From: Candidatus Multivorans sp.
GTDB lineage: Bacteria > Acidobacteriota > Thermoanaerobaculia > Multivoradales > Multivoraceae
Length of the DNA: 64,000 nucleotides
Reading direction: 5' to 3'
Assembly: GCA_965224025.1 (NCBI GenBank)
Contig: OZ245033.1
Coordinates: 1,792,001 to 1,856,000 of the forward strand
The notes under the pieces were generated by a model. That model had not been told where the DNA came from and searched no databases. It saw only the letters and a list, made by a program, of their open reading frames with translations. This document shows positions 1 to 64,000 of the stretch, one piece after another (within the stretch, counting starts at the first letter, position 1; each line of letters starts with the position of its first letter). A program made the position numbers and the translations under genes.

Positions 1-745
1 GCCGGATCGATGACGCCGGTATGCAGGATCAGGAAGGAACTCAAACCGACGATCAGACCGGTGTAGGCGCCCGACCGGGTGACGCCGCCCCACAGCGCGC
101 CGAGCACGAGCGGGCCCGCGAACGCCGCCATCATGCCGCCGTTTCCCGTCCAGACCAGAATGGCGATGTTCATGTCCATCAGCATCCAGGCCATCGCGAC
201 GCAGACGACCATCACGCCCACGGTCGCCCAGCGGCTGATGACCAGCACCCGGCGGTCGAGCTGCTCCTCGCTGAGGTGCGAATGGAAGCGAGGCGCGATC
301 GTCCGCCGGTAGAGGTCGTTCGCGACGATCTGGGACGACGACACGACGAGCCCGTCCGCCGTCGACATGACCGCCGACAGGATGCCGACGCCGATCAGCG
401 CCGCCAGCCAGGCCGGGAACAGCTCGATGAACAGCGCCGGCAGCGCCTCGTTCGGCGTCGACCCCTCCTCGTACAGGCGGCCGCCGAGCACCGCCCGGGC
501 GAGCGCGCCGCCGTGCCGTGCTCGTAGGCGATACCCGGGAAACCGAGGAATGTCGCTCCGCTCGCGGTCGTTGCCGCGAAGGCGAGGGCCAGGAAGAAGG
601 GGCCGTACGCAGCCCGCGCGGTCGCGAAGTCGTCGGCGCCCTGAACCCGGTTCCGTCCGATCAGCCCGAACGCCAGCATGCCGCCCATGTAGACGGCCAG
701 GAACAGCCAGGACCAGACGATCAAGCTCATAGCGGAACGGCTCAC
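1..745 (-). pseudogene. Sodium:solute symporter (SSS) family, internally deleted and running off the window edge
   Basis: The N-terminus (…DDFATARAAYGPFFLALAFAATTASGATFLGFPGIAYEHG) joins at ~510, in another frame, to late SSS segments (ALPALFIELFPAWLAALIGVGILSAVMSTADGLVVSSSQIVANDLY). The central TMs are absent. Confidence 0.75.
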
Positions 746-763
746 CGTATCACCTGCACCGCG

Positions 764-832
764 ACCCGGGTGGCGCGAATTCGCGCCACCCGTGAACCAG
801 TCCGTGCGCCCGTCAGCGGGCGCGCGGATGGC
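764..832. repeat. REP-like double hairpin, copy 1
   Basis: GGGTGGCGCG-AATT-CGCGCCACCC and TCCGTGCGCCCG-TCAG-CGGGCGCGCGGA; near-identical copy at 32497-32564. Confidence 0.8.
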
Positions 833-897
833 ACGAAACCGGGAGGCGCCGCGCGCCGTACTGCTATTACGAAGTCCACAACCCAGAGGCCATATCC

Positions 898-1731
898 ATG
901 CGTCACGCCACCACCATCCGGGCCGCCGTCGTCGCCCTGCTGTTCCTCACCCTGCCGACCGCAGGAATGGCCGAAACGGTCCGCATCCCGGCGGGCACGA
1001 CCGTCTACTGCGTCCTCGACGAGAGCCTCTCCACGAAGAAAAAGTCGAGCCACTACGTCCAGCAGGGAGACCGCGTCCGTGCCAAGGTCGCCGAGGACGT
1101 CCTTGTCGACGGCCACGTCGTCATCGAGGCCGGGACGGTCGTCTGGTCGGAGGCCCGCCGGGCCAGGCGCGCCAAGGTAGCCGGTATCCGGGGTCGGCTC
1201 GAGGTCGAGGCCAACACGGTCTCCACGGTGGACGACCAGTCGATCCGGCTCCTCGGAGGTTACGACCGTTCCGGCAAGGGCCGCTTCGTGCTCACCGCCA
1301 CGCTCACCGCGGCCGTCGCATGGCCGTTCATCTTCATCAAGGGCAAGCACGCGCGCCTCGAGCGCGGCGTCATCTTCGATGCCCAGACCGCGGCGCCCGT
1401 GGATGTCGAAGTCGGAGCGCGCCCGGAGCTTCCGGTTCTCCGCGCCGACATCCCCGGCTTCGAGGTCAGCATCCCCTACGACAAGATCGATCCCGACGTC
1501 CGGCTCGCGAACCTGCCTCTCTACTTCGACGGCCTGGCGGCGGACACCACAGAAGCCCACATCGCCGCGGTCAACGGCCAGGAGATCCCACGGCTCAAGA
1601 TCTCCATCGTAGACGGCACGGGCGAAGTCGACTTCCAGGAACTGGCCGAGCACTTCCGCCACGGCATGAACCGGTTCACCGTCGCGGCGGACGGTCAGAC
1701 CGTGGACGTGCTGCTGGAGTTCGAGTTCTAG
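898..1731 (+). CDS. Secreted hypothetical protein
   Basis: 277 aa with signal peptide (…LTLPTAGMA), beta-rich IPAGTTVYCVLDESLST segment and high-GC3 codon pattern. Confidence 0.7.
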   Translation: MRHATTIRAAVVALLFLTLPTAGMAETVRIPAGTTVYCVLDESLSTKKKSSHYVQQGDRVRAKVAEDVLVDGHVVIEAGTVVWSEARRARRAKVAGIRGRLEVEANTVSTVDDQSIRLLGGYDRSGKGRFVLTATLTAAVAWPFIFIKGKHARLERGVIFDAQTAAPVDVEVGARPELPVLRADIPGFEVSIPYDKIDPDVRLANLPLYFDGLAADTTEAHIAAVNGQEIPRLKISIVDGTGEVDFQELAEHFRHGMNRFTVAADGQTVDVLLEFEF

Positions 1732-1842
1732 TCGAGACCCTGGCGCGCCTTGAGGTCGATATCGCCCCTGGAGTCCTGCGCCGCCGGTCTCACTTCGCAC
1801 CAGAAGCGAAGGAACCACCGCCAAAATCCGTCTTGGTCTGCT

Positions 1843-2460
1843 ATGGAGACAGTAGGCTTACAGTACGGGCAGCGAGAAGCACGGATCATCCTTGAGGAGG
1901 CAGGTTTCGATGCCGACCAAGCGAGGGCATTGGTCGACGTGATCGGCGAACGCGAGGAGCAACTCGCCACCAAGGACGACACTGCCGACCTCAAGGGTGA
2001 TGTCGCCGTCCTCAAGACTGACGTCGCCGGATTGAAGGACGACGTCGTCGGATTGAAGGACGACGTTGTCGGATTGAAGGACGACGTTGTCGGATTGAAG
2101 GACGACGTCGCCGGATTGAAGGACGACGTCGCCGGATTGAAGGACGACGTCGCCGGATTGAAGGACGACGTCGCCGGATTGAAGATTGACATGGCGGCCG
2201 TCAACGGTCGCCTCGACGGCTTGGTGATCGCACTAGAGGGGCTTCGCCACGAGGTCCGGGATCGGATCGAGAGCCTGCGGCATGAACTCTTCGGCCGCAT
2301 CGACGCGCTCGAGGGTCGCTTCGACGGACGTGTAGACGGTCTGGCAGGCAAGATGGACGGCATGAGCGGCCAGTTGGCGCTGATCAAGTGGTTCCTCGGC
2401 CTCATCCTGGCCGCGACGATTCCGATCATGGTCGCGCTCTTCCGTATCGCTTTCGCCTAG
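1843..2460 (+). CDS. DUF1640/CCDC90-like coiled-coil protein with C-terminal TM anchor
   Basis: LEEAGFDADQARALV…LATKDD head, heptad repeats, C-terminal IKWFLGLILAATIPIMVALF helix. Confidence 0.75.
   Translation: METVGLQYGQREARIILEEAGFDADQARALVDVIGEREEQLATKDDTADLKGDVAVLKTDVAGLKDDVVGLKDDVVGLKDDVVGLKDDVAGLKDDVAGLKDDVAGLKDDVAGLKIDMAAVNGRLDGLVIALEGLRHEVRDRIESLRHELFGRIDALEGRFDGRVDGLAGKMDGMSGQLALIKWFLGLILAATIPIMVALFRIAFA
1990..2199 (+). repeat. 21-bp coding tandem repeat, about 10 units (LKDDVAG heptad)
   Basis: TTGAAGGACGACGT(C/T)G(C/T)CGGA x7 plus degenerate flanking units. Confidence 0.95.
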
Positions 2461-2594
2461 AGAGTGCTCCGGTCACGCCAGGCGAACCAACAGAAACAGG
2501 CTCCGGGTGAACAGTATGAGTCGCTCTCTGGCCCCTCTCCGACCCGCAGGAAACCGTCGCGCCTGCAAACCAGTCCTCCGCTACTGTTCCCCTC

Positions 2595-4838
2595 ATGCGA
2601 ACGATTCTCGTCCAAATACGCTTGCCTGGTCTTCTTGGTGTCCTCGCCGCCGCGCTCACCCTCGCACCGGCGACTGCGCAGAAGGAGCCCCTCGAACTCC
2701 GCCACATCTACGGGCCGGACGCGCACGACTTCTCGCCTGACCTGCCCCGGATCCGCTGGTTGCCGGGGGGCCGCGACTACTTGCAGGCCGAAGACGACAC
2801 GGACGGCGCCGGCGTGTCCTGGACGTTCGTCGACGCGGCAACCGGAGACGCGGAGCCCTTCTACGATCCGAGGCCTCTGGCTGAGGCGCTCGAAAGCCAA
2901 CTCCGGCTGGAAGCCGAGGACGCAGCCTCCCGAGCGCGGCCCGGGTCGCTGCGCCTGTCGCCGTCGACCGACCGGCTACTCCTCCACCTCGCCTCGGACC
3001 TGTTCGTCTGGGACTTCGATTCCGAGACTCTCACCCGCCTCACGCACGGTCCCGAGGACGAGGAACTGGCCCGTTTCTCGCCCGACGGCCGGAGCCTCGC
3101 CTTCGTACGCGACGCGGACCTCTACGTCGTCGACCTCGAAGGCGACGAAGTCCGGCTGACCACTGACAGCGGCGAGAACACGCTGAACGGCAAGTTGGAC
3201 TGGGTCTACCAGGAGGAGATCTACGGCCGCGGCAACTACCAGGCCCACTGGTGGAGCCCGGACAGCCGCCGCATCGCGTTCCTGCAGACCGACGAGCGGG
3301 ACGTGCACCGGTTCACTGTCGTCGACCATGTGCCCTACCGGCCACCTCTCGAGGTCTACCCGTACCCGAAGGCCGGCGACGCGAACCCCCGCGTCCGGCT
3401 CGGCGTGGCGTCGGCCGCGGGCGGCGACATCACCTGGATCGATCCGGGGATCTACGGGCACACCGAGATCCTGTTCGTGAACGTTGCGTTCTCCCCTGGC
3501 GGCGACGTCTGGTACCAGGTCCAGGACCGCCGCCAGACCTTCCTCGACCTGCACCGGGCCGACCCGGCCAGCGGCCAGTCACACCGCGTGCTGCGCGAGG
3601 AGTCCCATGCATGGGTCAACGTGCTCGGTCCGCCGCGCTTTCTGGAACGGAACGGCCAGGAAGACGGCAGTTTCCTCTGGTTCAGCGAGCGGACCGGCTT
3701 CCAGCACGTCTACTGCTACGACGAGGACGGCAACCTGGTCCGACCCCTGACCGAGGGGCGCTGGGAGGCCCGCTCGCTCCACGCCGTCGACGAGGAGGCG
3801 GGCGTAATCTACGTGTCGGGCACGTATCGCACGGCACTCGGCGCCGACGTGCTGCGGGTGGCTCTCGACGGCGCCGGCGCGACTCTGTTGACCGACACGC
3901 CCGGCAGTCACCGCGGGAGCTTCCCGGAGGACGGCCCTATCGAGCACTGGATCGCCACGTCGAGCGATCTCCACACACCGACGAGGATGACTCTTCGCCG
4001 CGCCGAGGACGGCGAGACCGTTCGCGAACTCGGCGGGGGCGACGTGCCGGACATCGAACGGTTCGAGATCTCGGCGCCGGAACTGCTGACCATCACCACA
4101 AGCGACGGCGTCGACCTGGAAGCGATGCTGATCCGGCCGCACGGCTTCGATCCCGATCGCGTCTACCCCGCCTGGATCCACGTCTACGGCGGTCCACACG
4201 CCCAGCAGGTCCGAGACGCCTGGCCCGGGGCCCGCGGCATGTGGTTCCAGTACCTTGGCCAGCAGGGACTCGTCGTGCTCGTGGTCGACAACCGCATCGC
4301 TTCCGGCAAGGGAGTCGAGTCGACCTGGCCGGTGTACAAGAACTTCGGCGAGCAGGAACTCGTCGACCTAGTGGAAGCGGTCGATTGGCTGGGTGCCAAG
4401 CCCTGGGTCGATGCGGAGCGGATCGGCCTCGACGGCTGGAGCTTCGGCGGCTACATGACCCTCTACGCGCTGACCCGCTCCGACCGCTTCCGCGCCGGCA
4501 TCGCCGGCGGCAGCGTCGTCGACTGGCGCGCCTACGACTCGATCTACACCGAGCGCTACATGTCGACGCCGGACGACAACCCGGACGGCTACAAGGCCGC
4601 GTCCGTCCGCGAGCGAGCGGCTGACCTCCACGGCGACCTGCTGCTCATTCACGGCACGATGGACGACAACGTCCACATGCAGAACACGCTCCAGATCGCC
4701 TGGGACCTGCAGAAGGCCGGCAAGCCGTTCGAGATGATGCTCTACCCGAAGTCGCGCCACGGCGTGGGCGATCCGGACCTCTCGCTCCACCTGCGCGAGA
4801 CGATGGCGCGCTTCATCCTGAAGACGATCGAGCCCTGA
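2595..4838 (+). CDS. Dipeptidyl peptidase IV (S9B family)
   Basis: Signal peptide, DWVYQEE propeller motif, GWSFGG nucleophile, DDNVH acid, C-terminal His (SRHG). Confidence 0.95.
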   Translation: MRTILVQIRLPGLLGVLAAALTLAPATAQKEPLELRHIYGPDAHDFSPDLPRIRWLPGGRDYLQAEDDTDGAGVSWTFVDAATGDAEPFYDPRPLAEALESQLRLEAEDAASRARPGSLRLSPSTDRLLLHLASDLFVWDFDSETLTRLTHGPEDEELARFSPDGRSLAFVRDADLYVVDLEGDEVRLTTDSGENTLNGKLDWVYQEEIYGRGNYQAHWWSPDSRRIAFLQTDERDVHRFTVVDHVPYRPPLEVYPYPKAGDANPRVRLGVASAAGGDITWIDPGIYGHTEILFVNVAFSPGGDVWYQVQDRRQTFLDLHRADPASGQSHRVLREESHAWVNVLGPPRFLERNGQEDGSFLWFSERTGFQHVYCYDEDGNLVRPLTEGRWEARSLHAVDEEAGVIYVSGTYRTALGADVLRVALDGAGATLLTDTPGSHRGSFPEDGPIEHWIATSSDLHTPTRMTLRRAEDGETVRELGGGDVPDIERFEISAPELLTITTSDGVDLEAMLIRPHGFDPDRVYPAWIHVYGGPHAQQVRDAWPGARGMWFQYLGQQGLVVLVVDNRIASGKGVESTWPVYKNFGEQELVDLVEAVDWLGAKPWVDAERIGLDGWSFGGYMTLYALTRSDRFRAGIAGGSVVDWRAYDSIYTERYMSTPDDNPDGYKAASVRERAADLHGDLLLIHGTMDDNVHMQNTLQIAWDLQKAGKPFEMMLYPKSRHGVGDPDLSLHLRETMARFILKTIEP

Positions 4839-4925
4839 GGAACCCGTGCCGGGACCCAAGTCGACCGCCGCGGGACTCCTTCTCGCCGTCTTTCTTCATC
4901 CAGCGGGCGGTCGCTCGACGGTCCG

Positions 4926-5032
4926 GGCCGATCAGTTCCGCCAGGCCCGGAGGCCAAAGGCCAGCGTCGCGATGGAGTCCTGGCGGCCGATCAGCTTCGC
5001 CATGCCCGCACACTCAAGGCCAGCGTCGCGAT
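4926..5032. repeat. Imperfect 48-bp direct repeat duplicating the 3' end of the 4991-5491 gene
   Basis: 4926-4973 vs 4985-5032; encodes IATLAFGLRAWRN* vs IATLALSVRAWRS* on the minus strand. Confidence 0.8.
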
Positions 5033-5491
5033 AGTGCCCCAACTGAGCCCCACGACCACGCCGGCGTCGAGAATCCCTCGCCACGGCTGGTCCAGCCGGT
5101 GGACGAGGACGATCAAAACCAGGATGCCGAGGGTTCCGAAGTAGACGCCGAGCCGCTCCCGCCGGTCGCCGCCGAAGTAGCCGGCCGCGAACAGGGGCGC
5201 GAGAGCAACGCGAGCCAGCGTCGGGTTCGCGCGGATCGAGACCGACCGCTCCGCCACCCGCGGCGAGAAGCGCAACTGGAATCCGCGCACGCCCTCCGAC
5301 CACGCCATGACGGGAATGATCGTCAGGAGGGCCGCCCAGTGATACCAAGCGAACGGATCGTCGAAGGCGGCGATCGAGATCCTCCCGAGCCTGAAGATCG
5401 CCCATCCCAGCAGGCCGACGAGCCCAACCACGGCCCACACGCCGCCGGCCGTCCCGACGATCGGGCGCATCGAGCCCGTGCCGGAACTCAC
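4991..5491 (-). CDS. Hypothetical integral membrane protein
   Basis: 166 aa with about 4-5 hydrophobic helices. Confidence 0.7.
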   Translation of the reverse strand: MSSGTGSMRPIVGTAGGVWAVVGLVGLLGWAIFRLGRISIAAFDDPFAWYHWAALLTIIPVMAWSEGVRGFQLRFSPRVAERSVSIRANPTLARVALAPLFAAGYFGGDRRERLGVYFGTLGILVLIVLVHRLDQPWRGILDAGVVVGLSWGTIATLALSVRAWRS

Positions 5492-5525
5492 GATCCGATC
5501 CGCCTGCGATTCGGCAAGCAGGCCT

Positions 5526-5904
5526 TCATTCGTCCGAGGCCAGATCCCGCCGGCCGCGGTCGCTGGCCAGGGCGGCGTGGTTCAGGATGTTCCTGGCCAT
5601 GGACGAAGGCTGGCTGTCCGCGTTCGCGCGGTAGATGGCGGCTCGCGCCTGATGGACCTCGGCGCTCTCGGGCGCCGCGTAGTGAGCCGCCTCGATCAGA
5701 TGGCATGCCACCGCATGGCGGCCGGCCGCCGCTGTCGATCACGTAGAAGCCGGCGATGCCCTTGAAGCCGAGAAGGTCCTCGGCGATGCGGCAGGAACCC
5801 GCATAGTAGCGGTGGACCGGATGGTGCTCGAACTGGAGGTCGAGTTCTCCGCGCCACGCCCGCTCGGCAAGCGCAAGCAGGTCCGGATACCCCTGGTCCG
5901 TCAT
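5526..5904 (-). pseudogene. Alkyl-sulfatase-like MBL protein remnant (N- and C-termini only)
   Basis: The N-terminus stops at FYVIDSG (start of an MBL fold) and joins at ~5725 to MACHLIEAAHYAAPESAEVHQARAAIY…SSMARNIL, a dimerisation-domain-like C-terminus. Confidence 0.55.
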
Positions 5905-6071
5905 CGCCGCGGACGCTACCGCAGAACAAACCGGCGCCGGTGCTCGGCTGCTGTCTCATTCCTGATGCCAACCTCCGCCCTCCCTTCCCGCCGAAGGATC
6001 CGGTGAAGCGCCACACCGGGATCCCAGCCGCTCAACACCCCCCAACGCCTTCCGTTCTCCGGAGCAAGCCC

Positions 6072-6643
6072 GTGCTGAGACGAACCACTGCGCCAATTGC
6101 AGGAGTGCTCGTCGCTCCGGCGACGCCGCCGATCGCGGGCTTGCAGGACACGGCGCCGGGCGACGAACGTCCGACCATGGCGGCAACCCGCGTCGAACAG
6201 GGGTCCACCATCGACGGAAATCTCAGCGACCGGGCATGGCGGCAGTCCGAGGTCGGCGGCAACTTCATCCAGCACGAGCCGGTCGACGGCGTACCGGCAA
6301 CCGAGCAGACCGAAGTGCGCGTAGCGTTCACGGACAGCACGATCTACTTCGGCATTGCCGCATTCGACGCGAACCCCGACGCGATCATCGCGAAGGAGAT
6401 GGAACGCGACAGCCGGATCTTTCAGGACGACTCGCTCCTGCTCCTGCTCGACACCTTCCACGACCGCCGCACAACGACGACTCCGAGGACCTGGGCCTCA
6501 ACGTCCGCCTGCACTGGATCTACAAGCCCGGCGCCGACCTGTTCGTCGTCCACAACGAGAACTGGATGGCCGAGGATCTTCGGCAGCGCTTCAGCACGCA
6601 CCGCCAGATCGCGGTCAAGTTCACCTACCTGATCCAGCCGTAG
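6072..6643 (+). pseudogene. CBM9-like/DUF5916 protein remnant
   Basis: N-terminal IDGNLSD…TEQTEVRV…DDSLLLLLDTFHDRR joins at ~6470, out of frame, to the terminal barrel strands LNVRLHWIYKPGADLFVVHN…KFTYL. Confidence 0.7.
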
Positions 6644-6922
6644 CCGGCCCCAGCCAAGCGAACCGGGCTCAGCTCAGGTCTTGGCCGGGTTCAACGTGCT
6701 TGAAGAAAACACTTGGCCTATCTACGTTCTTGAGCTAGACTCGCTCAGTTTGCACGGCGCCGCGAGGCAGGTGACCGCCATCCCGGCTGTCGCCGCCACA
6801 CGCTGATAGCGGCCGCGACTCAGCTTCCCGAGACGTTCGTCACGTCGCACCGTCCTCCGGGGAGCAACAGAACTGCTAGCCGGCGGCGCCGGCGGATTCA
6901 ACGGGTCGAACACCCCACCGGA

Positions 6923-9900
6923 ATGCCAGAAGCGCAGAGCGAAAACCCTACCGGAACCTCACCCGCGACCAAGCCTTCGCGGCCGGCGCGCCGCAAGCGG
7001 CGCAGCCGCCCGCGCGGCAGGGCCCGCAGCGGACGTACCGTTGCGCTCCATCAACGCAGTGCGTCCCACTTTCGGCCGGAAGATCGGGAAGAAGGACAGA
7101 CCGTCTTCTCGAAGGGAGGCCTCAAGCTGGAGATCGAAGGCGCAAGCGCCCGGATTCTGATCGCGCCGCCGCCCGCCGGCGACAGCGCCGCCAATTCCGA
7201 GCTGAACCCGAATGGCGCCGCCAACGTCGAGCTCGACTGGTCCAGGGTTCCGGACGAACGCATCCTCCATGCCGTCTGCGGCTGCGAACAGTTCGCTGCC
7301 GGCGCCGCCTGCGGCCACATCTGGGCATCGCTGCTGCAACTCGCCGCGAACGAACCGAAGAGCCAGCCGTCAGGATCCGGCCGAGTCTCGCTACGCAAGA
7401 CGCGACCGCCCCAGGTGTCCATCCCGGGATCGGCCCTGAACGCGGTGCAGCCCGCGAGCGACGGCCCGGCAGAGGCTCCCCGTCCGGTCCGCCGCTCGCG
7501 TCGAAGTCGCAACCGGCGGCGGCGAACCTCCGCAACAACGAGCTGGCGTTCTGTTGTGGAGACCGTGCGCGAGGACATCGAACGGCAGGCTCAGCCGAAA
7601 AAGGCGGCGACTCCGAGGAACGCCCCGCCTCAGATCCAGCTCCTGCTCAACGCCGCCACCAGCCGCAACGCAGGCGGCCTGATGATCGACATCTTCGGAC
7701 GCAAGCAGAACCCGCAGGGCGAGTTCGGCAAGTTGAAGCGGCTGAGCATCGACCACGGAAAACTGGAAGATCTGTTCGGGCTGACAACGGACGGCACTGC
7801 TCATTCGGCGGGGAACGGAGTACCACCCGGCGCCGGGCCGGCCATGGTCACCGCGCTTCCGCCCGAAGTGCCGGTCCGCGCCAGCCGCAAGCGCAAGGGC
7901 GGCCGCGGCGCCCGCAACACCGGCCGTCCCCTCGTGCAACGGGTCTACGTGCCCATGAACTGGATCGGCCCCCTGCTGCCGCGGCTGAGCGCGGAGGGAC
8001 ACCTGTACTGGTGGGACGGCCGCTCACTCGGCGATCCGCGCGCGGTCACGATCGACGACGGCGAACCCTGGCGCCTTGCCCTGCAGTTGGAACTCGCGGC
8101 AGCCAGCCGGGTCCGGCTGCGCGGCATGCTCAAGCGCGGCGACGAAACCGTACCGCTGAGTCGTGCCGCACTGGTCCTGCCCTTCCCAAACGGCGACGGA
8201 GCGACCGCCGATGCCGGGTCGGACCGGCAGGGCAACATGCTGCTCCTGCTCGACGACGCCATCGGCCGGTTCCATCTCGATCCGCAGCGAGATCAGCCTT
8301 GGTACGCGCTGCTCGGCAACAGCGGCGATCTCGTGATCCCGGATGAAGACCTCGAGGCCGCGGTCACCAGCCTGCTGGAACTGCCTTCGTTGCCGCCACT
8401 CGAACTCCCGCAAGAGGTCTATCTGTCGGAGGAATCGCCCGTCCCTCAACCTCGTCTTGCGCTCGAACCAGAGGACACTCCGGAGTGGATGAACCCTCAG
8501 CTCGAGGCCCGACTCTCGTTCGGCTACGGCGGCCTGACCGTCGACGCGGGCGATCCGCGGTCCGCAGTCGTCGACTGGGAGGAGCACCGCTTCGTTCGCC
8601 GCAACCTCAAGACGGAGCAGGATGCGCTCGTCAGGCTGCTCGAACTTGGTCTGAAGCCGGTTGCCTCGAAGAGCGGGCACAGCCTGGAACTCGAACCGCG
8701 TGACCTGCCGGCGGTCGCGGAGCCTCTGCTCCTCGAGGGCTGGGAGGTTGAAGCCCACGGCGCCTCGATCCGATCGCCCAGTCCGCCGGCACTACGTATC
8801 GAGAGCGGTGTCGACTGGTTCGAGCTCAGCGGGCAGATCGACTTCGACGGCGACCGGATCGAGTTCTCGGAGATCCTCGCCGCAATCTCGGACGGTCGCC
8901 GGTCCGTCGAACTGGATGACGGCGCCAAGGGACTGCTCCCCGCCGCCTGGGTCGAGAACTACGGCTCTCTGAGTCAACTGGCACAGGACTCGAGCGAAGA
9001 TGGTCTGCGCTTCCTTCCCTCCCAGGCGCTACTTGTGGACGCGCTGCTGGCGGTAACGCCGCCGGTCAACGTGAGCAAGACCTTCGCCGAGCTGCGCGAG
9101 AAGCTGAGCACATTCTCTTCGATCAACCCCAGGAAGGAACCCCGCAGCTTCGTCGGCACGCTCCGTAACTACCAACGGCTCGGTCTGGGGTGGCTCTGCT
9201 TCCTGCGCGAATTCGGCCTCGGCGGCGTGCTCGCCGACGACATGGGGCTGGGCAAGACGATCCAGGCGCTGGCCCTGCTGCGCACGTACCGCACCGCGTC
9301 GAAGACGACGAAGTTGCCGTATCTGGTCGTCGCGCCGCGCAGCCTCGTCTACAACTGGATCGACGAGGCCGCCCGCTTCACGCCCGATCTGAAGGTCCTC
9401 GAGTACGCCGGACGCGACCGCGAGAACCTCCGTGACGAGTTCAAGACTGCCGACCTCGTGGTCACGACCTACGGCACCGTCCGCCGCGACATCGGGCACC
9501 TGGCCACGGTCGAGTTCGACACAGTGATCCTGGACGAGGCCCAGGCGATCAAGAACGCGGGTTCGCAGACCGCCAAGGCCTGCCGCCTGCTGGGCGGCCA
9601 GAACCGTCTCGCTCTCACAGGCACGCCGATCGAGAACCACCTCGGCGAGCTGGGTTCGATCTTCGAGTTCCTCAACCCGGGGCTGCTCGGTCGACTGCCG
9701 GCGCTCGACGTGCTGGCCGGCGGCCGGGCGCCGAGCCAGCGCGAACTGGCCCTGGTCGCCAAGGGTCTGCGGCCGTTCATCCTCCGCCGCAGCAAGGAGC
9801 AGGTGCTGCCCGACCTGCCCGAGAAGACCGAGCAGATCCTTCAGTGCACCCTGAACCCGAAGCAGCAGGACCTCTACGACCAGCTCCGCGCGAGCTATCG

Positions 9901-10540
9901 CGACAGCCTGTTGAAGCAGGTCGAGGACAAGGGAGTCGCCGGATCGACGATGCAGGTGCTCGAAGCGCTGCTGCGGCTCCGCCAGGTGGCCTGCCACCCG
10001 GGCCTGATCGACGAGGAGTGGGAGGACGCCGGGAGCGCCAAGCTCGAGTCCCTGTTCGAGCAGGTCTCCGAAGTCCTCGACGAGGGGCACAAGTGCCTCG
10101 TCTTCTCCCAGTTCACATCGCTCCTGGCCTACGTCCGCCGTCACCTCGAGGAGCAGGGCGTGCCCTACGCCTACCTCGACGGCCAGACTCAGAACCGGGG
10201 CGAAGTCGTCGAGCACTTCCAGACCGATCCGGACACCAACATCTTCCTGATCAGCCTGAAGGCCGGCGGCGTCGGCCTCAACCTGACCGCGGCCGGCTAT
10301 GTATTCCTGCTCGACCCGTGGTGGAACCCGGCCGTCGAGGCTCAGGCCATCGACCGCACCCACCGCATCGGCCAGACGCATCCCGTGTTCGCCTACCGAC
10401 TGATCGCGCGCGACACCGTCGAAGAGAAGATGCTCGACCTGCAGCGCTCGAAGCGGAAAATCGCCGACGCGATCCTCGAAGGCGGCGGATCGTCCCTGCG
10501 CGATCTGACCGCTGACGATCTGCGGCTGCTGCTGAGCTAG
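6923..10540 (+). CDS. SWIM zinc-finger SNF2/SWI2-family helicase
   Basis: CGC…CGH SWIM motif; LADDMGLGKT, ILDEAQAIKN, LTGTPIEN, SLKAGGVGLNLT, QAIDRTHRIGQ. Confidence 0.95.
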   Translation: MPEAQSENPTGTSPATKPSRPARRKRRSRPRGRARSGRTVALHQRSASHFRPEDREEGQTVFSKGGLKLEIEGASARILIAPPPAGDSAANSELNPNGAANVELDWSRVPDERILHAVCGCEQFAAGAACGHIWASLLQLAANEPKSQPSGSGRVSLRKTRPPQVSIPGSALNAVQPASDGPAEAPRPVRRSRRSRNRRRRTSATTSWRSVVETVREDIERQAQPKKAATPRNAPPQIQLLLNAATSRNAGGLMIDIFGRKQNPQGEFGKLKRLSIDHGKLEDLFGLTTDGTAHSAGNGVPPGAGPAMVTALPPEVPVRASRKRKGGRGARNTGRPLVQRVYVPMNWIGPLLPRLSAEGHLYWWDGRSLGDPRAVTIDDGEPWRLALQLELAAASRVRLRGMLKRGDETVPLSRAALVLPFPNGDGATADAGSDRQGNMLLLLDDAIGRFHLDPQRDQPWYALLGNSGDLVIPDEDLEAAVTSLLELPSLPPLELPQEVYLSEESPVPQPRLALEPEDTPEWMNPQLEARLSFGYGGLTVDAGDPRSAVVDWEEHRFVRRNLKTEQDALVRLLELGLKPVASKSGHSLELEPRDLPAVAEPLLLEGWEVEAHGASIRSPSPPALRIESGVDWFELSGQIDFDGDRIEFSEILAAISDGRRSVELDDGAKGLLPAAWVENYGSLSQLAQDSSEDGLRFLPSQALLVDALLAVTPPVNVSKTFAELREKLSTFSSINPRKEPRSFVGTLRNYQRLGLGWLCFLREFGLGGVLADDMGLGKTIQALALLRTYRTASKTTKLPYLVVAPRSLVYNWIDEAARFTPDLKVLEYAGRDRENLRDEFKTADLVVTTYGTVRRDIGHLATVEFDTVILDEAQAIKNAGSQTAKACRLLGGQNRLALTGTPIENHLGELGSIFEFLNPGLLGRLPALDVLAGGRAPSQRELALVAKGLRPFILRRSKEQVLPDLPEKTEQILQCTLNPKQQDLYDQLRASYRDSLLKQVEDKGVAGSTMQVLEALLRLRQVACHPGLIDEEWEDAGSAKLESLFEQVSEVLDEGHKCLVFSQFTSLLAYVRRHLEEQGVPYAYLDGQTQNRGEVVEHFQTDPDTNIFLISLKAGGVGLNLTAAGYVFLLDPWWNPAVEAQAIDRTHRIGQTHPVFAYRLIARDTVEEKMLDLQRSKRKIADAILEGGGSSLRDLTADDLRLLLS

Positions 10541-10645
10541 GCGCGGCAGAAACTGGGTGCGCGGGCCTTCTGGCCCGCATCCGGCGCGAAGCGCCGGTCT
10601 CTGGGAGTTCTACCGCGCCGGGGCGCATCGGCTTCTCCTGAAGAG

Positions 10646-10684
10646 GGCCTTCGGAACCCGAATCCGGGTTCCGAAGGCCTTTTT
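10646..10684 (+). terminator. Intrinsic terminator
   Basis: Perfect 15-bp stem GGCCTTCGGAACCCG/CGGGTTCCGAAGGCC followed by TTTTT, downstream of the SNF2 gene. Confidence 0.75.
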
Positions 10685-11059
10685 GCGTCTTAGTCAATGA
10701 ACGCAGCCGCTGAACCCGCGGCGCACAACTTCGACGCACAGCTCGACCCACACGTCCACAGGCCAGCCGACGACCGGCCGGCGCCGTCCCGAGAGAACGA
10801 TGACGCCTCTGAACTCCCCTCACAGCCCCCGCACACCGCTCCCGGACTCCCTCCCAAGCGAGCCGGACGCCTACACCAGCAGCGTCTTGAAACTTCGACT
10901 CGCTGAGCCTCCCACCCGGACCCTTGAAGCGCGCCTCGGGCACGCGCTCCAGATGCTCGGCGCCAGTTCAGCGCCGGTCATCTCCATGCTGCGCTTCCAG
11001 GCCCGCCCTCGCCCCTCGGCCCAGCGGCAAGCGAACCGCGGTCACCAGGGGCGCCGGCC

Positions 11060-11566
11060 ATGAACCGCCGCCGGCTCGCCATCGCGATCGTCGGTTTCGC
11101 CGTCATCGGCCCTATCGGCGCTTTGTTCTGGTTCGAGTCCAGGCTCGAAGCGAGACTGTCTCAGCGACCCGAAGTCGGTATGGTGTTCCCCGCCCTGCCG
11201 GGCCTCGCCGACGGCGAGTCCCTGCCGGCCTCTCCGGGCCGGCTTCGGGTCGTTACTTTCGCCAAGGCCGGCTGCGGCAACTGCGACCGCACGATCGCCA
11301 CGTTCCGGCGACTCGCGGTTGACGGCGAGCTCGACTTCGACCTGATCGCGGTCATCGCGGGCGCTGAAACGACCGAGCTCGACGACACGGCCACCCTGCG
11401 CCCGATCGCCGACCCGACCACTTCGATATCCAAGCGCTTCGGCGTGGTCCACGTACCGCTCGTCTTTCTGGTCGACGAGCACTCCCGGATCCGGGCCGTC
11501 ACAACCGGCGAACAGCCCGAGGCCGCCTGGCGCTCCTTTCTGGGAATCGAAACCGATGCGCTCTGA
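11060..11566 (+). CDS. Membrane-anchored thioredoxin-fold redoxin (TlpA/ResA-like)
   Basis: N-terminal RRR plus TM helix, CGNC motif, FGVVHVPLVFLVD cis-Pro strand. Confidence 0.85.
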   Translation: MNRRRLAIAIVGFAVIGPIGALFWFESRLEARLSQRPEVGMVFPALPGLADGESLPASPGRLRVVTFAKAGCGNCDRTIATFRRLAVDGELDFDLIAVIAGAETTELDDTATLRPIADPTTSISKRFGVVHVPLVFLVDEHSRIRAVTTGEQPEAAWRSFLGIETDAL

Positions 11567-11574
11567 TCCGTCTG

Positions 11575-12177
11575 ATGATGCGCTCTGATCCGTCTGATAA
11601 GGCCCGCCGTCGACGGTTGGCTGCCGCCGGGCTCATCTTCGCCACCGGCCTGATGGCGGTCGCAGTCCGCGCTGTCGGGCCCACCCTGGACCGCCTCGCC
11701 TGGGCAGCCTCCATCGACCCTTCGGCGCCGGGGCCCGGCCAGATCGTTCGACAACAAAAACGCTCCGATTGCGGCCCGGCCGCGCTCAAGATGATCCTCG
11801 ATCACCACGGCGTCGCCAGCGCCACGCTCGCCGAGCTGGAGGTCGCCACCGGCACAGGCCCGGACGGCACCAGCATGCTCGCCCTGAAGAAGACCGCCGA
11901 GCAACGCGGTCTCGCCAGCCAGGGACTCCGCCTGCCGGTTGAGCGGCTGTACGACATGCCGATGCCCGCGATCGCCCATGTCCACGGCGATCACTTCGTC
12001 GTCATTCGCAGCGCCGGCGAGGAACTGGTCATCGACGACCCGTCCCTGGGCCGCCTGCGCATGAGCACCAGGACCTTCGAACGTTCCTGGGACGGCGTCC
12101 TCCTGGCCTTCACCGGCGGTCCACCAACGTTTTCGCGGACGGAAAGAAACCCGTCCATTTCGCCCAGCAACCCTTAG
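11575..12177 (+). CDS. Stand-alone C39-family cysteine peptidase with N-terminal signal/anchor
   Basis: QQKRSDCGPAAL (Q, catalytic C), HFVVI (H), IDDPS (D), FERSWDG. No fused ABC domain. Starts RRRRLAAAGLIFATGLMAVAVRA. Confidence 0.92.
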   Translation: MMRSDPSDKARRRRLAAAGLIFATGLMAVAVRAVGPTLDRLAWAASIDPSAPGPGQIVRQQKRSDCGPAALKMILDHHGVASATLAELEVATGTGPDGTSMLALKKTAEQRGLASQGLRLPVERLYDMPMPAIAHVHGDHFVVIRSAGEELVIDDPSLGRLRMSTRTFERSWDGVLLAFTGGPPTFSRTERNPSISPSNP

Positions 12178-12318
12178 CCCCTCAAAGGGAGAACAACCAT
12201 CAACCACTCATCCAAACGCGCCGTCGGACCGATGACCGGCGCCAACTCTTCGACCGACCCGAACACCATGAACCACAACGCCCCCTTCACACACACAACA
12301 CCGAAAGGACGCCCCTCC

Positions 12319-12642
12319 ATGAAGATGCGTATCGCCCTCCTATCCGGACTTCTGACTCTCGCCGCCGGCGCCGCCCTGGCGATTCCGACGACACAGAGCG
12401 TGACGGCGGCCGACCAGGACCAGGACCAGGTCCCTACCGCCTGGGACGAACTCCTCACCCCATCCATCGTCGGCCCCACCCTCGAACCTGACGCCGTGGA
12501 ACTGGCCGTCTACGGCCCTTGCGGGTGCATTCCGATCCCTGGCTGCCCGTTCCCGATTCCTTTCCCGCGGCCATGGCCTCCGGGCGGCCCCATCTTCAAT
12601 CCGTTCCCGGTCCCGGGTCCCTGCGGCCCCTGCCCGTTCTAG
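12319..12642 (+). CDS. Secreted precursor-like peptide 1 with Pro/Cys-rich tail
   Basis: RBS GAAAGGA; signal peptide MKMRIALLSGLLTLAAGAALA; acidic linker; tail PCGCIPIPGC…GPCGPCPF. Confidence 0.75.
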   Translation: MKMRIALLSGLLTLAAGAALAIPTTQSVTAADQDQDQVPTAWDELLTPSIVGPTLEPDAVELAVYGPCGCIPIPGCPFPIPFPRPWPPGGPIFNPFPVPGPCGPCPF

Positions 12643-12693
12643 CTGCCCGTGCTCGCCCTACATTCCACAAGCACCACGAAGGACATTCACTCA

Positions 12694-13023
12694 ATGATCA
12701 GACTCGCATCGATTGTTGTCAGCCTCTCGCTTCTTGCGGGAGCTTCAGCCTCTGCCGCGCCGCTGGCGCTCGAGACTTCCACCACCACGCCCCAAACAAG
12801 TGACTTCGCTATCGAGAGCGCCTTTCCACTCGCGATGAACGAGCTGGCTCAACTGACGGGAGGCGCACCTGACTGGGTCGTGGCGGGTTGCCTCGCTGTC
12901 GGTGGCTTCGGCGGTGGGCGCGCTCTTGCACTGAGGCTGGCGAAACGCGTCGTGGTTGGCGTTGTATGCCCTTGGTGCGGGACGGCGCTGATCGTTGTCG
13001 GAATAGGCTGTCTTCTCATGTAG
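12694..13023 (+). CDS. Bacteriocin-like precursor 2 (signal peptide + double-Gly leader + hydrophobic core)
   Basis: RBS GAAGGA; signal peptide ending ASASA; LAMNELAQLTGG motif; 52-aa core with 4 Cys. Confidence 0.8.
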   Translation: MIRLASIVVSLSLLAGASASAAPLALETSTTTPQTSDFAIESAFPLAMNELAQLTGGAPDWVVAGCLAVGGFGGGRALALRLAKRVVVGVVCPWCGTALIVVGIGCLLM

Positions 13024-13108
13024 AACCGTCGCCGCAATCCGTGTGAAAGCGAATCCCTCGGTACAAAGGACCATCAGACTCAGAACAAGCTCAAGAAAGG
13101 AAGTGACC

Positions 13109-13405
13109 ATGAAGACACCGATCGTCTTCTTCGTTCTCGCCGCCGTTACTCTGGCTCCACTGACAGGGCCATTCACCGCAACAGTGCTCGACTCCGTGTC
13201 ACCCCCGCAATCGGCAGACACAATGCGGCCCATTTCTGACCAGACCGCGGAGGCAATCCGAGGTGCGCTGGCGTGGAAGTGGAAGTGCGCGATCGTCGCG
13301 GCCTCAGTAGGAGCCGGCCTGTTCGCAGCCGCTTTCGTGACCGCCGGGGGTGCCGCGATAGCTGCACCCTTCCTGCTGAACGCCGCAGCGTTCTGCCTCA
13401 TCTGA
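13109..13405 (+). CDS. Bacteriocin-like precursor 3 (signal peptide + GA-type leader + hydrophobic core)
   Basis: RBS GAAAGGA; hydrophobic N-terminus; ISDQTAEAIRGA motif; 45-aa Ala/Gly-rich core with 2 Cys. Confidence 0.78.
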   Translation: MKTPIVFFVLAAVTLAPLTGPFTATVLDSVSPPQSADTMRPISDQTAEAIRGALAWKWKCAIVAASVGAGLFAAAFVTAGGAAIAAPFLLNAAAFCLI

Positions 13406-13520
13406 ACGAACGGGACGCGTGCTAGCTCCGTGAACACTCGGCGATGGTCCGAGCGACCATCTCCTCCAACCGGGTAGTCTGCACCAGACCCGTACAAGCC
13501 GCACAAACCAGGGAGGCGCG

Positions 13521-15143
13521 ATGGCGACAACAGGAACAACAATGACCTCGATCCGTAGCATCCGGGCTCTGGCCGGGACCTATTGGACCGTCCACACCCG
13601 GGCGCTGCGGACGGACCGGTCGATGGTTCTCCTGATCTTGATGGCTCTGCCGAGCACCGCCGTCGCGCTCTTCCTCTCCGTCTTCTTGCCGCATCTGATC
13701 TTCGGCGTGGAAGACCCCGCGCTGCGCGGCGGACTGCTCACCGTCGCGCTTTCTCTGGTGGCCGCAATCTGGCTCTTCGTGCAGGTCTTCAGCCAGCAGT
13801 CCATCAGTTGGCTGCTCGATATCCGGCCGCTCATCACGCTTCCGTTCGGGTTCGGCACGCTCTATCGACTACGCCTCGCCGGCTATCTGGCCGGTGCGTG
13901 GCTGCTGGCTCTTGGCCTGGCCGGGCCGTACTTTGCCGTCGTCCGGTCAACCAGCGTGGTCGGCTTTGCCGCGTTGACCGCAGGCATCTGCCTGGCAGTG
14001 GTGATTCAGGGCCAGATCGTGTCCATCGTGTCGTGGCAACGGGACCGGCTGGTCGAGGGAATCATGGGCTCCCTGGTCGTGCTCGTCGTCATCTGCGCGA
14101 TGTACTACGGACTCTACTGGGGGGTTCTACTGAAGGCAGGCGAGATCCGTGGCGACGACATCCTGGGATGGGTGCGGAACTCCACCCTGGTCCGAGCCGC
14201 CGCCTGGACGCCGGCCGGATTGCTGGCCGGCATGCTGAACGACCCCGGCGGCTGGTGGGAGAACGGAATTCGCGTCCTGGGTTTGTGTACTTATGCCGTC
14301 CTCATCGGTATCTGCGACCGGGAGTTGCTGCGCAGATCGGGATTCGGCCCCGCCCCGAGTACACCCCGCGTCAAGCATCCCACCCTGCCGTTGCCGACAC
14401 TGCTGCGCCGGTGGCCCGCCTTGTCGCCGGGAGGCGTCCTGACATTGATCGAGATCGAATGCGGCGCCAGGGACCGTGGCCTCCGCTGGTCAATGATCAT
14501 CGCCCTCGCCCTTTTCCTCTTTCTCACAGTCGTCATCGGAACTCCGGTAGTCGCCGTCGTTGGTTCCCTGACGCTTGCATGCACGTTGCTGACATCCCAC
14601 CGTGCCGGGCGCCTCTTGCCCACCTGTCGTCTCTGGTCCGAGTCGTTCGCCCTCCCCGTTACCCTCATCGGGGCTCTACGTGCCATGGGCCAGGCCTCCA
14701 GCCTCGTCGCGATCGGTTTCGCTTGCGCAGCCCTCGCGGCATCCTTCGTTCGCTTCGGCTGGTTCGGCTGGCTCCACGTCGGCTATATCGTCCTCCATTC
14801 TTCCGCCGCGATCTTCTTTGCCGACGCGGCCTACGGGTGGTTCGACGCGCGCTGGCAGGCACCTGTCGGAACAGAGGGAACGGACCATCGCGCAGGGAAG
14901 ATCCTGGCCCAAAACATGTTGGGGCTTAGTCTCCTTCTCCCCTTTGTCCTCGTCCTCTTTCTCTTTACGGTCAATGAAGGAACTCCGGGGCGTCTGGCGC
15001 TCAGCATCCTCCTTTCGATCTACGTCGTCCTCGCCGTCACGGCAGGGTTGGCCTTCCGGGCATCGCAACGCCGTTTGGTCGCTTCCAAGGGCCTCGACGC
15101 GCTCCTGGTGCGGAACTCCACGGTGTCAGATTGTCCCAGTTGA
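13521..15143 (+). CDS. Multi-TM putative ABC exporter permease
   Basis: 540 aa with about 12 hydrophobic helices; LLDIRPLITLPFGFGTLYRLRL and AAWTPAGL motifs; ABC ATPase downstream. Confidence 0.7.
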   Translation: MATTGTTMTSIRSIRALAGTYWTVHTRALRTDRSMVLLILMALPSTAVALFLSVFLPHLIFGVEDPALRGGLLTVALSLVAAIWLFVQVFSQQSISWLLDIRPLITLPFGFGTLYRLRLAGYLAGAWLLALGLAGPYFAVVRSTSVVGFAALTAGICLAVVIQGQIVSIVSWQRDRLVEGIMGSLVVLVVICAMYYGLYWGVLLKAGEIRGDDILGWVRNSTLVRAAAWTPAGLLAGMLNDPGGWWENGIRVLGLCTYAVLIGICDRELLRRSGFGPAPSTPRVKHPTLPLPTLLRRWPALSPGGVLTLIEIECGARDRGLRWSMIIALALFLFLTVVIGTPVVAVVGSLTLACTLLTSHRAGRLLPTCRLWSESFALPVTLIGALRAMGQASSLVAIGFACAALAASFVRFGWFGWLHVGYIVLHSSAAIFFADAAYGWFDARWQAPVGTEGTDHRAGKILAQNMLGLSLLLPFVLVLFLFTVNEGTPGRLALSILLSIYVVLAVTAGLAFRASQRRLVASKGLDALLVRNSTVSDCPS

Positions 15144-15204
15144 ACCGCTGCAACGCCAAGCTGGTTCACTCACCCAAGAGGAGCGGGCCAGAATGTGCAA
15201 GTAC

Positions 15205-15395
15205 GTTTGACGGGCGCCATACGGGCGGGGTAGCGTCCGTCTGTTGGTCGTCAGAGGCGCAGTGGGCCTGCGAGCCGGACCCCCTGCCAGACCTAGCCGT
15301 CGCCCCTGGGCTTAGGGTCGCTCCCTTCGTCAGGCGAGTCTGCGGGGGGTCTCGTTTGCCCTGTGCAGTGCGGCCGATTCGGCCCGCCACCAGTC
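15205..15395 (+). promoter_or_regulatory. Sigma70-like promoter plus conserved leader, copy 1
   Basis: TTGACG-N18-TAGCGT followed by GTTGGTCGTCAG…GTGGGCCTGCGAGCCGG..CCCCTGC; homologous to 18489-18680. Confidence 0.5.
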
Positions 15396-15448
15396 CAGGT
15401 GCCGGCCCACCTTCCCCCAAAGCCGGCTAGAGCGACTCCAAGGACTCG

Positions 15449-16727
15449 ATGGCGACCTTCACGAACCCGAGCAGCCGGGCGGACCTGCTGCTGACCCTTG
15501 CGCGGCTGTCGTTCCCGGACGCCGTACGGCGGGCCAACCAGCCCGTGGCGGTGGCGATCCTGATCGCCGTTCTGTTTCTGGTGTTCGCGACCGTCGCCAC
15601 ATTCGGCCTTCTGCCCGTTCTGTTCACCCTAGAGAGCGACGCCCTGCAGCGCAATCTGCTGAACCTGATGGCCTGCTCCGCTACGGCGTTCGGGCTGCTC
15701 GCCCAGGTGGCACTCCGAGCACCGACCACGTGGCTGCTCGATCTGGACGACCTGCTGCGGCTGCCGGTGGGTTTCCGAGACCTGTACGGTCTCCGTTTCG
15801 CTCTGAGTACGATGGGGTACTGGCTCCTTGTTCTCGGTCCCGCAGGCGCCTATCTCACGGTCATGAGGTCGGGAGGGATCGCCGGAGTACCCGTCACGTT
15901 GCTGGGCATCGTGAGCCTGGTCTGGATCTTCGGCCGTGTGGTTGCGGTCTTGTCGCTCTTCGCCGACCGTTGGGTCGAAAGTGCGCTCACCATACTGGCC
16001 ATGATGATGATCATGGCGCTCTGCCAGTTTGCGATCCTCGTCGGCGTAATGGCCTTCGGAGGAGAGCTCGATTCCGAAGGGGTCGCTCGGGCAATCGAAG
16101 GTTCTTCAGCTCTCGGCGGCCTCGGCTACACGCCGCCGGGACTTGTCGCCGGAATCGTCCACGAACCGGGCTGGTCGGCGTCGAATCTGGCGAGACTCGG
16201 AAGTCTGTTTGCCGCTCTCGGCGTCTTGATCGTGCTGGAGAACCGGCTCCTTCTTCGCAGCTACCTCGATCATCCCGGTGGTGACCGCCGCGCCGCTTCT
16301 GGAGTACTGCCTCTGGCGCGGATGCTCCGCGGGTCGCGCCGCCTCAGTTCCTTGGGCGTTCTCACGGTGCTCGAGACGGAATGCCTGTTGCGTGCCCAAG
16401 AGGATACCGGCGACCATCAGGCAGGACGCGACGAGGAAGAACGGCCAGCCGAACCAGTCGAGCGGCGCGAAGTTCGGGGCCTCCCTTCTGGTTCCGCAGC
16501 TGGCCCTTGGCCCAGCCTTCCTCACCTTCCTTCTGTACGTGCTCTACGACGGGCAGCGCGTCAGCCCACTCACTGCCGGCCTCATCGCCGCCGCGGTCCT
16601 CCTCCTCGCTGCCGTTGCCGCATACGCCTCGCCCCGGCGGCAGGAACGCGTGCTCAAGGCGCGCGGACGCGAACTCCTGCTCGAAGACCCCGCCGAAGAC
16701 CCTCCGAAGCTACCGAGCCCCTCCTGA
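15449..16727 (+). pseudogene. Second permease paralogue with internal deletion/frameshift at ~16395
   Basis: Aligns with 13521-15143 (LLDLDDLLRLPVGFRDLYGLRF; LGYTPPGL; VLTVLETEC). The C-terminus is in another frame and roughly 120 aa are missing relative to the paralogue. Confidence 0.7.
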
Positions 16728-16758
16728 CCACTCACAACCACGAGGAACTCCGAAACTC

Positions 16759-17547
16759 ATGGAAGCAATCAAGGCAGACAACCTGACTCGGTCCTTCGGC
16801 GGCAACGTCGTCGTCGACAGCGTGGATCTCGACGTCCAGGAGGGTCAGATCCTGGGGTTCGTCGGTCCCAACGGGGCGGGCAAGACGACGACCTGGTCGA
16901 TGCTGACCGGGCTGCTCAAGCCCACGAGCGGCACGGTCCGCCTGCTGGGCAAACCGGTCGACGTGAACGACACGGAGCTCAAGCAGCAGCTCGGCATCGT
17001 GCCGGACCAGAGCATCCTCTTCGAGAGCTTGACCGGAGAGGAGTTGCTGCTGTCGTACGCCCGCATCTACGGCCTGAGCCGCGAAGACGCCGGGCAACGA
17101 ACAGACGAGGCGCTCGCCGTTTTCGACCTCGAGGAGGCCGCCAAGCGACCGATCACCACCTACTCCCACGGTATGAGAAAGAAGATTCGCCTCGCTGCGG
17201 CGACCCTGCACGCGCCGCGAGTTCTGTTTCTCGACGAGCCGTTCGAGGGCATGGACGCCCTCAGCGCGCGCACCGTCATGTCGATCCTGCAGCAGATGGC
17301 CGAGCAGGACGGCGTCGCCGTGTTCCTGACGTCCCACATGCTCGACTACGTCGAACGCGTGTCGAGCCATATCGCCGTCATCCGGGACGGCAAGGTGCTC
17401 CTGTCCTGCTCCCGGGAGGAGTTCCGCGAGCTGCCCGACGCCGAGGGAGAAGACGGCGCCGGTCGGCTCGAGAACCTCATTCTCAGTATCTCCAGACGCG
17501 AGAGGTTCTCCCGCCTCTCGTGGATCGGCAACAGGAGCAAGACATGA
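16759..17547 (+). CDS. ABC transporter ATP-binding protein (ABC-2 type)
   Basis: GPNGAGKTT Walker A, YSHGMRKK signature variant, LFLDEPFEGMD Walker B, TSH switch. Confidence 0.95.
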   Translation: MEAIKADNLTRSFGGNVVVDSVDLDVQEGQILGFVGPNGAGKTTTWSMLTGLLKPTSGTVRLLGKPVDVNDTELKQQLGIVPDQSILFESLTGEELLLSYARIYGLSREDAGQRTDEALAVFDLEEAAKRPITTYSHGMRKKIRLAAATLHAPRVLFLDEPFEGMDALSARTVMSILQQMAEQDGVAVFLTSHMLDYVERVSSHIAVIRDGKVLLSCSREEFRELPDAEGEDGAGRLENLILSISRRERFSRLSWIGNRSKT

Positions 17548-18323
17548 CCGAGCCTTTCCAAGACACCGACGGCCTGCGCCGGACCGGGCCGACCGGAGAC
17601 CAGCCGCAGGACCGCGGAGGTTGGCCTAGCGCCTTGATCGGGATCGTCACCTCGCCGCGAACGAGCTTCGAGATCGTGCGCCGGAGGGCACCCTGCCTCG
17701 GTGTTGTCGTCCTCCTCCAGGCCAGCGCCGTCTGCCTTGCACTGCTGTCGTCATCGTTCGGCCTCCAGGTGCGGCGTGCCCAACTCACTGAGATGATGCC
17801 GGGACAGCCGGACCAGGTCGAAGCCTTGATGGCCCAGGCGGAGCAGTCGATGGCTGTGACGCGATCGATCGCGGCCGGCGGCGCCGCTCTCCTGACGGCT
17901 ATCGTCTTGCTCGTGCAGGCCGTGTTCGTCTGGCTCCTGGCGATTGCGTTCCAGGGCCGCCCGCGGTTCGGACAAGCCCTCTCGCTGATGGCGCACGTCG
18001 GCGTGATCGCCCTCCTCAGGAACTGGGCCAACTTTGGCCTCCTCCACTTTCGGGACCTGAGTGCGATCCGATCGCCGCGGGACCTGCAGGTCCCAATGGG
18101 AATCGACCTCTTCCTGGCAGGAGACAGTGCCGCGCTCAACGCGGTCTGGGCAAGCATCAACCCGTTCACGATCTGGCTCCTCGCACTGCTTGGCCTGGGC
18201 GCCGCGGCGGTCCTCGGTCTGTCGCAAAGGCAGGGTTTCACGCTCGCCGGCATCTACTGGGCGGCGACGACCACGCTCTCCGCGGCAGCGGCAGGCGTGG
18301 CTAGCCGCCTCACGCCCGGGTAG
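17544..18323 (+). CDS. Yip1-domain membrane protein
   Basis: IVTSPRTSFEIV…, about 5 TMs, INPFTIW motif; ATGA overlap with the ATPase stop. Confidence 0.85.
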   Translation: MTEPFQDTDGLRRTGPTGDQPQDRGGWPSALIGIVTSPRTSFEIVRRRAPCLGVVVLLQASAVCLALLSSSFGLQVRRAQLTEMMPGQPDQVEALMAQAEQSMAVTRSIAAGGAALLTAIVLLVQAVFVWLLAIAFQGRPRFGQALSLMAHVGVIALLRNWANFGLLHFRDLSAIRSPRDLQVPMGIDLFLAGDSAALNAVWASINPFTIWLLALLGLGAAAVLGLSQRQGFTLAGIYWAATTTLSAAAAGVASRLTPG

Positions 18324-18488
18324 CCGCCTCGCCTCCGGCGATCGCCGGGGACGAGCCGAAACCCGCCGGTCACCGCCATCCAGCGCCGGGGCGCGCCCCA
18401 GGGGCTGGATCGCGGGTGGGCCCGTGCCAGCTCGAAGGAACACGACCCTTCCTGGACGGCCGGCCCGATCGGCCTGCGGCAGACCGCT

Positions 18489-18680
18489 CGTTTGACGCTT
18501 ACAGACCGACGCGGTAACTTCGCTTGGTTGGTCGTCAGCAGCGTAGTGGGCCTGCGAGCCGGGTCCCCTGCTGAATAGAAAAGCCGATTCAAGGTGCAGG
18601 GTCGCTCCCGGCGCTCGGCAAATAGGCAGGCGTACGTGCCCACTGTGCATGGCGACCAACAAGGCCCGGCGCCATCTCTG
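18489..18680 (+). promoter_or_regulatory. Sigma70-like promoter plus conserved leader, copy 2
   Basis: TTGACG-N17-TAACTT followed by GTTGGTCGTCAG…GTGGGCCTGCGAGCCGG..CCCCTGC…AGGGTCGCTCCC. Confidence 0.5.
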
Positions 18681-18798
18681 CCCCGAGGCCCGCACCTCCA
18701 CAGGGCAGGCGCAGGGCAACGAGCCCGAAAGCGGCCCAAGTCGGTGCTGCTGGTACAAGGGGATCTCCCATCAGGTGCAGTCAAGGAGGAGAGACACG

Positions 18799-19417
18799 AT
18801 GCAGCGCATACTTCGTACAGGCGCCGCGGCGGCAGCCGCAATCGTCTTGCTCGCGGCGCCGGCCGCGACAGCCGCCGAGGACGACGCGACCCCGCGCACG
18901 GCCTCGGGGCGCCCTGACTTCACCGCCAACTACGATGTCGCGACGCTCACGCCGCTCAACCGCCCGGCTGAGTTCGGCGCCAACCTCTTCCTGGCGCCGG
19001 AGCAGGCGAACGAGATCGTGGAGAGGGAGCGTCAACGGGTCGCTTCCCGCGCAGCCAAGCGGCGAATCACCGAACCGCCACCACCGGGCGGCGCGCCGCC
19101 GATCGGCCTCGGCGACGAGTTCCGCGAGACCAGCGGCGCCGGCAACGTCGGCGGCTACAACAACTTCTGGACCGACCGCGGCAGCGACGTGTTTTCCATC
19201 GACGGCAAGTCAGGGCAAGGACCTCCTGTACGGTTTCACGGTCGAGGACCCCACGGTCTGGACCGCGCCCTGGAGCGGCGAGTACCTGTGGCCGGGAACG
19301 GAAACCAAGGTCTACGAATACGCCTGCCACGAAGGCAACTACGCCATGGGCGGCATCCTCGAGGGGGCGCGCCTGCTGGAAGACGAGAAGAGGACCGCCG
19401 CCTCCGGCGGCGAGTAG
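18799..19417 (+). pseudogene. Secreted hypothetical protein (PRTxxGxPD…YEYACHEGNY family), internally deleted
   Basis: The N-terminal half joins at ~19205, out of frame, to FTVEDPTVWTAPW…YEYACHEGNY; related to 19894-20715. Confidence 0.65.
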
Positions 19418-19424
19418 GCCGGCG

Positions 19425-19859
19425 CTATCGGCCCGGCGGCTCGGTCGCGTCGCGACCGTCGCGCGGCGCACCGGTACCGGACGAGCCCATGAACAGCTTG
19501 CGACCGTCGGGGAAGGTCAGGTCACGGCCGTTCGCCTTGTTCGAACCGTCCTTCGCCTGATAGCCGTCGACCACGATCTCGGTGCCAGGCAGAAGCGACT
19601 TCTTTGAGAAGCCCCGGCGCGCCAGCGTGTTCGGCGTACCGCCCTCGACCATCCAGACTGTCGATGAGCCGTCGTCGTTCGTGACCTCGAGGTGAATCCA
19701 GGCGTGGGGGTTGATCCACTCCATCTTGGTCACCGTGCCGCGCAACTGAAGCGGCCGGTCGGCATCGAACTCGGCCGAGAAGGCGTGGTGCGCGGCGACG
19801 GGCATGGCGAGCACCAGGGCCACGCCAGCGGCCAGTAGAGCAATTCGCTTGAACTTCAT
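19425..19859 (-). CDS. DUF6152 family protein
   Basis: Signal peptide, then AHHAFSAEFD…GTVTKMEWINPHAWI. Confidence 0.85.
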   Translation of the reverse strand: MKFKRIALLAAGVALVLAMPVAAHHAFSAEFDADRPLQLRGTVTKMEWINPHAWIHLEVTNDDGSSTVWMVEGGTPNTLARRGFSKKSLLPGTEIVVDGYQAKDGSNKANGRDLTFPDGRKLFMGSSGTGAPRDGRDATEPPGR

Positions 19860-19893
19860 CGTTGGTTCTCCTCTTCGACGTACGGCTTGAGTG

Positions 19894-20715
19894 CTACGGA
19901 CTCGAGTCTGCGCCCTTGCGCAGGTGCCCGTACATCAGCTCTTCGGCGAACTCGACGCACTTGAACTCCAGGAGCTGCATGTTCGGGTCGATCCGGCGGT
20001 AGAGCGGCAGGCTGATCTGCCAGGGCTCGCTGTAGACGTTCTCGTCGGTGATCGTCGCCTCGTACCGCAGGTGATGCGGGCTCATCGCGGTCCAGCGCTC
20101 CTCGACATGGATCGCATCCGTGTGGTGGTTGCCGCTCGAATCGAGCCAGGTGTCGGGTACCTGGCTCGTCACGTCGACGACCAGGGTCTCGCCCTCCCAT
20201 CGCCCGCGGGAGTGGCCCATCCAGGCGTCGAAGGGGGCCTCGAAGTCGGGCCGATTCATGTAGACCACCCGGGTGGAGCTGGCGAACTCGTATGCGATCA
20301 GGACGTGATCCGGCGTCTGGACGATCTGGAGGGGGAAGGGCATGTAGTTGGCGCGCGGAATGCCCGGCATGTAGCACTTGACCGCCGGGTCGAGTTCCAT
20401 CCAGTTCTCGCGGTTCTTGTTCCGCAGTTCAAGCGCATCCGGCAGGTAGGGAATCTTCCCGCCCTCGACGACGCCGAGGCCGCCCGGGATGGCGCCCAGC
20501 GCGCCCATCTCGACCACCGGTCCATGGCGGGCCGCATGGGCCTCGATGTCCCAGTGCATCGCGCCCAGAGCCTGCCAGATCCCGTTCAGATCGGGCTTGC
20601 CGTCGTGCGTGCGGGGCGCCGTGTAGTCCGCATCTTGCGCCGCGGCGGGCGCGGCCGCCAGGACGACCGCCACCACGGCCGCGATCGACGTTCGTTCGAT
20701 GAGACTCCGCTTCAT
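19894..20715 (-). CDS. Secreted hypothetical protein often found beside DUF6152
   Basis: Signal peptide; PRTHDGKPDLNGIW, DPAVKCYMPGIPR, WMGHSRGRWEGETLVVD, LEFKC. Confidence 0.75.
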   Translation of the reverse strand: MKRSLIERTSIAAVVAVVLAAAPAAAQDADYTAPRTHDGKPDLNGIWQALGAMHWDIEAHAARHGPVVEMGALGAIPGGLGVVEGGKIPYLPDALELRNKNRENWMELDPAVKCYMPGIPRANYMPFPLQIVQTPDHVLIAYEFASSTRVVYMNRPDFEAPFDAWMGHSRGRWEGETLVVDVTSQVPDTWLDSSGNHHTDAIHVEERWTAMSPHHLRYEATITDENVYSEPWQISLPLYRRIDPNMQLLEFKCVEFAEELMYGHLRKGADSSP

Positions 20716-20895
20716 CAGACCCCCTCTCCCGTCGCCCCAGAATTCCTCGTACCTCGGTCTGCTGGCCCAGCCCATCCTCGCCGGGACGCCACGCCGAAGA
20801 ACTCGCTCCGCGTCATTCCGCACCGCCGCCTCCCGGCCCGGAACGGTGAGGATAGCAGCCGGCACCCTAGGCCGCCGGCGCTAACATGGTGTCTC

Positions 20896-22815
20896 TTGAC
20901 CGGTTCACGGGTTCTCTGCAAATCGCCGAGGTTGCTGATCGCAACGGTCGCAGCGATCATCGCCGCAACGCACTGGTACGGCCTACCCCGGGCCGCCGCG
21001 CAGGCTCGACCAGGCGACAACGCCGGCGAACGAACCGAGGGCGAGACGGGCCGCCCGATCCGCGAGGACATCGTCCTTCGCGAGTCGATCGACGTGCGGT
21101 TGATCAGCCTCGACGCCGTGGTCACCGACTCTTCCGACCGCCCGGTCACCGGCTTGACCAGGGACGACTTCGAGCTGAAGGTCGAGGGAAAACCGGTCGA
21201 AATCCTGAGCGTGTCGGCCGCCGAGGACCTCCGCGAAACGGTCAGCGGCCGCCTCACGATCCTCCTCTTCATCGATGAGCGGCACCTGCAGCGGAAGCAC
21301 CGCGACACGGCCCTGGCCGAGATCGCCGACGCTCTGGACGCGGAGATCGACGCCAACCCGACCTGGGTGGCGGCTGCCGCGTTCGGAGAGGGTCTCGAAG
21401 CACTGCTGGCGCCGACTCGTGACCGCGAGGCGGTGCGGACCGTAATCACCGCGGCCTCGGGCCGCGAGCCGCCCACGACGAGCCTCCGCAGCCAGCAGCG
21501 CACCGCTTCTCTGGCCGTGCGCGAGGCGTTGCGGCTGATGGCTGCCAAGGGCAGCCGCTACCGGCTGGGCGAAGCCTCTCTCGCCAGCGTCGAGGCGAAT
21601 CTCCGCAGCTACGGCGAAGCCCTGCGGCTCGACACCCTCCAGACCATCAACGCCGTGCGTTCCCTGGTCGAAGCTCTGGCCTTCGTGCCGGGGCGCAAGG
21701 CAGTCCTGTTCGTGAGCGACGGCCTCCCCCGCTATCCGCTCGACGGCGCCGCGAAGACGATGTACGACCGGCTCGCGGGTGACTCGCGGCAGTTGGATGG
21801 CGACGAGTTGATGCTCGATCCGGGCTCGCTCGATCTCCACGACCGGAATCACCGCCCCTTCGGCGTCGACCGCGCCGACCGCATGGGCCGGCCAACGGGC
21901 ATCGTGCAGGTCGACGACGGCGGCGCGATGTCTTTCCAGACCCTGGCCGCCGAGTTGAGCTGCGGGCACGCCTTCGATCAGCTCGCCGCGCTGGCAAACA
22001 CGCACCGGGTTACCTTCTATCCGCTCAAGCCGCCGGTCGTCGACCCGTCGATCAGCGGCCTGGGCGAAAGCGCCGCCGGCCGCGGTTCGATCGTCGAGCT
22101 GTCGGACGTGCGCTCCGGCCTGGAGAGCCTGGCCGGCCTGACCGGCGGCCTGTCCTTCACGGCGGAGACCGGCGTCGGCAAGTTCCTCCAGTTGACCCGG
22201 ACCGACATCTCGACCTACTACTCGCTTTCCTTCGCACCGCCGGACTCGATGGGCGATACCGGCATCCGCGAGGTCACCCTCCGGGTGCGGAAACGGTCCG
22301 CAACACGGCACGGCCGGGTGCGCTACCGCACCAGCTACGTGCCGGTGACGATCCAGCAGAACCTCGCCAGTCGCGCCTGGGGCACGCTGCTGTTCGGCTG
22401 GGAGAAGAACTCACACGGCATGGAGGTCGAGATCGGCCGGATCGCGCGCGCCGATACGGGCAGAGACGGTGGACGGACGCCGCTTGAGGTTGTCGCCAGC
22501 CTGCCGATCGGCGAACTGGAACTGGCGCCGACGCGAGCTGCCCGCAACCCCGTCGCCAGCGGCCACTACCGCGTCGTGCTCCAGGTTCAACGCGACGACG
22601 GAAGCCGGATGCCGCCCCAGCACTTCGACTTCGAACTCAACGTGCCCGTCGCCGAACTCGAGGCCGCGGCGGGCCAGTACATTGCCGTGCGCAGCGGCCT
22701 GCTCCTGGGGCCGGGAAGCTACCGTCTGGCGGTCGGCCTCTGGGAGGAGAACAGCGGACGCTCGTCCTTCGTGGTGCGGGAACTGTCGATCCAGCCGGAC
22801 CCGAGCGTCGCCTAG
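20896..22815 (+). CDS. VWFA-related acidobacterial domain protein (start approximate)
   Basis: VRLISLDAVVTD…VTGLTRDDFEL, GRKAVLFVSDG, LAGLTGG, YYSLSF. Confidence 0.85.
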   Translation: MTGSRVLCKSPRLLIATVAAIIAATHWYGLPRAAAQARPGDNAGERTEGETGRPIREDIVLRESIDVRLISLDAVVTDSSDRPVTGLTRDDFELKVEGKPVEILSVSAAEDLRETVSGRLTILLFIDERHLQRKHRDTALAEIADALDAEIDANPTWVAAAAFGEGLEALLAPTRDREAVRTVITAASGREPPTTSLRSQQRTASLAVREALRLMAAKGSRYRLGEASLASVEANLRSYGEALRLDTLQTINAVRSLVEALAFVPGRKAVLFVSDGLPRYPLDGAAKTMYDRLAGDSRQLDGDELMLDPGSLDLHDRNHRPFGVDRADRMGRPTGIVQVDDGGAMSFQTLAAELSCGHAFDQLAALANTHRVTFYPLKPPVVDPSISGLGESAAGRGSIVELSDVRSGLESLAGLTGGLSFTAETGVGKFLQLTRTDISTYYSLSFAPPDSMGDTGIREVTLRVRKRSATRHGRVRYRTSYVPVTIQQNLASRAWGTLLFGWEKNSHGMEVEIGRIARADTGRDGGRTPLEVVASLPIGELELAPTRAARNPVASGHYRVVLQVQRDDGSRMPPQHFDFELNVPVAELEAAAGQYIAVRSGLLLGPGSYRLAVGLWEENSGRSSFVVRELSIQPDPSVA

Positions 22816-22841
22816 GGACGGACCACTGCACGCCACGGCGG

Positions 22842-25800
22842 TCAGCGGCGCCCGGCGACCTTGCGCGCCGGCCGCTTCTGGACCTCGTCCAGCAGCTTTT
22901 CGAGCCGGAGACGTTCACCCTCCCGGAGCCGCCTGTTCTGGCCCTCCGGCCGGCGATCCACGAGCTTCTTCAGGTCGAGAAGCCAGTCGAGATCGGCCTG
23001 CACGTCGCCTTCCGCCAACGGGGCGGCACGCTCCCACAGGCCGGCATTGCGCAGCACGCGCAGCTCGTCCCGAAGCGCGTTGGCCTGGCGATAGATCCCG
23101 GCGGCGTCGCCGGGCCGGCCCTGGGCCTCCCGCAATCGACCCAGCCGCCGCAGGTCGGTCGGCGTCGCCCCCAGAAGTAACTCGGCTGAGCCAAGACGCT
23201 TTCTTCGCTCCGCGGGCCTCTCGTCTCCGCCGCCCGCTCGGATCAGAGTGTCGAACGCCCTCTTGCGGATCGTGTGCGCCTTCGCCGCAGAGTCGCCCGC
23301 ATAGCCGGTCAGTTCAAACCATGCCTCCACATCGGCGCGAGCAAGGGCCCCACCGAGACCGGGATCGGAGGCCCCCTCTTCCACTGCTCGTCGAAGCGCC
23401 TGCGCTGCCCGCAGGAGCGCTCCCTGAAGCCAGGTCCCGCCGGCGGCGTCCGAACGGCCAGTCAGCTCACGCGCCGCCTCCAGCAGCAGGTAGGGCATCT
23501 CCGTCCTGTTTCTTGACCAGTACTCGAGCTCGTAGAACGCCGTCCGCTCGATCTGCCGCGAGTCGTCATCCGACTCGAAGACCTCCTCCGCCGGCGTCAG
23601 CAGATCCTCCCGGCTCATGCCGTCCGGCACGCCGTCCACCATCAGCCGGGCGGCGGTCGCCAGCAGGGCGGTGCGCGCGTCCTCACGGACCGCCGGATCG
23701 GACACGCCATTCGGAAGATCGGGATCGCCGAGCAATCGGATCGCCTGGCACGCACGCTGCCAGGCGCGCCGTGGCGCCGAGTCGATCAACGCCCGCGCGT
23801 CTTCCGTACGCACCTGCACCCGCTCCTCGGCCGACGCCTCCGAGCGGGCGAAGTGGTCCAGGAGATCCCCGGCGTCGTACGGCGCCGGGTCGCCGAGAAA
23901 CTCGCGGCTCAGGACGCCGGCGCCCCGGAACCCGATCTCCACCGGCTGGCCGGTCGCCGTGCTCATCAGGCGCATCGGGTTCTTCTTCGTCTCCGCGGTC
24001 TCCACGTCCACGAAGGCGAGCGTCTCCGTAGCCCGGCTCAAGGCAACCCGTAGGTGGTCGACGACCGTGCGATGCAGGTTCTGCTCCACCTCCGATCCGC
24101 TGCCGTAGTCCCCGGGTCCGGTGCGAAGGAACGCCAGGAGGCGCCCCGGATTCAGAACGCATACGGACTGGTACTCCAGCCCCTTTGCCTGAGCGGTCGT
24201 CAGCACGGAAGGCCGCAGACGCTCCGGCATCCATTCCGGCGGCGCGTCCCACGGCGACACGACGACCACGCCGTCCGCCTGTTCGAGCCCCTCCAGGAGG
24301 TCGACGGCTTCGGCCGGATCGCCGATCCGCACATGGAGAAGATGGGCGTCGACATGCTCGCCGGCATCCTGGCGCCTCTGTTTCGCCGGTCGACGGGTCT
24401 TGAGGATGTCGCGGTAACTCTCCGACGCCCGGTCGACGACTTCGGCGATCCGCCGAGGACAGCGAAGATGCTCCCCCAACTGGAACTTCTGCGGCCGGCC
24501 GACCCGGAGGGCGAGGAGGTCGTTCAGCCGCGCCCACTCGAAACCGGTGGGGCGGACGGTCTGGCCCTCGTCGCCGGCCATCAGGAGCCACGGACCGCGC
24601 CGGCGGGCGAGCCCGATCGCCCGGCAGAGTTCGACCACGACTGCCGTCTCGACGAGAGTGAGATCCTGCGCTTCGTCGACCACGACGCGGTCGAAGCTCT
24701 CGAACCCCTCTGGAACGCCGCCCTTCAGCCGCTCGATCGCTTCCACCGCCGCGACGAGCTCGGGAAAGACCGCCCGCACACCGTCGCCGGGGAAGAACCG
24801 GGCAACCTTGAGCAGCGCCTTCGCCGCCTTCTCGCCCACGCCGGCGTACCCGCCCCGAAGTTCGCGGTAGGCGCGGTCGCCCAAGCGGCACACTCCGCCT
24901 TTCGAGATGCATCCGTCCGCGCCCGGAATGGCCCGGCCGAAGAGAATGGCGCGCATCTCGGCGTGAAGCGCATCGCGTTGCCGCGCCCAGGGCCCGGCAA
25001 CGTCCATCCCCAGCCGCGCGAGGGTGTCCCTGAACCTGGCGCGGCTCGCGTCAAGCGTCAGCGTCGGCGTGTCGACGCCGCGAATCTCGCCCAGGAAGGT
25101 CGAAAAGTCGCGCGTCTCCACATGGACGTCGACCGGCGCGAAGGACGCGAAGCGCTCCCTGGCGACCCGCGCCAGATCGCTTGACCAGGTGAGATAGAGA
25201 ACGCGGTCGCCGTTCCGCGCTTCCACCGCCTTCCACAGCGCAGTCGTCTTCCCCGACCCGGGTCGACCGTGGAGAAGGCGGACCGGGCCGTCGTCCCGAA
25301 CGAACCGGTTCTGCTCATCGGTCCAGGCGGGATCGTCGGCGATGTCGTCGAGTTCCTCCGGTTTGGCGAGCCGCTGATACCCTCCGATCCCTCCGGCGGC
25401 AAGCGGTTCGTGATCGTCGTGATGCCGGACGGAGCGCACCAGAATGGCGCCTCCAGGAAGATCCAGTTCCTTCGCCGCCTGGCTGCCCTGGAGCGTCCAC
25501 CAAAGGTAGTAGTGCATGCCGTTGCTGCCGCCGAGAGGAGACCGGCGCCAACCCGGGTTGCCGCTTCCGCACCCCTTGACGATCGTCGTCCGTCCATGCG
25601 CCGCCAGGTGCTGGAGCACCAGCCCGAACCGCTTGCGAAGCTGCGGCCACTGATCGAGCCGGTCCCAGGCATCCCCGTGGAGCCAGATGTCATGGCGGAG
25701 TTCCGGGAACGTCAGTTCACCCGGCCGCGCCGGACGGTCAGGCCAGCTTCGCAGCAGGGACCGCTTGTCGGGATTCAACCCCGGCCGCGGCATGGACTCC

Positions 25801-25868
25801 GGTTCAAAGAGGAACCGCGCGCGCCCGGAATGGTCCCACTCGGCAGGCTTCCCGGACGGGTCGATCAC
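22842..25868 (-). CDS. Superfamily 1 (UvrD/Rep-like) helicase with extra N-terminal domain and helical C-terminus
   Basis: GRPGSGKTT, VVVDEAQD, AGDEGQT, QAKGLEY, VALSRA motifs. Confidence 0.85.
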   Translation of the reverse strand: MIDPSGKPAEWDHSGRARFLFEPESMPRPGLNPDKRSLLRSWPDRPARPGELTFPELRHDIWLHGDAWDRLDQWPQLRKRFGLVLQHLAAHGRTTIVKGCGSGNPGWRRSPLGGSNGMHYYLWWTLQGSQAAKELDLPGGAILVRSVRHHDDHEPLAAGGIGGYQRLAKPEELDDIADDPAWTDEQNRFVRDDGPVRLLHGRPGSGKTTALWKAVEARNGDRVLYLTWSSDLARVARERFASFAPVDVHVETRDFSTFLGEIRGVDTPTLTLDASRARFRDTLARLGMDVAGPWARQRDALHAEMRAILFGRAIPGADGCISKGGVCRLGDRAYRELRGGYAGVGEKAAKALLKVARFFPGDGVRAVFPELVAAVEAIERLKGGVPEGFESFDRVVVDEAQDLTLVETAVVVELCRAIGLARRRGPWLLMAGDEGQTVRPTGFEWARLNDLLALRVGRPQKFQLGEHLRCPRRIAEVVDRASESYRDILKTRRPAKQRRQDAGEHVDAHLLHVRIGDPAEAVDLLEGLEQADGVVVVSPWDAPPEWMPERLRPSVLTTAQAKGLEYQSVCVLNPGRLLAFLRTGPGDYGSGSEVEQNLHRTVVDHLRVALSRATETLAFVDVETAETKKNPMRLMSTATGQPVEIGFRGAGVLSREFLGDPAPYDAGDLLDHFARSEASAEERVQVRTEDARALIDSAPRRAWQRACQAIRLLGDPDLPNGVSDPAVREDARTALLATAARLMVDGVPDGMSREDLLTPAEEVFESDDDSRQIERTAFYELEYWSRNRTEMPYLLLEAARELTGRSDAAGGTWLQGALLRAAQALRRAVEEGASDPGLGGALARADVEAWFELTGYAGDSAAKAHTIRKRAFDTLIRAGGGDERPAERRKRLGSAELLLGATPTDLRRLGRLREAQGRPGDAAGIYRQANALRDELRVLRNAGLWERAAPLAEGDVQADLDWLLDLKKLVDRRPEGQNRRLREGERLRLEKLLDEVQKRPARKVAGRR

Positions 25869-26169
25869 GACGCCGATCCGCAGGCCGTCCGACGCTCACG
25901 TACGAGCAAAGAACCTGATCGGAGCATGGTCGGCATCGTGCTTGATCCGGGTCGGGAACAGACGCTCATCGTAGCAGCCGGCGCCGCGCCGGCGCGGACT
26001 CCGGCGGGCCAGGGGCAGGACCATTCCAAAGTCCGACGCTTCGCGTCGGATGCGGGCAGATGCCAGCGTTCCCAAGCTCGGAGAGCCGTGCCGGCACAGG
26101 TCCATCGATCCGGGAGTGATGCCCGCACCTCCGGCCGCGGAATGGCCGACTTTGGAAGCCTTGGGGCCA

Positions 26170-27690
26170 GGGAGCCGAAGGCGACGCGACAGCCTGAACG
26201 TCGCACTGTTCTGCGTCGTAAGCCAGTCGCCGTCGAAGAAACCACCCCGGAAGGTCAGGTTGTCGTACCAGAAAGCCCGCTTGCCGCTGGTCGAGAATCC
26301 ACCGGCGTAGCCCTGGTTCTCATACAGGCCCACCGGGACCACGATGTCGGAGGCGATCTCGAACGGCTCGAACAACTGCTCCTTGGTCCAGCGGGGGCCG
26401 AACCAGAGGAACTCGCCACTCTCCGTCGCGAAACCGAGCGGAGAAAGGGCTACGCTCTGACTCTCCAGACGGCCGTCGCTGCTCCGTTCGAAGCGTTGGA
26501 CACCGAAGTCGGACCACCAGCTCAGCAGCCCCCTCTTCTCGATCCGGGGACGCCATTCCAGGCGAGGGTAGAACATCCGGAAGTCGCGGCGCAGGAGGAA
26601 GCCGACGGTGGGATCGAAGTCTGGCTGCACCTCGACGTAGTCGGCCGAAGCGGTGAGTTCCGGCCCCTGGTACAGGAATCCCGCGCCCCGGGTCTCGTTG
26701 CCTTCCTCCTCTCCGACGCCGAGTCCCAGATCGCTCTCAGCCCAGAACCCGAGAACTCGATACGCTGCGTCGGCTTGAGGTCGAAGTCGAGACCGTAGAG
26801 CCGTTCACCGGCCAGCCCCTCCCGGTCCCGGTGCGTGAAGCTGCCGCCGATCGTCGACCGCTCGCCGATGTTCCTGGTCACCCGAGCCATGCCGTAGGTG
26901 GCGCCCGGTACGGCAGCCTCGCCGTTCTCCCTCTCCGGGAGACCGGCCGTGCCGATTCCGAGCATGCCGAGGTTCCAGCCCCCGGCTCGTCCGGTCAGGC
27001 GGACGCCGCAATCGATCGGCACCGTGCGGCCGCCTTCGAGCCCGATTCGGCGGGAGAAGAACGGCTTCATCAGCGGCTGCCCCCAGCCCACGCGCGGACG
27101 CGGCCCGAAGTCGAAAACGCCCGCGTTCTCGAGGAAGAAGTCCCGCTTCTCGGGAAAGAACAGGGAGAACCGGGTCAGATTCACCTGCTGGTCGTCGACT
27201 TCCACTTCGGCGAAGTCCGTGTTGTAGGTCAGATCCAGCACCAGGGAGCGGGTCAGCCCCCACTTCAGGTCGAGACCGCCGTCAAGGTCGTCGGCGCTGT
27301 CTCCTCGAACCCGATCGTCGTTACGACCGCCTACGGCGTATGGCTTCACGTCAAGTTGACGCGAGGGCCGCAGATCGCGCAGGCCCTTCAGTTCCCCTGC
27401 CAGAGAAACGCGGTAAACGGCATTCTGGCCGAACTGGGACAGATCGCTGTTGATGCTGGCCTCGAGCGGCAGCGGCACGCAGTGCGTCTCCTCGTTCCTG
27501 CGCCGGACCATCCGCTGCACGTTCAGACTCCACACGTCGCTCCGAGGGTCGAAACGCAGCGTCGAGACCGGTATCGCGATCTCCGCCACCCAGCCCTGCC
27601 CCGTCCGCCGCGCCGCGACATCCCACACTCCGTCCCAAGCCCAGTTCACATCTCTGCCCTCGTCGGTGAGCAGAGCGTCCCAACTCGCGT
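26170..27690 (-). pseudogene. DUF5916 protein fragment, frameshifted and truncated at both ends
   Basis: WDGVWDVAA…WVAEIAIP..TLRF, NTDFAEVEVDDQQVNLTRFSLFFPEKRDFFLE, FFSRRIGL; frame break at ~26750. Confidence 0.75.
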
Positions 27691-28192
27691 TCAGGTCGTC
27701 GAGCTTGAGCAGGACGACGGCGACAAGACGCCCGAGGAGGATCACGCATGCGAGTGCCGCCGGCACGGCCACGGCAAAGCCCAGGACGCCGGCTGTGCGC
27801 GTCAAGAGAAGGTAGAGCAGCGATGGCCCGAACAAAGGGAGCCACAAGCCGGACAACCCGGCGCCGACCCGTAGCGCCTAAAGCGCCCGAAACTGCACCG
27901 GCAGCGGCAACAAGCGCCGAACGTCGAAAACCCGGGACATCTCGAAGCGCATCACGACCGCTGCAACGACCCAGAACAGCACCGCGATCGCGGCCAGCAG
28001 GTTCAGAGTGTTCCGCCGCAGCAGGTCGTCATCCAGTTCGAAGGTCGCTGCCGTGGCCCCGACCAGGAGCACGCCGAGAAGAAGAAGGGCGCCGCCCATG
28101 AGGAGCTTCCCAAAGCGCTCCTTTCTGCCCCGCCGCCAGTTGTCCCGCAGAATGGTCGGCATCAACGCCCGGCAATCGCTCAGCGTGCCCAT
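27691..28192 (-). pseudogene. Third paralogue of the 13.5/15.4 kb permeases, N-terminal fragment with in-frame TAG
   Basis: VFDVRRLLPLPVQFRAL*ALRVGAGLSGLWLPLFGP…LTRTAG aligns with LLDLDDLLRLPVGFRDLYGLRFALSTMGYWLLVLGP…VMRSGG. Confidence 0.65.
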
Positions 28193-28376
28193 CAGGCGAT
28201 CCTAGCCGCGCCAAACGACGAACCGGCGACGCGTCCAGCCCCTTTGTCCAGGCGCCTTCGCCGCAAACCCGGGCTCTGACGATGCCTGGAGTCGCGATAG
28301 TCTGCGGCTTTCCGGCCGCTCACCAGGCCTCGCGAGGCGCGAACCCGCGTCGGAGCGGGGTCCCAGGAGACATACG

Positions 28377-29414
28377 ATGTCCACACGCATGCTGTTGATC
28401 GCTCTCGGCTGCGCCGGCGCCGCCGGATTCCTTGGCGCCGCAGGCCACGACAAGACCTCCGACACCATGGCCTCGGCCGCGAACAACCTGCTCGCGTCGC
28501 TCGACGCCGCCCAGCGCACAATTGTGATGCTCGGCATGGGCGACGCCGAGAGGGTCGACTGGCACTTCATCCCCAAGGCGCGCAAGGGCCTGTCGATGCT
28601 GGACATGAGCCCGGACCAGCACCATCTGCTCCACGCCCTGCTCAGCGCCTCGCTGAGCCGAACGGGATACGGCAAAACGACGACCGTGATGAGCCTGGAG
28701 GCGGTGCTGCGCAAGCTTGAGGAGGCTGCAGGCGGGAACCCCTTCACGTCAATGCGGGATCCCCTTCGCTACCACGTGACCTTCTTCGGCGCGCCCAGCG
28801 AGGACGGCGACTGGGGCTGGAGCTTCGAGGGACACCACGTGTCGCTCAACTTCACCGTCGTCGCCGGGGAGGCGACCGCCTCCACGCCCCTCTTCCTGGG
28901 CGCCAACCCGCACCGGGTGCCGAGCGGCCCGCGCGAGGGCCTGCGCGCCCTGGGACGCGAGGAGGACCTCGCCCGGACGCTGCTCGAATCCCTGGACGAG
29001 GAGCAGCGCAAGAAGGCCGTCATCGGCGACGAGGCGCCGCGCGACATCTTCAGTTCGAACCAGCCGCGGGTGGAACGCCAGGTGCCGAGAGGCGTACCGG
29101 CAAGCGCCCTCGATTCCGAGCAACGGGAACTCCTCGACGCGCTGATCGAGGAGTACGCCGGCAACGTGCCGCCGGACCTCGCCGCCAGGCGCCGGGCCCA
29201 GGTCGAGGCGGCCGGCAACGCGATCCACTTCGCCTGGATGGGACCGGTGGAGCTCGGAGCGCCCCACTACTACCGCATCCAGGCGCCGGACTTCGTCATC
29301 GAGTACGACAACGTTCAGAACGCCGCCAACCACAGCCACACCGTCTGGCGCGACTTCGACGGCGACTTCGGCCGCGACCTCCTGGCCGAGCACCACCGCG
29401 ACTACGAACACTGA
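28377..29414 (+). CDS. DUF3500 domain protein
   Basis: WHFIP..RKGL, WGWSFEGHHVSLN, HYYRIQ…IEYDNVQNAANHSHTVWRD. Confidence 0.9.
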   Translation: MSTRMLLIALGCAGAAGFLGAAGHDKTSDTMASAANNLLASLDAAQRTIVMLGMGDAERVDWHFIPKARKGLSMLDMSPDQHHLLHALLSASLSRTGYGKTTTVMSLEAVLRKLEEAAGGNPFTSMRDPLRYHVTFFGAPSEDGDWGWSFEGHHVSLNFTVVAGEATASTPLFLGANPHRVPSGPREGLRALGREEDLARTLLESLDEEQRKKAVIGDEAPRDIFSSNQPRVERQVPRGVPASALDSEQRELLDALIEEYAGNVPPDLAARRRAQVEAAGNAIHFAWMGPVELGAPHYYRIQAPDFVIEYDNVQNAANHSHTVWRDFDGDFGRDLLAEHHRDYEH

Positions 29415-29424
29415 GGTGGCCACA

Positions 29425-29513
29425 AACAAGATCCGCACAACTGACGCCCGCCTATCGAGTTTATGAGGATCTTGTTCTTCGGGATCTTCGGAAGAACAAG
29501 TTCCTCACAACTC
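29425..29513. repeat. Imperfect inverted repeat (about 23-bp arms) plus a third partial arm
   Basis: GAGTTTATGAGGATCTTGTTCTTC / GAAGAACAAGTTCCTCACAACTC, with an extra AACAAGATCCGCACAACT upstream. Confidence 0.65.
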
Positions 29514-29552
29514 GGCCCATAGGAAAGCTCCAGACTGCGCAAGAGACGCTCG

Positions 29553-30575
29553 ATGTCAGCACCCGCTCCCGGCACGCCCGAATGGCTGGCCCAGGTCCAG
29601 GAAGAAACCGTCGACCCGGCCCGGCGGATCGTCGATCCGCACCACCATCTCTGGCGGCGGCCGACCGGCGACTATCTGCTTGAGGATCTGTGGGGCGACA
29701 CGGAGGCGGTCGGAAGCGACGGCGAGAGCCACAACGTCGAAAAGACGGTGTTCGTGGAGTGCCGGGCCTGCTACCGCGAGGACGGCCCGGAGCACCTGCG
29801 CTGCATCGGCGAAACCGAGTTCGTGGCCGGAATCGCCGCCGCCTCCGCCGAGAGCGACGGTGCTGTGATCGCCGGCATCGTGAGCCACGCGAATCTCACC
29901 CTGGGCGAAGAGGTCGCGGAAGTCCTCGACGCGCACGAGGAAGCCGGCGCCGGGCTGTTCCGGGGCATCCGGCACAGCGGCGCCCGCGACCCGCACCCGG
30001 AGGCGCTGCGCATCGCCGGCCGGGCGCCCGAGGGTCTCTACGCGCGCGATGACTTCCGGCGCGGCTTGAGGGTGCTGGGCGAGCGCGGCCTGACCTTCGA
30101 CACCTGGCACTACCACCACCAGAACCGCGACTTCGCGGCACTGGCGCGCGCCGTGCCGGAGACGACGATGATCCTCGACCACTTCGGCACCCCCTTGGGG
30201 GTCGGCCCCTACGCCGACAAACGCGCCGAGATCTTTGAGGCCTGGAAGCGCGACCTCGCGGAGATCGCCGCGTGCCCCAACGTGGTCGCCAAGATCGGCG
30301 GTCTGGCGATGCCGGACAACGGCTTCGGCTGGAGCGAGCGCAGCCTGCCCGCCACGTCCGACGAACTCGTCGCCGCCCAGCGCCGGTACTACCTGCACAC
30401 GATCGAGTGCTTCGGCCCCCAGCGGTGCATGTTCGAGAGCAACTTCCCCGTCGACAAGCTCTCGATCCCGTACCACGTCCTCTACAACGCGCTCAAGAAG
30501 ATCGCGGCCGGGTTCTCCGACGACGAACAGGACGCGATGTTCTACGGCACCGCCGCTCGGGTCTACTCCTTGTGA
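29553..30575 (+). CDS. Amidohydrolase_2 family protein
   Basis: IVDPHHHLW, ILDHFG, MFESNFPVD. Confidence 0.9.
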   Translation: MSAPAPGTPEWLAQVQEETVDPARRIVDPHHHLWRRPTGDYLLEDLWGDTEAVGSDGESHNVEKTVFVECRACYREDGPEHLRCIGETEFVAGIAAASAESDGAVIAGIVSHANLTLGEEVAEVLDAHEEAGAGLFRGIRHSGARDPHPEALRIAGRAPEGLYARDDFRRGLRVLGERGLTFDTWHYHHQNRDFAALARAVPETTMILDHFGTPLGVGPYADKRAEIFEAWKRDLAEIAACPNVVAKIGGLAMPDNGFGWSERSLPATSDELVAAQRRYYLHTIECFGPQRCMFESNFPVDKLSIPYHVLYNALKKIAAGFSDDEQDAMFYGTAARVYSL

Positions 30576-31939
30576 GGTTGCGGCTTCAGGCTGCCGTCTG
30601 CGGCCTGCTGGCCGCGGCGTCCGCCTGGAGCCAGGTCCAGGAGCCGGCGTCCGGCCAACCGCCGGCTCGGCGCTGGACGACTCTCGAACGGCTCGCCCCC
30701 GACCGCCTCGCGGCCGCCCACGCCGAGGTCGAACGGCTGCGCGCCGCCGTCCAACCGCCGCCGCCCATCTTCGGCCTCAACGACTATCGCGGCGTGTTCC
30801 ACGCCCACGCCGGCGACTCGGATCACACCGGCGGCACACCGGAGGAGTTGCTCCGCGACGCGAAACGGATCGGCGTCGACGTGATCTTCCTCTCCGACCA
30901 CCACCGGCCGCCCCGCGACTTCATGGACAGTTGGCGCGGGATTCACGGCGGCGTCCTGTTCATCCCCGGTTCCGAGGCGCACGGCTTCCTGATCCACCCC
31001 GAGGCATCGGTCGCCGAGCACATGGGCAGGGACCCCGCGACCCTGCTCCGCCAGGTGAACCGCGGCGCCGGCATGGCCTTCCTCTCCCACGTCGAAGAGC
31101 GGGTCGAGCATCGGATGGAAGGCTTGACCGGCATGGAGATCTACAACCGCCACGCCGACGCCCTCGACGACGGCGACTCGATGCGTGCCCTGGTCGCCTG
31201 GACGATCGATCCCGGCCAGTCGCGCGTCCTGGCCCGGTCCGTCGAGCTCTATCCCGAAGCGGTGTTCGGCGCCCAGTTCGACTATCCCGCCCTCTACCTT
31301 GACAAGTGGGACCGCGAGACCGCCAACCGGCGGGTCGTCGGCGTCAACGCGAACGACTGCCACCACAACCAGGTCTTCCTCGTGATCAAGGTCGACGACG
31401 ACTCCGTCCGCGTCGGCACGATCGTCGACGACCCCGACGAGATGAGAGTCCTGACGACGGCTGACGCGCCCCGAATCCCCGAACTCGTGCGCGGCCACAA
31501 ACCCGGCGCCGTGGTTGGCCGCTACGACCTCGACCCCTACTGGGTCTCAATGCGCAACTCGACGACCCACATCCTCGCCCCGGAGCTCACCGAAGAGTCC
31601 ATCCGCACCGCCGTCGCCGCCGGCCACGTGTACGTCGCCCACGACTGGCTGGCCGACCCGACCGGCTTCTCCTTCTATATCGTTGAAGCCGGAGAGGCAG
31701 CCGCGATCATGGGCGACGAATGGACTCTGGAAGCCGACGCAACCACTGAACTCAAGGCCCACTTCCCCTTACCCGCAACCATCCGCCTCATCCGCAACGG
31801 CGAGGAGGTCGCCGTCACCGACGCCCGATCCTTCACCCACCGGCTCGACCAGCCCGGCGTCTACCGCATTGAAGGCTGGCTTGAAGTCGGCGGCGAAAGG
31901 CGGACGTGGATCTACTCGAATCCGGTGTATGTGAAGTAA
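30572..31939 (+). CDS. Secreted PHP-like (CehA/McbA-type) metallohydrolase
   Basis: GTG start overlapping the upstream stop; FHAHAGDSDH, LSDH, EIYNRH, NDCH, WIYSNPVYV. Confidence 0.8.
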   Translation: MRLRLQAAVCGLLAAASAWSQVQEPASGQPPARRWTTLERLAPDRLAAAHAEVERLRAAVQPPPPIFGLNDYRGVFHAHAGDSDHTGGTPEELLRDAKRIGVDVIFLSDHHRPPRDFMDSWRGIHGGVLFIPGSEAHGFLIHPEASVAEHMGRDPATLLRQVNRGAGMAFLSHVEERVEHRMEGLTGMEIYNRHADALDDGDSMRALVAWTIDPGQSRVLARSVELYPEAVFGAQFDYPALYLDKWDRETANRRVVGVNANDCHHNQVFLVIKVDDDSVRVGTIVDDPDEMRVLTTADAPRIPELVRGHKPGAVVGRYDLDPYWVSMRNSTTHILAPELTEESIRTAVAAGHVYVAHDWLADPTGFSFYIVEAGEAAAIMGDEWTLEADATTELKAHFPLPATIRLIRNGEEVAVTDARSFTHRLDQPGVYRIEGWLEVGGERRTWIYSNPVYVK

Positions 31940-32029
31940 GGCGAGAGCCTCATCTGGACTGCCGCCCTCGGCGACCAAGCGCCCGGAACACCGCCGGCGG
32001 CCAGCCAGAACGCCGCCAGCAACCTTGAC

Positions 32030-32212
32030 TCAGTTCTCGGAGTTGCCTCGTCGCCGCGATTCCTGGATCATCACCAGGTGTGGCTCCCAGTCCGGCTCGA
32101 CTACGGGAGTCTGACCCACATCAGACTGGCGGAAGAAGTCCTGAAGCTCGGCAACCGACTTGAAGGGACGGCGGTTCTGCTGCCGTCGGTCGCTTCGCGA
32201 TTCTCTACGCAT
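32030..32212 (-). pseudogene. Small hypothetical (possibly antitoxin-like) C-terminal fragment
   Basis: ELQDFF…EPDWEPHLVMIQESRR segment; no clear start. Confidence 0.3.
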
Positions 32213-32360
32213 TTGGAGACCCCCTCGTCAATCACTGAACGCAGGACTCTAGGCCTCACGAATCCAACTGAGCAACCAAGGGTCCAAGGTTCTCCCGTCT
32301 GGCCCTTCGACGCACGAGCCAGAGCTGCGGCCAGCGGAACGCCACGCAGACGCCACTCCA

Positions 32361-32601
32361 GCCTGGGCGAGCGCCGGAAGGCCGTCCCAGCGAGCTGTCG
32401 GCAAGCGACGGCCGATGCCCGTGCATCGACTGACGCTCAACCGGAGCGCAGCCGACCGCAGCGAGCGCCAGCCTCTCATCGTCCGAACAAGCGCGAACCC
32501 GGGTGGCGCGATCCGCGCCACCCGTGAACCAGTCCGTGTGCCCGTCATCGGGCGCACGGATGGCGCCGCCGCAGGGACGGCCTTCCGGCGCTCGCCCAGG
32601 C
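32361..32601. repeat. MITE/BIME-like element with 28-bp perfect inverted repeats enclosing REP copy 2
   Basis: GCCTGGGCGAGCGCCGGAAGGCCGTCCC (32361-32388) and its reverse complement (32574-32601). Confidence 0.75.
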
Positions 32602-32628
32602 GGGTGTAACCGACGCCGCTGCGCTCGG

Positions 32629-33903
<1,275 letters not shown>

Positions 33904-34269
33904 GGCTCTCTTGCTCCTTCTTCCCAGATAGAGGGCTCTGTGATTTGAGGCCGCGAAGCTATCGCACCGGCCGGCGGACGCCACATTCCGAGCGCCGCGG
34001 GCGCCACTCTGGCGGCCGGTGATTCAAGAACCGGAATCGGAAAACCGAATCCCGGATCCGCCGGATCCAGCGATTCGCAGAAACGTCTCCAAGACAGTGA
34101 ATTGACGATCCGGGCCCCTGCGTGACATCAAACACCCGAATTATGGAAAAGCCGCGCAAGAACAACACTAAATCGCCTGACCGAGCGCTTGTCCGGCTCT
34201 CGTCACAAAGGCTGGCATCCACCTTGCTCCAGGTCTCGTCATGCCCCACAAGCAGGAGGACCTTCCGTA

Positions 34270-37011
34270 GTGTCACATCACCAAGACAACCCCAGAGGAA
34301 ACCGCTCCGGCCTCAGCCGAAGCGCGATCCTGGGGCTATGCGCCGTACTGGCGCTTGCGTTTCTTGCCGCCCCGACGGCCGCGCAGCTCACCGGCCGTCT
34401 GGCCGGACAGGTGCAGGACGCCGACGGCGCCGCACTTCCCGGCGTCGCCGTTACCGTCAACTCGCCCAACCTGATGGGCACCCGAACCGACTTCACGGAC
34501 GAAGACGGCGGGTTCAGCTTCCCCAGTCTGCCGCCGGGCGTCTACACGATCGACGCCGAACTTGACGGCTTCATTCCGCAGAGACGGACAGAGATCGAGG
34601 TTAGCGTCAGCGGAGCCGTTGAGCTCCACATCTCCATGCCCGTAGGCGAGTTCGGCGAAGAGGTGACGGTCACAGCCGAGACTCCAGTCGTCGATCCGGA
34701 GCAGGTGTCTACGTCCTACCACTTCTCCACCGAGTACCTCCAGAAGGCGTCAGTGGGCTCGATCCGACGCAGCTATCAGAGCGTCCTGCAGCAGGCCGCC
34801 GGCGTTGCGGGAGGCGCCAACCCAAACGTCTTCGGTTCGACACTGGGCGAGAACACCTGGATCGTCGATGGCGTCGACACCACCGACCCGGTGACCGCAA
34901 CCTTCAACATCAACCTAGGCTTCGACTCCTTGCACGTCGTCGACTTCGAAACCGGCGGATACGAGGCGAAGTACGGTCGGGCCACCGGTGGCATCGTCAA
35001 TGCCGTGACCAAGTCCGGGGGCAACCAGTTCTCGGGCACGGCCGACATCCGCTACCGGGACACGGACTTCACCACAAGTGGAGAGCACTTCGACCCGGAA
35101 CAGAACATCTCGGAACGCCGGAACCCCGAGTTCACCTTCGGCGGCCCGTTTCAGCGGGACAGGCTCTGGTTCTTCAGTTCATTCATGCCCGTCCGTTCCA
35201 AAAGCACACCCACTGAGTCGTTACTCACCAGGGACTTTGAAGGAACAAACCTCCTGGGAAAGATCACCTGGCAAGCCAATCCGGAGTGGCAGATCGTGGC
35301 GCGCTACCTCGGCGAGGATGCGACAATCGACAACTCGAACGCCTCCAGGTTCGTGGCACCCGAAGCCGCGAGCTTCCAGGAGCAGCCGGCCAGCATCTCC
35401 GGCTTCGAAATCCTCGGAGTTCCGACATCGAACCTCCAGTGGTTCCTCAAGGCCGGCCTGCTGCGCAGCGAGTTGAACGTCTTTCCGCGGAGCGGTGACT
35501 TCGACACAATCGGACATACTGACAGAGTAACGAGCGTCTCCACGATGAACTACACTAACCAGCAGTTCTCGAATCGCGACCGCGACGATCTAGCGACCAA
35601 CCTGACCTGGTTCACGGATGGCGCAGCGGGCGATCACGAGCTCCAGTTAGGCCTGGAGTACGCCGGCAACCTGTTCCGCACCCGCAACGACGCTACAGGC
35701 GGAGGCTATTCGTATTCGGATAGTAGCGGTTCGCCTTTCATTCTGAACTTCTCGCCGCTCGATCCCTTTCTCGAGTACGACTCCGAGTTGCACTCGGCTT
35801 ACCTCCAAGACACGTGGCGGCTCGGTAACGTAACCCTGAAAGCGGGACTACGCCACGACCGGATCTCGTTCACCAACGACATCGGCACCGAAGTGACTGA
35901 TCTGTCGCAGCTGCAGCCTCGCCTCGGTGTAGCTTGGGACGTGAATGGTGATTCCAGAACTGTTGCCCGGGCGAGCTGGACCCGCGCCATGCACCCGAAC
36001 GCACTGACGCTGCCGAGTTTCGCCCGAGTGAGACGAACGCCCTCGATGCGCTATCTGTCGTGCTCCACTTTCTCCGCACGATTCCTTGGAGTCCTGCCAG
36101 GACACTGTGCCGCAGCAGCGCCCGGCGTGAGGACGGTTGGCGATTTCACCGTGTCGAACTGGATCGCGGATCCGTCGGGAGGCTTCGACGCCCACGGCTG
36201 GTTCTTCTTCGACTCGTTCTCGAGCCAGCCCGCCACAGTCCAGCCAGGGCTCGACCCTACCTATGCGGAGTCCTTGATCGTAGCTGTCGAGCGGGAACTT
36301 ACCCGCCGCACTTCGATCGCGCTCACCTACGTGGACAAGGAGACTCTCGACATTTTCGAGGACACCTGCAACGGCAATGTGCCGGCGCCAGTGGCGGGCG
36401 CGGACTGCACTTTCTACACGATGGTGAATCTTCCTGGGGCCACTCGCGACTACAGCGGAGTCATAGTCGACTTCGAGTCACGGTTCGCCGACTGGTTCCA
36501 AGTCCTCGCCTCGTACACTCGATCGGAATCGAAGGGTAACGTCGAATACACACAGAACGCCGGGATAGCTTTCGACATCTTCCCCGATCACTTCCACAAT
36601 CGCTACGGCTTCCTCAGCGATCACCGCAAGCATCGGGTGAAGATCAACGGCTACGTCGAGCTCCCGCTCGACTTTGGTCTCGGCGTCATCGGCTTCTGGT
36701 CATCTCCGTTCGTGTACTCTGCTGCCCAAGCGCAGCAGGATCCGTCGTCGTACGGCCTCGACTACACCGAGCCCCGGGGCAGCCGCGAGGCGAACGAGAA
36801 CTACCGTCTCGACCTGGAGGTTCGGAAGGGCTTCAACTTCGGCAACCGCCTGCGGTTCCAGTTGATCGCCGCGGTTTACAACGTCTTCGATCAGGAGCAG
36901 GTCACCGGAGTCTGCAGTCGGCTTGAAGGCTGCGGCACGGTTGCTTTCGGAGACGCGACAACTTTCCGACAGCCGAGGAACTACGAAGCCGGAATCCGCT
37001 TCGAGTTCTAG
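34270..37011 (+). CDS. TonB-dependent receptor with carboxypeptidase-regulatory-like N-domain (Oar-like)
   Basis: RBS AGGAGGA; GQVQDADGAALPGVAV…, AKYGRATGGIVNAVTKSGGN, QPRLGVAWD, terminal RFEF. Confidence 0.92.
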   Translation: MSHHQDNPRGNRSGLSRSAILGLCAVLALAFLAAPTAAQLTGRLAGQVQDADGAALPGVAVTVNSPNLMGTRTDFTDEDGGFSFPSLPPGVYTIDAELDGFIPQRRTEIEVSVSGAVELHISMPVGEFGEEVTVTAETPVVDPEQVSTSYHFSTEYLQKASVGSIRRSYQSVLQQAAGVAGGANPNVFGSTLGENTWIVDGVDTTDPVTATFNINLGFDSLHVVDFETGGYEAKYGRATGGIVNAVTKSGGNQFSGTADIRYRDTDFTTSGEHFDPEQNISERRNPEFTFGGPFQRDRLWFFSSFMPVRSKSTPTESLLTRDFEGTNLLGKITWQANPEWQIVARYLGEDATIDNSNASRFVAPEAASFQEQPASISGFEILGVPTSNLQWFLKAGLLRSELNVFPRSGDFDTIGHTDRVTSVSTMNYTNQQFSNRDRDDLATNLTWFTDGAAGDHELQLGLEYAGNLFRTRNDATGGGYSYSDSSGSPFILNFSPLDPFLEYDSELHSAYLQDTWRLGNVTLKAGLRHDRISFTNDIGTEVTDLSQLQPRLGVAWDVNGDSRTVARASWTRAMHPNALTLPSFARVRRTPSMRYLSCSTFSARFLGVLPGHCAAAAPGVRTVGDFTVSNWIADPSGGFDAHGWFFFDSFSSQPATVQPGLDPTYAESLIVAVERELTRRTSIALTYVDKETLDIFEDTCNGNVPAPVAGADCTFYTMVNLPGATRDYSGVIVDFESRFADWFQVLASYTRSESKGNVEYTQNAGIAFDIFPDHFHNRYGFLSDHRKHRVKINGYVELPLDFGLGVIGFWSSPFVYSAAQAQQDPSSYGLDYTEPRGSREANENYRLDLEVRKGFNFGNRLRFQLIAAVYNVFDQEQVTGVCSRLEGCGTVAFGDATTFRQPRNYEAGIRFEF

Positions 37012-37115
37012 AGGAGCTAGAGCGGCTCAAAGCGCGAAGGGCCCGGTGTCTCGCATTGTCGAGGCGCCGGGCTCTGGTGGGCTATCCACCCAAACATGAA
37101 GGAGGCAAAGATAGG

Positions 37116-37553
37116 ATGTTGACGTCTCTTCTTGCTCTTGTCGCGATTGCCACACCAGCCGTTGCGGACGGCCCTGAGGTTTCTCAAAGCAATTCTACTC
37201 AGAGGACACTCCAGACCAGCCGAAACTTGTACGGAAGCGCTGCGCTCGGAGCATTCTCGCTGAGCCAAACAACGCGATGGACCGCGCTTCGAGGTGCAAG
37301 TGGCCTTCTCTTCCCGGCCATTTCCGCGCTCGCTACTGGGTCGGCGTCGGATACTGAGGACGATCCGCCTTGTTCACCAGACGACCCGGCTCAGCACCCA
37401 TGCATGCGACCGGAGCCGCCACCGCCGCTCGTACGCGAGTACGTGGATGGCTATTGCATCTACCGGTACTACTTGGCGGAAACCAGTAATCCTTTCGTCG
37501 AACGCAGGGTGATCGGCTGGTGGCGCTGTTGGAAAGGGACGGGAACCGACTGA
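37116..37553 (+). CDS. Small secreted hypothetical protein with 4 Cys
   Basis: GGAGG RBS, signal peptide, C-terminal CSPDD…HPC…YCIY…WWRCW. Confidence 0.5.
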   Translation: MLTSLLALVAIATPAVADGPEVSQSNSTQRTLQTSRNLYGSAALGAFSLSQTTRWTALRGASGLLFPAISALATGSASDTEDDPPCSPDDPAQHPCMRPEPPPPLVREYVDGYCIYRYYLAETSNPFVERRVIGWWRCWKGTGTD

Positions 37554-37677
37554 GATTAGCGAAGGCCGCCGGAGCGCTCGACTCCATCCACCTCTAAGCC
37601 TAGAGCTCGGCCTCTTCCCTCGCGCGCGCCTTGCGGATATTCGTGTTGTCCCAATCGGAAGGAGAAAGGGAGTCTCA

Positions 37678-39148
37678 ATGAGGCTTGGAGCCGCAGCCGC
37701 CGTCGCCTTGTTCATCGCAGCCGTCCCACTGCGGGGACAGGAGAGTCCGTTGCCGGACCTGTTCTCGGACGTGATCGATGTCCGGATCGTCAACGTCGAA
37801 GCCGTCGTCACCGACAGGAAGGGAAACCGGATTCGCGGGCTTGAGGCCAGCGACTTCGACCTCCGGATCGACGGTAAATCCGTGCCGATCGACTACTTCA
37901 CCGAGATCCACGACGGGCGCGCGCTGGCGCCTTCCGATGACGAAGTCGGCAGCGTACCGTCTCTGGAGCCGGAGCAACCTGCGCGTACGAGCTATCTGAT
38001 CTTCATCGACGATCGGTTCGCGATCAAGCAGCGTAGAGACCGCGTGCTGAAACGTCTCCAACAGGATCTGGCGCGGCTCGGACCCGCCGATCAACTGGCG
38101 CTGGTGGCCTACGATGGCAGCGACCTCACGCTGATCACGGACTGGACCAGCGCACGTGACCAGATCGAGGACGGGTTGCTGCAGGCAAGAAGCCGCAAGT
38201 CGCGCGGCCTGCAGCTCTACACGTTCAACACGGGCGTAGACCGGTTCGACGCTACACGGCGATCGGTGATGGCCGCCGCGGGCGCCGTGCGCAGCTTCGC
38301 CACCTCACCGGGCCGCAAGGTGATGCTGCTGCTGACCGAAGGCTGGGTCACCGCGGACAACCCCTGGGTGCTGGACGGGCTCTACGGTCCGCTCGTCACC
38401 GCCGCGAACCTGGTCGGCTACAGCCTCTACCCCATCGACCTTCCGGGCCTCGAGCCCCCCGGGATGATCTTCGCGAGCCGGTCTAGAGGACTTACCGGAC
38501 GGGAACGGAGGTGGCACGACGTTCTCCGGTTCCTTGCCGAGGAGACCGGCGGATTGCCAATGCTCAACGCGTTCCGCGAAAAGGCGCTCGCCGAGGCGGT
38601 CGAGGACACTCGCTCTTACTACTGGCTGGGATTCGAGCCTCCGCGCAGACGACAGCCTGCACGACATCCGTATCCGGCTGCCCGACCACCGCGGCCTCCG
38701 GATCCGGACCCGCGAGAGCTACGTGGATATGTCCAAGGGAGCCGAGCTCTCGATGCTGGTCGAGGGCGCCCTGCTGTTCGGCGGCTCGCCCGGCACCGAG
38801 TCCCTGGGCGTGAGCTTCGGCACGCCGAGAAAAGCCGGCTTCCGAAAGCTCCTGGTGCCGATGAAGGTGACGGTACTGCTCGACGACGTGGAACTGCTCC
38901 CGATCGACGGCCAGTGGATGAACGAGCTGGACTTCCGGATCCGACTCATGGACAAGTACGGTGATCAGGTCGTGCCACCGACCGCGACGGTCCCCGTGGC
39001 CATCCCGAAGGAGCCCCTGCCGGGCGACCGGCTCGTCTTCGAAACGGACCTGCACATCCGCAAGCGCAAGCACCGCTTCGTCGCGGCAGTGTACGACCCG
39101 CTGACCGGGGAGCTGCTGTCGACGACCGGCACCGTCGGGCCCAGGTAG
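37678..39148 (+). pseudogene. VWFA-related acidobacterial protein, frameshifted at ~38645
   Basis: VRIVNVEAVVTD…, GRKVMLLLTEG, YYWLGFEP; then ADDSLHDIRIRL… continues in the 38534-39148 frame. Confidence 0.8.
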
Positions 39149-39298
39149 AGCGACCTTTGAAACGAGAAGGTCCAGCCCGCGCGACTCACCGACGTCCTGC
39201 TGCGGCCTTGCTGGAAGGGCGCCTGACCGCTCTCGGTGCAGCACGGACTTCCGCGGCGGGGCTGCTGGGCCTGTCGCCAGGCAGCCGACGAGCCGCCT

Positions 39299-39835
39299 TC
39301 AGCCCATCTCGACAGCGCGAGGCCGGCACAGCTCGCGCAGCCGGCCTGCATCGTTCTCGTTCAGGCGATGAATCCGCAACAGCAACCGGCCCTCGGCGAC
39401 GTGACGGTCGAGTTCCGAAGCCTGGCCGCGGCGGCCGCGGATCGACCTTCCCGGTAGTAGCCCGCCCTCCCAGAGCACCCGCAGGACGGTCATCAGGATC
39501 AATCCGAGCGCGGTGCCTTCATAGGTGACGACGCCGACCGGCGGACCGGCGACGATCGACATGCCGCCGGTCGGCAGCGGGTACGCGAGGGCGGTCCCGG
39601 CCGCCAGACCGAAGGCGGTCAGACCGCCGAGCACGGCGCCGGCGAGCGCAAACAGCAGGACCCGGGACTTCGGCTTCGGCAGCGGCAGTTCGTCTTCTTC
39701 CAGCGGCGCGGGGCTGCGCACTTCGACCTTGGAAGCCGCGACACCCGACTCGAGCGCGGCTTCCACGACCGCCCGCAGGTCCGCGACCTGCTCGAATGCC
39801 GCTTCGACCAGATGACGCTCCGCCGCCGCCGTCAT
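39299..39835 (-). CDS. ActD-like (DUF3341) membrane subunit
   Basis: EVRSPAPL, two TMs, YPLPTGGMS…PPVGVVTYE. Confidence 0.75.
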   Translation of the reverse strand: MTAAAERHLVEAAFEQVADLRAVVEAALESGVAASKVEVRSPAPLEEDELPLPKPKSRVLLFALAGAVLGGLTAFGLAAGTALAYPLPTGGMSIVAGPPVGVVTYEGTALGLILMTVLRVLWEGGLLPGRSIRGRRGQASELDRHVAEGRLLLRIHRLNENDAGRLRELCRPRAVEMG

Positions 39836-41295
39836 GCCGCACCTCCACCGGGTATCGGCGCCGCCGGCGTCGCGGAGGCCGGCGCGGCATCGGCGGTCGC
39901 CGCCCCACGAAGTCGCCGTCCCGGATCGCCATTCCGGTTCACGTCGTCGGTGCCGCTCGCAGCACCACCGCCCTCTTCGCCGCCAGAGTGGCGCCAGCCC
40001 TCGCGCATCTCCCACACGGAGACGATCGGCAGCAACTGGGTGAACGTGAAGTAGAGACAGGCGAACACGCCGACCGCCCCGATCATGATTCCGAACTCCA
40101 CCCAGCTCGGCATGTAGTCGCCGACGCTGTACGCCAGCCGCGGCGTGGACAGGGACGGCACGACGATCAGGAACCGTTCGAGCCACATGCCGACCAGCAC
40201 GCCGCAACCGACCAGGGCGGTCGGCAACGGCCGCCGGCCGCGCGGGAAGGAGAGCACGGCCACAGGGATCACGAGGTTCACCACCACCATGGTCCAGAAC
40301 GGCAAGGCGAAGTCGCCGTGCAGCAGAACGTGATGCACCAGTTTCTCGGGCAGGTCGCCGCTGTACCAGACCGTCAGGTGCTCGGCGAACGTGAAGTAGC
40401 CCCAGACCAGGGACATGGTCACGAACAGGAGTCCGAGGTTGTTGAACACGCGGTCGGTCAGGAAGCGCCCGAGCCCGAGACCGCGGCGGAGCAGCGCCAT
40501 CGCGATCATGAGCACCGCGATCCCCGAGAAGATCGCGCCGACGACGAAGTAGGGGCCGAAGATCGTGCTCTTCCAGCCCGGCGTCCGGGTCATCGCGAAG
40601 TCCCAGGAGACGATCGTGTGCACGGAGACGGCGACCGGGATGATCGCGACCGCCAGAATGCGGATTCCCCACTCCAGGCTGTGCCACTGCTGCGCGGTGC
40701 CTCGCCAGCCGAGAGCGAGCATCGCGTAGAAGCGCTTCCTGAGACCCGCCGCCGCGCGGTCCCGCATCACCGCCGCATCCGGAATCAGGGGCAGGAACAG
40801 GTAGAGCGCGCTGCCGATGATGTAGGTCGTGATCGCGGCGATGTCCCAGACCAGGGGCGAGCGGAAGTTCGGCCACAGCATCCGGCTGTTCGGGTACGGG
40901 ATCATGTAGTAGAAGATCGCGACCCGGCCGAGGTGAATCAGCGGGAACAGACCGCCGATGGCGAGCGCGAACAGCGTGATCGCCTCCGCCGATCGGGTCA
41001 CCGGCCGCCGCCACTCCGCCTTGGTCACCCGCAGGATCGCCGAGATCAGCGTGCCGGCGTGGCTGATGCCGATCCAGAAGACGAAGTTGATGATGTGGAA
41101 GCCCCAGAACACCGGCCGGTTGATGCCGGTGACGCCGATGCCGTTCGCGATCTGGTAGCCCCAGCAGTAGAGGAAGACCAGGGCCAGCGCGCCGCTCGCC
41201 AGCGAGCCGGCCAGCAAGCCCGGACGGCGCCGGTCGAGGCGGCCGAGCAGCTCGCCGTCGAGCGTTGCCGCGCGGTTCTCGGTCCGATCCGTCAC
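39832..41295 (-). CDS. NrfD/PsrC-family membrane subunit (ActC/QrcD-like)
   Basis: NFVFWIGISHAGTLISAIL, WRRPVTRSAE, NFRSPLVWD, VSVHTIVSWDFA. Confidence 0.92.
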   Translation of the reverse strand: MTDRTENRAATLDGELLGRLDRRRPGLLAGSLASGALALVFLYCWGYQIANGIGVTGINRPVFWGFHIINFVFWIGISHAGTLISAILRVTKAEWRRPVTRSAEAITLFALAIGGLFPLIHLGRVAIFYYMIPYPNSRMLWPNFRSPLVWDIAAITTYIIGSALYLFLPLIPDAAVMRDRAAAGLRKRFYAMLALGWRGTAQQWHSLEWGIRILAVAIIPVAVSVHTIVSWDFAMTRTPGWKSTIFGPYFVVGAIFSGIAVLMIAMALLRRGLGLGRFLTDRVFNNLGLLFVTMSLVWGYFTFAEHLTVWYSGDLPEKLVHHVLLHGDFALPFWTMVVVNLVIPVAVLSFPRGRRPLPTALVGCGVLVGMWLERFLIVVPSLSTPRLAYSVGDYMPSWVEFGIMIGAVGVFACLYFTFTQLLPIVSVWEMREGWRHSGGEEGGGAASGTDDVNRNGDPGRRLRGAATADAAPASATPAAPIPGGGAA

Positions 41296-41386
41296 CCGAA
41301 CCTCTCCCGCCGCACCGGCCCGCCGAAGCAGCCGCGTTCAGGGCGCGCGCTGAACGTCGAGGCCAGATCGTCGAACGGCCTGCCGC

Positions 41387-42088
41387 TCATTCGGCGGGCT
41401 CCCGCCACTCCGAGCCGCTCAGGTAGACGACGCCGGGACGGGTGTCCAGATCGCCCAGGAGGCTGAACGCCCGCGGCGACTCCGCCCACCGGGAGACTTC
41501 GCTGTCCGCGTCGTCGAGGTCGCCGAACGCGATCGCCTTCGTCGGGCACGACTGCTGGCAGGCGGTCTTGATGTCGCCGTCCGCGACCTCGCGTTCCCCC
41601 TGGGACGCCTCGTCCTTGCCGGCGACGATGCGCTGCACGCAGAAGGTGCACTTCTCCATCACCCCGCCGGGCCGGACGCTCACGTCCGGGTTCAACTGGG
41701 AGTCGAGCGGGGCCGGGAACTCGGCGTCGAACCAGTTGAAGACGCGTACCGTGTACGGGCAGTTGTTGGCGCAGAACCGCGTGCCGATGCAGCGGCTGTA
41801 CACCATCGCGTTCAACCCTTCCGGGTTGTGGTACGTCGCGTAGACGGGGCAGACCGGTTCGCACGGGGCCGCGCCGCACTGCTGGCAGAGGACGGGCATG
41901 AAGCGTGTGCGGACGTTCGGGAAATCGCCCTCGTAGTAGCGCTCGATCCGGAGCCAGTGCATCGCCCGGCCCTCGCGCGCCTGCTCCTCGCCGACCGTCT
42001 GGATGTTGTTCTCGGCGGAACACGCGACGACGCAGGCCTCGCAGCCGGTGCAGCGGTCGAGATCGATGGCCATGCCCCAGCGCGTCAT
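41387..42088 (-). CDS. 4Fe-4S dicluster subunit (ActB2/QrcC-like)
   Basis: CTGCEACVVAC, CQQCGAAPCEPVCP, CIGTRFCANNCPY, CTFCVQR, CQQSCP. Confidence 0.93.
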   Translation of the reverse strand: MTRWGMAIDLDRCTGCEACVVACSAENNIQTVGEEQAREGRAMHWLRIERYYEGDFPNVRTRFMPVLCQQCGAAPCEPVCPVYATYHNPEGLNAMVYSRCIGTRFCANNCPYTVRVFNWFDAEFPAPLDSQLNPDVSVRPGGVMEKCTFCVQRIVAGKDEASQGEREVADGDIKTACQQSCPTKAIAFGDLDDADSEVSRWAESPRAFSLLGDLDTRPGVVYLSGSEWREPAE

Positions 42089-44460
42089 GCCTTCTCCTCC
42101 CGGGTCGCGGCGCCCGCCCTCACCGCACGGCGCGGCCGTCCGAGCCGCCGCACGAAGCCGGCGTCCTGCTTCGAGGCGTGAGCGGCGCCGCTGTCGTGCG
42201 GCGCCCAGCCGACGGGTATCTCCTCGGCCTGCCGCAGGCCGCGGCCGTGGATCACCGGCCGTTCGTCGCGACGGGGGCGGCGCAGCCGCTCGACCCGCGC
42301 GTTGACGGTTCCCCGCGCGAACGCGGCGACGCCCGCAACCCGGCGGTCCGGGTCGAACAGGGCGTTCACGTTGACGCCGCGGCCTCGCGCGTACCGACCG
42401 TAGTCCGCATGGCCGCCGCCGACCGGCACGCCCACGCACCCCGGCCGCACGGTCGGCAGAACGATCGCGGGCAGTTCGATCTCGGCGGCGGTTCCGGTCA
42501 GCCGCACGATGTCGCCGGTGCGGATGCCGAGGCGATCCGCGTCGGCAGTGGCCATCTCGGCCCACGATCCCCACATCACGGTCGACAGCGGGTCCGGCAA
42601 CTCCTGCAGCCACGGACGGTTCGCGCCCTGGCCGTCGCCGAGCTTCAGCGACTCGAACGGAATCAGCGTGAAGGACTCCACGCCAGCCGGAGCGGCCGGG
42701 GACGGCAGGGAGGCCGGATCGGGGAGTCCGGCCGGGGCGTCGTTCGCGGCGCCCCGAGTTGGCGCGCGACGCCTCTCCTCGGTCCCGACCAAGCCGCCGG
42801 CATCCGTGGTCCTGCGCACGAACTGGCGTGCGTTCAGGGCGCCCGCGATAAGGGAAGCGGGCAACGCGCCGGCCCCCTCGGCATCCGCTCTGGTCGCGGT
42901 GAAGGCATCGCTGAGCGCGGCCTCAACGGCCTCCTGGAAGCCCGGCCAGGGAAGCTCCGTGCCGGAAGCCGCCGCAAGGGCCAGGACCACGTCGCCCGGA
43001 TGCCGCGCCTCGCCCCTCGGCGCCACCGTCGGCGACGCGATGAGCAGCGCGGGCACCCCGAGCACCGGATCCGGCTCGATCGCCTGGAAGCGCTCCAGGT
43101 CGGTCTGGATCGGCAGCACCAGGTCGGCGCGAAGTGTCGTGTCGTCGAAGAAGGCGGAAAGCGCGATCACGGTGCCCGCACCGTCGATGGCGGACTCGAA
43201 CCGCGGCATCGCATGCAGCGGATCGGCCTCCGAGACGACGAGGACGCCGGACGCGCCGGCGCCGTCCAGCCGGTCGGCCAGCGCCGCCGGTGGCGCGGCC
43301 GCGTCGGCGTCGCCAGCCAATCGGTCCTCGAAGCCGAAGTCCACACCGGCGAAGACGCCGCCTTCGCGGCCCACGACGCCCAGCAACACGTTGAGCGCCA
43401 GCGCGGCCGCGCCCGCGGCGAGGCCGTTCTCGCCCTCGAGCGCGGATCCCCCGATCATCACCAACGGCCGGCGAGCGCGGGAGAGTTCGCTGGCGAGCCG
43501 CTCGATCCGGTCGGAATCGATGCCGCAGCGCTCGGCGGTGCCGGCCAGGTCGGTCGGCGCCTCGGGGTAGAGCGCCTCGTAGGCGGCTCGCGCGTCTTCC
43601 GGCACCTTCCCCGAAGCAATCAACAGCCCGGCCAGGCCGCGCGCGAACACGCCTTCACTACCGGGCACCACAGGCAGCCAGTCGTCGGCGTTCGCGGCGG
43701 TCAACGAATGCCGCGCCTCGACCTGAACCAGCTTGCCGCGACGATCGGCGGTCAACTCCGCCCAGGCGCCGGCAAAGTGGGCCGCACTCCGCCAGCCGTC
43801 GAGGAATGGCGCGCCGATGCTGAGCACGTAGTCCGCCCGGGCCATGTCATACGCCGGACGAACCGGCTCGCCAAGAGCGACTCGCGCCGCCTCGCGTTCC
43901 ACAACCAGGTCGGCGGACTGCCAGTGGACCGGCGCGGGCGCGCCGACCGAGGCGGCAAACCGCCGCCACAGGCCGAGGAGCGGTCCCGACGGCGCGCCCG
44001 AGACGAGCGTCGTCGCCGCCGGCGAGGCCGCAATCGCCCCCGCCGCGGCCTCCAGCGCCTCCTCCCAGGACACCGGCTCCAACTCACCCGAAGCGCCCCG
44101 CCGCATCGGTTCCGTCACCCGGTCCGGGTGATACAGCTCCTGGAGCGCCGAATGCCCGAGCGCGCAGACGCCGCCGCGGTTGACGAAGCCGTCCGGCAGC
44201 CCCTCGATCTTCTTCGCCAACCGATCGACGGTCCGCACTTCGATCTCGCAGCCAGCGCCGCACTGCCCGCAGATCGACCGCCGCCACACCGAGGCTCCAG
44301 GCAGAGCCGTACTCCGCCGCACCGGCGACTCGATCAGTTCCTGGTCCCGCCGCCGGCAGCCCTCGAGCACCGCTATTCCGGCCGCGGCGTAGACCTTCAA
44401 GAAGTCCCGCCGGCCGATCGTGACCCGGGGTTCACCGCGCTTGCCGTCGCCGCCGCTCAT
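42085..44460 (-). CDS. Molybdopterin-oxidoreductase-family subunit (ActB1/QrcB-like), Tat lipoprotein
   Basis: RRDFLK Tat motif, LEGC lipobox, CGQCGAGC…C Fe-S motif, NRPWLQELPDP. Confidence 0.9.
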   Translation of the reverse strand: MSGGDGKRGEPRVTIGRRDFLKVYAAAGIAVLEGCRRRDQELIESPVRRSTALPGASVWRRSICGQCGAGCEIEVRTVDRLAKKIEGLPDGFVNRGGVCALGHSALQELYHPDRVTEPMRRGASGELEPVSWEEALEAAAGAIAASPAATTLVSGAPSGPLLGLWRRFAASVGAPAPVHWQSADLVVEREAARVALGEPVRPAYDMARADYVLSIGAPFLDGWRSAAHFAGAWAELTADRRGKLVQVEARHSLTAANADDWLPVVPGSEGVFARGLAGLLIASGKVPEDARAAYEALYPEAPTDLAGTAERCGIDSDRIERLASELSRARRPLVMIGGSALEGENGLAAGAAALALNVLLGVVGREGGVFAGVDFGFEDRLAGDADAAAPPAALADRLDGAGASGVLVVSEADPLHAMPRFESAIDGAGTVIALSAFFDDTTLRADLVLPIQTDLERFQAIEPDPVLGVPALLIASPTVAPRGEARHPGDVVLALAAASGTELPWPGFQEAVEAALSDAFTATRADAEGAGALPASLIAGALNARQFVRRTTDAGGLVGTEERRRAPTRGAANDAPAGLPDPASLPSPAAPAGVESFTLIPFESLKLGDGQGANRPWLQELPDPLSTVMWGSWAEMATADADRLGIRTGDIVRLTGTAAEIELPAIVLPTVRPGCVGVPVGGGHADYGRYARGRGVNVNALFDPDRRVAGVAAFARGTVNARVERLRRPRRDERPVIHGRGLRQAEEIPVGWAPHDSGAAHASKQDAGFVRRLGRPRRAVRAGAATREEKA

Positions 44461-44467
44461 CCCGTCC

Positions 44468-44971
44468 TCACCGGTGGCAGGCCAGGCAATCGTCGCTGGC
44501 CTCGTTGTCGCGGTGGCACTCGACGCACCATCCCATGTCGGCGACGTTGCGCACCGGCTCGGCCACGGTCATCGAGGTGACGTCACCGTGGCAGGTCAGG
44601 CACTCGACCCCGGCGCGAGCATGGGCGCGGTGGTTGAAGTGGACCATCGCCTTGTCCGGGATCACGTTCACCTTCGCCCACAGGATCGGCTCCCGGTTCT
44701 CGTTCGCGAGCATCACCTTCTGGACCTCGGGATGGTCGGGAATCTCGCGTCGGTGACAGCCGGCGCATGCCTGGACCGAGGGCATGCCCGCGTGGACCCC
44801 CTCCTCCGCGCCGCGATGGCAGCGCGTGCACTCGAGCCCCGCCTCGATGTGGACCTCGTGGTTGTAGGCGATCGGCTGTTCAGGCGTCGGCAGGTTCCGG
44901 GTCGGGCCGCAAGCGCCGGATGCGAGGGCGATTCCTGCCAGGAACAGCCGACGGGTCGTGCCGCGGACCAA
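44468..44971 (-). CDS. Pentaheme cytochrome c (ActA/QrcA-like; start approximate)
   Basis: Five CxxCH motifs (CTRCH, CAGCH, CLTCH, CVECH, CLACH); PEQPIAYNH. Confidence 0.9.
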   Translation of the reverse strand: MVRGTTRRLFLAGIALASGACGPTRNLPTPEQPIAYNHEVHIEAGLECTRCHRGAEEGVHAGMPSVQACAGCHRREIPDHPEVQKVMLANENREPILWAKVNVIPDKAMVHFNHRAHARAGVECLTCHGDVTSMTVAEPVRNVADMGWCVECHRDNEASDDCLACHR

Positions 44972-44975
44972 GCTT

Positions 44976-45587
44976 CTAGACCTCGCGGATCCGCTGGTAC
45001 GAAGGGACTTCCTGAAGCCGCGTCCAGTAGCGTCGCACGTTGTCGCCGAAGTCGTCGATGCCGAGCGACGTGGCCAGGTGCAGGCCGTAGCCCACGCAGA
45101 TGTCGGCGATCGTGAAGCGGCCGCAGCACAGAAAGTCACGGCCGTCCGAGGTCGCCTTCTCCACCAGCCGGAGCCGGCCCAGGAACCACCTGCGGTAGTC
45201 CTCGGCGACCTGGGGAACCCGGCGCTCCTTGGGTTCGAGGCGGGTGTAACGGAGGAACAGCGTCTGCGGGAAGGTCAGGGTCGCGTCGCTGTAGAAAAGC
45301 CAGTTCAGGTACGCGCCGTACTCCGGGTCGTCCACGTCGACGGCGACCGGCGTCGGGCCGTAGCGGTCGACCAGGTACTTGGTCATCCCCGAGGACTCCG
45401 TCATGTGGACATCGCCGTCGATCATGTACGGGACCGTACCCAGGACGTTGGTTCCCAGGTAGTCCTTCTTGAAGACCCGCGGCGGGAAGGGCAGCACGTG
45501 CAGGTCGTAGTCGATGCCCATCTCCTCCAGCGTCCACACCGGACGGAGCGAGCGGGCGCCCTTGCAGTGGTAGAGCTGAATCGTCAC
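44976..45587 (-). CDS. Glutathione S-transferase family protein
   Basis: ARSLRPVWTLEEMG, GTVP…MTESSG, FTIADI. Confidence 0.9.
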   Translation of the reverse strand: MTIQLYHCKGARSLRPVWTLEEMGIDYDLHVLPFPPRVFKKDYLGTNVLGTVPYMIDGDVHMTESSGMTKYLVDRYGPTPVAVDVDDPEYGAYLNWLFYSDATLTFPQTLFLRYTRLEPKERRVPQVAEDYRRWFLGRLRLVEKATSDGRDFLCCGRFTIADICVGYGLHLATSLGIDDFGDNVRRYWTRLQEVPSYQRIREV

Positions 45588-46387
45588 GACGAATCGCCGG
45601 CGCCGACGGCAGCCACCGCCCAACTCGGTTTCCTCTTCTCGCGGAACGCGGCCATGCCTTCGGCCGCTTCCTCGCCCTGGAACATGCGACGGCTCCAGCC
45701 CTGGGTCAGCTCGAACCCTTCGGCCAGCGAGATGTCCGGCACCGCACGCACTAGCTTCTTGCACTCGACGACCGCCGTCGGACCGCCCAGGTTGATCGCG
45801 TCGATCTCCTCCTGGACCACCGACCACAGATCGTCGCGCGGCACCGCTTTGTGCGCCAGCCCGTACTCGACGGCCTGCCGGCCGTTGAATCGGTCGCCGG
45901 TCAGGAACAGCCTCATGCCGTGATGCGGTCCCAGCTTGCGAAGGCAGACGACGGCGATGATCGCCGGGATGACGCCGATCCGCACTTCGCTGAAGCTGAA
46001 CATCGCTTCCTCCGCGGTGATGACCAGATCGGAGGCCGCGACCATGCCCAGCCCGCCGGCGAAGGCGTGGCCGTTCACCGCGGCGATCACGGGCTTCTCA
46101 CCCTCCCAGATCGCGGTCAGCAGATCCGGATAGGGCACGATTCGGTCCGACTCGCCCTCGCCGGGTTGCCGCTTGAGGTCCGCGCCCGAGCAGAAGCCCT
46201 TGCCGGCACCGGTGATCACGATCGACCGGACGGCGTCGTCGACCTGGGCCGCCGTCAAGTGGTCATAGACCTCGGTGATCAGACCCGGCGACAGTGCGTT
46301 GCGCCGTTCCGGACGGTTGAGCGTGATGACGGCCGCGCCACTGCGGACTTCGTAGAGCGTGTATTCGGTCCCCGGCTGGTTCCCCAT
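45584..46387 (-). CDS. Enoyl-CoA hydratase (methylglutaconyl/isohexenylglutaconyl-CoA hydratase-like)
   Basis: LNRPERRNAL, FCSGADL, KPVIAAVNGHAFAGG, SEVRIG. Confidence 0.9.
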   Translation of the reverse strand: MGNQPGTEYTLYEVRSGAAVITLNRPERRNALSPGLITEVYDHLTAAQVDDAVRSIVITGAGKGFCSGADLKRQPGEGESDRIVPYPDLLTAIWEGEKPVIAAVNGHAFAGGLGMVAASDLVITAEEAMFSFSEVRIGVIPAIIAVVCLRKLGPHHGMRLFLTGDRFNGRQAVEYGLAHKAVPRDDLWSVVQEEIDAINLGGPTAVVECKKLVRAVPDISLAEGFELTQGWSRRMFQGEEAAEGMAAFREKRKPSWAVAAVGAGDSS

Positions 46388-46419
46388 GCCAATCCTCCTC
46401 GCGTCAACGCGCCGCGCCC

Positions 46420-48420
46420 TTAGGCCGCGTCCTCGTCGATGACCACGAGCAGCTCGCCGTTCCCCACCTGCTCGCCCTCGCCGACCCGGAACTCGGAGAC
46501 CGTGCCCGGCGCCGGCGCGGTCACGCGGTGCTCCATCTTCATCGCTTCCAAAACCAGGAGGAGTTGACCCGACTCGACCCGATCTCCAACCGCGGCGTGG
46601 GTCGAGATCACCTTGCCCGGCATCGGCGCCGTCAGACCGCCGGCGACCGTTTCCAGCCCGGCGACCGGGAAGCGCGGCAGTTCCCGCAGTTCGACGTCGC
46701 CCTCCGGACCGTGCACGAGCCAGCGGTCGCCGTCGGCCGTCACGGTCGCCCGGAATCTGCGGCCGTCGATCACGATTTCGACGCCGTCCGCAGTGCGCCG
46801 GCGCAACTCGACCATGTGTCGGCTCGGCTCGCAGTCGCCGGCCGTGGCGCGCGTGTCGAACCGGCCGTCGCGCTGGATCCCGTACTCGATCCGGAGCGCG
46901 CCGCCGGCGGCGGTCATGAAGTCGGCCCGCTCGTAGGGCATCACCGTGTTGCGCCAGCCACTTGTGATCGTCGGATGGATCCGCGCCGCCTGCCTGCGGT
47001 CGTGCTGCGCGGCCATCACCGCACAGATTCCCGCCGCCACCACCTCGCCGGCCGACGGCAAGCGTACCGGCTCGGGCGCCACCCGTTCGATGAAGTCGGT
47101 CGTCGTGTCGCCGGCCAGGTATTCCGGTGAGCGGAGCGTCGCAACCAGGAAGTCCCGGTTGGTCCGAATGCCCTGCACCCGCGTCGTCTCCAGCACTCTG
47201 GCAAGCCGGAGCGCGGCTTCGCGGCGCGTGGCCGCGCCGACGATCACCTTGGCGAGCATCGGATCGAACTCGATGCCCACGTCGCTGCCGCTTTCGATTC
47301 CGGAGTCGAAGCGCGCGTTCATCCCCGGCGCCGGCTGCCAGCACTGCACCCGCCCGGTCTGGGGCAGGAAGTCGTTCGCCGGGTCCTCCGCGTAGAGCCG
47401 GGCCTCGATCGCGTGACCGCGGATGGCCAGATCCTCCTGGGCGAATCCGAGCGCCTCGCCCTGGGCCACCCGGAGCTGCTCTCGGACCAGGTCGAGGCCG
47501 GTGATCTCCTCGGTCACTGGATGCTCCACCTGCAGCCGGGTGTTCACCTCGAGGAACCAGAAGTCGGTCGGCGCGGAACCATCCGCCGGCTGCTCGACCA
47601 GGAACTCGACCGTCCCCGCCGAGCTGTAGCCGATCGCCTGGCCGGCCGCCACCGCGGCCGCTCCCATGCGGGCCCGGAGCTCGTCGCTCACGACCGGCGA
47701 CGGCGCCTCCTCGATGATCTTCTGGTGGCGGCGCTGGATCGAGCACTCGCGCTCGAAGCAGTGGACGAGGTTGCCCTGCAGGTCGCCCAGAATCTGGATC
47801 TCGACGTGCCGCGAGGAGGACAGCCAGCGCTCCAGGAAGACCGTGCCGTCGCCGAACGCGGCCGCCGCCTCGCGGCGGGCACCCTCGACCGCGGCGGCGA
47901 GTTCCGCCTCCGATTCGACCACCCGCATGCCGCGGCCGCCGCCACCGGCCGCGGCCTTGACCAGAGCCGGAAAACCGACTTCCGCCGCCGCGGCCAGGTC
48001 GGCCCCTTCGCCGAGCTCGACGGCCTCAAGCGTCGGCACCTTCGCCTCGCGCATCAACCGCTTGGCCGACAGCTTGTCGCCCATCGCGGCGATCGCCTCG
48101 GGCGACGGGCCCACCCAGACCAGGCCCGCGTCGGTCACGGCGCGCGCGAAGTCCGCGTTCTCGGACAGGAAACCGTAACCGGGATGCACCGCGTCGGCGC
48201 CGGTACGGGCGGCAGCGGCCAGCACCTTCTCGATGTCCCGGTAGGTTTCGGTCGAAGAGCGCCCGTCGAGCGCGATCGCTTCGTCGGCCTCGGCCACGAA
48301 GGGCGCGTCGGCATCGCCGTCGGCGTACACCGTCACGGTCGCAATGCCCATCTCGCGGGCCGAGCGAAAGATCCGCCGCGCGATCTCAGCCCGGTTGGCG
48401 ACCAGGAGCCGCGTAATCAT
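46420..48420 (-). CDS. Acyl-CoA carboxylase alpha subunit (biotin carboxylase + BCCP)
   Basis: HPGYGFLSENA, GGGGRGMR, ECSIQRRHQK, EAMKM biotinylation site. Confidence 0.95.
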   Translation of the reverse strand: MITRLLVANRAEIARRIFRSAREMGIATVTVYADGDADAPFVAEADEAIALDGRSSTETYRDIEKVLAAAARTGADAVHPGYGFLSENADFARAVTDAGLVWVGPSPEAIAAMGDKLSAKRLMREAKVPTLEAVELGEGADLAAAAEVGFPALVKAAAGGGGRGMRVVESEAELAAAVEGARREAAAAFGDGTVFLERWLSSSRHVEIQILGDLQGNLVHCFERECSIQRRHQKIIEEAPSPVVSDELRARMGAAAVAAGQAIGYSSAGTVEFLVEQPADGSAPTDFWFLEVNTRLQVEHPVTEEITGLDLVREQLRVAQGEALGFAQEDLAIRGHAIEARLYAEDPANDFLPQTGRVQCWQPAPGMNARFDSGIESGSDVGIEFDPMLAKVIVGAATRREAALRLARVLETTRVQGIRTNRDFLVATLRSPEYLAGDTTTDFIERVAPEPVRLPSAGEVVAAGICAVMAAQHDRRQAARIHPTITSGWRNTVMPYERADFMTAAGGALRIEYGIQRDGRFDTRATAGDCEPSRHMVELRRRTADGVEIVIDGRRFRATVTADGDRWLVHGPEGDVELRELPRFPVAGLETVAGGLTAPMPGKVISTHAAVGDRVESGQLLLVLEAMKMEHRVTAPAPGTVSEFRVGEGEQVGNGELLVVIDEDAA

Positions 48421-48449
48421 GCCGCCCTCCAAGGGATCACGCCGCCGCC

Positions 48450-50081
48450 TCACATCCGGAAAACGGCATAGCCCTTCGCTCCCTCGACCGCCCGGCTGTG
48501 GCAGGCGGACAGCGACAGGCCGAGGACCGTGCGGGTGTCGCGCGGGTCGATGAGCCCATCGTCGGAGACCCGGGACGTCGCGTAGAGACCCAGCGAACGC
48601 TTCTCCGCCCAGTGGATCACTCCGGCCGCGCGCTTCCTGTCCGCCTCTTCGTCGAACTCGACGCCGCGCCGCTGCGCGGCCCTCCGGGTCACGATCGTCA
48701 TCACGCCGGCCATCTGTTCCGGGCCCATCACCGCGATCTTCGCGGTCGGCCAGATGTAGGTGAACCGGGTGCCGTACGCGCGGCCGCTCATGCCGTAGTT
48801 GCCGGCGCCGTACGACGCGCCCACGATCACCGACAGGTGCGGCACGGTCGAGTTCGCGACCGCGTTGATCATCTTCGAGCCGTTCTTCGTGATCCCGCCC
48901 TGCTCGTAGTCCGTGCCGACGATGTAGCCCGTGATGTTGTGAAGGAACAGGAGCGGCGCGTCGATCTGGTTGCAGAGCTGAATGAACTGAGTCGCCTTCT
49001 CGGCCGACTCGGAGAACAGCGCGCCGTTGTTGCCCAGGATGCCCACCGGGTAGCCATGGATTGAGGACCACCCGCAGACGATCGTCGGCCCGTAGAGCGG
49101 CTTGAACTCCTCGAAGCGGGAGCCGTCGACGACTCGCCCGATCACCTCGCGGATGTCGAGGGGCGAGCGCAGGTCACGCGAGACGAGGCCGAGCAACTCG
49201 TCGGGATCGAGCACCGGATCATCGGGCGGCAGGCTCGGCCCGGGGCCTTCCTTGCGCCAGTTCAGGTGGTGAACCACGTCTCGAAGCAACCGGATGCCGT
49301 CCATCTCGTCCAGGGCCAGGTAGTCGCCCAGTCCCGAGACGCGGCAGTGCATGTCGGCGCCGCCGACGCTCTCCGGCTCGGCGTCTTCCCCAGTCGCCAT
49401 CTTGACCAGGGGCGGGCCGCCGAGCGAGACCATCGCCTGGTTCTTGACGAAGATGTTGTAGTCGCTCATCCCCGGCTGGTAAGCACCGCCCGCCGTTGAG
49501 GCGCCGAAGACGATCGACACCGTCGGAATGCGCATCTTGGAGAGCTCGGAGATCTCGTAGAAGAGGCGGCCGGACTCGGCGAAGTGCCCGATGGTCCGCT
49601 TCGTTTGCGCGTTCGGATCGTCCCCCGTGTTGCCGCGCAGGTCAGCGCCCGCCGACTCCACGAACTGGACGTAGGGCAGCCGGTTGACCCGCGCGATCTC
49701 GAGGCCACGCATGAGCTTCTTCGAGTTGAACTCGTTGAAAGCACCGGCCCGAACCGACGGGTCGTGCCCGAGGATCACGCACTCCGTGCCCGAGATCACG
49801 CCGACGCCGAGCACGAACCCTGAGCCGACCGTGTAGTAGGAGTTCCAGGCCGCGAGCGGCGAGATCTCGAGGAACGGGCTGTCCCGATCGAGCGCGTTCG
49901 CCACGCGCTCGCGCACTGGCAGCTTGCCGCGGCTCCGCAGGCGATTCATCGCCTCCGGCCCGCCGCCACCGGACACCTGCTCGAGCAGGCCGTTCACCTG
50001 CTCGATCTGCTCCAGGATGTCGTCGCGGTTCTTCTTGAACTGCTCCGACCGGACGTCGACGTTGGATCTGAGAGCCTGCAT
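48450..50081 (-). CDS. Acyl-CoA carboxylase beta subunit (carboxyltransferase)
   Basis: RGKLPVRERV, STAGGAYQPGMSD, GASYGAGNYGM, IDPRDTR, terminal VFRM. Confidence 0.95.
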   Translation of the reverse strand: MQALRSNVDVRSEQFKKNRDDILEQIEQVNGLLEQVSGGGGPEAMNRLRSRGKLPVRERVANALDRDSPFLEISPLAAWNSYYTVGSGFVLGVGVISGTECVILGHDPSVRAGAFNEFNSKKLMRGLEIARVNRLPYVQFVESAGADLRGNTGDDPNAQTKRTIGHFAESGRLFYEISELSKMRIPTVSIVFGASTAGGAYQPGMSDYNIFVKNQAMVSLGGPPLVKMATGEDAEPESVGGADMHCRVSGLGDYLALDEMDGIRLLRDVVHHLNWRKEGPGPSLPPDDPVLDPDELLGLVSRDLRSPLDIREVIGRVVDGSRFEEFKPLYGPTIVCGWSSIHGYPVGILGNNGALFSESAEKATQFIQLCNQIDAPLLFLHNITGYIVGTDYEQGGITKNGSKMINAVANSTVPHLSVIVGASYGAGNYGMSGRAYGTRFTYIWPTAKIAVMGPEQMAGVMTIVTRRAAQRRGVEFDEEADRKRAAGVIHWAEKRSLGLYATSRVSDDGLIDPRDTRTVLGLSLSACHSRAVEGAKGYAVFRM

Positions 50082-50187
50082 GCGCCAACCGCTCGCTAGT
50101 CGCGGAGCGGCAAAGAGAAGCCTGCGTTGCGAGCGGCGATCATGTCAGATCGGATCCGCTTCGTGTAGCCGCCACACCAACCCCGAC

Positions 50188-51348
50188 TCAGGCCGCGTTG
50201 TAGGCCCCCTTCCGCCACTCCTCGAGCAGCACGAACTTCTGGATCTTGCCGGACGGCGTCAGCGGGAAGTCGTCGACCCGGTACCAGGCCTTCGGCGTCT
50301 TCTGCGGCGACAGGTTCTCGCGGCAGTACGCGTGGAGTTCCGCGTCCGAGACCGGGTTGGCCGGGTCCGCGTCGCGGATGAAGGCGCCGACGATCTCGCC
50401 CCAGCGCTCGTCCGGCAGTCCTACGACCGCAACGTCCGCGACCCGAGGGTGCTCGAACAGCAGCTCCTCGATCTCGCGCGGGTAGATGTTCTCGCCGCCA
50501 CGGATGATCATGTCCCTCAACCGGCCGGTGATCGTCGTGTAGCCGCGGTCGTCCATCGTGACGAGGTCCCCGGTGTGCAGCCAGCCATCCTGGTCGATCG
50601 TCTCGGCGGTCTTGTCCGGCATCTCGAAGTACCCGAGCATCACGAGATACCTGCGGCAGCAGAGTTCCCCCGGCTCGCCGATCGGCACCGTGGCGCCGGT
50701 CTCGGGATCGATCACCTTCATCTCGGTCTGCGGCAACACCGGGCCAAGCGTGTTCGCCTTGTCCTCCTCGCTGTCGTCCGGCTTCATCAGCGTCACCCCG
50801 GGCGACGCCTCGGTCTGGCCGTAGATGATCGAGAACTGCACGCCGAGCGTGCTTTCGATCCGCCGTACCAGGTCGGCCGGCACCGTCGCGCCGCCCGAGC
50901 AGACGGTGTGGACGGACGACAGGTCGCGGCTGGCGAAGTCGGGCTCCATCGGGTTGCCGCGGAACGAACGCAGGTAGAAGATGCCGGAAGACCTCGACTG
51001 CCGCAGCACGTACTCGAGTTCCTTCGGCTGGTACGCGGGATTGACGGTCACCAGAACGACCCCGGCCAGACCGGCGCCGTACTCCAGCAGCACCCACTCC
51101 GGGATGTTCGGCGCCCAGACCGCGACCCGATCGCCTTTCTCGAAGCGTGCAGCCAGAGCCCGCGCCACGCGCTCCGCGTCGGCCAGGAGTTCGGCATAGG
51201 TCCAGGATCGTCGCTCGCCCGGCACGCCCTCGACCAGAGCGACCTGGTCCGGCGCCCTGGCCGCGGCGTCGCGCAGGATGCCGCCGACGGTCGTCTCGAG
51301 GACAGGTGAACTCGTCTCGGCGGGAACGTAGCTCTCGGTCAGCGGCAT
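50188..51348 (-). pseudogene. AMP-binding acyl-CoA synthetase with in-frame internal deletion
   Basis: 386 aa. Has YGQTE, WLHTGD, RGGENIYP and PSGKIQK but lacks the (Y)TSGTTGxPKG P-loop; join near GNPM|EPDF (~50945). Confidence 0.75.
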
Positions 51349-51518
51349 CTCGGTTCTCCTCTGAGCGTTCGGCCCGGAATCGTACCCGTTGAGCGGCCCT
51401 CCCGACCTGGGAACGCGGGCATCCTGCCCGCATACGGCCGGCCAAGACCCTCAAGAGGAATTGGAGTTCACGTCGAGTCTCCCAGTTCTGGTCTGACTAG
51501 TCAGTTACACTTGGCCGC

Positions 51519-51794
51519 ATGACCATCATGTACTCGACCTACGAAGCGAAGGCGCGTTTCTCGGAAGTGCTCCGGCACGTCCGGCAGGGGAAGACGATAA
51601 CGATCTCCTACCGAGGGAAGCCGGCGGCCGAGATTCGCCCGATCAAGCCGAAGAAGCAGACGCTCGAAGAGAGGCTGGAGCAAATGGAGCGCGAGGGCAC
51701 TCTGGTTGGCTCGAAGTCCCGCAAGCGGAACTTCAGAACGATCGAACGCCGCCCCGGCGCGCTGGAGCGGTTCCTGGCCGACCGCAACGAGTGA
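51519..51794 (+). CDS. Phd/YefM-family antitoxin
   Basis: YEAKARFSEVLRHVRQGKTITISYRGKPAA. Confidence 0.9.
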   Translation: MTIMYSTYEAKARFSEVLRHVRQGKTITISYRGKPAAEIRPIKPKKQTLEERLEQMEREGTLVGSKSRKRNFRTIERRPGALERFLADRNE

Positions 51795-52171
51795 TCCTCG
51801 CGTACATAGACACGTCGATACTCGCCGCCATTGCGTTCGGCGAGTCCGGGAGCAGTGAACTCCGCCAACGGCTGGACGACTTCGAACGGCTCGTTTCATC
51901 CAACCTGCTCCAAGCAGAATTGCGGGCGAGTCTCGCCCGCGAGCGGTTGGACTTTCAGCCGAGTTTCCTGGTCGGCGTACAGTGGGTTCTCCCTCGTCGC
52001 CCCTTGACGGCAGAGATTGAGGCAGTGCTCGCTGCCGGCTATCTGCGGGGTACCGACCTCTGGCATGTGGCCACTGCCATGTCGGTGCGCGGAGAGCCCA
52101 GGGAGATGACGTTTCTGACCAGCGACAAACGACAGCGCGCGGTCGCCCAAACTCTAGGCTTTCGGGTGTGA
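51791..52171 (+). CDS. vapC: PIN-domain (VapC-type) toxin
   Basis: YIDTSIL…E…LRGTDLWHVATA…LTSDKRQ; GTGA overlap with the antitoxin stop. Confidence 0.88.
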   Translation: MILAYIDTSILAAIAFGESGSSELRQRLDDFERLVSSNLLQAELRASLARERLDFQPSFLVGVQWVLPRRPLTAEIEAVLAAGYLRGTDLWHVATAMSVRGEPREMTFLTSDKRQRAVAQTLGFRV

Positions 52172-52212
52172 AAGGACGGGCGGCACCCGCCCTTGCTACC
52201 CTTCGCGCTCCC

Positions 52213-53202
52213 ATGAACGACCAAATCGCCGAGAAGATCCTGGACGGGCTCTACCGGGTCGTCGTGCCGTTGCCGCGGAACCCGCTCAAGGAAGTGAACT
52301 GCTACGTCCTGGCCGAGGACGACCGGTGGCTCGTCATCGACACGGGCATGAACCGGCCCGAGTGCCGGGAAGTCCTCACCGCCGGGCTCGACGAGATCGG
52401 CGTGGACCTCGAGAAGACCGACTTCCTGGCCACTCACCTGCACGCGGATCACCACGGCCTGATCCCGGAACTTCTGCGGCCAGGGCGCACCGCATCGATG
52501 GGGGCCATCGACGCCGCCTCGATGGGCCGGGCCCACGGCGGCTGGTCCGAGAACAGCCCGATGGGCGTGTACCTCAGACGCAGCGGTTTCCCGCCCGAGG
52601 AGTTGGCCGAGTCCTTCCGGCGCCACCCCGGCGCGCGCTTCAGCGGGCAGATGATCGAGTACGCGCCGCTCCATGAAGGCGACGCGATCGAGATCGCCGG
52701 CTACCGCCTTGAGGTCATCGACACGCCGGGCCACACCTTCGGCCACATCTCGCTCTACGACAGGGCGAAGCGCCTCTTCATCGCCGGCGACCACATCCTG
52801 GGCGACATCACGCCCAACATCCAGGCCTGGGCCGACGACCACGACCCCCTGGGGCTCTACCTGGCCAGCATCGCCAAGGTCGACGTCCTCGACGTCGACC
52901 TGTGCCTACCGGGCCACCGAAGCCTGATCCACGACTTCCAGGGCCGTTGCCGCGAACTGCGGGAGCACCACGAGGTCCGCGGCCAGGAGGTCCTCGACAT
53001 CCTGCGCGCGAACGGCGGCCGCAACGCCTACCAGACGGCCAGCGAAATGACCTGGGACATCCGCGCCAGGTCCTGGGACGACTTCCCGATCATGCAGCGC
53101 TGGTTCGCCACAGGCGAAGCGATCGCGCACCTGCGGTGGCTGGAGGATCTGGGAGAGCTGAGGCGGGAAGACGACGGCGAGCGGATTCTGTACGGCGCTT
53201 GA
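52213..53202 (+). CDS. MBL-fold metallo-hydrolase
   Basis: THLHADHHG, TPGHT, AGDHIL, PGH. Confidence 0.92.
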   Translation: MNDQIAEKILDGLYRVVVPLPRNPLKEVNCYVLAEDDRWLVIDTGMNRPECREVLTAGLDEIGVDLEKTDFLATHLHADHHGLIPELLRPGRTASMGAIDAASMGRAHGGWSENSPMGVYLRRSGFPPEELAESFRRHPGARFSGQMIEYAPLHEGDAIEIAGYRLEVIDTPGHTFGHISLYDRAKRLFIAGDHILGDITPNIQAWADDHDPLGLYLASIAKVDVLDVDLCLPGHRSLIHDFQGRCRELREHHEVRGQEVLDILRANGGRNAYQTASEMTWDIRARSWDDFPIMQRWFATGEAIAHLRWLEDLGELRREDDGERILYGA

Positions 53203-54033
53203 GAGGGAGCGTGAGGTACCGGAGACATGACATCGGACCGAATCAGAATGTGGGCCATTGGCGAATCGGCGGACAAGGTGGTGCCCATCGAACCGAAGAA
53301 AGAGACAGAGACCGAGATGCTGCTGGAAGACATCTTGGTCAAGCGTCCCGACATGCTGGCGCGCGACTTGAGCCTCGTCGGCCGACAAACCACCACTGAC
53401 GCCGGGTATCCCGATCTTCTCGGTATCGACGGTAGCGGCCGTCTTGTCGTCTTCGAGTTGAAGCGCGGCACCTTCACGCGTGAAGCGGTCGCACAGGTGC
53501 TGGACTACGGCTCCTCGCTGGGATGCACTAGGCAATGAGGATCTCGCAAACCTCATCGCCAGCCAATCCGGTGGGGAGGGGATCGAGAACTTCGAGAATC
53601 GCGAGGCTTTCGACGAATGGTACAGCGAACACAAGGCCGATTCGCTGGACAACCTGCGGCCCTTGAGGATGGTCCTGGTGGGCTTGGGCGCCGACGAGAG
53701 AGCAAGCCGCATCGTCAAGTTCCTGCAGTGCGGCCTCGACATCTCGCTCCTGACCTTTCACGGCTTCAGTCACGACGGCGGGACAGTACTAGCGAGGCAG
53801 TTTGAAGCCGGAGAGCCTGCCGAACATCAAAGGCGTCTCGACGACACCCGAGACCCGCGAAACTACGAGAATCTCTCGCGATCCCTCGCCAATCTGGCCA
53901 AGGATCTGGGCCTCGCCGATCTCTGGGCAGAAGCCATCGACGCCTTGAACACTGAGGACGACATGTACCCAAAGAGATCCGGCCTCACGTTTCGCAGCCT
54001 CAGGCCGCTAACGATGCCGGACCTAGTGTCGTG

Positions 54034-54740
54034 TCACTCGTCAAAAGTCGGATAGAGGCGTTTGAGCCTGACACGTGCGTCGTCGGTAGTGAAGTGCCAG
54101 TTGACCTTGGCTCGGATCCGGTCTCTGGCGGCCTCCCAGGCGGCGACTTCGGCGCGCAGTGTGTCGATGGAGTCGATGCGGCGGTTGAGGCACTGGCGGA
54201 TCATCACGCTGAGTTCGACCTCGGCGACGTTGAGCCAACTGCCGTGCTTGGGGGTGTAGACGAACTCGAAGCGGTCCCACAGCGCCTTGGCCCGGGCCGG
54301 GTCGAAGGTTTCGTAGAGCGCGCCGGGACGGTGCGTGTTGAGGTTGTCCATCACGAGCGTGATTCGGGCGGCCTCGGGATGCTGTCCGGCGATGTCTTCC
54401 AGGAAACGCGCCCAGTCGGTCTTGGTCCTGCGCTCGGTGACCTTGGTCAGACGCCGCCCGGCCAGCGGTTCGGTCGCCATGAACACGTTGCAGGTGCCGC
54501 AGCGTCGGTACTCGTAGTCTTCGCGGACCTCCCGTCCAGGGGCCGGCGGGATGGGAGCGCGTGTTTCGGCGATCAACTGCCGCGGCGTTTCGTCCATGCA
54601 TACCACCGGGAAGTGTGCGTCGTACGGACGCCGATAGACGTCGAGCACTCGCTCCATGCCTGCCGCGAAGTCGGCGTTGCATTGCGGCGGAATCACCCAG
54701 CCGACGCGGCGCCACGGTTTGAGAGCGTTCTCTTTAGCAC
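54034..54740 (-). CDS. IS630 transposase OrfB (DDE), reached by frameshift
   Basis: VVCMDE, VMDNLNTH, YTPKHGSWLNVAE. Confidence 0.88.
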
Positions 54741-55169
54741 CCGTCGCACCGTTTCGTGCGAGACGCTGTCGATATAGCCGAGCTCCACCGCACGGTCCGC
54801 CAACAGACGCAGCGACCACTGCGAACGTCCTTCGGGCGGGTCGCCGCAACTGAGCGCGACCAGCCGCGCCTCGAACTCGCCATCCGCCTTGCGCAGATAC
54901 TTGGGACGACGCCCCTGCCGATTCCCGAGCGCTGCCTCGAGACCGTCCTCCACGAACCGCTTCTTCACCCGATCCACCCTGCGCGCACTGATCCGCAAGA
55001 CGCCGGCGATCGTCTCGCCGGTCGTCCGAGGCCCGTCGAGCTTGCCCTCGTCGCAGTTGAGCAGAATCAGGGCGTTGACTACCTTCTGCGACCGATGCGA
55101 ACCCTTGCGCGTGATCGACGCCAACTCCTCGCGCTCCTGCACCTCCAATTCCACCACGTACCGCTTCAT
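54693..55169 (-). CDS. IS630 transposase OrfA (HTH)
   Basis: KRFVEDGLEAAL, PPEGRSQWSLRLLADR, SHETVRRVLK. Confidence 0.85.
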   Translation of the reverse strand: MKRYVVELEVQEREELASITRKGSHRSQKVVNALILLNCDEGKLDGPRTTGETIAGVLRISARRVDRVKKRFVEDGLEAALGNRQGRRPKYLRKADGEFEARLVALSCGDPPEGRSQWSLRLLADRAVELGYIDSVSHETVRRVLKRTLSNRGAASAG

Positions 55170-55689
55170 GCCAGCCTCCTTGCCGTCCTTGAACGGCAAC
55201 GAGCCTACTACAATTCATACGACATAGGACATGTGACATGACACTAGTCGGTTACCGCACGGTGCGCGCGTCCCATTCCGTGGACCTTGACCCAAGCGCC
55301 AGAATCAGGGTCACGTTCTTCCCGACAGCCATCCATCTCTGCCTCGACAACTTCAAGGAGGCCGAGAGTACCATTCCTTTCAAGCGCGAACCCCCACCCA
55401 ACGCACCCATCACGGAACGGGTTCAAGAACAACGGTACTGCTTGTTGGACGCTGATCAGTGGGAAGCGCACGAAGCAGCGCTCTGCCGCCTGGCGAGAGA
55501 CGTGGCCAGCACTTGGGAAAACGAGCTGAACAAGGGAGCCGCTGGCGGCTGACCCTGGTCAATATCCTGTCGGTTGCATGTCGAAGCGTGCGGGACTACT
55601 CTGAGCCGAAAGGCACCACGGTCGCACTAAGATCGAGCAACGGAAGAACCCCTCCTGCATAGGCCGACACCAGAATCAGAGAAGGAGTC

Positions 55690-55938
55690 ATGAACATGGC
55701 GAAGACAGCGCAGAAGCTCTACGACGCGCGTCAAGCTACGCAGCAGTTGAAAGTGACGAGGCGAGGCACGTGGTACTCCATCTACCTCCCAAACGGGGAC
55801 GACGCCTACGTCTCCAATCACGAGGATGGTGCGACTGAAAGGGTGCGGGGCAAAGATGCACTAAAGGAGCGACTGTTGGACCTCGGCTACGAGCCTGAAC
55901 CGCTCTTCGGGTACTACAGCCCCGCCACGCAAGACTAG
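55690..55938 (+). CDS. Hypothetical protein, possibly truncated by the adjacent IS end
   Basis: AAGGAG RBS, 82 aa; its TAG lies in the CTAG of the putative IS terminus. Confidence 0.5.
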   Translation: MNMAKTAQKLYDARQATQQLKVTRRGTWYSIYLPNGDDAYVSNHEDGATERVRGKDALKERLLDLGYEPEPLFGYYSPATQD

Positions 55939-57256
55939 ACCGAAGTTCTGAGCGTCAGACCGTGAAATCGCCTGTACTGGTGGGCGTTTTCTGTAATCGG
56001 GTTATGTCGGCTACTGGGTACGCCTGGTTTCAGGGTCGGACGCGGAGGAGCCTGAAGGCTTCGTTCTGGAGTGGAGTGGGCCTTGCGAGGACATCGGCGT
56101 TGTGGTCGTCCTTGCCGTGCATGCGCACGCGGTTTCGGGTCAGCGTGGCCAGGTCGGCGAGCAGGGTCTGGAAGCTGTGGACGGTGAGCCCTTGCGGGGT
56201 TTTCCGGGAGTTGGCCTTGGCCAGTGCGGCGGTCGACCTGCGCGCGGGATCGACGGGCGACTCGCGTTGGCCGTCGCGGCGTTGGTCGTCGAAGAGGAGG
56301 GGCGCCAGGGTCCGGCGCATGTGCCACTCGACGTAGTAGGCGAGCATGCAGAGGAAGACATGGGCGCGCACCCTCGAGGCCGGGCGATGGTGGACGGGGC
56401 GCACTTTGAGGTCGACGCTCTTGTAGGAGCGGAAGGCGCGTTCGACGCGGCTGAGGCTCTTGTAGGCGCGGACCGCATCGGCTGCCGGCAGTTCGTCTTC
56501 GGGGACGTTGGTGCGGATGACGTAGAAGCCGTCGAGAGCGGCTTCCTCGGCGATGCGCGCCTCGTTGCGGCGGTATTGGAAGCCGTCCTCTTCGATCTCG
56601 ACCTCGAAGTGCTTGCCGACCTTGTAGGCGCCCCGGGCGCGGTCCGCGCGCACGGCGATGGCGTCCTTGCCGCGCAGGGGGTTCTTCTTGCGCCGCGTCG
56701 CCGCAACGACGGCGTCGAGCTTGCGCTCGGTGGCTTCGAGAAGCTCCTGGCGCTTGCGGCCGCGTTCCTCCGCCAGAAGCGGGTTCCGGCACACCACGAG
56801 GCGCTCCTTCGGGTACAGCTCCGGGACCCTGATCTCGGCCATCTTCCGCTCATCGAAGAGCGACAGTTGCAGGTGGCCTTCCTGGGCCAGCGTCCTGATC
56901 GCCGGCGCGCGCAGGGCGCTGATCCAGGACAGGCCCGCGGGGTCGAAGTCCTCGCGGATGCGCGCGTTGGTGATCAGGCGCCGGTCTCCGACGATCACGA
57001 CCTGGTCGAGCGAGAAGCGGTCGCGGAGCTTCTGCACCTGGGCGCTCAGGGTCTTCGGATCGGCGGTGTTGCCCTCGAATACTTCGACCGCGACCGGGCA
57101 TCCATCCCGGTTGCAGAGCAGGCCGAAGACGATCTGGAGCTTGCCTCGCTCCCTGGAGTAGCCGTGCCTGGCCAGCGGGCACTCTCTGCCCTCGAAGTAG
57201 ACCGAGGTCACGTCGCAGAGCACCAGCGAGCCGTTTTCCAGATGCCGCCGGGCGAG
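55935..57256 (-). mobile_element. IS1634-family element, 5'-truncated transposase (ORF 56030 to ~57256)
   Basis: LVLCDVTSVYFEG, LARHGYSR, FEGNTAD, VGDR, LSRVERAFRSYK, RVRAHVFLCMLAY; N-terminal part absent. Confidence 0.85.
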
Positions 57257-57294
57257 ACCCTATGAAGCGCATGAAGGGTGCCGTGTTCAGGCAC

Positions 57295-57639
57295 GTGCCC
57301 TTGATCGACACCGCAACACACGGGGCCAATACCTGGCTTGCTGACGACGACATCCACGTCCTTCGTCTTCAAGCCTCCCAGCACCGTCAGCTCGCCTCCC
57401 GCCGCGCTTTCCGGGTCGTGAACCAGAACATGGCCGCCACGCGAGCGGCGCACCGAGAACGGCGGTCGCGAAACGACGTCGTCCGGGTGAAAGCCGCCTT
57501 CAACTACGAGCCGGCAAGCGGTGTACCAGTGTAAGGGCCGGATGTGGGCTTGGCTCTGGGACTTCCCAGGCACGGAGACAAACGCGTCGAGAGCCTCGGA
57601 GAGACCGATCCAGCGACAACGGTTCGCCTGTCTAGTCAC
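57295..57639 (-). pseudogene. Type II restriction-endonuclease-like fragment
   Basis: GGLKTKDVDVVV…GP/VAVSIKGT PD-(D/E)xK-like core, frameshifted and cut at the IS; overlaps the MTase stop. Confidence 0.55.
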
Positions 57640-58685
57640 GGTGCCGCCACCGGCGCAGCATGTCGACGCCTTCCAGCAGATCGCGCTCGATGCCAACCGG
57701 CAGATCGCCATCCAGTGACACGACCACTTTCGTCGCTTCCCGAGGCTCGAGCTTCAAGACGCCGCCACCAAGAGGGTGCCCCTCGATCTCGCAACTGAGA
57801 CTGGTCAGAGGGCTACTCCACTTCCGGCGCAAGCGAGATGCAGTAACGCCTCTGTCGTTCAGACGAACGCCGTGGACTGCGTTGGTGCAGGTGCATCGGG
57901 CCTGGTTCTCGACCAGGGCGGGCCCCTCTCCGCTCATGTAGGAGAGGAAGAGATCGGGAACGGACACATGGGGCACGGCGTACCAAGGGGTCCGAACGCG
58001 ACACTTGTACCGCTTCCGGACCTCGACTCCGCGAGGAGAATCCAGGTACCGGCTGACCGCATCGGGAAGCGGCGTCTCGGGGCCGAGCGCGAGCAGGAAG
58101 TTCGGCCGATCGTCCGTTCGCCAGGCTGCAACCGTCTCATCGGTAATCGCTCCGGCCTGGAGTTCCCGGCCGCTACGCACGGTGGAGCGGAACAGATCAC
58201 TCGGGATTTCCAGTTCCTCCGCTTCCGACGGACGGAGGTGAAAGAAGTCGTTGGCGCCGGAAACGTAGCCGATCCCGACATCGGCCACGCGCCCGAGCGC
58301 GGTGGTCAGCTCGGAATCTCTGAGGTCCTCGTAGGCGTCACGAATCCGGCTCGGCAAGAGCATCGGTCGGAGGCGCGAGCCCCAACGCCGCCACTCTCGA
58401 ACAGACACGCGGGTGTCCGCGATCGGCCCAGTCGAAGAAGTCCGCACACTCTACGGTTCCGCGCGGTGCCGCCTCCGTCGCATTGGAGACTGCCGTCGCG
58501 TCGCAATCGACACCGGTGCTGCGGGGGTGCAACGCGAGAAACCGGCCGTCGCCGCAGGACGGGTCGAGCATGTGCTCGTTCGGGTCCCGAACAGCCCACC
58601 GGACCAGCGCAGCGGCGGTCTCAGGTGGTGTGTAGTAGGCCCCTCGGGCCTTCTGGTCGGTTACTTGATGCTCGACCGCCACCAT
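57632..58685 (-). pseudogene. N6-adenine DNA methyltransferase (Eco57I/TaqI-like), internally deleted
   Basis: GAYYTPP, MLDPSCGDGRFL and ADFF join at ~58415 to the C-terminal IGYVSGANDFF…EIEGHPLGGGVLKLEP; the NPP(Y/F) motif is absent. Confidence 0.8.
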
Positions 58686-58793
58686 CGCGGAGACACGCGG
58701 GCAATGGCCCCACGCGCGAGCCGCGAATACATCGTCGCGCGGCGCTCCGGGACGCCAAACCGCCGCCCGCCGAGGTGCGTCAAGTGGTGAGCG

Positions 58794-59359
58794 CTACTCA
58801 GCCTTGCCGAGCGTCCCCTCCACCGTCCACTCCAGCGACATGGACATGGACATGGACATCGAGGAGACACCGGCCGGCTGGCCCTCAACCTGCGGCAGCT
58901 CGATGACCATCTCGGTGTCCATCGTCATGTCCATGCCGTAGGCGACCGCCAGTCCCGTCGCTTCGTCAAGCTCGTACGCACCGCTTATCGAGCCGGACAG
59001 GCTCTCGAACTGCATCTCCATGCCAGGCACGGCGGGTAGGCCCGGAAGCCCGAATCCGGCGTCCTCCGTGCCGGACAGGGTACCCGCGGCTTCGATCGAC
59101 GCCCGGCCGTCGCTTCGTTCCGCCAGCGTGAACGTCGTGTCGAGATCCATGCCCTGCGCCGGCATCTGCATATGCGTCCGGGTCTCGGTCTTCGTCACGC
59201 CCTTGTCTCGGTCTTCGTCACGCCCTTGTATGGGACGCCGAGTTCCGGATCGAGCCAGTAGGTATGTTCCTGGCCGTAGCAGCCGGGCAGGAACAAGAGA
59301 ATCGCAAGCAGCCCCATCGCTGCGGGTGCGATGCGTCGAATCACGTTCAACTCCTTCAT
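58794..59359 (-). pseudogene. Putative exported/lipoprotein, frameshifted by a 23-bp tandem duplication
   Basis: Signal with LPGC; GTCTCGGTCTTCGTCACGCCCTT x2 at 59182-59227 shifts KGVTKTETR into a stop. Confidence 0.6.
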
Positions 59360-59420
59360 GCGTTTGCTTGCAGGTCCAGGGCCTCCGGCCACCTTCCAGC
59401 GGGTCGGACTCAAGCCCCCC

Positions 59421-59681
59421 TCAGTCCAGCGGCGCAATCTTCCCGAGGTCCTCCGAGTTCTGGCCCCGCTTCCATGCCTGCCGTAACTCGCGGCGGCGCA
59501 GTGACGCCCACTCCAACACCAGGCCGAGTGCTCTCGGCGGGAGCCGGCCCTTGAACACCGTCGACTTCTCGATCCCCATCAGCGCAATGGCCCCGCCATA
59601 GCTGGCGTGGAAGTGGGCCGGGGGCGTGTCCCCCTCCTCCATCTCGATGACGATCCCGTAGAACCGGCTGACTTCACGCAT
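59421..59681 (-). CDS. DUF4160 domain protein
   Basis: SRFYGIVIEM…PPAHFHASY…LVLEWA…KIAPLD. Confidence 0.88.
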   Translation of the reverse strand: MREVSRFYGIVIEMEEGDTPPAHFHASYGGAIALMGIEKSTVFKGRLPPRALGLVLEWASLRRRELRQAWKRGQNSEDLGKIAPLD

Positions 59682-59792
59682 TCGCGGGGCGGTTCCTCCG
59701 TCGGAACTATGGACCTGGAATCACCGACCCTACCAGCCGACGCCCGATGGCCTGCATCCGAAACGGGTGTACTGCTCCAGGAGTCGGGGCAC

Positions 59793-60344
59793 TCAGTCGG
59801 TCTGGTCCTCGGCAGGCGGTACTTCGCCGGCCTCCAACCGTAGTCCGGCAGTCGGCGTGACCTTGGTCTGAGCCGGGATGTCGCCCGTGACGACGCAGTT
59901 CACGCCGATGAACGCGTCGTCCCCGATCTCGATCCTGCCGATCAGAAGGCTGCCGGCGCCGACGAAGACGTTGTCGCCCAACTTCGGCATCTGGTCGAGC
60001 CGCTTGCCGGTCGGAGCGCCAATCGTCACCTGGTGGAGCAGGGTTCCGTTCCTGCCGATGCGAACCCCGTTGCCGATGACCAGACCGATACCGTGGCTGA
60101 TGAACAGCCCGGGCCCGATCCGGGCCGCCGGCGCGATGTCGACGCTGGTGAGGAACAACGACAGCCTTGCGAAGGCCGGCCCCAGCACCGGGACGCGGTG
60201 GCTCTTGAACCAGTGGGCAAGACGGTAGAGAACGACCGCCTGGTAGCCGTTCTCGAACAGCAGCGACTCGATCACGTAGAAGGGGAACGGCTTGGTCTTG
60301 ATCTCGCGCAGCCGTCGCGTGTCCTCACGCAGGTTCTTCAGCAC
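59793..60344 (-). CDS. Serine O-acetyltransferase-like hexapeptide-repeat acyltransferase
   Basis: VDIAPAARIGPGLFISHG, VTIG, PKLGDNVFVGAG. Confidence 0.85.
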   Translation of the reverse strand: MLKNLREDTRRLREIKTKPFPFYVIESLLFENGYQAVVLYRLAHWFKSHRVPVLGPAFARLSLFLTSVDIAPAARIGPGLFISHGIGLVIGNGVRIGRNGTLLHQVTIGAPTGKRLDQMPKLGDNVFVGAGSLLIGRIEIGDDAFIGVNCVVTGDIPAQTKVTPTAGLRLEAGEVPPAEDQTD

Positions 60345-60364
60345 GGGGAGTCGGCCTTTCCGCG

Positions 60365-60422
60365 TTGAACGGTGAGGAGACACGAGAGCGTCCACCAGGG
60401 CCGACGTGTCAAGGTGAATCAT
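60365..60422 (-). pseudogene. PIN toxin N-terminal remnant
   Basis: MIHLDTSALVDAL; ATGA overlap with the antitoxin stop; ends after about 19 codons. Confidence 0.65.
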
Positions 60423-60703
60423 CGCCGATCGAACTCGCGGTCCCAGCCGACACGGCGGGATTCGCGGATCTCACGCAACTCAGCGTCGACCGCATTCGCC
60501 GAGCCCGCCAGCTGCTCACGGCGCAATCGGCCGAGCACTTCCAGCATGCTGAGTCGCTCGACTTCGGTCAGCCTGTCGCATCGGGCCGCATAGTCGGCGA
60601 TCGCCTCGCGAACGATCTGGCTTTGAGGTTTGCCGAGCCGCTCCGCCGTTCGCCGAAGGCGCCGGACGGTAGCTTCGTCGAGCGAGTACGTCGCGCGCAC
60701 CAT
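60419..60703 (-). CDS. Ribbon-helix-helix (CopG-like) antitoxin
   Basis: MVRATYSLDEATVRRLRRTAERLGKPQSQIVREAIADY. Confidence 0.82.
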   Translation of the reverse strand: MVRATYSLDEATVRRLRRTAERLGKPQSQIVREAIADYAARCDRLTEVERLSMLEVLGRLRREQLAGSANAVDAELREIRESRRVGWDREFDRR

Positions 60704-60768
60704 AAGGTGGCAATACTGTCATAACGAGCTCGAACCCTCCAGCCGTCGCGTGTCCTCCCGCAGGTTCT

Positions 60769-61704
60769 TCAGCATGCCCGGACACCCTCGTCGATCCGCG
60801 GCGGCGGCGCCATCGGCGCCTTCAAGCCCTCGATCACGCCGCGCAGCTTGGCGATCACGGCACCCTGGTTGCCGCGGACGAGTTCGCGAAAGAAGGCCAG
60901 GAAGAGACCCGCCGAGAGGAATAGCAGGAACGAGCACCACTGCGCCGGACCGCCATAGCGGCGAACGAACAGCGCCGCGCTGCGGCCGTTGAAGAACGTC
61001 CGCGACGCCCGGTAGCCTCCGACCGTACGCGCCACCATGTGGTAGAGGACCGCCCGGTGCGCGTAGAAGCAGCGGTAGCCGCGCGCCTTCATCCGCATGC
61101 ACCAGTCCGCGTCGTCGAGCGCGAGGTGGAACAGCGGATCCCAGAGACCGATCTCCTCGACGACGCTCCGGCGCACCAGCATCGCGCAGCCGTTCACGTA
61201 GGGCACTTCCTCGTCGCGGTCGTACTGCCCGCGGTCGACCTCGCCCTCGCCCCGCTCCCGGGTCATCGACTCCCGGAAGCGGATGCGGCCGCCAGTGGAC
61301 CAGAGACGGTCACGCTCCCCGTGGTAGAAGATCTTCGGCCCCACGCAGCCGATGGCAGGATCCGCTCCGGCGACGGCGACGAGTTCGTCGAGGAAGTCCG
61401 GCTCGACCTCGATGTCGTTGTTCAGCAGGAGCAGGTAGTCGACGCCGCGGCTGACCGCGAGTTCGATCCCCTGGTTCATGCCGTGGACGACGCCCCGGTT
61501 CTCCTCGACCCGGATCTGGGTGACGCCCGGATGCGCGGCGGCGACCGCCTCGGACGAGCCGTCGCTGGAGCCGTTGTCGATGTGGATCAACTCGCAGGCG
61601 GGATAAGTCATCGCCTCCAGGCTGGCCAACGCCTGCAGCGTGATGTCCCGCCCGTTGTAGTTCAGAACGATGGCGGCGACCCTCGGTACACGTCCGGAAC
61701 CCAC
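60769..61704 (-). CDS. Glycosyltransferase family 2
   Basis: IVLNYNG, IDNGSSDGS, LLLNNDI, VNGCAML, DDADWC. Confidence 0.92.
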   Translation of the reverse strand: MGSGRVPRVAAIVLNYNGRDITLQALASLEAMTYPACELIHIDNGSSDGSSEAVAAAHPGVTQIRVEENRGVVHGMNQGIELAVSRGVDYLLLLNNDIEVEPDFLDELVAVAGADPAIGCVGPKIFYHGERDRLWSTGGRIRFRESMTRERGEGEVDRGQYDRDEEVPYVNGCAMLVRRSVVEEIGLWDPLFHLALDDADWCMRMKARGYRCFYAHRAVLYHMVARTVGGYRASRTFFNGRSAALFVRRYGGPAQWCSFLLFLSAGLFLAFFRELVRGNQGAVIAKLRGVIEGLKAPMAPPPRIDEGVRAC

Positions 61705-61745
61705 GAATGGAGCGTAACGCAGCGGTCGCCGGTAGCATCCGCGTC

Positions 61746-63191
61746 ATGCAGCGCCTCCTCGTCGCCGCGCTCATCCTGGCCTGCGTCGTCGCACCCGCGC
61801 TCGCGCAATCGGCGGCCAAACCGGCGCCGACCCCGCTCTGGCCCGGCTTCCGCGGCCCGGACGGCATCCCGGTCTCGGACAACGACCGTCTGCCGCTGCA
61901 CTGGTCGACCACCGAGAACGTCGAATGGCGAGTCGACGTGCCCGGTTCCGGCTGGTCGTCGCCGATCGTGGTCGGCCACACGGTCTTCCTGACCACCGCG
62001 ACCGCACAGGCGGAGGCTACGAAGCAGCCGGAGTTCGGCACCGAATACAGCAACGAGTTCATGCGCGAACTCCGGGAGCAGGGCCTGCCGTGGGAGGAGG
62101 TCCTCAAGCGGCACGACGAGCGCTTCATCGAGTTCCCCGACGAGGTCGATCTCGACTACCTGCTGATCGCCTATTCACTCGAGGACGGCGCCGAACTCTG
62201 GCGGCGGACGTTCTTTGCCGGCCCGCCACCCGGTGGCCGCCACTCGAAGAACACCTTCGCCTCCGAGACACCGGTGACAGACGGCGAGACGATCTTCGTC
62301 TACATCACCGGCCTCGGCCTGTGGGCCTACTCGCTGGACGGCGAACCGCGCTGGGAACGGCGGCTCGACCCGTTCCAGATCTACATGGACTTCGGCACCG
62401 GCGGCTCGCCCGCCCTGACCGAGGACCTCGTCGTGGTCCTGAACGACAACCAGGAGCACCCGTTCCTCGCCGCCTTCTCGAAGCGGGGCGGCCGCGAGAT
62501 CTGGCGCGCGGCCCGCGGACGGCTGACCGCTCCGCACGCCCCGAATCACCGAACCTCGTGGAGCACGCCGTTCGTCTGGCGGCACGACGAACGGACCGAG
62601 ATCGTGGCGCTCGGGCCCTACACCGTCATCAGCCACGACACGGTGGGCCGCGAGTTGTGGCGGCTCACCCGCCACTCGCTTCTGCCGGTGCCGACGCCCT
62701 TCGCCTACGAGGGTCTCCTGTACGTGACATCGGGCGTTCACGGAGACCAGAACCGCCCGATCACCGCGATCCGTCCAGGCGCCGCCGGCGACCTCACCCT
62801 GGACGAGGGTGAGACGAGCAACGACTTCGTGGTCTGGAACGACAGCCGGGCTGGCACCTACATCCCGACTCCCGTCCCGTACAAGGGCTCCCTGTGGGTC
62901 GTCTACGACCGCGGCATCCTCGCCCGCTACGACGCGGCCACCGGCGAGCGCTTCTTCCAGGCGCGGATCAAGGAATCGAACGGCCACTTCACGACCTCGC
63001 CCTGGGCCTACCGCAACCGCATCTTCGCGACCGACGAGGCCGGCACGACGTTCGTCTTCGGGACCAGCGGCGAGTTCGAGCAGCTTCACGCGAACGAACT
63101 CGACGAAATGACGCTCGCCTCGCCGACGCTGGCCGGCGACCGGCTGGTGATCCGTACACGGTCGAAACTGTACTGCTTCCGGGAGAACTGA
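61746..63191 (+). CDS. PQQ-binding-like beta-propeller protein
   Basis: Signal peptide, WPGFRGP, GWSSPIV, ASETPVTDG, repeated GxELW, ASPTL…LVIRT…LYC. Confidence 0.9.
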   Translation: MQRLLVAALILACVVAPALAQSAAKPAPTPLWPGFRGPDGIPVSDNDRLPLHWSTTENVEWRVDVPGSGWSSPIVVGHTVFLTTATAQAEATKQPEFGTEYSNEFMRELREQGLPWEEVLKRHDERFIEFPDEVDLDYLLIAYSLEDGAELWRRTFFAGPPPGGRHSKNTFASETPVTDGETIFVYITGLGLWAYSLDGEPRWERRLDPFQIYMDFGTGGSPALTEDLVVVLNDNQEHPFLAAFSKRGGREIWRAARGRLTAPHAPNHRTSWSTPFVWRHDERTEIVALGPYTVISHDTVGRELWRLTRHSLLPVPTPFAYEGLLYVTSGVHGDQNRPITAIRPGAAGDLTLDEGETSNDFVVWNDSRAGTYIPTPVPYKGSLWVVYDRGILARYDAATGERFFQARIKESNGHFTTSPWAYRNRIFATDEAGTTFVFGTSGEFEQLHANELDEMTLASPTLAGDRLVIRTRSKLYCFREN

Positions 63192-63278
63192 CCACGATCA
63201 CGGCTTCCATGCAGTGAAGCGACACGGTTCCTGCTTCGTAGACTGTCGAACCGGACGGCGAAACCAGTAGAGACAAGG

Positions 63279-63961
63279 ATGCAGGACGCCTACACCCGCG
63301 ACATCGGCGATTCGCGAAGTACGGCCTGCTCCGCGCTATTGGCCACGGCAAGCGACTTGGCGTGGCCTGGCACCTACACCCGTCACCAAGGCGCCAAACC
63401 GGCAACGGGTAGCACCTGAAGCACCTCGACGATCTGACACATGGCGCCGCCTGGGCCCGTCACCGTTCGAGACGTTGGCGGGACTGGTCGGACGCCGCGA
63501 TCAAAGTACAGCGGCCATTGAAGAGTCGGGTGTTCTCGGCCGTGCGGTGTTCGCCAGCGAGTTGCTCGACGTCCGGGACATTCCGTTTCGGGACCGTAAG
63601 AGATGGCGCCAAGCGTGGTTCAGGCGGGTCGTCGGTACGCTCAAAGACTGCGACTTGGTGTTCGCCGATCCGGACAACGGGCTCTTCCCCACCAAACGCT
63701 TCAAGCCAAACCCGGAAGGACAGCGCCAAGCAGATAAGCCTCGTCGAGGCCACGAAACTCGCCGACCAGCGCACCGCTGTCGTCTATCACCACAACACGC
63801 GCCGCCGTGGCGGCCACAAGAAGGAAATCAACCACTGGATGCGCGAGCTACCCAACCGCCGCCACGCGTCGTACTGGCATCGATGAAGCTGCCGGACCTT
63901 CTTCATTCTGAACACGGAAGGAGAGACCGAGAGACAACTCGGCAAGTTCGCCAGCCGATGA
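63279..63961 (+). pseudogene. Degraded hypothetical gene (DIGDFxKYGLLR…LVFADPDNG type)
   Basis: MQDAYTRDIGD|AKYGLLRAIG…LGVAW and CDLVFADPDNGL lie in different frames, with several frameshifts and stops. Confidence 0.55.
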
Positions 63962-64000
63962 GAAGCACACGGAGAGCTGATTCGCGCGCCGGCCTGAGAG

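Follow-up and report, generated by a model that had tools for sequence, protein, structure and literature searches.

A putative operon for the periplasmic maturation of double-glycine peptides in Candidatus Multivorans (Acidobacteriota)

Peptides with double-glycine leaders, such as the class II bacteriocins and class II microcins, are known as the cargo of the PCAT/AMS transporters (ComA, LagD, CvaB, PCAT1, LahT), which employ a C39 protease with Q/C/H/D residues, recognize a leader of hydrophobic positions followed by GG or GA, and handle small Gly/Ala-rich hydrophobic peptides that are often disulfide-bonded and often occur in pairs. A stand-alone C39 peptidase that is exported and active in the periplasm is known from the Pseudomonas Fap functional-amyloid system, where FapD is needed for fibre secretion, although its substrate is unclear and the Fap proteins lack canonical GG leaders (PMC5557850). 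In Bacillus, the SDP toxin (SdpC), a short hydrophobic peptide of 42 residues with one disulfide, is counteracted in the producer by YknWXYZ, an ABC transporter that needs the Yip1-family protein YknW (PMC4887032). The PmtABCD exporter of phenol-soluble modulins and the LanFEG-type lantibiotic protection transporters are ABC-2-type systems that handle amphipathic or hydrophobic peptides and protect the producer, and the initial annotation further named the thiol-disulfide oxidoreductases BdbA/BdbB, which accompany sublancin.

Here we examined an operon in a window of 64,000 nucleotides (the whole stretch of DNA that was analysed; contig OZ245033.1, assembly GCA_965224025.1), which seems to make small disulfide-closed, bacteriocin-like peptide pairs by an undescribed route, in which the peptides leave the cell interior by the ordinary secretion signal and only then lose a classical double-glycine leader to a free-standing, membrane-anchored protease. 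All nine genes are co-oriented on the + strand and follow a hairpin terminator. The features are as follows.

10648..10686 (+), an intrinsic terminator-like GC-rich hairpin plus T-run, closing the upstream SNF2-family helicase gene that ends at 10540
11060..11566 (+), a membrane-anchored thioredoxin-fold redoxin with a CGNC motif (TlpA/AhpC-TSA-like)
11575..12177 (+), a stand-alone C39 cysteine peptidase with an N-terminal basic stretch and one hydrophobic anchor
12319..12642 (+), pepA, a signal peptide plus a Pro/Cys-rich secreted peptide with no GG motif, type T3
12694..13023 (+), pepB, a Sec-like signal, spacer, AMNELAQLTGG leader motif and a core of about 52 aa with 4 Cys, type T7
13109..13405 (+), pepC, a Sec-like signal, spacer, ISDQTAEAIRGA leader motif and a 45-aa core with Cys7 and Cys43, type T6
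13521..15143 (+), TM1, a predicted single-chain, roughly 12-helix, ABC-2 (type V)-like permease
15449..16727 (+), TM2, a paralogous permease that is disrupted here
16759..17547 (+), an ABC ATPase of the DrrA/ABC-2 type
17520..18323 (+), a Yip1/YknW-like polytopic membrane protein, with a likely start at the ATG at 17544, which overlaps the ABC stop codon

The terminator was read directly from the sequence (GGCCTTCGGAACCCG..CGGGTTCCGAAGGCC TTTTT), while a pattern scan did not list it; the helicase was assigned by Pfam hits. The redoxin has an N-terminal hydrophobic anchor and a single CGNC motif at residue 72, and CGNC is kept in 41 of 43 genus/family orthologues. Its Pfam Redoxin match is weak (3.5e-5, below the cut-off), but the ORF in the same position in distant loci scores 2.8e-13 to 7.5e-22 for AhpC-TSA/Redoxin. 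The peptidase matches Peptidase_C39 at 2.4e-31, its residues Q60, C66, H140 and D155 are invariant in 16 stand-alone homologues, and its open frame of 269 aa leaves no room for an ABC fusion. In 16 of 16 stand-alone homologues a short basic N-terminus is followed by a single hydrophobic stretch of 17-27 residues, which is the layout of a signal or signal-anchor, so that the protease domain is predicted to face the periplasm. This prediction is heuristic, and as the residues after the anchor also hold 1-5 K and R, the positive-inside rule alone does not decide the orientation.

The three small ORFs (inner ATG starts 12319, 12694 and 13109) are each preceded by a strong ribosome-binding site, GAAAGGA, GAAGGA or AAAGGAAG. 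The initial annotation described the precursors as double-Gly peptides, but only pepB and pepC carry such a motif. pepA has none, and is found as the first ORF after C39 in 22 of 22 genus loci plus the window (23 ORFs), in three types (T3, T4, T5) that assort independently of the GG pairs. Residues E50, L54, G56, C66, C92, C95 and C106 of pepB are invariant in an alignment. The internal Met of the window's pepC is not conserved in any of the 5 orthologues, so the long signal-bearing form is the conserved product. Among the small ORFs in genus/family loci, 107 of 116 pass all four signal-peptide heuristics, namely a basic n-region, no acidic residue in the first eight, an uncharged stretch of at least 12 residues, and an AxA-like site. 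A leader-type motif, such as LSDEELAAVSGG, LDDQELASVTGG or AMNELAQLTGG (overall LSxxELxxIxGG-like), is carried by 54 of 79 small ORFs, followed by a Gly/Ala-rich core of 41-56 aa with one Cys near each end. Of these, 43 cores have 2 Cys and 6 have 4 Cys, with the first Cys at core position 4-9 and the last 0-5 residues from the end; the 5 cores with a single Cys are mis-cuts of our pattern.

TM1 is intact. A 533-aa form in the public protein collection, on a contig as long as contig C1 of this genome, is 100% identical over 99% of the query, and TM1 probably starts seven codons later. An AF2 model of TM1 (pLDDT 80.3) was compared with known structures, and 15 of the 16 best VIA-align rows are ABC-2/ABCG/ABCA/Wzm/PmtCD-type membrane domains (Z 9.0-12.1), including PmtCD (Z 11.0, rmsd 4.1, 191 residues aligned). 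The second of the two paralogous multi-TM genes, listed in the initial annotation without a defect, is broken. According to tblastn of the intact orthologue and contigs of public runs, aa 318-400 are missing, a piece of about 90 nt is inverted at 16385-16474, and the frame changes. The ATPase (ABC_tran 6.7e-30; drrA subfamily 4.9e-65, below its cut-off) is the most conserved gene of the operon, with 90-98% identity in 35 genus/family loci and 78-84% in two outliers (L110 and L113). The last protein matches Pfam Yip1 at 1.5e-9 and NCBIfam YknW_fam at 2.3e-19 (69.7 bits against a cut-off of 110).

The operon is present in 24 of 24 genomes searched in the genus, whose relatives are titled Candidatus Multivorans, as judged by the C39. 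The full order through ABC and Yip1 is seen in 21 of 22 fetched genus loci and in 35 of 39 genus/family loci from the public genome collection; of the other four, three are cut short by contig ends and one carries an insertion. In all 22 fetched loci 3-4 small ORFs follow C39, and at least two such ORFs follow it in 37 of the 39 public loci, the other two being cut by contig ends. Interestingly, the GG peptides occur as fixed, exchangeable pairs, T1+T2 in 25 loci, T7/T11+T6 in 6 and T8+T10 in 3. pepB, pepC and TM1 travel together as one cassette, as TM1 is present in 5 of 5 other loci with the T7/T6 pair and in none of the rest, and the closest relatives, with C39 92-94% identical, carry a different pair.

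The core set (redoxin, C39, signal+GG peptide, Yip1, often with ABC) recurs beyond the genus in MAGs titled Ignavibacteria/Bacteroidota, Gemmatimonadota, Poribacteria and Aminicenantia. A strict signal+GG+two-Cys filter finds a peptide in 14 of 19 loci from other phyla, and three more are visible by eye. The filter hits at 0.74 per kb just downstream of C39 against 0.008 per kb elsewhere in the same loci, about 90 times the background density, which is far more than chance. In 31 unique out-of-genus loci a redoxin lies directly upstream of C39 in 18, a Yip1 gene is present beside it in 18, and ABC in 13, and one locus from another lineage (L130) has the identical six-gene order. The permease family, in contrast, is very small by direct search, with 29 representatives among 1.84 billion proteins, and its profile found a match in only 7 of the 31 distant loci.

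Compared with the PCAT/AMS systems, the C39 here is a separate 200-aa protein with an N-terminal anchor, and the leader lies behind a Sec signal instead of at the N-terminus. No PCAT, membrane-fusion protein or TolC-type gene belongs to the system; the genome has no PCAT, and its only two Peptidase_C39 hits are both stand-alone. In a quick tree, 39 of 40 stand-alone C39s with the peptide context lie apart from all 25 PCAT domains sampled from the same phylum, although the deep split has only 76% SH-aLRT support. FapD and FilB are the nearest named stand-alone C39 families in NCBIfam (3.4e-13 and 9e-6), but the window C39 scores 49.4 bits against the FapD cut-off of 330 and 25.2 against the FilB cut-off of 475; unlike the Fap system, the inferred substrates here are evident and canonical, and no FapF-type pore is present. 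YknYZ is a MacB-type pump with a membrane-fusion protein, whereas the permease here is predicted to be ABC-2-like with about 12 helices and no fusion protein is present, and SDP is processed by SdpAB rather than by a C39. The ATPase matches the PmtA and lantibiotic-protection models at 3.5e-32 and 5.3e-41, both below their cut-offs, but TM1 appears to be a single-chain pseudo-dimer of about 540 aa with no detectable sequence family, and its function is inferred from fold and gene context only. No Pfam or NCBIfam family fits the peptides or the permeases, and full-text literature searches found no description of this cluster type.

We favour, with moderate confidence and from sequence comparison alone, a maturation and self-protection system for small, hydrophobic, disulfide-closed peptides of the class II bacteriocin or microcin kind that works outside the cytoplasm, which supports the proposal of the initial annotation that the precursors go out via Sec, are oxidised by the redoxin and trimmed by C39 in the periplasm, with ABC/Yip1 handling release or immunity, although the direction of the redoxin (oxidase or reductase) is open. 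In this reading, pepB and pepC are exported through Sec, and the anchored C39 cuts after the GG or GA to release cores of about 45-52 residues. A disulfide between the Cys a few residues from the new N-terminus and the Cys a few residues from the C-terminus would then close a helix-turn-helix hairpin (the pepC model is of low confidence, pLDDT 60), a step that the redoxin either catalyses or proof-reads. The ABC-2 transporter and the YknW-like Yip1 protein would pull the peptides out of the producer's inner membrane, serving immunity, expulsion or both. The peptides are proposed to act in pairs, like two-peptide bacteriocins, and to be exchanged between species as cassettes, with pepA in an accessory role that is unexplained. 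Antibacterial activity is pure inference.

It is also possible, though in our view unlikely, that the same route makes signalling peptides, or small membrane-embedded or envelope components that the ABC/Yip1 machinery places or recycles. The locus sits in the same place in every species of the genus with a highly conserved ATPase, which looks like core-genome machinery and also fits a housekeeping envelope function; pepA is conserved in every locus, and no outer-membrane channel, membrane-fusion protein or other release device is encoded in the cluster. However, the swapping of peptide pairs between close relatives together with a dedicated permease is the pattern of toxin and immunity cassettes, GC content drops over the peptide genes, the cores look like Gly/Ala-rich two-peptide bacteriocins, and the Yip1+ABC precedent is toxin protection. 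A Fap- or Fil-like fibre system, in which the C39 would process secreted subunits that polymerise into amyloid or pilus-like fibres, appears very unlikely. The periplasmic location of FapD and the Gly/Ala-rich cores would suit it, but the family scores are far below the cut-offs, no FapF-like barrel, usher or repeat-bearing subunit is in the cluster, and the cores are only 41-56 residues long with terminal Cys pairs and canonical GG leaders. Equally improbable is that the hydrophobic N-termini are not translated or are not export signals, with the C39 acting in the cytoplasm like an excised PCAT domain. The inner Met of the window's pepC, 15 residues before the GA, would give a textbook leader, but it is absent in 5 of 5 orthologues, strong ribosome-binding sites precede the upstream ATG, signal features are kept in most of the ORFs, the C39 and the redoxin both start with a basic stretch plus a hydrophobic anchor, and no PCAT or other exporter for leader-bearing peptides is in the genome.

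The role of the redoxin is less certain, and a tentative alternative for this one step, compatible with the rest of the model, is that it keeps the single catalytic cysteine of the periplasmic C39 reduced while the general Dsb system makes the peptide disulfides. The C39 has exactly one Cys (C66), and redoxin and C39 are adjacent and co-oriented in 43 of 43 genus/family loci. The window redoxin has CGNC and not a CxHC motif, and belongs to the TlpA/AhpC fold, whose best-known members are probably reductants. The genome also has 3 DSBA-family hits and a DsbD/CcdA-type protein, so that a dedicated oxidase is not obviously needed. On the other hand, FapD seems to work in the periplasm without a dedicated redoxin (PMC5557850), and distant redoxins carry CPHC, CSHC, CIHC or CGHC, where CxHC would be the motif of oxidases and isomerases such as DsbA and PDI.

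The window lies in a 5.14-Mb genome with about 67% GC, and its closest public relatives are MAGs titled Candidatus Multivorans, Thermoanaerobaculia or Acidobacteriota. An SNF2-family helicase gene ends at 10540 and is followed by a hairpin with a T-run at 10648-10686. Nine genes then follow on the + strand, the three small ORFs each having their best start at an inner ATG behind a GAAAGGA-type ribosome-binding site:
11060-11566 (+), redoxin, a weak Pfam match in this genome
11575-12177 (+), stand-alone C39 peptidase
12319-12642 (+), pepA, small ORF starting at the inner ATG at 12319
12694 (+, start), pepB, small ORF
13109 (+, start), pepC, small ORF
13521-15143 (+), TM1, permease
15449-16727 (+), TM2, second permease, disrupted
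16759-17547 (+), ABC ATPase
17520-18323 (+), Yip1 protein

The gene set of the initial annotation is thus confirmed, and its interpretation as a bacteriocin-like system with Sec-exported double-glycine precursors and a periplasmic C39 peptidase is supported, with two corrections. pepA carries a signal peptide but no double-glycine motif, and its mature part is Pro/Cys-rich. The second of the two paralogous multi-TM genes, TM2, is broken in this genome: residues 1-317 of the intact orthologue align in one frame, residues 401-430 are encoded on the opposite strand at 16474-16385 (an inverted piece of about 90 nt), residues 441-529 align in another frame, and residues 318-400 are missing. Contigs of two public runs from one sample reproduce the TM2 arrangement of the window exactly, while a contig about 94% alike, from another study, carries the small piece in the other orientation with extra sequence, which is the intact form, in a relative. 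In one genus genome (loci L051 and L108), a 242-aa transposase-like ORF is inserted in the peptide region and the TM2 gene is split in two pieces about 1.4 kb apart.

The C39 protein matches Pfam Peptidase_C39 (PF03412) well above the curated cut-off (108.8 bits against 22, E = 2.4e-31). In an alignment of 16 stand-alone homologues, the catalytic Cys and His and the Gln and Asp of the oxyanion hole and triad (Q60, C66, H140, and D155) are invariant, and C66 is the only cysteine of the protein. It is not a peptidase-containing ABC transporter (PCAT), since the open frame is 269 aa, the protein 200 aa, and the next genes are small peptides. The genome holds only two Peptidase_C39 hits, both stand-alone, and so has no PCAT. 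The protein also falls far short of the equivalog cut-off of the FapD family (NCBIfam NF058616, 49.4 bits against 330) and of the cut-off of the FilB pilus-system C39 (NCBIfam NF050078, 25.2 bits against 475). All 16 homologues begin with a short basic stretch and a single hydrophobic segment of 17 to 27 residues, which is the layout of a signal or signal-anchor and would put the protease in the periplasm; the flank after the anchor also holds basic residues, so that this location remains a prediction. A Tat-type export signal (RRKxxAAAGL in several homologues) is not general, as the homologue of L130, a locus from outside the genus, has no RR. A complex prediction of the C39 domain (residues 48-190) with the pepB leader region (residues 30-72) gave no verdict, with a score of 0.35 against a control at 0.24. 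One metagenome protein (P0091) among the stand-alone homologues continues at its C-terminus into a sequence that looks like a double-glycine peptide (..ELTQGG LSWGCW..), which is either a gene fusion or a missed stop or frameshift between the C39 and its substrate gene.

The redoxin has the same kind of N-terminal anchor, with a CGNC motif in 41 of 43 genus/family loci, although the window protein itself scores below the Pfam cut-off (24.1 bits against 26.6, E = 3.5e-5). The genome has three DSBA-family hits and one DsbD/CcdA-type hit, and no VKOR. Among the remaining genes, the ATPase matches ABC_tran (6.7e-30) and is placed by NCBIfam with DrrA/ABC-2-type ATPases (drrA subfamily 4.9e-65, below its cut-off). 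The last protein of the operon matches Pfam Yip1 (PF04893, 1.5e-9, 38.4 bits against 28.6) and lies near the YknW family (NCBIfam NF052650), but below that family's cut-off (69.7 bits against 110).

Small ORFs after C39 were extracted from the window and from 22 loci of the same genus, together with the paralogous loci. Of the 82 ORFs found, three were dropped (a 242-aa transposase-like ORF and two without peptide features), and of the 79 kept, 54 are of the double-glycine (GG) type, 23 are of the pepA type, and 2 are atypical. A GG-type precursor is composed of a basic n-region and hydrophobic h-region with an AxA-like site, a variable spacer, a motif that matches the classical double-glycine leader, for example LSDEELAAVSGG, LDDQELASVTGG, AMNELAQLTGG (pepB) or ISDQTAEAIRGA (pepC), and a Gly/Ala-rich core with a median of 43 residues. 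Forty-three cores have two Cys and six have four, while the five cores with one Cys are mis-cuts of our pattern. The first Cys lies at core position 4 to 9 and the last lies 0 to 5 residues from the C-terminus, and one disulfide would therefore tie the two ends of the core together. In the wider set of 116 small ORFs from 38 genus/family loci, 107 pass all four of our signal-peptide heuristics. In the window, pepC has an inner Met that could give a textbook 15-residue leader, but none of its five orthologues has it, so the signal-bearing form is the conserved product. GC content by codon position could not show whether the signal parts are coding; GC3 is lower over the peptide genes (0.55-0.82) than over the flanking genes (0.78-0.88), which fits exchanged cassettes but proves nothing.

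No Pfam or NCBIfam family matches pepA, pepB, pepC or the common peptide types of relatives, with nothing at E up to 5 for the window peptides; one distant peptide (from locus L134) scores 0.13 on Bacteriocin_IIc. The AF2 model of the pepC precursor is of low confidence (mean pLDDT = 60, pTM = 0.39), and only its outline of a signal helix, a disordered spacer and a helix-turn-helix core can be used, as a lead. pepA (for example ..ELAVYGPCGCIPIPGCPFPIPFP..GPCGPCPF) is the first ORF after C39 in all genus loci, is conserved in every locus in three types, and shows no obvious cleavage motif.

TM1 has no Pfam or NCBIfam family, and direct search found only 29 relatives among 1.84 billion representative proteins. 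The ESM Atlas gave only leads (12TM_1, ABC_export or ABC_tran_2 on 10-21% of cluster members). The AF2 model (pLDDT = 80.3, pTM = 0.77) is all-helical, and Foldseek against the PDB found no match at E ≤ 0.001. In the exhaustive structural comparison, 15 of the 16 best rows are ABC-2-type membrane domains (ABCH, ABCA, NosY, PmtCD, CcmB, ABCG, KpsM, Wzm, Mce permease), with Z from 9.0 to 12.1. Each half of TM1 matches one such domain, and a fused 12-helix mycobacterial pump aligns over 366 residues. However, these Z values are in a range where helical bundles can match by arrangement alone, and TM1 is therefore called ABC-2-like rather than a proven member.

The C39 is found in 24 of 24 other genomes of the genus at 71-85% identity. 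In the 16 genomes of other families of the same order, the hits sit in long, PCAT-like open frames of 739-1051 aa, apart from one weak hit in a 380-aa frame, and three of these genomes have no hit. The order redoxin, C39, pepA, 2-3 GG peptides, 1-3 permeases, ABC, Yip1 is seen in 21 of 22 fetched genus loci, the 22nd carrying an insertion and running off the fetched stretch. Of 39 genus/family loci from the public collection, 35 show ABC and Yip1, the other four being cut by contig ends or by the same insertion. Single-linkage clustering lumped all GG peptides together, but with a 55% identity threshold the cores fall into types that occur as fixed pairs: T1+T2 in 25 loci, T7(T11)+T6 in 6 including the window, and T8+T10 in 3, with a third peptide, T9, added in 5 loci. 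The three pepA types combine freely with these pairs. TM1, at 64% identity or more, is present in all 5 other loci that have the T7/T6 pair and in none of the others, and the two closest relatives (C39 94% and 92% identical) carry T1+T2 and no TM1. So pepB-pepC-TM1 is a mobile three-gene cassette inside a fixed operon, which is the behavior expected of toxin genes with a cognate protection gene; this linkage is the only evidence that speaks to immunity. As related genomes are not independent samples, these are given as counts and not as statistics.

A second, reduced copy lies elsewhere in this genome (contig C1, 3369946-3370470; positions 9476-10504, − strand, of the fetched locus L003), where a stand-alone C39 53% identical lies next to one 100-aa ORF with a signal, an ELADITGRG motif and two Cys, between transposase-like ORFs and with no redoxin, ABC or Yip1 beside it. 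Fuller second clusters (redoxin-C39-peptides-permease-Yip1-ABC) exist in relatives (loci L055, L057, and L058).

Among 401 genomes of the phylum, 85 have a C39 hit, a tally that includes one genome flagged unpublished (G189), from which nothing else was taken. Most hits are PCAT-length, but several are short open frames. Fourteen such loci were fetched, and the public genome collection gave 19 more, from MAGs titled Ignavibacteria/Bacteroidota, Gemmatimonadota, Planctomycetota, Poribacteria, Aminicenantia and others; two are duplicates, which leaves 31 unique loci. A strict filter (60-140 aa, a basic n-region and a hydrophobic stretch, a GG motif, and a core of 20-70 aa with at least 2 Cys) finds a hit within 1 kb downstream of C39 in 14 of the 19 public loci, that is, 0.74 per kb against 4 hits in 488 kb elsewhere in the same loci. 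Three more are visible by eye. Profiles built from our alignments find, among the 31 unique loci, a redoxin directly upstream of C39 in 18, Yip1 in 18, an ABC ATPase in 13, and a TM1-like permease in 7. Several loci are cut short by contig ends, and five (L069, L071, L072, L073, and L129) show none of these partners. Pfam confirms AhpC-TSA/Redoxin for five of the upstream ORFs, one of them weakly, and Yip1 for two downstream ORFs. The distant redoxins carry CPHC, CSHC, CIHC or CGHC. Long open frames in L066 and L067 suggested a redoxin-C39 fusion, but the two hits lie in different frames and are adjacent genes. Interestingly, locus L130 has the identical order redoxin, C39, peptide, 523-aa permease, ABC, Yip1, while in the Bacteroidota-type loci the set is redoxin, C39, peptide, Yip1, without a nearby ABC. 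The conserved core is thus four genes, and Yip1 is a steadier partner than the pump.

In a quick maximum-likelihood tree of 75 C39 domains, 39 of the 40 stand-alone domains with this gene context lie on one side and all 25 PCAT domains from the same phylum on the other, together with 9 of the 10 stand-alone domains without the context. The deep split has only 76% SH-aLRT support, and because the context label was assigned from the profile results above, the grouping is partly defined by what it shows.

From the parts, their order and conservation, the tandem signal-plus-leader design, the paired Cys, the cassette linkage and the absence of a PCAT, we infer that the precursors are exported through Sec, that the periplasmic C39 cleaves them after GG or GA, and that the core is closed by an end-to-end disulfide made or checked by the redoxin, although the redoxin could instead keep the lone catalytic Cys of the C39 reduced. 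The ABC-2-like pump with Yip1 would remove the peptides from the producer's membrane, as immunity, expulsion or both, and the peptides would act in pairs against competitors. We consider the processing steps likely and the antibacterial role about as likely as not, which makes the scheme as a whole somewhat more probable than not.

In this reading the system works like a class II bacteriocin or class II microcin system. pepB and pepC carry a double-glycine leader of that kind, but the leader is not at the extreme N-terminus of the precursor, as it follows a Sec-like signal and a spacer, and there is no dedicated PCAT; two defining features of that kind are therefore missing. The nearest stand-alone C39 is FapD, which was shown to be periplasmic and catalytically required in a study noting that Fap proteins lack canonical C39 sites and that this class of C39 is uncharacterized (PMC5557850). 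The nearest Yip1 precedent is YknWXYZ, which protects Bacillus against SDP, a 42-residue toxin with one disulfide (PMC4887032). A 2012 survey of polymorphic toxins mentions only C39-like toxin domains (PMC3482391), and a 2011 cyanobacterial survey treats only transporter-fused C39 (PMC3140520). Full-text searches, which did not reach most subscription journals or any supplements, found no paper that describes a Sec signal in front of a GG leader with a periplasmic C39, or this gene set, so a description elsewhere cannot be excluded.

Double-glycine leaders are taught as cytoplasmic export tags that are removed by the transporter itself, and a conserved system in which the same leader sits behind a Sec signal and meets its protease only in the periplasm would separate leader recognition from transport. 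More tentatively, and with slightly less than even likelihood, this would be a third, phylum-spanning route to class II-type bacteriocins in double-membrane bacteria, beside PCAT/type I secretion and plain Sec export, in which a dedicated anchored C39 and thioredoxin pair matures the precursors in the periplasm into two-peptide toxins closed end to end by a disulfide. A Yip1 protein would be the universal partner, with or without an ABC-2 pump whose permease is swapped together with the peptide pair. The system would also supply the first clear natural substrates for the uncharacterized class of periplasmic C39 peptidases, and would open a large, unmined pool of disulfide-closed peptide pairs in uncultured Acidobacteriota, Ignavibacteria/Bacteroidota, Gemmatimonadota and others, in clusters that genome-mining tools looking for PCATs or N-terminal leaders would miss.

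Just downstream of the operon, on the other strand, lies a gene for a secreted DUF6152 protein (19425-19859, − strand, 4.7e-34), for which no link to the operon was seen. About 10 kb from the operon (26522-28042, − strand), a fragment like residues 59-173 of the TM2 permease, with one in-frame stop, runs into a 444-aa ORF whose remainder did not match the permease queries, and it looks like the remnant of another permease copy.

What the first reader, a model, noticed from the sequence alone, without database searches (positions are those of the whole stretch)
12319..12642. Secreted peptide with an extreme Pro/Cys tail unlike its neighbours
Seen: signal peptide, acidic spacer (DQDQDQ…WDELL…LEPDAVELAVYG), then a 41-aa tail with 17 Pro and 5 Cys in a near P-x-P-x pattern (IPIPGCPFPIPFPRPWPP), with GPCG at both ends. 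The leader motif fits the C39 consensus only weakly. Inference: it could be a proline-rich, disulfide-looped peptide of a new type, a signal/inducer peptide, or a chaperone/immunity factor. The odd Cys count suggests an intermolecular bond or a modification.
Basis: partly seen in the sequence, partly recalled or inferred. Interest (0 to 1): 0.75.

Follow-up and report, generated by a model that had tools for sequence, protein, structure and literature searches.

The report
Swappable secreted proline-cysteine peptide gene
A small secreted peptide with a proline-, aromatic- and cysteine-rich tail is a real, genus-restricted gene sitting first among the peptide genes of a bacteriocin-like cluster, and its mature part is exchanged between related species as a discrete cassette, which points to a role outside the producing cell.

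Summary
Window 12319..12642 (+) encodes 107 aa: a Sec-type signal peptide, an acidic spacer, and a 41-aa tail with 17 Pro and 5 Cys. No other six-frame stretch in the window is like it.

It is a real gene. There are 25 homologues of 100-113 aa, none longer, and 45 distinct family sequences in all. dN/dS in the tail is 0.13-0.48; the spacer is near neutral. No Pfam, NCBIfam, PDB or Atlas relative was found, and two AF2 runs gave no fold.

The family was found only in one genus of Thermoanaerobaculia (Acidobacteriota): 9 of 9 congeners, 0 of 391 other phylum genomes.

In 15 of 15 loci it is the first gene after a membrane-anchored, periplasm-facing C39 peptidase. A TlpA-like redoxin lies upstream. 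Sec-plus-double-glycine-leader hydrophobic peptides, permeases, an ABC ATPase and a YknW/Yip1 protein lie downstream.

It lacks the Gly at -2 that all 28 neighbouring double-glycine peptides carry, so C39 cleavage is unlikely.

Two tail types exist. They follow neither species relatedness nor the neighbouring peptide set, and DNA identity collapses at the end of the signal peptide.

Best reading (0.4): an exported, disulfide-stapled cargo peptide used in competition or recognition.

This scan had noted Sec-plus-GG leaders beside periplasmic C39 peptidases on other DNA, but not this peptide.

The parts
12303..12309 (+). Shine-Dalgarno-like GAAAGGA, 9 nt upstream of the ATG
   Evidence: Read from the sequence. 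Homologues start at the same MK(x)RIA.
12319..12381 (+). Sec-type signal peptide, residues 1-21 (MKMRIALLSGLLTLAAGAALA); predicted cut after A-L-A
   Evidence: n/h/c regions and the -3/-1 rule, by inspection. M1, A19, A21 and P23 are invariant in A1. dN/dS is 0.1-0.4. The AF2 model shows a helix at residues 3-20.
12382..12498 (+). Acidic, Pro/Thr/Ala-rich spacer, residues 22-60, with one conserved Trp (W42, AWD motif)
   Evidence: Variable in sequence and length and almost absent in L021 and P0039. dN/dS is 0.5-1.3. The AWDL stretch gives the best match to a GG-leader helix matrix in some members, for example P0014 at 13.1 bits.
12499..12516 (+). Conserved ELAVY-G segment just before the first Cys
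   Evidence: E61 and L62 are nearly invariant and A63 is invariant in A1. The final Gly varies (G/W/S/N).
12517..12639 (+). 41-aa Pro/aromatic/Cys tail (17 Pro, 5 Cys); the part under selection and the part that is swapped
   Evidence: Composition. P67, C68, G69, C70, P72, P74, P77, P79 and P97 are invariant in A1. dN/dS of segment plus tail is 0.13-0.48. No predicted secondary structure; pLDDT about 50.
11060..11566 (+). Membrane-anchored TlpA/Redoxin-like thiol:disulfide oxidoreductase (CGNC motif)
   Evidence: Pfam Redoxin 3.5e-5, below the gathering score. Weak NCBIfam hits to MauD, ResA and StoA. Syntenic in 15 of 15 loci.
11575..12177 (+). Stand-alone C39 peptidase with an N-terminal basic stretch and one TM segment; the catalytic domain is predicted to face the periplasm
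   Evidence: Pfam Peptidase_C39 2.4e-31. Best solved relative is LahT150, 6mpz, at 8.9e-14. Q60, C66, H140 and D155 are invariant in 16 sequences. Topology is inferred by the positive-inside rule.
12694..13023 (+). pepA: Sec signal peptide + spacer + MNELAQLTGG| leader + Gly-rich hydrophobic core with 4 Cys
   Evidence: In 9 sequences the G at -2 and all 4 Cys are invariant.
13106..13405 (+). pepB: Sec signal peptide + spacer + ISDQTAEAIRGA| leader + Ala/Gly-rich hydrophobic core with 2 Cys
   Evidence: Orthologues are in L016 and L020.
13521..15143 (+). perm1: 540-aa polytopic membrane protein, present only where the pepA/pepB pair is present
   Evidence: No Pfam or NCBIfam family. Present in WIN, L016 and L020 only.
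15449..16786 (+). perm2: paralogous membrane protein, disrupted in this genome
   Evidence: Orthologue residues 1-317 and 441-528 match in two different frames. Residues 318-440 are missing, and residues 401-426 match inverted at 16474-16397.
16756..17547 (+). ABC ATPase of the DrrA/ABC-2 type
   Evidence: Pfam ABC_tran 2.4e-30. NCBIfam drrA 5e-65, below its cutoff.
17520..18323 (+). Yip1/YknW-family membrane protein
   Evidence: Pfam Yip1 1.5e-9. NCBIfam YknW_fam 2.3e-19, below its cutoff.

Best explanation
The gene encodes a Sec-exported precursor. Its mature part is a disordered acidic spacer followed by an uncharged tail of about 40 aa, roughly 38% Pro and 16% aromatic, with 2-5 Cys. This mature part is an independent 'cargo' module of a bacteriocin-like locus.

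Proposed course:
1. Sec export and signal-peptidase cleavage after ALA (inferred from sequence).
2. Oxidation of the Cys residues in the periplasm, possibly by the adjacent TlpA-like redoxin. This would give a disulfide-stapled, non-globular, protease-resistant polyproline-type peptide (inferred).
3. No cleavage by the adjacent C39 peptidase at a canonical site (supported by sequence).
4. Action outside the producer, in competition or strain recognition, alongside but independently of the double-glycine hydrophobic peptides encoded next to it (inferred from the allelic pattern).

Shown: the gene is real, the tail is under purifying selection, the family is restricted to one genus, it holds a fixed position after C39, and its mature part is exchanged as a cassette with a breakpoint at the end of the signal peptide.

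Not shown: expression, processing, disulfide pattern, route across the outer membrane, target.
For: Real and selected:
- 25 homologues and 45 distinct family sequences.
- dN/dS is 0.13-0.48 for the ELAVY segment plus tail, against 0.5-1.3 for the spacer, in 12 pairs.

Context:
- In 15 of 15 loci the order is SNF2 helicase, redoxin, C39, then this gene, followed where the flank reaches by GG-type peptides, permease(s), ABC ATPase and Yip1.
- The neighbours are typical C39 substrates with an invariant Gly at -2.
- Yip1-domain proteins are reported in leaderless and circular bacteriocin clusters (PMC11580447, Discussion passages read).

Shared leader:
- In L015, L018 and P0037 the same signal peptide and AWDL spacer are attached to a GG-type hydrophobic core. 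The family therefore derives from, or recombines with, precursor peptides.

Allelic cassette:
- Two tail types exist: type I (PCGC..CPFP..) and type II (PxPCDD..QCIPxPxPF).
- They occur in both species clades and with the same neighbour sets: I+A in WIN and L016, II+A in L020, I+C in L014, II+C in L019, I+D in L015, II+D in L017, L018 and L021.
- L016 and L019 are 99% identical in SNF2 and 95-96% in C39, perm2 and Yip1, yet carry different types.
- In 3 of 3 pairs DNA identity falls at nt 60-74 of the gene. In WIN versus L020 it recovers at nt 307-324, so only the mature part differs.

No other cluster protein follows the tail type, which fits a partner outside the cell. The tail composition would resist proteases; this rests on general knowledge of Pro-rich, disulfide-bonded peptides.
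Against: - No evidence of expression: no RNA run is listed.
- No activity data and no recognisable outer-membrane export component in the cluster.
- If it is a toxin, no cognate immunity gene varies with it.
- The tail is uncharged, unlike known proline-rich antimicrobial peptides (the comparison is recalled).
- Related clusters in other Acidobacteriota families and the paralogous loci work without it: 0 of the 7 loci inspected have such a gene.
- The allelic pattern rests on 10 genomes of one genus. Their species tree is judged only from SNF2, redoxin, C39 and ABC identities.
- No structure could be predicted.
Confidence: 0.4

Rival explanations
1. It is a periplasmic accessory factor of the peptide-maturation machinery. 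One version: a leader-like but uncleavable pseudo-substrate or regulator of the adjacent C39 peptidase, with Pro-Cys in place of Gly-Gly and possibly a disulfide to the catalytic Cys that the redoxin would release. Another version: a CGC-type thiol relay working with the TlpA-like redoxin to close the disulfides of the GG peptides.
For: - It always lies directly after the C39 gene, in 15 of 15 loci.
- E-L-x-x-Y precedes the first Cys, like E(-8) L(-7) x x hydrophobic(-4) of pepA's MNELAQLTGG.
- The leader is shared with GG peptides.
- The three clustered Cys (CGCx5C) are kept in type I.
- A redoxin with a CGNC motif is adjacent.
- CXC motifs as redox-active mimics are recalled knowledge, not tested here.
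Against: - A position matrix built from 24 GG leaders (-12..-3) places its best match at the ELAVY register in only 4 of 33 family members, with scores no better than shuffles there (p 0.02-0.55) and far below the median of true leaders (9.9 bits).
- Type II lacks CGC.
- C39 and redoxin identities follow the species clades, not the tail type.
- Related C39 clusters, one of them with a redoxin (L062), have no such gene.
Confidence: 0.2
2. It is a periplasmic holdase or immunity factor. It would bind the very hydrophobic GG-type peptides after C39 cleavage and keep them from the producer's own inner membrane.
For: - It is co-encoded and probably co-transcribed with the hydrophobic peptides. The gaps are 141 and 51 nt, and the 14 terminator-like sites of the scan include none in either gap on the + strand.
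- It has an aromatic, Pro-rich, uncharged surface joined to an acidic, solubilising spacer.
Against: - Tail type does not co-vary with the GG peptide set.
- perm1, not this gene, tracks pepA/pepB.
- The cluster already has an ABC/YknW-type module.
- A housekeeping holdase gives no reason for a cassette-like swap of alleles.
- Related clusters lack it.
Confidence: 0.12
3. It is a secreted signalling peptide with pherotype-like alleles that induces the cluster or reports kin. Its receptor would be encoded elsewhere.
For: - Discrete allelic types exchanged independently of the neighbouring peptide genes. This resembles pheromone alleles in Gram-positive bacteriocin loci, a comparison that is recalled.
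- A stable, Pro-rich, disulfide-bonded peptide would suit an extracellular signal.
Against: - No histidine kinase, response regulator or other receptor lies in or next to the cluster, which is flanked by an SNF2 helicase and a DUF6152 gene.
- At about 85 aa the mature form is long for a pheromone unless it is processed further, and no conserved processing site is seen.
Confidence: 0.13
4. It is not a functional gene: a chance Pro-rich open frame in GC-rich DNA, or a fragment of a larger gene.
For: The window is 67% GC, which favours Pro/Ala/Gly/Arg-rich spurious frames. No known family or fold was found.
Against: - 45 distinct homologues of similar length, with in-frame indels and stop codons at the same place.
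- dN/dS well below 1 in the signal peptide and the tail.
- A Shine-Dalgarno sequence.
- No longer relatives: 0 of 1966 candidates. The two long hits of the profile search are unrelated repeat proteins.
Confidence: 0.02

Closest known systems
Double-glycine-leader bacteriocin/microcin precursors and their C39 peptidases (LahT150, PCAT1, ComA; class II microcins such as MccV)
   Same: - It lies next to a C39 peptidase whose closest solved relatives are LahT150 and PCAT1, with catalytic Q/C/H/D conserved.
- The neighbouring peptides carry E-L-x-x-L-x-G-G-type leaders and Gly-rich hydrophobic cores with Cys pairs.
- The family shares its N-terminal leader with such peptides.
   Different: - The peptide has no Gly at -2 or -1.
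- It carries a Sec signal peptide.
- The peptidase is stand-alone and faces the periplasm rather than being fused to an ABC exporter.
- The tail is Pro-rich, not Gly/Ala-rich.
- Details of the microcins are recalled.
Periplasmic C39 systems: FapD of the Pseudomonas Fap amyloid operon and FilB of Fil pili
   Same: - A stand-alone C39 with partial NCBIfam matches to FapD (3.4e-13) and FilB (9e-6), both below their cutoffs.
- Substrates that first pass through Sec.
- Earlier notes of this scan report GG-type leaders behind Sec signals in such loci (not checked by me).
   Different: - No FapF-type channel, usher or fibre subunit lies here.
- The likely substrates are hydrophobic peptides of 45-55 aa.
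- The GG motif lies 30-45 residues after the signal peptide, not directly behind it.
- The Pro/Cys peptide has no GG motif at all.
ABC plus YknW/Yip1 protection modules of peptide-toxin loci (B. subtilis YknWXYZ against SDP; Yip1 proteins in leaderless and circular bacteriocin clusters)
   Same: A Yip1/YknW-family protein and an ABC-2-type ATPase follow the peptide genes. Yip1 proteins in bacteriocin clusters are described in PMC11580447 (Discussion passages read).
   Different: That module is context, not the peptide itself. The YknWXYZ/SDP function is recalled. Nothing links the module specifically to the Pro/Cys peptide.
Proline-rich antimicrobial peptides of animals (Bac5, PR-39, apidaecin; Trp/Pro-rich indolicidin)
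   Same: High Pro content with alternating Pro and hydrophobic or aromatic residues, no regular secondary structure, small size.
   Different: Those peptides are strongly cationic and lack Cys (recalled). This tail carries 0-3 basic residues, a net charge near zero or slightly negative, and 2-5 Cys. There is no sequence relation.
Allelic peptide cassettes in competition loci (pneumococcal comC/blpC pherotypes and blp bacteriocin-immunity mosaics)
   Same: Conserved export and leader part, a sharply diverged mature part, alleles shared across species boundaries, and independent assortment with neighbouring bacteriocin genes.
   Different: Those systems are Gram-positive, use GG leaders and PCAT exporters, and have an adjacent receptor kinase (recalled). 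None of that is present here.

Membership tests
C39-cleaved double-glycine leader peptides | Gly at -2 and Gly/Ala/Ser at -1 of the cleavage site | tested here: not met
   With E61-L62 placed at -8/-7, positions -2/-1 are Pro67-Cys68. The Gly of AVYG is G/W/S/N in A1. All 28 neighbouring GG peptides have G at -2; this was a filter condition but is independently invariant in pepA's 9 sequences.
C39-cleaved double-glycine leader peptides | Amphipathic leader helix with conserved hydrophobic residues at -4, -7 and -12, often E at -8 | tested here: inconclusive
   ELAVY fits by eye. However, a matrix from 24 GG leaders puts its best match there in only 4 of 33 members, with p 0.02-0.55 against shuffles. 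Stronger matches fall at the AWDL motif in some members.
C39-cleaved double-glycine leader peptides | Encoded next to a C39 peptidase | tested here: met
   First gene after C39 in 15 of 15 loci.
C39-cleaved double-glycine leader peptides | Leader at the extreme N-terminus, with no Sec signal (processing coupled to a PCAT exporter) | tested here: not met
   A Sec-type signal peptide occupies residues 1-21. No PCAT-type exporter is in the cluster.
Sec-secreted protein (signal peptidase I substrate) | Basic n-region, hydrophobic h-region, small residues at -3/-1, no lipobox Cys at +1 | tested here: met
   MKMR / IALLSGLLTLAAGA / ALA|I, by inspection. The +1 residue is I/T/V/A, never Cys. No dedicated predictor was available.
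Proline-rich antimicrobial peptides (PrAMPs) | Strong net positive charge with Arg-Pro motifs and no disulfides | tested here: not met
   Tails have 0-3 K/R, 0-3 D/E and 2-5 Cys in 45 sequences. The family definition is recalled.
Any curated protein family (Pfam, NCBIfam) or solved structure | A match at or above the curated cutoff or a significant E-value | tested here: not met
   The best Pfam hit is DUF6338 at 14 bits against a cutoff of 26.5. The best NCBIfam hit is MarB at 14.5 against 87. Both fall on the signal peptide. The best PDB profile E-value is 0.17, also on the signal peptide. The Atlas gave no usable hit.
Fap/Fil-type substrates of periplasmic C39 peptidases | GG-type (or G-Q) leader directly behind the Sec signal peptide | tested here: not met
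   No such motif is conserved in the residues after the signal peptide. The feature itself comes from earlier notes of this scan, which I did not check.

The most novel reading that the evidence does not exclude
The tail defines a new class of bacterial extracellular peptides: uncharged, disulfide-stapled and polyproline-like. It would be made through Sec plus periplasmic oxidation and kept as two or more ancient allelic types that move between species as cassettes. It would serve as a strain-recognition or targeting determinant, for example a receptor-binding partner that sets the target range of the co-encoded hydrophobic double-glycine peptides.
Probability: 0.2. Interest if true: 0.8.

Novelty: new variant of a known kind. 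Interest (0 to 1): 0.55.

Why it matters
Acidobacteriota are abundant and mostly uncultured, and their means of competition are little known.

This locus points to a bacteriocin-like system built differently from the textbook double-glycine pathway. Export goes through Sec, the C39 peptidase and a redoxin face the periplasm, and protection is by an ABC/YknW-type module. The first peptide gene is an unprecedented Pro/aromatic/Cys peptide whose mature part is traded between species as a cassette.

If the peptide acts outside the cell, it would be a new chemical type of stable ribosomal peptide, uncharged, Pro-rich and disulfide-bonded. It would also be a handle on strain-level interactions in this phylum.

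The two allelic types give a ready-made experiment: cross-testing type I and type II peptides on carriers of the other type.

Tried and rejected
- Complex prediction of the C39 domain (residues 45-200, 16-row alignment) with the peptide (residues 40-107, 26 rows). The tool returned 'no answer' (score 0.02 against a mark of 0.32) and the controls were not run. This is no evidence either way.
- AF2 of the whole protein (26 rows) gave mean pLDDT 53.1 with only the signal-peptide helix. AF2 of residues 40-107 (31 rows) gave mean pLDDT 54.3 and no secondary structure. I ran no fold search because the models are too uncertain.
- ESM Atlas look-alikes for residues 22-107: no usable hit.
- PDB profile search: only signal-peptide-level noise.
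- Longer or fused forms: 1966 candidates, none at E <= 0.01. The tool calls this weak evidence.
- RNA runs: no RNA holder listed; three DNA or unknown-type holders in two studies. I did not lay reads.
- Leader-mimic test by position matrix: not significant at the ELAVY register.
- Silent alternative cassettes in the window's own genome, as in antigenic variation. Type II queries hit only the gene itself (E 0.001 and 2.5e-8); the other matches had E >= 0.02.
- Literature. Searches for 'Candidatus Multivorans' (0 papers) and for six tail motifs as strings (0 papers) found nothing. Searches for Thermoanaerobaculia with bacteriocin (5 papers, listing only, none relevant by title or abstract) and for C39/periplasm/signal peptide/double-glycine and Sec-dependent/microcin/Acidobacteria (listings only) found no description of this peptide or cluster.
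- Lipoprotein: rejected, no Cys at +1.
- Metal-binding peptide: considered because of CGCx5C. There are no metal-related genes nearby and type II lacks the motif. It was not tested further.

Full report
**1. The observation**

Window 12319..12642 (+) is an open frame of 107 codons, preceded by GAAAGGA 9 nt upstream. It has three parts:
- a Sec-type signal peptide, MKMRIALLSGLLTLAAGAALA|IPT;
- an acidic spacer with no basic residue;
- the tail PCGCIPIPGCPFPIPFPRPWPPGGPIFNPFPVPGPCGPCPF, which is 41 aa with 17 Pro and 5 Cys.

Among 75,182 41-residue windows of the six-frame translation of the whole 64-kb window, only this place has at least 15 Pro and at least 3 Cys. GC at the three codon positions (0.68/0.57/0.79) follows the pattern of the neighbouring genes.

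**2. It is a real gene**

- A word-indexed search of 5.8 billion proteins gave 25 homologues of 100-113 aa at E <= 0.01, out of 74 candidates.
- The search for longer proteins gave none out of 1966 candidates.
- A profile of 33 sequences run against 1.84 billion cluster representatives gave only 19 hits at E <= 0.001. Two of these are long, unrelated repeat proteins. One shares only the leader (P0037).
- Together with loci from genomes, I count 45 distinct family sequences.
- The alignment has indels in whole codons. In type I, P-C-G-C-x-P-x-P..P-x-P is invariant and the C-P-F-P stretch nearly so.
- Nei-Gojobori estimates in 12 pairs give dN/dS of about 0.1-0.4 for the signal peptide, 0.5-1.3 for the spacer, and 0.13-0.48 for the ELAVY segment plus tail.

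So the tail is the part kept by selection, and the spacer drifts. In L021 and P0039 the spacer is almost deleted.

**3. No known relatives and no predictable fold**

- The best Pfam and NCBIfam hits are far below their cutoffs and lie on the signal peptide.
- A PDB profile search and the ESM Atlas gave nothing.
- Two AF2 runs gave pLDDT of 53-54 and no secondary structure beyond the signal-peptide helix.
- Over the family the tail is 32-46 aa, on average 38% Pro and 16% aromatic, with 0-3 basic and 0-3 acidic residues.
- The last residue is Phe in 38 of 45 sequences, Tyr in 3, Leu in 3 and Ile in 1.
- The Cys count is 5 in 19 sequences, 3 in 10, 2 in 9 and 4 in 7. An odd count is therefore common (29 of 45) but not a family rule.

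**4. Distribution**

- In 401 genomes sampled across the phylum, 10 have a match. These are the window's genome and 9 of 9 congeners. None of the other 391 genomes has one.
- A pattern scan of 185,579 species genomes found 9 loci. All come from records titled Candidatus Multivorans, Thermoanaerobaculia or Acidobacteriota.

These are samples, so the accurate statement is 'not found elsewhere in those searched'.

**5. Context**

In 15 of 15 loci the order is SNF2 helicase, TlpA-like redoxin, C39 peptidase, then this gene. Where the flank reaches, it continues with further small peptide genes, one or two large membrane proteins, an ABC ATPase and one or two Yip1/YknW proteins.

*The peptidase.* It is a true C39 (Pfam 2.4e-31). 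Its closest solved relative is the double-glycine protease LahT150. Q60, C66, H140 and D155 are invariant in 16 sequences. Its basic N-terminus followed by one hydrophobic segment, like that of the redoxin, suggests by the positive-inside rule that both catalytic domains face the periplasm. This is an inference.

*The peptides downstream.* Window pepA is 12694-13023 and pepB is 13106-13405. Each has a Sec-type signal, a spacer, a leader ending in GG or GA (MNELAQLTGG|, ISDQTAEAIRGA|), and a Gly/Ala-rich hydrophobic core with 2-4 Cys. In pepA's family the Gly at -2 and all four Cys are invariant.

*The wider design.* I found the same layout (anchored C39, Sec-plus-GG peptides, permease, ABC, Yip1) in five loci of other Acidobacteriota families and in two paralogous loci, one of them in the window's own genome. 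None of those seven has a Pro/Cys peptide. The count of 79 of 401 genomes with a C39 match includes one genome flagged unpublished (G152); nothing else here rests on it.

*Related reports.* Yip1 proteins in bacteriocin clusters are described in PMC11580447 (Discussion passages read). Earlier notes of this scan describe Sec signals followed by GG-type leaders beside periplasmic C39 peptidases in Fap- and Fil-type loci on other DNA. I did not check them. They make a periplasmic C39 step plausible, but they do not concern this peptide.

**6. Is the peptide a C39 substrate?**

Probably not at a canonical site.
- The Gly before PCGC is G, W, S or N.
- If E61-L62 are read as -8/-7, then -2/-1 are Pro-Cys.
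- All 28 GG-type neighbours that I collected have Gly at -2. That was a condition of my filter, but one search shows it independently for pepA.

I also tested whether ELAVY is a leader-like helix in register, using a matrix built from 24 distinct GG leaders. The best match fell at ELAVY in only 4 of 33 members and was not better than shuffles. In several members the best match is the AWDL motif further upstream, for example P0014 at 13.1 bits.

That motif, together with the signal peptide, is shared with a GG-type peptide of the same cluster in L015, L018 and P0037. The family therefore looks like a derivative of such precursors that lost the GG site and gained a new core. The complex prediction between C39 and the peptide gave no verdict.

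**7. The allelic cassette**

There are two tail types:
- Type I: PCGC..CPFP.., with or without a C-terminal Cys pair.
- Type II: P-x-P-C-D-D..Q/S-C-I-P-x-P-x-P-F, with two Cys.

Both occur in both species clades and with the same neighbouring peptide sets:

| Neighbour set | Type I | Type II |
|---|---|---|
| A (pepA/pepB) | window, L016 | L020 |
| B | L013 | – |
| C | L014 | L019 |
| D | L015 | L017, L018, L021 |

L016 and L019 are 99% identical in SNF2 and 95-96% in C39, perm2 and Yip1, yet differ in both tail type and peptide set.

The DNA comparisons give the following:
- L016 versus L019: identity is 100% through nt 59 of the gene and 33-57% after nt 90.
- Window versus L020: the blastn match ends at nt 74 of the gene and resumes at nt 307 of 324, so only the mature part is replaced.
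- L015 versus L017: the spacer is still related, the tail is not, and identity recovers after the stop codon.

No cluster protein follows the tail type. perm1 follows pepA/pepB, while perm2 and Yip1 group in other ways. The window's genome holds no silent type II copy.

**8. Interpretation**

Four features point to a peptide whose partner lies outside the producing cell:
- a conserved export signal joined to a sharply different, internally conserved mature part;
- exchange of that part across species;
- assortment independent of neighbouring genes;
- a composition suited to survival outside the cell.

This would make it a competition, targeting or recognition peptide of a bacteriocin-like locus (confidence 0.4). 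The rivals are:
- a periplasmic accessory role, as C39 regulator or thiol relay (0.2);
- a signalling peptide (0.13);
- a holdase or immunity factor (0.12);
- not a gene (0.02).

The remainder is for functions I have not thought of.

Weaknesses: no expression data (no RNA holder listed), no route across the outer membrane, no matching immunity gene, and only 10 fully compared genomes.

**9. Novelty**

The cluster is a variant of known double-glycine and C39 systems. The peptide itself belongs to no described family. My literature searches found nothing on it. Those were listings and string searches only, and supplements were closed. I rate it a new variant of a known kind, of moderate to good interest.

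Noticed in passing
window 15449-16786: perm2 appears disrupted in this genome. Orthologue residues 1-317 match at 15449-16399 and residues 441-528 at 16434-16697 in another frame. Residues 318-440 are missing, and residues 401-426 match on the opposite strand at 16474-16397. This is either a deletion with a small inversion or an assembly error. perm1 is intact.
   Followed up: partly
window 27878-28192 (-): A 104-aa ORF resembles the N-terminal part of the perm proteins: orthologue perm2 residues 59-168 match at 36%. It looks like a stray fragment of a related membrane-protein gene 10 kb from the cluster.
   Followed up: no
L061 (G000:C1:3362000-3378000) and L062 (G186): The window's genome has a second stand-alone C39 gene, 53% identical. 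It is followed by a single 100-aa Sec-plus-leader peptide (LTDAELADITGR|G...) with 2 Cys. A congener has a full second cluster with redoxin, C39, two GG peptides, permease, Yip1 and ABC. Neither has a Pro/Cys peptide.
   Followed up: partly
L015, L017, L018, L021 (between the Pro/Cys gene and the next peptide gene): One peptide of set D (57 aa in L017 and L021, ending ...LPEAGLATVTGG|VDWVVDFNC...) has a classical double-glycine leader at its very N-terminus and no Sec signal. Yet the only C39 in the cluster is predicted to face the periplasm, and no PCAT exporter is present. How it would reach the peptidase is unexplained.
   Followed up: no
L014 (G236), C39 gene: The orthologous C39 gene carries one in-frame TGA. 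It may be a pseudogene or a sequencing error. The rest of that cluster looks intact.
   Followed up: no
window 2595-4838 (+): A DPP-IV/prolyl oligopeptidase S9 family protein (Pfam 2.3e-74 and 7.5e-50) lies 7.5 kb upstream. Proline-specific peptidases could act on Pro-rich peptides, but I found no evidence of linkage.
   Followed up: no
window 12232-12318 and the same place in L013, L014, L016, L019, L020: The frame stays open upstream of the true start and reads a similar MNHxxPFTHTTPKGRPS in 6 of 10 loci. This probably reflects conservation of the ribosome-binding region, since 4 loci and all database homologues start at MK(x)RIA.
   Followed up: partly
cluster-wide, window 15449-18323 and orthologues: Within the cluster the ABC ATPase is 87-98% identical among the 10 genomes. 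Yip1 (48-60% between groups) and perm2 (42-50% for L013 and L020 against the rest) are far more diverged, and they group in ways that match neither species clade nor peptide set.
   Followed up: partly

Follow-up and report, generated by a model that had tools for sequence, protein, structure and literature searches.

Putative Sec-exported peptide precursors with double-glycine-type leaders and Cys-bracketed cores beside a predicted periplasmic C39 peptidase in Acidobacteriota

Two adjacent small genes, P2 and P3, in a 64,000-nucleotide stretch of Candidatus Multivorans DNA (hereafter the window) encode proteins in which a signal-peptide-like start, a leader ending in a double-glycine-type motif and a hydrophobic, Cys-bracketed core follow one another, and they belong to an operon with the order thioredoxin-like protein, C39 peptidase, P1, P2, P3, one or two permeases of ~540 aa, ABC ATPase and Yip1 protein (Table 1). 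The reading that we favour, and that seems to us on balance probable, is that these would be bacteriocin-like membrane peptides, exported through Sec, closed by disulfides and cut in the periplasm by an anchored C39 peptidase, with the ABC/Yip1 system serving for self-protection or expulsion. The processing, the toxicity and the two-peptide synergy of P2 and P3 are what we infer, and Sec export, membrane orientation, the position of the cut, disulfide formation and the part played by the ABC system are likewise predictions.

Table 1. Features of the operon, in window coordinates
Feature	Coordinates	Strand	Remarks
Thioredoxin-like protein, 168 aa	11060..11566	+	CGNC motif; N-terminal anchor MNRRRLAIAIVGFAVIGPIGALFWF
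Stand-alone C39 cysteine peptidase, 200 aa	11575..12177	+	PF03412 E 2.4e-31, 108.8 bits, cut-off 22
P1, small secreted protein, 104 aa	12328..12642	+	Signal peptide, Pro/Cys-rich C-terminal half
P2 precursor, 109 aa	12694..13023	+	ATG 12694, stop 13021-13023
P2 signal-peptide-like part, residues 1-21	12694-12756	+	Heuristic
P2 acidic leader, residues 22-57	12757-12864	+	GG at end
P2 core, residues 58-109, 52 aa	12865-13020	+	Four Cys
P3 precursor, 98 aa	13109..13405	+	ATG 13109, stop 13403-13405
P3 signal-peptide-like part, residues ~1-24	13109-13180	+	Heuristic
P3 leader, residues 25-53	13181-13267	+	GA at end
P3 core, residues 54-98, 45 aa	13268-13402	+	Two Cys
Perm1, 540 aa, all-helical polytopic membrane protein	13521..15143	+	Putative permease of ABC ATPase
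Perm2, Perm1 paralogue	15449..16786	+	Seemingly truncated or frameshifted here
ABC transporter ATP-binding protein, 263 aa, DrrA/ABC-2 type	16756..17547	+	PF00005 2.4e-30
Yip1-domain membrane protein, 267 aa	17520..18323	+	PF04893 1.5e-9, 38.4 bits, cut-off 28.6; last gene of the module

The N-terminus of P2 reads MIR-LASIVVSLSLLAGASASA/AP, where a hydrophobic stretch free of charges follows a short basic n-region and the ASA site is of the classic kind, and the P2 leader LAMNELAQLTGG terminates in G56-G57 (codons 12859-12864) with the register L-12, E-8, L-7, L-4, G-2 and G-1. The core that follows (APDWVVAGC...VCPWC...GIGCLLM) has Cys at 66, 92, 95 and 106 and a net charge of +3, the leader one of -4. 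P3, whose ATG has the Shine-Dalgarno sequence AAGGAAG 6-7 nt on its 5′ side, also starts with a short basic n-region and then an uncharged hydrophobic run, although its signal-peptidase site is hard to place because the c-region is rich in Pro; its leader ISDQTAEAIRGA terminates in G52-A53 (13262-13267) and fits the register only in part, with I-12 and I-4 in place but A-7 and T-8 off consensus, and its core reads LAWKWKC...AAFCLI, with Cys at 60 and 96. Small-xxx-small, or GxxxG-like, spacing is visible in both cores. Signal peptides, topology and cleavage sites were assigned throughout with our own heuristics and the positive-inside rule rather than with a trained predictor. The sequences and coordinates quoted for P2 and P3 in a preliminary description are all present in the DNA, and the architecture that it proposed, a dual leader before a hydrophobic Cys-bracketed core, is borne out; its statement that each core has one Cys near each end holds for P3, whereas P2 has four Cys rather than two.

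That P2 and P3 are real genes follows from their homologues of the same length and from dN/dS values of 0.4-0.6. The signal-peptide-like start is present in every homologue of either protein that was obtained by sequence search alone. Among the P2 homologues, at 19-76% identity, G56, C66, C95 and C106 are invariant, with the third Cys moving between CPxC and CGxxC forms, and a profile search of 1.84 billion representatives returned 9 clusters only, all of which retain G-2 and the Cys. In the P3 alignment of 11 rows, the 11th of which (P0021) is frameshifted, C60 is invariant in 11/11 and LAWKWKC nearly so, C96 is retained in all full-length homologues, and GA in nine full-length homologues and the window. 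The homologue alignment that had been proposed as a check thus finds the GG/GA motif and the Cys positions kept down to 19-25% identity, and the loss of these positions, which was to count against the proposal, is not what the homologues present.

P2 and P3 match no family in Pfam or NCBIfam, bacteriocin models included, and a paralogous relationship between the two is ruled out by an hhalign probability of 0.6%. In the ESM Atlas, the named cluster closest to P3 is one of a Blp class II bacteriocin, a weak lead with a score of 0.79, under the tool's 0.9 level. The AF2 model of P2, built on an 11-row alignment, places helices at 4-17, 48-54, 60-69, 71-86 and 93-108, but its confidence is low (mean pLDDT 48.4) and therefore too weak for a claim of a hairpin or for a fold search.

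The combination of features is rare in this genome. When its 5.14 Mb were scanned in six frames with a heuristic of our own, a signal-peptide-like start was present in 1,585 ORFs of 45-190 aa, and the strict pattern (hydrophobic residues at -7 and -4, G at -2, G, A, S or T at -1, a Cys 4-12 aa further on, another within the final 6 residues, and a core that is hydrophobic) was passed by only one of them, P2. A relaxed pattern was passed by 9 ORFs, four with hydrophobic cores, and three of these four (P2, P3 and a peptide of a second locus) directly adjoin one of the only two C39 genes of the genome; the occurrence of the P2/P3 pattern beside C39 is more than chance.

Across genomes, 38 distinct precursors were collected with a filter that set a signal-peptide-like start, the motif [LIVMA]xG[GASTRE], a Cys 4-12 aa past the cut, one more among the final 6 residues, and hydrophobicity of the core. 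They have a basic n-region, an uncharged hydrophobic run (median 23 aa) and a spacer of 16-63 aa before the motif, the start itself being part of the filter. Several properties that the filter did not set are nevertheless shared: of the 38 precursors, 33 have L, M or A at -7 and 18 have E or D at -8, the 30 aa upstream of the cut have a net negative charge in 36, and the net charge of the core is at or above zero in 31. The cores, of 41-56 aa, are very hydrophobic and differ from one another within a locus (2-3 per locus), with one Cys 4-11 residues from the new N-terminus and another 0-5 from the C-terminus; 29 precursors have 2 core Cys and 9 have 4, and none has an odd count. At -1, with G-2 fixed by the filter, there are 16 A, 13 G, 4 T, 2 S and 1 R, and the E of the two others arises because the regular expression cut one residue past the GG; T (4/38) or R (1/38) at this position is unusual for C39 substrates and counts against our main reading.

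These features also bear on the alternative that P2 and P3 stay uncut at GG/GA, as small integral membrane subunits with an N-terminal helix and a C-terminal hairpin, accessory or regulatory to the ABC transporter, while the C39 peptidase has another target, for instance P1 or the transporter. Each of the two proteins has three hydrophobic stretches of membrane-spanning character, and each peptide set is linked to a particular permease (see below), as would be expected of such subunits. We nonetheless regard it as unlikely, because the invariant G-2 closes an acidic amphipathic segment in double-glycine register in otherwise unrelated families, because the peptides always adjoin a catalytically complete C39, because even numbers of Cys bracket exactly the part after the motif, and because P1, whose sequence holds no GG-type motif, offers nothing comparable. 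P1 has no Pfam or NCBIfam family, and P1-like genes come after C39 in the same-genus loci.

The C39 gene lies ~520 bp upstream of P2, two genes away. Its product starts with RRRR and a 17-aa hydrophobic segment, before a C39 domain (residues ~56-180) with the catalytic set intact (Q60, C66, H140, D155), and it aligns across the catalytic Cys, His and Asp with LahT150 (6mpz, 8.9e-14), PCAT1 (4ry2) and ComA (3k8u). Among 33 stand-alone C39 homologues, C66, H140 and D155 do not vary, the conservation of Q60 is 90% or more, and the N-terminal basic-plus-hydrophobic segment is present in 33 of 33. The C39 domain is accordingly predicted to face the periplasm, an orientation for which the positive-inside rule is the one basis. 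A complex prediction for the C39 domain (residues 46-186, 32 rows) and the P2 leader region (residues 24-70, 10 rows) gave 0.40, 0.44 and 0.40, with 0.00, 0.23 and 0.00 for the controls, so short of the required margin, and is used neither for nor against the proposal.

Double-glycine leaders are signals for cytoplasmic cleavage coupled to ABC export, as in the class II bacteriocins and microcins processed by C39-ABC fusions (PCATs), such as lactococcin G, plantaricin EF/JK and microcin V. The likeness to these systems is close in several respects: the leader ends in G-(G/A/S), with hydrophobic residues at -4, -7 and -12 and an acidic one at -8; it is anionic, and the core hydrophobic and often cationic; the peptide genes are adjacent in one operon, and the cores have GxxxG-like spacing, as in class IIb; and the C39 catalytic set is identical. 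In contrast, the leader is here preceded by a Sec-type signal peptide and a spacer of ~20-45 aa, the C39 peptidase is a separate anchored protein, predicted to be periplasmic, and not the cytoplasmic N-domain of an exporter, the cores are bracketed by Cys, and a ~540-aa permease, a DrrA-like ATPase and a Yip1 protein stand in an operon without an accessory, adaptor, TolC-type or small immunity gene. As regards the class IIb pair that had been suggested, two different, adjacent and unrelated peptide genes are present, while a PCAT and a small immunity gene are absent.

It could still be argued that the system is a canonical class II one, in which the hydrophobic stretch is part of a long leader, C39 makes its cut on the cytoplasmic side and the product is exported by the operon's own ABC transporter, and a GG-type motif, a C39 peptidase and an ABC transporter do share one operon. 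We give this very little credence: the C39 is unfused and, under the positive-inside rule, its basic N-terminus with hydrophobic segment would place the domain outside, the ATPase belongs with DrrA/ABC-2 proteins, unlike the exporters fused to C39 domains, the n-, h- and c-regions of the precursors are like those of Sec signals, and the genome has no PCAT, since its two PF03412 matches, the only ones, lie in short open frames of 269 and 282 aa. Under the main reading, the dual leader of P2 and P3, which the preliminary description had called atypical, is constant throughout the precursor family and would be accounted for by a C39 that is a separate anchored protein and not part of an ABC exporter.

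The thioredoxin-like protein has an anchor of the same basic-plus-hydrophobic kind, and its domain is predicted to face the periplasm; with both enzymes anchored at the N-terminus, cleavage and disulfide formation are predicted to take place outside the cytoplasm. It has a Pfam Redoxin match just under the cut-off (E 3.5e-5, 24.1 bits, cut-off 26.6), weak matches to Thioredoxin_2/AhpC-TSA in Pfam and to MauD/ResA/DsbE-like models in NCBIfam, and no relative in a sequence search of the PDB. Orthologues occupy the equivalent position in five of the loci compared (L003, L009, L013, L053, L054). BLAST did not find the gene in 6/8 extended non-genus loci, which weighs against the main reading, and in L049 and L051 Pfam places anchored CxxC proteins of the AhpC-TSA/Redoxin kind upstream of C39.

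Perm1 and Perm2 have no Pfam or NCBIfam family; in the ESM Atlas clusters nearest to Perm1 (score 0.96), 10-21% of the members have 12TM_1, ABC_export or ABC_tran_2, and the AF2 model of Perm1 (pLDDT 64.9; 11-row alignment, 13-81% identity) is helical throughout and has no Foldseek match in the PDB at E<=0.001 (best 0.21), so that the permease class is a lead from the ESM Atlas only. With the intact 532-aa orthologue of L003 as query, tblastn recovers residues 1-317 of Perm2, to near window position 16399, and no further match in any frame, the rest of the open frame being rich in Arg and Pro. The best NCBIfam match of the ATPase is the drrA subfamily (219.8 bits, under the cut-off of 312), and in each of the eight extended non-genus loci (L044-L051) BLAST relatives of the ATPase lie 2-3 kb from the stand-alone C39; those of the Yip1 protein come after the ATPase in L045, L047, L048 and L053.

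Neither the interval from P3 to Perm1 nor the remainder of the operon holds an extra small ORF with homologues, such as a small immunity gene, and the slot of such a gene is occupied by the large, peptide-specific permease. Inspection of the flanks for an export partner turned up nothing but Yip1, secreted-looking proteins without assignment, one helicase-like gene, one SNF2 helicase and one DPP-IV peptidase. Scanned for promoters and terminators, positions 10500-18500 yielded no usable signal, with a single promoter-like site that lies on the strand opposite to the operon and terminator-like matches inside genes, and an Rfam scan of 10400-19200 gave no match at E<=0.1. Genes for a histidine kinase or a response regulator are likewise absent from the operon and its flanks, and this, together with the length, the hydrophobicity and the multiplicity of the cores, makes it highly improbable that the mature products act as secreted pheromones of the ComC or BlpC kind, released by C39 and sensed by a receptor encoded elsewhere in the genome, even though double-glycine leaders are also used by peptide pheromones and the locus is accessory within the genus.

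The peptides and the peptidase go together well beyond the window. Such peptides occur in 9 of 9 same-genus C39 loci and, with the same filter, in 5 of 7 non-genus stand-alone C39 loci versus 0 of 13 C39-ABC fusion loci, a comparison that is unequal because the fusion genes take up most of their loci. The module recurs across other families of Acidobacteriota, the extended loci running from C39 through two precursors and a permease of ~500-540 aa to the ABC ATPase, after which some have Yip1, with an anchored thioredoxin-like gene at the head in the genus and in L049 and L051. Within the genus, C39 is present in 9/9 genomes sampled, and P2 in 8 of 36 genomes (0 of 24 from the other families of the order). 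Most loci hold 2-3 peptides, and P3-type genes come after P2-type genes in 7/7 loci (the window, L003, L006, L007, L008, L013 and L017), a co-occurrence that fits a multi-peptide system and that linkage explains equally well.

The composition of these loci changes between close relatives. In the nearest one, L054, whose C39 is 94% identical, the flanks are conserved and there are two different peptides, without P2, P3 or Perm1, and the corresponding block of the window (12642-15198) has no DNA counterpart there. A Perm1-type permease follows P2/P3 in 5 of 5 loci in view and a Perm2-type permease follows other peptide types in 4 of 4, the types having been assigned by eye from the N-termini. 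Each peptide set is linked to its own permease type, and the sets differ among close relatives at a syntenic locus. Between the window and L003, the synonymous divergence of P2 is 0.11-0.12 in the signal peptide and leader and 0.76 in the core.

A different use of the same enzymes has to be considered, since a periplasmic C39, FapD, is known from the functional-amyloid (Fap) system of Pseudomonas, where it is catalytically required, and it is the only one characterised; according to the paper, its substrate and recognition sequence are unknown and the Fap proteins have no canonical GG leaders (PMC5557850). FapD resembles the present peptidase, as the latter is predicted to work, in being a C39 outside the cytoplasm that needs its active-site Cys and whose substrates reach the periplasm by Sec (PMC5557850); it differs in that clear GG-type leaders lie next door here and Fap genes do not. 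Exported and C39-cut peptides could, in a Fap/Fil-like manner, be structural or surface parts (fibre, amyloid-like matrix, or envelope-embedded) that the ABC system delivers or assembles. To this idea, the precedent of FapD lends some weight, as do the cores, rich in Gly and Ala (median G+A fraction 0.38), and the partial NCBIfam matches of the C39 to FapD (NF058616, 3.4e-13) and to the putative pilus peptidase FilB (9e-6). These matches are, however, far under the cut-offs (49.4 bits versus 330, and 25.2 versus 475), no Fap gene and no FapF-like or usher-like outer-membrane gene lies in the neighbourhood, and patchy occurrence, peptide swapping and peptide-specific permeases are typical of antagonism loci rather than of structural genes, so that the structural role seems to us improbable.

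With the peptides again taken as bacteriocin-like, two further comparisons are of use. In circular bacteriocins, which are offered as a functional analogy, the peptides are hydrophobic, helical and of about 45-70 aa, with their ends joined; here the closure would be a disulfide and not a peptide bond, and there are no circularisation genes. SdpC has a Sec signal peptide and a second processing step. The mature product, SDP, is a 42-aa Bacillus peptide toxin with one intramolecular disulfide, protection from which is given in Bacillus by YknWXYZ, an ABC transporter that includes a Yip1-family membrane protein (PMC4887032). An ABC system with a Yip1 protein beside a peptide with a disulfide (here predicted) is thus common to both. 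The differences are that SDP matures via SdpA and SdpB and not via C39, and that YknYZ, a pump of the MacB type, has a membrane-fusion protein, while the permease of our module is unclassified and 12-TM-like, without a fusion protein.

If we accept the hypotheses presented above, P2 and P3 would be precursors of hydrophobic, neutral-to-cationic peptides whose whole maturation would take place outside the cytoplasm, in a series of steps that could have been: (i) the N-terminal signal peptide would lead each precursor through Sec, to be then removed by signal peptidase or kept as a membrane tether, maybe in P3; (ii) the Cys at the core ends, and in P2 the internal CPxC pair as well, would be oxidised in the periplasm to close a helical hairpin, with the anchored thioredoxin-like CxxC protein either aiding the oxidation or keeping the C39 thiol reduced; (iii) the anchored C39, facing the periplasm, would bind the acidic amphipathic leader and cut after G56-G57 in P2 and G52-A53 in P3; (iv) the freed peptides would be membrane-active and bacteriocin-like; (v) and finally, Perm1, of 12-TM type, with the ABC ATPase and Yip1, would clear them from the inner membrane of the producer, as self-protection, release, or both. 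The cores of P2 and P3 could equally be stable transmembrane hairpins instead. Moreover, no outer-membrane or adaptor export gene was found in the operon, upstream of it, or downstream at 17.5-25.9 kb, and the exit of a very hydrophobic peptide from a diderm cell is therefore unexplained, which counts against the main reading.

At the level of the family, the loci may, in a view that we hold more tentatively than the reading of P2 and P3 themselves, represent an undescribed peptide class that extends across the Acidobacteriota, sent through Sec, closed by a disulfide into a “pseudo-circular” hairpin and matured by an anchored C39, in which peptide-permease cassettes would be exchanged while the thioredoxin-like protein, C39, ATPase and Yip1 stay the same as a chassis, and which would provide the first clear natural substrates of a periplasmic C39. 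The library of full texts that was searched gave no account of precursors with a Sec signal plus GG leader accompanied by an anchored C39.

In summary, the recognition logic of the double-glycine leader appears to have been moved to the periplasm, with the Sec signal placed first and the protease made a separate, anchored protein. According to the FapD report, the target of that enzyme is unclear and the extracytoplasmic C39 class uncharacterised (PMC5557850), and the present loci, if the reading is true, would supply such peptidases with defined substrates and a cleavage rule. They would likewise reveal a maturation route overlooked by genome-mining rules based on PCATs, and a two-enzyme kit, the anchored C39 and the oxidoreductase, with which disulfide-bonded peptides freed of their leader could be produced in the periplasm. 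Owing to the cassette structure, the specificity between peptide and permease is directly testable, and a poorly cultured phylum would, in this case, hold a store of disulfide-closed hydrophobic peptides.

Nine reading frames form a compact run on the plus strand; an SNF2-type helicase gene (6923-10540) precedes it, and the genes that follow are unrelated.

Reading frames of the P2/P3 run, in window positions
Feature	Position	Strand	Domain match
Thioredoxin-like protein, CGNC motif	11060-11566	+	
C39 peptidase, 200 aa	11575-12177	+	PF03412, E 2.4e-31
P1, signal peptide and Pro/Cys-rich tail	12328-12642	+	
P2	12694-13023	+	
P3	13109-13405	+	
Perm1, polytopic permease-like protein, 540 aa	13521-15143	+	
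Perm2, second permease, paralogous	15449-16786	+	
ABC ATPase, DrrA-like	16756-17547	+	
Yip1-domain membrane protein	17520-18323	+	

The preliminary description of P2 and P3 agrees exactly with the sequence: the coordinates, LAMNELAQLTGG and ISDQTAEAIRGA as motifs, cores of 52 aa and 45 aa, and the cysteines at their ends. To its account of one Cys near each core end must be added that P2 has four (66, 92, 95 and 106), including an internal CPWC. When 5.8 billion protein clusters were searched by word index, P2 gave 10 matches (eight homologues of full length, one fragment of 59 aa and one peptide of another type) and P3 gave 11 (the window's own protein, one copy with a frameshift, and nine homologues of full length that are 53-67% identical). 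In the alignments of P2, G56, C66, C95 and C106 are invariant and C92 is kept in at least 90%; in that of P3, all full-length rows have the GA, no row departs from C60, and at least 90% retain C96. Only nine P2-family clusters came out of a profile search over 1.84 billion representatives; at 19-55% identity to the window, they have M1, G56, C66, G71, R85, C95 and C106 in common, and each has four cysteines, the third placed as CPxC or CGxxC. Since motif and cysteines are conserved in the homologues, the loss of conservation that would have spoken against a processed, disulfide-closed peptide is not what is found. Pairwise dN/dS against same-length orthologues is 0.43-0.57, and judged by these ratios P2 and P3 are coding genes under moderate constraint.

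A shared rule emerges from 38 distinct precursors, taken from loci around P2 homologues and stand-alone C39 genes in the host's genus, 'Candidatus Multivorans' (Acidobacteriota, Thermoanaerobaculia), and in other Acidobacteriota families. Each passed a filter that asked for an N-terminus resembling a signal peptide, the motif [LIVMA]xG[GASTRE], a hydrophobic core, and cysteines both 4-12 aa past the cut and among the final six residues. At positions that the filter left free, L, M or A occupies -7 in 33 of the 38, and E or D occupies -8 in 18; the 30 residues preceding the cut carry net negative charge in 36, and the core has a net charge of at least 0 in 31 (P2, +3). The core cysteines number two in 29 precursors, four in nine and an odd number in none; the first comes 4-11 residues past the cut, and 0-5 residues separate the last one from the C-terminus. 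The residue at -1 is A (16), G (13), T (4), S (2) or R (1), two further precursors being scored as E only because the regular expression cut one residue after GG. The unfiltered features fit what would be a double-glycine leader on a disulfide-forming peptide.

The C39 protein aligns, catalytic Cys, His and Asp included, to peptidase domains of known structure (LahT, PCAT1 and ComA), but, unlike these transporter-fused domains, it is not joined to a transporter; the only two PF03412 matches in its own genome lie in short frames of 269 and 282 aa. Among 33 stand-alone homologues, drawn from 96 of 110-350 aa returned by search, C66, H140 and D155 never vary and Q60 hardly does; at the N-terminus all 33 have a basic cluster and, after it, one hydrophobic segment. 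Because of this N-terminus, whether it is read as a signal peptide or under the positive-inside rule, the catalytic domain is predicted to lie outside the cytoplasm, and the thioredoxin-like protein has an N-terminus of the same kind, these signal-peptide and topology assignments being heuristic. A precedent exists in FapD, a periplasmic C39 that is catalytically required, whose substrate is unclear and whose C39 class is uncharacterised according to its authors (PMC5557850). The P2/P3 system is not a Fap system: on the FapD model, whose cut-off is 330, its C39 scores 49.4. On the predicted topology, the periplasm would be where substrate, protease and oxidoreductase come together. The signal peptide ahead of the GG leader, earlier called atypical, does differ from leaders of PCAT type (C39 peptidase fused to an ABC exporter); yet, with the C39 domain predicted to lie outside the cytoplasm, a Sec signal on its substrates is expected rather than odd. 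The P2/P3 system would work like double-glycine bacteriocin systems, and differs from the PCAT-dependent ones in that its C39 is not fused to an ABC exporter and its leader, preceded by a predicted Sec signal, does not stand at the extreme N-terminus. A canonical cytoplasmic system is very improbable. No description of Sec-signal-plus-GG precursors with an anchored C39 was found in the literature searched.

The precursors also keep company with C39 genes. Of 1,585 signal-peptide-like ORFs in the window's own genome, P2 alone fits the strict pattern and nine fit a relaxed one; four of the nine have a hydrophobic core, and three of these are neighbours of a C39 gene, of which the genome has two. 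The remaining one, with a sister peptide, is at a third locus (G000:C1:2696431-2699161, minus strand; similar in the related locus L012), downstream of a 927-aa ORF, where two signal-peptide-plus-GG, Cys-bracketed peptides (98 and 97 aa) alternate with two ABC-2-like membrane proteins of ~230-310 aa; no C39 is nearby, and its peptides would therefore need one of the two encoded elsewhere. The second anchored stand-alone C39 (G000:C1:3369475-3370470, locus L002/L052; 214 aa, 53% identical) is followed by one 100-aa precursor with a signal peptide, …AELADITGRG… and a 45-aa core whose cysteines are residues 7 and 42; it adjoins an IS5-like transposase fragment, with no ABC genes within the surrounding 16 kb. 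Of 401 genomes across the phylum, 85 have a C39 match (E<=1e-8); among the matches listed from beyond the genus, most are in open frames of some 700 aa or more, the length to be expected of fusions, and the best-scoring ones are stand-alone. Under one filter, candidate precursors occur at 9/9 same-genus loci, 5/7 non-genus stand-alone loci and 0/13 fusion loci, an unequal comparison in that fusion loci have less free space. Of the two stand-alone loci that gave no candidate, one, L046 (G385:C10, minus strand, about 7770-8103), has a precursor-like reading split between a signal peptide in one frame and '…GDVVGG GFWSGLGC…' in an overlapping one, which is a frameshifted gene or a sequencing error. 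The extended loci of other families run from C39 through two precursors and a permease of ~500-540 aa to an ABC ATPase, which has a BLAST match in 8/8, with a Yip1-like protein next in 3/8 by BLAST; an anchored CxxC AhpC-TSA/Redoxin protein stands upstream of C39 in two of them (L049 and L051) and in the genus loci.

We consider it slightly more probable than not that P2 and P3 precursors would be exported by Sec, closed by disulfides in the periplasm and cut by the anchored C39 past GG57 (P2) and GA53 (P3), that membrane-active peptides would be set free, and that Perm1, the ATPase and Yip1 would handle them. Against this reading stand the P3 leader, a weaker match to the double-glycine type than that of P2, the want of a clear signal-peptidase site in P3, and the unusual T or R at -1 in some relatives; P3 may stay tethered until the C39 cut. 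The rival account of P2 and P3 as unprocessed small membrane subunits of the transporter is improbable. Perm1 itself belongs to no family in Pfam or NCBIfam, and in the ESM Atlas, as a lead only, adjoins clusters with 12TM_1, ABC_export or ABC_tran_2 on 10-21% of members. It also counts against the favoured sequence of export, cleavage and release that neither an outer-membrane route nor a small immunity gene was found in or around the operon, and that the AF2 model of P2, helical, is unreliable. Processing without toxicity, the peptides being structural, is to be given a similarly small probability, and a role as pheromones a very slight one.

C39 is present in 9/9 same-genus genomes sampled, and P2 in 8/36, with none in 24 genomes from the order's other families. 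In the nearest relative, L054 (C39 94% identical), the flanks are at 81-95% DNA identity, and window 12642-15198, with P2, P3 and Perm1, has no counterpart; in its place stand two different signal-peptide-plus-GG peptides, directly followed by an intact Perm2-type permease. By eye, from N-termini, a Perm1-type permease follows P2/P3 in 5/5 loci in view and a Perm2-type follows other peptide types in 4/4. P3-type genes come after P2-type genes in 7/7 loci, most loci carrying 2-3 peptides, with which the two-peptide idea for P2 and P3 is compatible. The window's Perm2 matches its intact 532-aa orthologue in L003, a syntenic same-genus locus, over residues 1-317 only; the rest of its frame is Arg/Pro-rich, and at 16278-16727 a different frame holds an ending of C-terminal type (…ELLLEDP…). 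Perm2 is probably truncated or frameshifted, or an assembly error, and the other peptide types, its presumed cognates, are absent from this genome. A 45-nt segment with exactly two copies in the genome, 89% identical and without an Rfam match, lies between Perm1 and Perm2 (15243-15287) and just past the Yip1 gene (18527-18571), flanking the Perm2-ATPase-Yip1 block, and could be a recombination or regulatory site.

Between window 12694-13020 and L003 6001-6327, synonymous divergence of P2 is ~0.11 in the signal peptide and leader and 0.76 in the core, which suggests a mosaic gene, broken by recombination at the leader/core boundary, near the cleavage motif. P1, whose tail ends in PF, comes after C39 in same-genus loci and diverges strongly from genome to genome in its mature part; in two related loci (L022 and L023) a P1-type signal peptide and N-terminal region is joined in frame to the leader/core of another peptide type, which suggests that the export part is modular. 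In Bacillus, the ABC system that guards the cell against SDP, a disulfide-bonded peptide toxin of its own making, also includes a Yip1 protein (PMC4887032). Patchy, accessory occurrence, with peptides exchanged on an unchanging processing chassis and membrane partners particular to each peptide, is what marks antagonism (bacteriocin-immunity) loci.
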